Sequence record: AJ318417.1
Length of the DNA stretch: 920 bases
Source: a phage
Strand: one strand, 5' to 3'
Shown here: piece after piece, positions 1-920 of the stretch
Layout: the number at the start of each line of letters is the position of its first letter
Numbering within the stretch: the first letter of the stretch is position 1
Made by a program: the position numbers and the translations under genes
Notes under the pieces: generated by a model
Told to the model about the DNA's origin: nothing
Seen by the model: only the letters and a program-made list of their open reading frames with translations
Databases searched by the model: none

Positions 1-20
1 TAAGCAGAAAGCATAAGTTG

Positions 21-50
21 AGGACTCCTTCGGGAGTCCTTTTTTATTTT
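21..50 (+). terminator. Rho-independent terminator: 8-bp GC-rich stem with UUCG tetraloop followed by a T-run
   Basis: Seen in sequence: aggactcc (21..28) pairs perfectly with ggagtcct (33..40) around the loop ttcg (29..32), followed directly by tttttatttt (41..50). Stop triplets (taa) at 1..3 and 14..16 suggest an upstream + strand gene ends just before it, but that reading frame is not visible in the window. The minus-strand side has no T-run, so it appears unidirectional. Confidence 0.8.
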
Positions 51-69
51 CCAAAGATTGCATAAAGTT

Positions 70-99
70 GTTTACAGTATGGTTCCTTTGTGATAGTAT
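70..99 (+). promoter_or_regulatory. Putative sigma70 / T4-early-type promoter (P1) driving the 127..459 ORF
   Basis: Seen in sequence: -35-like gtttac/tttaca at 70..76, a 17-nt spacer, and a -10-like tagtat at 94..99 preceded by TG at 91..92 (extended -10-like). An A/T-rich tract lies upstream (41..69). The GTTTAC -35 form is the one described for T4 early promoters. The predicted start site near 106..108 is inferred, not demonstrated. Confidence 0.55.
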
Positions 100-113
100 T
101 ATCTTACACAAAC

Positions 114-120
114 AAAGGAG
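114..120 (+). promoter_or_regulatory. Shine-Dalgarno sequence (aaaggag) for the 127..459 ORF
   Basis: Seen in sequence: aaaggag lies 6 nt upstream of ATG at 127; the spacer aataaa is A-rich. Confidence 0.75.
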
Positions 121-126
121 AATAAA

Positions 127-459
127 ATGAAAACGATTAATCTGAACGCTGCAGTTAAAACTAAATGCTTCAATGGTAAATATGATGAAACTATGTGGTT
201 CTTAATGGCAGTTGAAGGTGATATTATTGAAGTAGAAACAACAGAAGGTATGGGAACAGATTTCACCTTTACAATTCAGGTTCATAATTTCTTTACTGGT
301 TGGATTTATGAATTGAATACAGTAATCGTTGGAAAAATTGAACAAAATGAATTAGGTGAATGGTATTATGTTACAGCTCGCCAACGTGCCGAACGCTTAA
401 TTGAGAAGATGAAAAAAGTCGGTAAACTTGACATGCAACACTGGAAAGTAGTAAAATAA
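127..459 (+). CDS. Hypothetical small phage protein, 110 aa; function unknown
   Basis: ORF from the six-frame track with ATG start, strong GGAG RBS at the correct spacing, its own upstream promoter and a TAA stop at 457..459. I verified the translation by hand against the track. The N-terminal ~80 residues are rich in aromatic and beta-branched residues, and the C-terminal ~30 residues are basic (RQRAERLIEKMKKVGK...). No family was recognised. Confidence 0.85.
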   Translation: MKTINLNAAVKTKCFNGKYDETMWFLMAVEGDIIEVETTEGMGTDFTFTIQVHNFFTGWIYELNTVIVGKIEQNELGEWYYVTARQRAERLIEKMKKVGKLDMQHWKVVK

Positions 460-461
460 TT

Positions 462-490
462 GTTTACTTTGGTACAGGATATGATATTAT
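462..490 (+). promoter_or_regulatory. Putative sigma70 / T4-early-type promoter (P2) driving the 528..893 ORF
   Basis: Seen in sequence: gtttac at 462..467 (context tgtttacttt matches the T4 early -35 motif), a 17-nt spacer (468..484), and tattat at 485..490 as the -10. It begins 2 nt after the stop codon of the upstream ORF. The start site is inferred to lie near 497..499. Confidence 0.55.
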
Positions 491-501
491 ATACCTGTAC
501 C
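471..501. repeat. Perfect 8-bp inverted repeat (ggtacagg / cctgtacc) enclosing a 15-nt AT-only loop that contains the P2 -10 element
   Basis: Seen in sequence: ggtacagg at 471..478 is the exact reverse complement of cctgtacc at 494..501; the loop at 479..493 is atatgatattatata. No T-run follows (gcaattaaacatc), so it is not a canonical intrinsic terminator. Possible roles are an RNA hairpin in read-through transcripts from P1 or a DNA-level operator for a dimeric protein. Confidence 0.6.
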
Positions 502-515
502 GCAATTAAACATCT

Positions 516-520
516 CGGAG
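516..520 (+). promoter_or_regulatory. Shine-Dalgarno sequence (cggag) for the 528..893 ORF
   Basis: Seen in sequence: ggag at 517..520 lies 7 nt upstream of ATG at 528. The context ggagaataaaaatg is nearly identical to the first ORF's initiation region ggagaataaaatg (117..129). Confidence 0.75.
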
Positions 521-527
521 AATAAAA

Positions 528-893
528 ATGAACTACATCAACTTTGAACGTAAATATGTTTCTAATGGTATTGCAGGTTCTATTGATACTATCTGCCTTT
601 GGAAACATCAAAATGGATCAGTATGCGAAATTGAACAGTATATGACTCCTAACTATGTTTATATGCGATTTGAAAATGGCATCACGGTTTCAATCACAAT
701 GGAAGGTTCCAACTTTAAAATCGCTCTGGATGATGATTTTCGTCAACGCGATTTAGGGACTCATCCTTGCTGGAATGGTGCTAATCGCAAGCTTTTGGTT
801 AAAACTTGGATTCGTCATATTCTGAGTAACAGAGCTAAACCTGAGCATCTTGAAGCAATCTTTGATGTAGTTCTTAACGAATTTGATATTTAA
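528..893 (+). CDS. Hypothetical small phage protein, 121 aa; function unknown
   Basis: ORF from the six-frame track with ATG start, GGAG RBS, its own upstream promoter and a TAA stop at 891..893, followed by a GC-rich hairpin. It contains Cys23, His27, Cys33, His79 and Cys81 (including a GTHPCWNG stretch). No family was recognised. Confidence 0.85.
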   Translation: MNYINFERKYVSNGIAGSIDTICLWKHQNGSVCEIEQYMTPNYVYMRFENGITVSITMEGSNFKIALDDDFRQRDLGTHPCWNGANRKLLVKTWIRHILSNRAKPEHLEAIFDVVLNEFDI

Positions 894-901
894 AATAAAT
901 G

Positions 902-920
902 AGGGGCTTTGGCCCCTATT
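902..920 (+). terminator. Probable transcription terminator hairpin after the second ORF, truncated by the window edge
   Basis: Seen in sequence: aggggc (902..907) pairs with gcccct (912..917) around the loop tttg (908..911); the window ends after att, so the + strand T-run cannot be confirmed. On the minus strand the stem would be followed by catttatttta, so it could be bidirectional or serve a convergent downstream gene. Confidence 0.5.

Follow-up and report, generated by a model that had tools for sequence, protein, structure and literature searches.

Early promoters and stem-loops between genes 30.9, 30.8 and 30.7 of a T4-like phage: probable members of the dispersed PeSL cassette family

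The 920-nucleotide stretch of record AJ318417.1 that was analysed here, referred to as the window, corresponds to the gene 30.9–30.8–30.7 segment of a Tequatrovirus (T4-like phage), as established by alignment to T4 and Aplg8 and by the annotation of these genomes. This is an early region, and its two intergenic blocks are most probably members of the family of regulatory cassettes dispersed among the early genes of T4, known from T4-type phages as PeSLs (promoter-early stem-loops; Arbiol et al. 2010, PMC2839356; Comeau et al. 2014, PMC4122927). A previous sequence-only reading had proposed this promoter/stem-loop architecture, which agrees with the published PeSL definition, and all hairpins, promoters and ORFs that it listed were found where it had placed them. 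That reading of the architecture is correct; the architecture itself and its proposed role in gene shuffling are already published. The terminator and the two early promoters at this locus are likewise already annotated in related genomes, since GenBank annotators of other phages placed them at the same positions, while neither of the two T4 records examined carries a promoter or terminator annotation here. The elements follow one another as the end of 30.9, a terminator, a first early promoter (Pe1), 30.8, a second early promoter (Pe2) that contains a palindrome, 30.7, and a hairpin:

1–16, plus strand: 3′ end of gene 30.9, stop codon TAA at 14–16 (T4/Aplg8 alignment and annotation)
20–50, plus strand: intrinsic terminator (terminator scan), hairpin at 20–41 made of the stem GAGGACTCC/GGAGTCCTT and a C(UUCG)G tetraloop, T-run at 42–50
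68–106, plus strand: Pe1 of gene 30.8, −35 TTGTTTAC at 68–75, extended −10 TGA at 91–93, −10 TAGTAT at 94–99
117–131, plus strand: initiation region of 30.8, GGAGAATAAAATGAA, with a GGAG SD; first copy of a direct repeat
127–459, plus strand: gene 30.8, short form, 110 aa, Pfam PF06019
460–497, plus strand: Pe2 of gene 30.7, TTGTTTAC at 460–467, TGA at 482–484, TATTAT at 485–490
471–501, plus strand: hairpin GGTACAGGATATG-ATAT-TATAT(A)CCTGTACC over the spacer, −10 and +1 of Pe2
517–532, plus strand: initiation region of 30.7, GGAGAATAAAAATGAA; second copy of the repeat, 400 nt from the first
528–893, plus strand: gene 30.7, 121 aa, Pfam PF06919
902–917, plus strand: hairpin AGGGGC-TTTG-GCCCCT after 30.7, at a joint without promoter that leads to the SD of gene 30.6

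Early promoters (Pe) of T4 consist of a GTTTAC −35 element, a TGn extended −10 and a TAnnAT −10, and T4 intercistronic hairpins carry C(UUCG)G. The window presents the same promoter elements with the same strong early-strand bias, and likewise a UUCG tetraloop hairpin between cistrons; it shows no essential difference from these classical signals and represents one locus of the same system. Both promoters contain the −35 context TTGTTTAC, as had been noted before, and the TGn extended −10. A generic sigma-70 scan of the window was not significant (6 sites vs 3.9 ± 2.0); therefore, a T4-specific pattern was used together with a shuffle test. GTTTAC-N14-16-TGnTAnnAT occurs twice on the plus strand, against 0.000 expected from 2000 dinucleotide shuffles, and in T4 all 26 of its occurrences are on the early strand; a looser early-promoter pattern gave 32 early-strand matches in T4 vs 2 on the other strand. 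The T4 counterparts of Pe1 and Pe2 are located at 130309 and 129917, respectively, and the annotation of fPS-90 includes a 'predicted early promoter' at Pe1 as well as Pe2. Both promoters conform to the PeSL formula TTTACW-N17-TAYWAT, Pe2 as TTTACT-N16-TATTAT and Pe1 as TTTACA-N17-TAGTAT, in which only the G at the third −10 position deviates. From these elements, transcription is predicted to start near 106 at Pe1 and near 497 at Pe2.

The two cassettes are as alike as T4 early cassettes in general. Pe1 and Pe2 cassettes have an identity of 0.68, compared with 0.65 ± 0.07 for random pairs of T4 cassettes, and their longest exact match is only 11 nt; the motifs they have in common are the genome-wide T4 early consensus, with no special pairing of these two. 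The third hairpin lacks a promoter, which leaves just these two full cassettes in the window.

The 11-nt match corresponds to the near-identical initiation regions that had been pointed out earlier, with GGAGAATAAAA at 117–127 and 517–527. An exact 11-mer repeat arises by chance in 22% of shuffles, so what makes it meaningful is instead its placement at the two ATGs, together with the T4 genome, where 8 of 8 copies of GGAGAATAAAA coincide with an early-strand ATG. In agreement with the PeSL definition, an SD and start codon, GGAGAATAAA(A)ATG, close the 3′ end of each cassette (117–129 and 517–530). The SD of both ORFs is GGAG (117–120 and 517–520), which is also the recognition motif of RegB. 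According to T4 annotation, RegB cuts a subset of T4 mRNAs at GGAG, and RegB processing of an early transcript has been reported. RegB sites are GGAG motifs in early SDs, as in both window ORFs; however, not every GGAG is cut, and the window sites are candidates by motif.

The element at 20–50 has the features of a Rho-independent terminator, namely, a GC-rich hairpin followed by a U-run. Its hairpin GAGGACTCC-TTCG-GGAGTCCTT folds with a dG of −15.4 kcal/mol (z −3.15), compensatory changes are found at 5 of 9 stem pairs across 5 genera, and a terminator is annotated at this spot in Aplg8, PhAPEC2 and fPS-90. Additionally, an identical 25-nt copy occurs at 15.3 kb in T4. All three hairpins of the window are backed by shuffles and/or covariation. 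The terminator scan found no U-run on the plus strand after the hairpins at 471–501 or 902–917, and termination is therefore not predicted for them by the standard model. Rfam returned only below-threshold chance hairpin matches for the window.

The hairpin at 902–917 is weak when folded alone (z −1.56). In a gap-free stem alignment, 3 of its 5 pairs show compensatory changes and 100% of cells are paired, with UUCG, UUUG, UUCA, GAAA and UAAA loops among relatives. The same element is found downstream of 30.8 in Klebsiella and Erwinia phages, and copies are present at 4 other T4 sites.

The intergenic blocks share with PeSLs the succession of a stop codon, an AT-rich stretch, an early promoter whose stem-loop lies upstream of it or over the −10, an SD and an ATG. 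The stem-loop lies upstream in block 1 (20–41, AGGA...TCCT), whose AGNA-loop-TCNT stem is as described for the PST/T4 PeSL, and across the spacer and −10 in block 2 (471–501). Like PeSLs, such blocks are dispersed on the early strand beside small non-essential ORFs, with 26–39 such promoters in T4 and short exact repeats between T4 cassettes. In a ViennaRNA hairpin survey of T4, which mislabelled three U-tract terminators as 'noU', approximately 13 early promoters have embedded hairpins and at least five lie behind terminator hairpins. There are also differences. T4-type copies have short motifs in common (11–25 nt here), whereas PeSL conservation extends over ~100 bp, and the Pe2 stem is AT-rich, in contrast to the polyG/polyC stems of PeSLs. 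The PeSL cargo consists of ORFans, whereas that of the window consists of conserved families.

Both genes match their families over the full length: 30.8 matches PF06019 (Phage_30_8) at 199.1 bits (cut-off 25), and 30.7 matches PF06919 (Phage_T4_Gp30_7) at 177.6 bits (cut-off 27). Present in ~1000 phage records, these families are widely conserved, and the ORFs are neither ORFans nor core genes; the sequence-only reading had taken them for probable accessory cargo. In T4, both 30.7 and 30.8 are known as early RNA and early protein; literature searches for names of the two promoters, for work on gp30.7 and gp30.8, and for 5′/3′-end maps of T4 early RNA at this locus yielded no usable results. 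The AF2 model of 30.8 (pLDDT 94.9) had no relative among the solved structures with which it was compared, and that of gp30.7 is moderate (pLDDT 68). PADLOC and PDB sequence searches gave no matches.

Alignment to T4-type relatives places module boundaries at the intergenic blocks, as had been anticipated: a deletion, a replacement and breaks in homology coincide with the cassettes, and the locus is therefore not invariantly syntenic. Phage Manna has cleanly lost 30.8 between the two SD/ATG repeats, a deletion seen in 1 of 534 records. The Manna deletion is the genomic product expected from recombination between flanking cassettes. In LZ1-type phages (~35 Tequatroviruses), the 30.8 form is replaced, bounded by the same SD/ATG repeats. 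Homology to Mosigvirus begins at 462, i.e., the −35 of Pe2, and that to Jiaodavirus stops at the −35 of Pe1; Jiaodavirus and Winklervirus contain extra ORFs between the hairpin and Pe2. Other genera carry different ORFs in this slot, with paralogous promoters on the flanks. In CGG4-1, a two-ORF module lies between promoters with a 31-nt exact match, and modules in Gelderlandvirus and Jiaodavirus likewise lie between promoter copies, which match exactly over 31 and 22 nt, respectively. In total, the junctions of six events fall on cassette elements and those of three inside genes, an indel and replacement pattern between relatives that is likewise seen at PeSLs. At least three events end within coding sequence, i.e., LH2, whose junction shows no microhomology, a 30.8′::30.3 fusion protein, and a 30.7′::30.3 fusion protein. 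Furthermore, ~450 of ~490 Tequatrovirus records are syntenic and 96–99% identical, and the gene order 30.9–30.8–30.7–30.6 is kept in four genera; from this conservation, it follows that the intergenic boundaries could partly reflect which recombinants survive.

These observations bear on a possible but rather doubtful explanation, according to which the blocks are ordinary expression signals whose likeness comes from convergence towards the T4 early consensus, with no recombination role. Breakpoints would then fall in the blocks because recombinants are viable and expressed only when joined between genes. The ordinary likeness of Pe1 and Pe2 and the 11-nt limit of their exact sharing are in line with this explanation, as are the synteny across four genera, the deletions that end within genes and the singleton status of the Manna-type event. 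However, several independent junctions are nucleotide-exact at repeated motifs (the SD/ATG in Manna and LZ1, and each −35 hexamer), and the Gelderlandvirus and Jiaodavirus modules sit between promoter copies with long exact matches. Selection for viability against in-gene junctions should moreover be weak, since genes 30.8 and 30.7 are non-essential. The PeSL-flanked mini-circles demonstrated experimentally in RB49/phi1 also argue against it. Promoter and terminator activity of PeSLs has likewise been shown in RB49/phi1 (PMC2839356, PMC4122927), which favours the PeSL reading.

The 61-nt stretch that contains the palindrome over Pe2 (455–515) has a dG of −20.1 and a z of −6.1, and 0 of 200 shuffles fold as well. 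The hairpin contains a bulge. Hairpins at the Pe2 position are present in 5 further genera (6 including the window) with 3 unrelated stem sequences, and the five sequences that were folded gave z values of −3.9 to −5.6. MAFFT/RNAalifold mis-registered the divergent stems of this hairpin and of hairpin 3; per-sequence folding and gap-free stem alignment were used instead. The Pe2 block is 86–93% identical across genera, exceeding both flanking genes, and 8 of 26 T4 early promoters show the promoter-overlapping geometry, which amounts to an enrichment. The covariation suggests that the palindrome is under structural selection.

It may be a dedicated structural signal and no by-product, such as a DNA hairpin or cruciform that directs the recombination machinery of the phage to the borders of cassettes in an integrase-free, integron-like manner, or an RNA insulator, although we regard this as unlikely. 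Within this interpretation, an insulator would be terminator-independent and of a new kind. It is similarly improbable that the palindrome acts purely at the DNA level, as a cruciform, a site for a protein such as a junction-cutting or recombination factor, or a site for an early-promoter repressor, and provides site-specific integron-like exchange, with no RNA hairpin. A 31-bp palindrome that is nearly perfect and AT-rich in the middle, where it overlaps the −10, its conservation above the flanking genes, the absence of a U-tract on both strands and the enrichment of its geometry at T4 early promoters would all suit a DNA element, and a stem-loop-binding protein has been speculated on by Arbiol et al. 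(PMC2839356). However, the stem sequence differs wholly between genera while pairing is kept, which speaks against recognition of a particular sequence by a protein; a dedicated recombinase is not known, and covariation reads alike for RNA and DNA hairpins. A 5′-stabilizing hairpin on a transcript from TTGACA-N18-TAAAAT at the end of 30.8 (428–457) is highly improbable: although its score of 11/12 tops the generic sigma-70 matches of the window and a start near 464 would put the entire hairpin at the RNA 5′ end, the match lies inside coding sequence with an 18-nt spacer and is absent with the long 30.8 form and degraded in WG01, whereas the hairpin is retained in all.

Under the PeSL reading, we propose that host sigma-70 RNA polymerase would start at Pe1 (~106) and Pe2 (~497) right after infection, while the UUCG hairpin and U-run at 20–50 would end transcripts arriving from rIII/30.9. 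The GGAG SDs would drive translation and are likely to be cut by RegB, later silencing the early mRNAs. Only read-through RNA would allow the Pe2 palindrome to fold, because the Pe2 transcript would begin inside the 3′ arm of the palindrome; therefore, its most likely role is that of a 3′ barrier or attenuator between 30.8 and 30.7, insulating the former from the latter. The 68-nt gap between these genes would be too small for a separate terminator, and hairpin 3 may play an equivalent insulating role at its promoterless joint. As a secondary effect, the recurring early-strand motifs (11–25 nt, with some pairs of T4 cassettes sharing up to 44 nt) would have served as junctions at which entire ORF-plus-promoter modules were deleted, replaced or inserted with expression intact; the cassettes may promote, rather than tolerate, recombination. 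Such exchange presumably uses short homologies and the general recombination machinery of T4. The junctions here are mostly at the SD/ATG motif or the −35, in contrast to the AT-rich region in the RB49 PeSL proposal. Analogies of PeSLs to morons and integron cassettes have been drawn by Arbiol et al. (PMC2839356), and as in these, a self-contained gene with promoter and terminator could be gained or lost here without disturbing its neighbours. In contrast to these systems, the window contains no integrase and no attC-type site, and its genes have the same orientation as their neighbours.

The value added by the present analysis is modest: it provides natural variants at one site with junctions on cassette motifs, a control that reduces the resemblance of Pe1 and Pe2 to a genome-wide consensus, and covariation for a promoter-overlapping palindrome. 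The regulatory punctuation of T4 early genes is recognisable from sequence alone, and if the cassettes do promote exchange, they would help to explain how small accessory genes are swapped among T4-like phages.

A search with the 920 bases matched 679 phage records, of which 451 matched at least 80% of the window length at 96-99% identity; nearly all of these 451 are Tequatrovirus (T4-like) phages, with Escherichia, Shigella, and Yersinia as hosts. Alignment to T4 (NC_000866) and phage Aplg8 identified the window as early-gene strand, comprising the final 16 bases of 30.9, followed by 30.8, 30.7, and the hairpin ahead of 30.6 (T4 coordinate = 130380 - x for window position x). The hairpins, promoters, ORFs, and repeats listed in the sequence-only reading all lie where it had placed them:

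20-41, + strand: hairpin 1, the terminator, GAGGACTCC-TTCG-GGAGTCCTT, then TTTTTATTTT (terminator scan, folding)
68-99, + strand: Pe1, early promoter ahead of 30.8; TTGTTTAC 68-75, TGA 91-93, TAGTAT 94-99 (sequence inspection)
117-127 and 517-527, + strand: SD/ATG repeat GGAGAATAAAA at the starts of 30.8 and 30.7 (exact repeat)
127-459, + strand: ORF1, gene 30.8, 110 aa
460-490, + strand: Pe2, early promoter ahead of 30.7; TTGTTTAC 460-467, TGA 482-484, TATTAT 485-490 (sequence inspection)
471-501, + strand: hairpin embedded in Pe2 (folding of 455-515)
528-893, + strand: ORF2, gene 30.7, 121 aa
902-917, + strand: hairpin 3 (sequence inspection)

As defined in RB49/phi1, a promoter-early stem-loop (PeSL) cassette consists of an AT-rich stretch, then a strong early promoter with a stem-loop, and finally a Shine-Dalgarno sequence and ATG; the stem-loop has five possible positions, most commonly between the promoter boxes or over the -10, and about 50 copies occur per genome, mostly beside small variable ORFs (Arbiol et al. 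2010, PMC2839356). Reporters demonstrated both promoter and terminator activity in RB49/phi1, and flanking copies were shown to yield deletions or mini-circles between them (Arbiol et al. 2010, PMC2839356). In the PST/T4 pair, the PeSL is an AGNA-loop-TCNT stem-loop upstream of TTTACW-N17-TAYWAT (Comeau et al. 2014, PMC4122927). The 30.9/30.8 gap has exactly this geometry, while the 30.8/30.7 gap has the -10-overlapping geometry of RB49/phi1, and the proposed PeSL-type architecture thus agrees with published forms.

Hairpin 1 passes a terminator scan that found two sites in the window against 0.5 +/- 0.8 in shuffles, and it folds at -15.4 kcal/mol (z -3.15). It is conserved across five genera, with compensatory double changes in 5 of 9 pairs, and a terminator is annotated at this position in Aplg8 and PhAPEC2. 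The 25-nt terminator core AGGACTCCTTCGGGAGTCCTTTTTT (21-45) has an identical copy 115 kb from this locus, at T4 15323-15299, upstream of another early promoter.

A generic sigma-70 scan of the window found 6 sites against 3.9 +/- 2.0 by chance, which is not significant alone; its best match, TTGACA-N18-TAAAAT (428-457, 11/12), sits within the final codons of the 30.8 gene, shortly ahead of Pe2, and is missing from phages with the long 30.8 form. The T4-type pattern GTTTAC-N14-16-TGnTAnnAT occurs twice in the window, where 0.000 were expected (2000 dinucleotide shuffles), and 26 times on the early strand of T4 with none on the opposite strand. By chance, 22% of window shuffles contain an exact 11-mer repeat; the SD/ATG repeat is meaningful because of its position, since all eight T4 copies of GGAGAATAAA(A)ATG are on the early strand, each directly at an ATG. 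Two further early-strand copies of GGAGAATAAAATG (T4 167029 and 6567, in the denB/ndd.6 and motB/cef gaps) precede no annotated gene and open ORFs of only 8 and 11 aa; they may be vestigial cassette ends from past deletions. The annotation of Yersinia phage fPS-90 has a terminator at window-equivalent 11-52 and two "predicted early promoters" at 70-102 and 462-491, and a T4 dual-omics time course assigns 30.7 and 30.8 to the early class at both RNA and protein level (supplement, PMC9697503). No experimental 5'-end map was found in the literature, and transcription is predicted to start near 106 and 497.

Across T4, a terminator hairpin followed by an early promoter was found at 163.7, 146.9, 130.3, 58.8, 55.4, and 15.3 kb, and embedded palindromes at, among others, 146.1, 133.3, 129.9, 73.9, 65.4, 62.8, and 8.2 kb; folding z was <= -2.5 at 8 of 26 promoters versus 4 of 60 control windows. 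Sub-elements of the locus also recur (AAAGTTGTTTACA at >=6 sites, AGGGGCTTCGGCCCCT at four), and exact matches between T4 cassettes reach 44 nt. The two cassettes of the window are no more alike than random T4 early-cassette pairs (identity 0.68 versus a mean of 0.65 +/- 0.07, rank 102/300; longest exact match 11 nt versus a mean of 10.5 nt). The -35 context and near-identical initiation region noted at both ORFs are indeed shared, and this level of likeness implies that TTGTTTAC and GGAGAATAAA(A)ATG represent a family consensus.

The proposal that the intergenic blocks are module boundaries is supported, with qualifications. Junctions fall on cassette motifs in six events. Salmonella phage Manna, the single record of 534 with this type of 30.8 loss, has a 400-bp deletion running from one SD/ATG repeat to the other and so lacks 30.8 and Pe2, so that the Pe1 5' leader runs through GGAGAATAAAATGAA directly into 30.7. 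A 122-aa form of 30.8 is carried by about 35 Tequatrovirus records (LZ1, QOTSP, PD112, and others), and its protein sequence is only ~37-39% identical to that of the 110-aa form; LZ1 matches the window at 100% as far as the start of 30.8, 63% in 30.8, 98% in Pe2 and its hairpin, 85% in the leader (Mosigvirus-type), and 97% in 30.7, so that the same two repeats bound the replaced 30.8 module. In Mosigvirus genomes, the match begins only at 462, where the -35 of Pe2 starts, with gp30.7 ~93% and gp30.8 only ~37% identical. Jiaodavirus KpnM6E1 stays nearly identical to the window from the 3' end of 30.9 across the terminator as far as AAAGTTGTTTAC; beyond this point the two differ until GGAGAATAAAATGAA. 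In Gelderlandvirus CGG4-1, 30.8 is replaced by two unrelated small ORFs flanked by promoter copies with a 31-nt exact match, and Jiaodavirus and Winklervirus carry two added ORFs between the post-30.8 hairpin and Pe2, whose flanking promoters have 22 nt in common in Klebsiella phages. However, three further events end within genes, namely the LH2 deletion (30.8 codon 6 to 30.4, 7-nt filler, no microhomology; LH2 2616-3145) and the fusions 30.8'::30.3 and 30.7'::30.3, and the order 30.9-30.8-30.7-30.6 is otherwise kept in Tequatrovirus, Mosigvirus, Dhakavirus, and Gaprivervirus. Fusion proteins in public data comprise these two and SH3(31.1-like)::30.8 (including phage RPN226); together with LH2, they indicate that deletions in the region also end inside genes.

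The reading of both ORFs as accessory cargo requires a similar qualification. They are non-core, replaceable, and sometimes lost, yet they are no ORFans: gp30.8 and gp30.7 are founding members of Pfam PF06019 and PF06919, respectively, and have relatives in ~1000 phage records from many Straboviridae genera. The PHROGs containing them are annotated as of unknown function. A gp30.7 homologue (31% identity) lies at 1501-1872 in Klebsiella phage KaOmega (Vequintavirinae, outside Straboviridae) in an unrelated gene neighbourhood, which implies transfer between phage lineages.

Folding of the 61 nt from 455 to 515, which include the Pe2 hairpin, gives -20.1 kcal/mol (z -6.1), a stability that 0 of 200 shuffles attained. 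The hairpin is retained upstream of 30.7 in Tequatrovirus, Mosigvirus, Dhakavirus, and Gaprivervirus, the last two having U-A for A-U at the ninth pair, and hairpins with wholly different stems occupy this position in a Klebsiella phage (GGGTGGT/ACCACCC) and an Erwinia phage (GGTGAGAGTCT/AGACTCTCACC); folded singly, the relatives' hairpins reach z -3.9 to -5.6, again equalled by 0 of 200 shuffles. Gelderlandvirus CGG4-1 has no hairpin at Pe2. Pe2 with its palindrome (460-501; 86-93% identity across genera) exceeds 30.7 (87-89%) in conservation, and 30.8 (60-77%) by a wide margin. No U-run follows the Pe2-position hairpins on either strand, in the window or its relatives, and since the predicted Pe2 start lies within the 3' arm, the hairpin would form only in read-through RNA from upstream. 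The preferred reading of the palindrome is that it would serve as an RNA 3' barrier or attenuator.

In hairpin 3, the promoterless joint to 30.6, 3 of 5 pairs are compensatory among relatives with 100% pairing, and the loops are UUCG, UUUG, UUCA, GAAA, and UAAA. Its T-rich tail (CATTTATTTT) is on the minus strand only, and it therefore scores as an antisense rather than an early-strand terminator. An Rfam search returned no family for any of the three hairpins.

The observation of a textbook-type T4 early region built of PeSL-class cassettes is confirmed and its interpretation supported; novelty is low because elements of this kind are known and the locus has been annotated before. A recombination role for the cassettes, inseparable here from survival bias, is plausible, being consistent with the six natural junctions. 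A role in transcription punctuation, with predicted start and stop sites, is very likely, given the sequence, strand bias, covariation, and early expression class.

What the first reader, a model, noticed from the sequence alone, without database searches (positions are those of the whole stretch)
471..501. Perfect 8-bp inverted repeat straddling the -10 element of the second promoter
ggtacagg (471..478) and cctgtacc (494..501) form a perfect palindrome pair with a 15-nt AT-only spacer that contains the predicted -10 (tattat, 485..490). As DNA this is the geometry of a dimeric repressor operator overlapping a promoter. As RNA in read-through transcripts from P1 it would form a stable hairpin just after ORF1's stop codon, acting as a 3' stabiliser, processing site or weak terminator without a U-tract. 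A transcript started at P2 near 498 would lack the 5' arm, so the two mRNAs would differ structurally.
Basis: seen in the sequence. Interest (0 to 1): 0.5.

Follow-up and report, generated by a model that had tools for sequence, protein, structure and literature searches.

The report
Stem-loop built into T4 early promoter
The inverted repeat is real and conserved, but it is not a repressor site: it is an RNA hairpin laid over the early promoter of phage T4 gene 30.7, an arrangement shared by about 40% of T4 early promoters and already described in T4-type phages.

Summary
The window is a T4-like (Tequatrovirus) segment carrying genes 30.8 and 30.7. Its 30.8-30.7 spacer is identical to T4.

The 8-bp repeat is exactly where stated. 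The spacer is not AT-only, because it has G483. A bare 8-bp repeat is not significant by chance. The full hairpin at 461-512 is: -20.1 kcal/mol, z = -6.1.

Both arms are invariant in four genera, while the flanks diverge. In more distant genera the same promoter sits in hairpins with different arms, which differ by compensatory changes and G-U pairs. The motif occurs once per genome.

In T4, 13 of 31 canonical early promoters carry such a hairpin, against 0.2% of shuffles. Each has different arms. They hold 38 G-U pairs and no A-C mismatches on the sense strand. Selection therefore acts on sense RNA structure, not on a DNA operator.

This matches the "promoter-early stem-loop" (PeSL) cassettes of T4-type phages. 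The hairpin forms only in read-through transcripts. It lies between the 30.8 stop codon and a perfect RegB cleavage site, has no U-tract and leaves the 30.7 ribosome site free.

Its most likely role, which is inferred, is a 3'-boundary or protective hairpin for 30.8 mRNA, perhaps also an attenuator.

The parts
127..459 (+). Gene 30.8 (110 aa, Pfam PF06019 Phage_30_8, function unknown). This is the upstream cistron, and the hairpin follows its stop codon (457-459).
   Evidence: ORF list. Pfam hit at 2.4e-59. T4 annotation and 98% identity to T4.
462..490 (+). Early promoter of gene 30.7 (P2). It has the T4-type -35 GTTTAC (462-467; TTTACT 463-468 in sigma-70 register), the extended -10 TG (482-483) and the -10 TATTAT (485-490). 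The predicted start is near 497-499.
   Evidence: Promoter scan: TTTACT-16-TATTAT with TG. It has the same GTTTAC/TGn/TAnnnT pattern as 31 T4 early-promoter sites. It is conserved upstream of 30.7 in all genera examined. Promoter activity was not tested here.
461..512 (+). Full stem-loop that covers the promoter. It is the RNA structure of read-through transcripts.
   Evidence: RNA fold -20.1 kcal/mol, z = -6.1. The same fold appears in longer read-through contexts.
471..478 (+). 5' arm GGTACAGG (core helix), lying in the promoter spacer.
   Evidence: It is 8/8 identical in six phages of four genera. It shows compensatory changes in the Marfavirus and Winklervirus phages.
479..493 (+). Spacer or loop region holding TGn and the -10. 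Positions 479-483 pair weakly with 488-492, and the apical loop is 484-487.
   Evidence: It is variable between genera apart from TG and the -10.
494..501 (+). 3' arm CCTGTACC (core helix). It covers the discriminator and the predicted transcription start of P2.
   Evidence: The natural variant C495T (locus L024) keeps the pair as G-U.
517..527 (+). GGAGAATAAAA, the Shine-Dalgarno sequence of 30.7. It is an exact match to the 11-nt RegB/S1 cleavage consensus and lies 5 nt after the base of the hairpin.
   Evidence: Sequence. Consensus GGAGAAUAAAA from PMC1702504. A RegB site in the SD of the T4 30.7 transcript is reported in PMC9409239. It is predicted to be largely unpaired in read-through RNA.
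528..893 (+). Gene 30.7 (121 aa, Pfam PF06919, function unknown), the downstream cistron served by P2.

Best explanation
The inverted repeat is the core of a sense-strand RNA stem-loop laid over the early promoter of gene 30.7. It is a 'promoter-early stem-loop' (PeSL-type) cassette packed into a compact 68-nt intergenic gap.

As DNA, the stretch is an ordinary strong T4 early promoter (GTTTAC, TGn, TATTAT). As RNA, the hairpin exists only in transcripts that read through from the 30.8 promoter or from further upstream. Transcripts started at P2 begin inside the 3' arm and lack it.

The hairpin starts 2 nt after the 30.8 stop codon and ends 5 nt before a perfect, single-stranded RegB/S1 site (GG^AGAAUAAAA), which is also the 30.7 ribosome-binding site.

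Most likely mechanism (inferred): RegB cuts the read-through RNA at the 30.7 SD, and the hairpin then becomes the 3'-terminal structure of the 30.8 message and blocks 3' exonucleases. It may also pause or partly attenuate read-through into the downstream promoter.

Shown: the structure, its conservation, selection at the RNA level, and that it belongs to a class. Inferred: the stabiliser or attenuator role.
For: - Fold: -20.1 kcal/mol, z = -6.1.
- Arms are 16/16 invariant in four genera, against 64-79% identity in the adjacent 30.8 coding sequence.
- In the in-register alignment of the Tequatro/Dhaka/Mosig/Gapriver, Marfa and Winkler promoters, 92.7% of cells pair and 4 of 11 pairs change on both sides. 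G-C becomes G-U in 4 sequences. The covariation score is 0.331, against 0.185 for shuffles (0 of 500 reach it) and at most 0.147 for slid controls.
- Other genera have different hairpins around the same -10. CTCCGTTGTAT/ATACAACGGAG versus CTCCGAGGTTT/AAACCTCGGAG shows 3 double changes.
- Class-level evidence in T4: 13 of 31 canonical early promoters fold at or below -15 kcal/mol, against 0.19% of core-preserving shuffles and 1.3% of random windows.
- The sense fold is more stable than the antisense fold in 17 of 19 cases (p = 2e-4). There are 38 G-U pairs and 0 A-C mismatches on the sense strand.
- Hairpin-bearing promoters sit a median of 3 nt after the upstream stop codon. Hairpin-less promoters sit in longer gaps that have upstream T-runs.
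- The RegB site matches the published 11-nt consensus, and the 30.7 transcript is a reported RegB substrate. After RegB cuts, upstream fragments are attacked by 3' exonucleases (PMC3014915).
- The PeSL architecture, with stem-loops between -35 and -10 or overlapping the -10, is described in PMC2839356.
Against: - No transcript-end, half-life or termination data were available for this site, so the function is inferred from position only.
- The covariation rests on few independent lineages, about 3 in register. Within the T4-like group the arms never vary, so constraint on sequence cannot be separated from constraint on structure there.
- Part of the G-U excess could reflect promoter-imposed G/T-rich 5' arms.
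- In the one PeSL stem-loop that was tested, the authors found terminator-like activity rather than a stabiliser role.
- About half of the T4 promoter hairpins include the downstream SD, and this one does not, so the class may not have a single function.
Confidence: 0.6

Rival explanations
1. It is a transcription terminator or attenuator. The hairpin stops or reduces read-through from the 30.8 promoter into gene 30.7, which is the role proposed for PeSL stem-loops.
For: The authors of the PeSL paper report that one PeSL stem-loop lowered lacZ expression as much as rrnB T1. The hairpin is stable and lies right after a stop codon. Hairpin-less T4 early promoters more often have a separate upstream T-run terminator, 11/16 against 5/15.
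Against: There is no U-tract after the stem in any lineage. The sequence is GCAATTAAACATC here and is A-rich elsewhere. The consensus terminator scan does not call it, although it does call the real terminator at 20-41. The association with upstream T-runs is not statistically firm.
Confidence: 0.17
2. It works at the DNA level. The palindrome acts as a cruciform or as a patch of homology, either serving recombination and module shuffling (PeSL mini-circle model) or modulating the promoter through supercoiling.
For: The DNA fold has z = -5.6. Gene content changes exactly at these promoters. T2 lacks 30.8 plus P2, and its 30.7 is joined to the P1 region at the GGAGAATAAAA repeat. KP179 and L048 carry a chimeric promoter that has lost the 5' arm. 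The PeSL paper documents recombination between such cassettes.
Against: There is strong strand asymmetry, 38 G-U against 0 A-C, and the sense fold is more stable than the antisense fold in 17/19 cases. A cruciform or duplex role would not produce this. The observed junctions lie in the SD repeat or the spacer, not in the stem. Recombination needs only homology, which does not explain compensatory changes.
Confidence: 0.1
3. It is an operator for a dimeric DNA-binding repressor that overlaps the -10.
For: It is a perfect 8-bp palindrome bracketing the -10. The arms are invariant in four genera. The mechanism that shuts off T4 early promoters is still unknown.
Against: The motif occurs once in T4 and once per T4-type genome in IMG/VR, and all other hits are in unrelated contexts. 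Orthologous promoters keep the pairing and not the sequence, with G-U pairs breaking the palindrome. Other T4 early promoters have hairpins with unrelated arms. The half-site centres are 23 bp apart, so they are not on one face of the helix. Neither neighbouring protein matches a DNA-binding family.
Confidence: 0.04
4. It is a translational switch of the T4 gene e/soc/49 type. The hairpin would mask the ribosome-binding site of 30.7 in read-through RNA, so that only P2 transcripts are translated.
For: About half of the T4 promoter hairpins, and the Karam/Gelderland versions of this very site, include the SD in the 3' arm. The neighbouring P1 repeat does this for 30.8.
Against: Tested here and not met. 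The SD at 517-520 lies outside the stem. Its predicted unpaired probability is 0.35-0.66 in read-through RNA, which is no lower than the 0.21-0.27 in P2 transcripts.
Confidence: 0.04
5. It is a chance palindrome in an AT-rich spacer with no function.
For: A bare 8-bp inverted repeat is expected 0.79 times per window.
Against: The extended fold has z = -6.1. The arms are 16/16 conserved against diverged flanks. There is covariation and genome-wide enrichment.
Confidence: 0.02

Closest known systems
PeSL (promoter-early stem-loop) regulatory cassettes of T4-type phages RB49 and phi1 (Arbiol et al. 2010, PMC2839356)
   Same: [quoted passage not shown] Both flank small genes of unknown function in a variable region, occur many times per genome, and show gene gain and loss with junctions at the cassettes.
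   Different: The stem here is GGTACAGG/CCTGTACC rather than the frequent GGGG...CCCC. It is in T4 and Tequatrovirus rather than Krischvirus. Neither terminator activity nor mini-circle formation was shown for this copy. The evidence here favours an RNA-level role, and adds the adjacent RegB site, which the PeSL paper does not discuss.
T4 hairpins with an internal promoter that mask the ribosome-binding site in long transcripts (genes e, soc, 49, I-TevI). This comparison is from my own knowledge of the T4 literature.
   Same: In both, the promoter lies inside a hairpin. Distal transcripts contain the hairpin, and proximal transcripts start within it and lack the 5' arm.
   Different: In those cases the 3' arm holds the SD/AUG and the internal promoter is a late one. 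Here the SD is outside the stem and the promoter is early. The neighbouring repeat 84-91/112-119 at the 30.8 promoter does fit that model.
Intercistronic 3'-protective stem-loops of polycistronic bacterial mRNAs, such as REP-type stabilisers. This is general knowledge.
   Same: Both are a stable hairpin without a U-tract at the 3' side of a cistron, next to an endonuclease cleavage site, and would block 3' exonucleases.
   Different: This one is overlaid on a promoter. The endonuclease would be the phage enzyme RegB. Stabilisation has not been shown.
The regulatory region upstream of T4 DNA ligase gene 30 (Truncaite et al. 2006, Virology 344:378). The title and the RegB site in 30.7 were confirmed through citing papers. 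The paper itself is not held.
   Same: It covers the same locus. From memory, its abstract lists a rho-independent terminator, early promoter(s), 'the sequence for stem-loop structure' and RegB sites as conserved in 16 T4-type phages. That matches the features seen in this window.
   Different: I could not read it, so I cannot say whether the stem-loop it names is this one or what role it assigns.

Membership tests
PeSL (promoter-early stem-loop) cassette | A sigma-70-type early promoter with -35, -10 and AT-rich upstream sequence, located in an intergenic gap. | tested here: met
   GTTTAC/TTTACT-16-TG-TATTAT was found by the scan. The pattern is shared with 31 T4 early-promoter sites. In vivo activity was not tested here.
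PeSL (promoter-early stem-loop) cassette | A stable stem-loop within the cassette, typically between -35 and -10 or overlapping the -10. | tested here: met
   The hairpin at 461-512 encloses the -10 and folds at -20.1 kcal/mol with z = -6.1. The definition is in PMC2839356.
PeSL (promoter-early stem-loop) cassette | [quoted passage not shown] | tested here: met
   The stop codon is at 457-459, the SD at 517-520 and the ATG at 528. gp30.8 and gp30.7 match only families of unknown function. 30.8 is absent in T2 and KP179.
PeSL (promoter-early stem-loop) cassette | The motif is repeated many times in the genome. | tested here: met
   13 to 19 of 31 canonical T4 early promoters carry an embedded hairpin.
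PeSL (promoter-early stem-loop) cassette | The stem-loop acts as a terminator or attenuator. | not testable with these tools
   There is no U-tract and no transcript-end data.
PeSL (promoter-early stem-loop) cassette | The cassettes mediate insertion or deletion of the flanked genes by recombination. | tested here: inconclusive
   In T2, 30.7 is joined to the P1 region at the GGAGAATAAAA repeat. KP179 and L048 carry a chimeric promoter. These patterns are consistent with the feature, but they are comparative only.
Intrinsic (rho-independent) terminator | A G+C-rich stem followed directly by a U-tract. | tested here: not met
   The stem is followed by GCAATTAAACATC. The scan does not call it, although it calls the terminator at 20-41.
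Repressor operator | The same palindrome recurs at other regulated promoters, or a cognate binding protein exists. | tested here: not met
   The motif is unique in T4 and occurs once per T4-type genome in IMG/VR. The protein side is not testable here.
Repressor operator | The half-site sequence, rather than base pairing, is conserved among orthologous sites. | tested here: not met
   Distant genera show compensatory double changes and G-U pairs. The arms are invariant only within the closer genera.
RBS-masking hairpin with an internal promoter (T4 e/soc/49 type) | The 3' arm sequesters the SD or start codon of the downstream gene in distal transcripts. | tested here: not met
   The SD unpaired probability is 0.35-0.66 in read-through RNA. 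The feature is met by the neighbouring P1 repeat, where the SD is 0.0 unpaired in read-through RNA against 0.7-0.9 in P1 transcripts.

The most novel reading that the evidence does not exclude
The hairpins built into about 40% of T4 early promoters might be the missing cis-element for the still unexplained abrupt shut-off of early promoters a few minutes after infection. This could work through a structure-specific factor or a supercoiling-dependent transition at the promoter DNA, or through the read-through RNA acting on the downstream promoter. A milder version is that they form a genome-wide RNA insulation system that, together with RegB sites, cuts early polycistronic RNA into units that are stabilised or silenced individually.
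Probability: 0.07. Interest if true: 0.7.

Novelty: already known. Interest (0 to 1): 0.22.

Why it matters
The finding itself is an instance of a documented architecture in the best-studied phage, so it changes little. Its value is as a correction: a palindrome across a -10 looks like an operator, but here the evidence points to RNA structure.

The side result may be useful for annotating and engineering T4-like phages. Four in ten T4 early promoters carry such a hairpin. The hairpins show a clear sense-strand (G-U) signature and favour very short intergenic gaps. A consequence for phage engineering is that editing an early promoter can also change the 3' structure of the upstream message and, where the SD is in the stem, the accessibility of the RegB site and SD of the downstream gene.

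Tried and rejected
- Operator regulon. I searched all of T4 and IMG/VR for GGTACAGG-N15-CCTGTACC. There is one copy per T4-type genome, and the other hits are in unrelated contexts.
- Canonical terminator. There is no U-tract, and the scan does not call it.
- SD masking by this hairpin. Rejected by partition-function folds.
- Known RNA family. Rfam gives only sub-threshold chance hits: mir-126 at 22.8 bits against a gathering score of 47.2, and Phe_leader.
- The 21-codon ORF at 460-525. It has a TTG start and no SD, and its frame relative to the arms differs in Bp7. It is annotated as a CDS only in HX01. I judged it spurious.
- DNA-binding function for gp30.8 or gp30.7. Only the Pfam/PHROG families PF06019 and PF06919 match, both of unknown function.
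- Literature. Miller et al. 2003 (PMC150520), Piesiniene 2004 (PMC524301) and Truncaite 2006 are not held. No T4 Term-seq or genome-wide start-site paper was found.
- Link between embedded hairpins and the lack of an upstream terminator. The trend is 5/15 against 11/16 T-runs, and the Spearman correlation with gap length has p = 0.10. This is suggestive, not significant.

Full report
**Identity of the window.** The 920 bases are 98% identical to phage T4 (NC_000866, minus strand, about 129.46-130.38 kb) and to hundreds of Tequatrovirus genomes. The window holds the end of the 30.9-30.8 gap, gene 30.8 (127-459), a 68-nt gap (460-527), gene 30.7 (528-893) and the start of the next gap. The 30.8-30.7 gap is identical to T4 base for base. 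Both proteins belong to families of unknown function, PF06019 and PF06919.

**Check of the observation.** The arms ggtacagg (471-478) and cctgtacc (494-501) are perfect complements 15 nt apart, and TATTAT (485-490) lies between them. The spacer is not AT-only. G483, with T482, forms a TGn extended -10. With GTTTAC at 462-467 this gives the typical T4 early-promoter pattern.

A bare 8-bp inverted repeat with a 3-30 nt loop is expected 0.79 times per shuffled window, and 45% of shuffles have one. The repeat alone therefore proves nothing. It is, however, the core of a longer hairpin at 461-512. That hairpin folds at -20.1 kcal/mol as RNA with z = -6.1, and none of 200 shuffles fold as well. As DNA it folds at -10.7 kcal/mol with z = -5.6.

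**Conservation.** I examined six phages of four genera: Tequatrovirus, Dhakavirus, Mosigvirus and Gaprivervirus. Both arms are 8/8 identical in all six. By contrast, the 30.8 coding sequence is 64-79% identical, the loop 73-100%, the 15 nt after the hairpin 53-87% and the 30.7 coding sequence 86-97%. In the non-T4 genera the helix is longer, TTGGTACAGGT/ACCTGTACCAA.

**Structure or sequence?** I followed gp30.7 orthologues of 45-56% amino-acid identity into other genera. The promoter before the gene is again wrapped in a hairpin whose loop holds the -10, but the arms differ.
- Marfavirus: TTGGTGTAGGAGTA/TACTCTTACACCAA.
- Winklervirus: GGTGAGGGTCT/AGACTCTCACC.
- Kanagawavirus: GCTGATTGAGTGT/ACACTCAATCAGC.
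- Karamvirus and Gelderlandvirus: CTCCGTTGTAT/ATACAACGGAG. This version has a 30-nt loop, and the SD lies in the 3' arm.
- One relative (L052): CTCCGAGGTTT/AAACCTCGGAG, which differs from the previous version by three double compensatory changes.
- Jiaodavirus shows both a restructured hairpin (L047) and a chimeric promoter without one (KP179, L048).

The Marfa and Winkler versions are in register with T4. On that alignment 92.7% of cells pair and 4 of 11 pairs change on both sides. One pair becomes G-U in four sequences, including the natural T4-like variant C495T. The covariation score is 0.331, against 0.185 for shuffles (0 of 500 reach it) and at most 0.147 for slid controls. The number of independent lineages is small, so this evidence is moderate and not decisive on its own.

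**The operator test.** The motif GGTACAGG-N15-CCTGTACC occurs once in the 168.9-kb T4 genome. In IMG/VR it appears in 30 stretches. Thirteen are T4-type, all of them at this same site and once per genome. The rest are unrelated contexts, several of which look like coding sequence. There is no set of shared operators.

**A class, not a one-off.** I assembled T4 and found 31 canonical early promoters on the early strand, defined as GTTTAC, TGn and a -10. Thirteen of them fold at or below -15 kcal/mol in the 48 nt after the -35. That compares with 0.19% of shuffles that keep the TGn/-10 core, and 1.3% of random T4 windows. Each hairpin has its own arm sequence, with the -10 in or near the loop.

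The sense-strand RNA fold is more stable than the antisense fold in 17 of 19 cases, -16.8 against -11.6 kcal/mol on average (p = 2e-4). The stems contain 38 G-U pairs and no A-C mismatches. Folded as antisense they show 10 G-U pairs and 9 A-C mismatches. The 30.7 orthologue set gives 19 G-U pairs and 0 A-C mismatches. A duplex operator or a cruciform would not produce this strand bias, whereas selection on the sense transcript would.

[quoted passage not shown] Hairpin-less promoters lie in longer gaps, which more often have an upstream T-run. This last point is a trend only.

**What the hairpin could do here.**
- It begins 2 nt after the 30.8 stop codon.
- It has no U-tract and is not called as a terminator, unlike the canonical terminator at 20-41.
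- It does not mask the 30.7 SD. The unpaired probability is 0.35-0.66 in read-through RNA and 0.21-0.27 in P2-initiated RNA.
- Five nucleotides after its base lies GGAGAATAAAA (517-527). This is identical to the 11-nt sequence reported as required for efficient RegB/S1 cleavage, and that site must be single-stranded (PMC1702504).
- The T4 30.7 early transcript is cited as a known RegB substrate cut in its SD (PMC9409239).
- After RegB cuts, upstream fragments are attacked by 3' exonucleases (PMC3014915).

The simplest reading is that the hairpin becomes the protected 3' end of the 30.8 message once RegB has cut. It may also pause or attenuate read-through. This step is inference from position, because no transcript-end data were available.

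**Comparison with what is known.** The architecture matches the PeSL cassettes described for the T4-type phages RB49 and phi1. Those are strong early promoters with a stem-loop, most often between -35 and -10 or overlapping the -10. They lie between small genes of unknown function in variable regions. They have been proposed to act as terminators or attenuators and as recombination sites (PMC2839356).

Most of the testable PeSL features are met here; terminator activity could not be tested, and the evidence for recombination at the cassette is only comparative. Signs of shuffling at the cassette are also seen. T2 has no 30.8 and no P2, and its 30.7 is joined to the P1 region within the GGAGAATAAAA repeat. 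KP179 carries a chimeric promoter.

The locus itself was studied experimentally by Truncaite et al. 2006. Its title and the RegB site were confirmed through citing papers. From memory, its abstract names a conserved stem-loop sequence, but I could not read the paper.

**Verdict.** The operator interpretation is not supported. The RNA-hairpin interpretation is supported, and the element is a known kind in a well-studied locus. Interest is therefore low. The genome-wide numbers for T4 and the strand-bias argument are a modest addition.

Noticed in passing
window 84-91 and 112-119: A second perfect 8-bp inverted repeat (TCCTTTGT N20 ACAAAGGA) brackets the -10 (TAGTAT, 94-99) of the 30.8 promoter. 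Its 3' arm contains the SD and RegB site of 30.8. The SD is predicted to be fully paired in read-through RNA (unpaired probability 0.0) and open (0.7-0.9) in transcripts started at that promoter. This is the classic T4 masked-RBS arrangement.
   Followed up: partly
window 117-127 and 517-527: The 11-nt direct repeat GGAGAATAAAA is an exact match to the published RegB/S1 cleavage consensus GGAGAAUAAAA (PMC1702504). Both genes therefore carry an optimal RegB site as their ribosome-binding site.
   Followed up: yes
L011 (phage T2) 301-411, compared with window 14-127 and 517-530: T2 lacks gene 30.8 and the hairpin promoter. Its 30.7 follows the terminator plus P1 region directly, and the junction falls inside the GGAGAATAAAA repeat. 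This fits deletion or insertion of a [30.8 + promoter] cassette by recombination between the repeats.
   Followed up: partly
L021 (Klebsiella phage KP179) and L048, 401-503; L047: The promoter before 30.7 looks chimeric. It has a P1-like terminator T-run and -35 region, joined to the P2-like -10 and 3' arm AGACCTGTACC, and the hairpin is lost. The related contig L047 has a new 5' arm that pairs with the retained 3' arm plus downstream CCC, at -28 kcal/mol. This suggests that the hairpins turn over.
   Followed up: partly
T4 genome (L012-L015), 31 early promoters: 13 of 31 canonical T4 early promoters have a hairpin of -15 kcal/mol or stronger enclosing the -10. Examples are at T4 65799, 57990, 20612, 62797, 8218 and 136336. 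About half of them include the downstream SD. The stems hold 38 G-U pairs and 0 A-C mismatches on the sense strand.
   Followed up: yes
window 20-50: A canonical rho-independent terminator, GAGGACTCC-TTCG-GGAGTCCTT followed by a T-run, with a UUCG tetraloop. It holds a GGAG inside the stem, the kind of structured GGAG reported as RegB-resistant.
   Followed up: partly
window 902-917: A GGGGC-TTTG-GCCCC hairpin lies right after 30.7. In T4 the loop is TTCA and the stem is unchanged. The scan calls it terminator-like on the minus strand only. The GGGC/GCCC motif recalls the PeSL stems and the T4 deletion end-points mentioned in PMC2839356. The window ends before its 3' flank.
   Followed up: no
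window 428-457: The best sigma-70 consensus match in the window (TTGACA-18-TAAAAT, 11 of 12) lies inside the 3' end of 30.8. A transcript from it would start near 464 and carry the hairpin at its 5' end. The hexamers are kept in T4 but not in Dhaka or Mosig phages, so the match is probably chance.
   Followed up: partly
window 460-525; L009 389-454: A 21-codon TTG-started ORF covers the intergenic hairpin. It is annotated as a CDS in phage HX01 (D299_gp262). It has no SD and its frame is not conserved, so it is likely an annotation artefact.
   Followed up: partly
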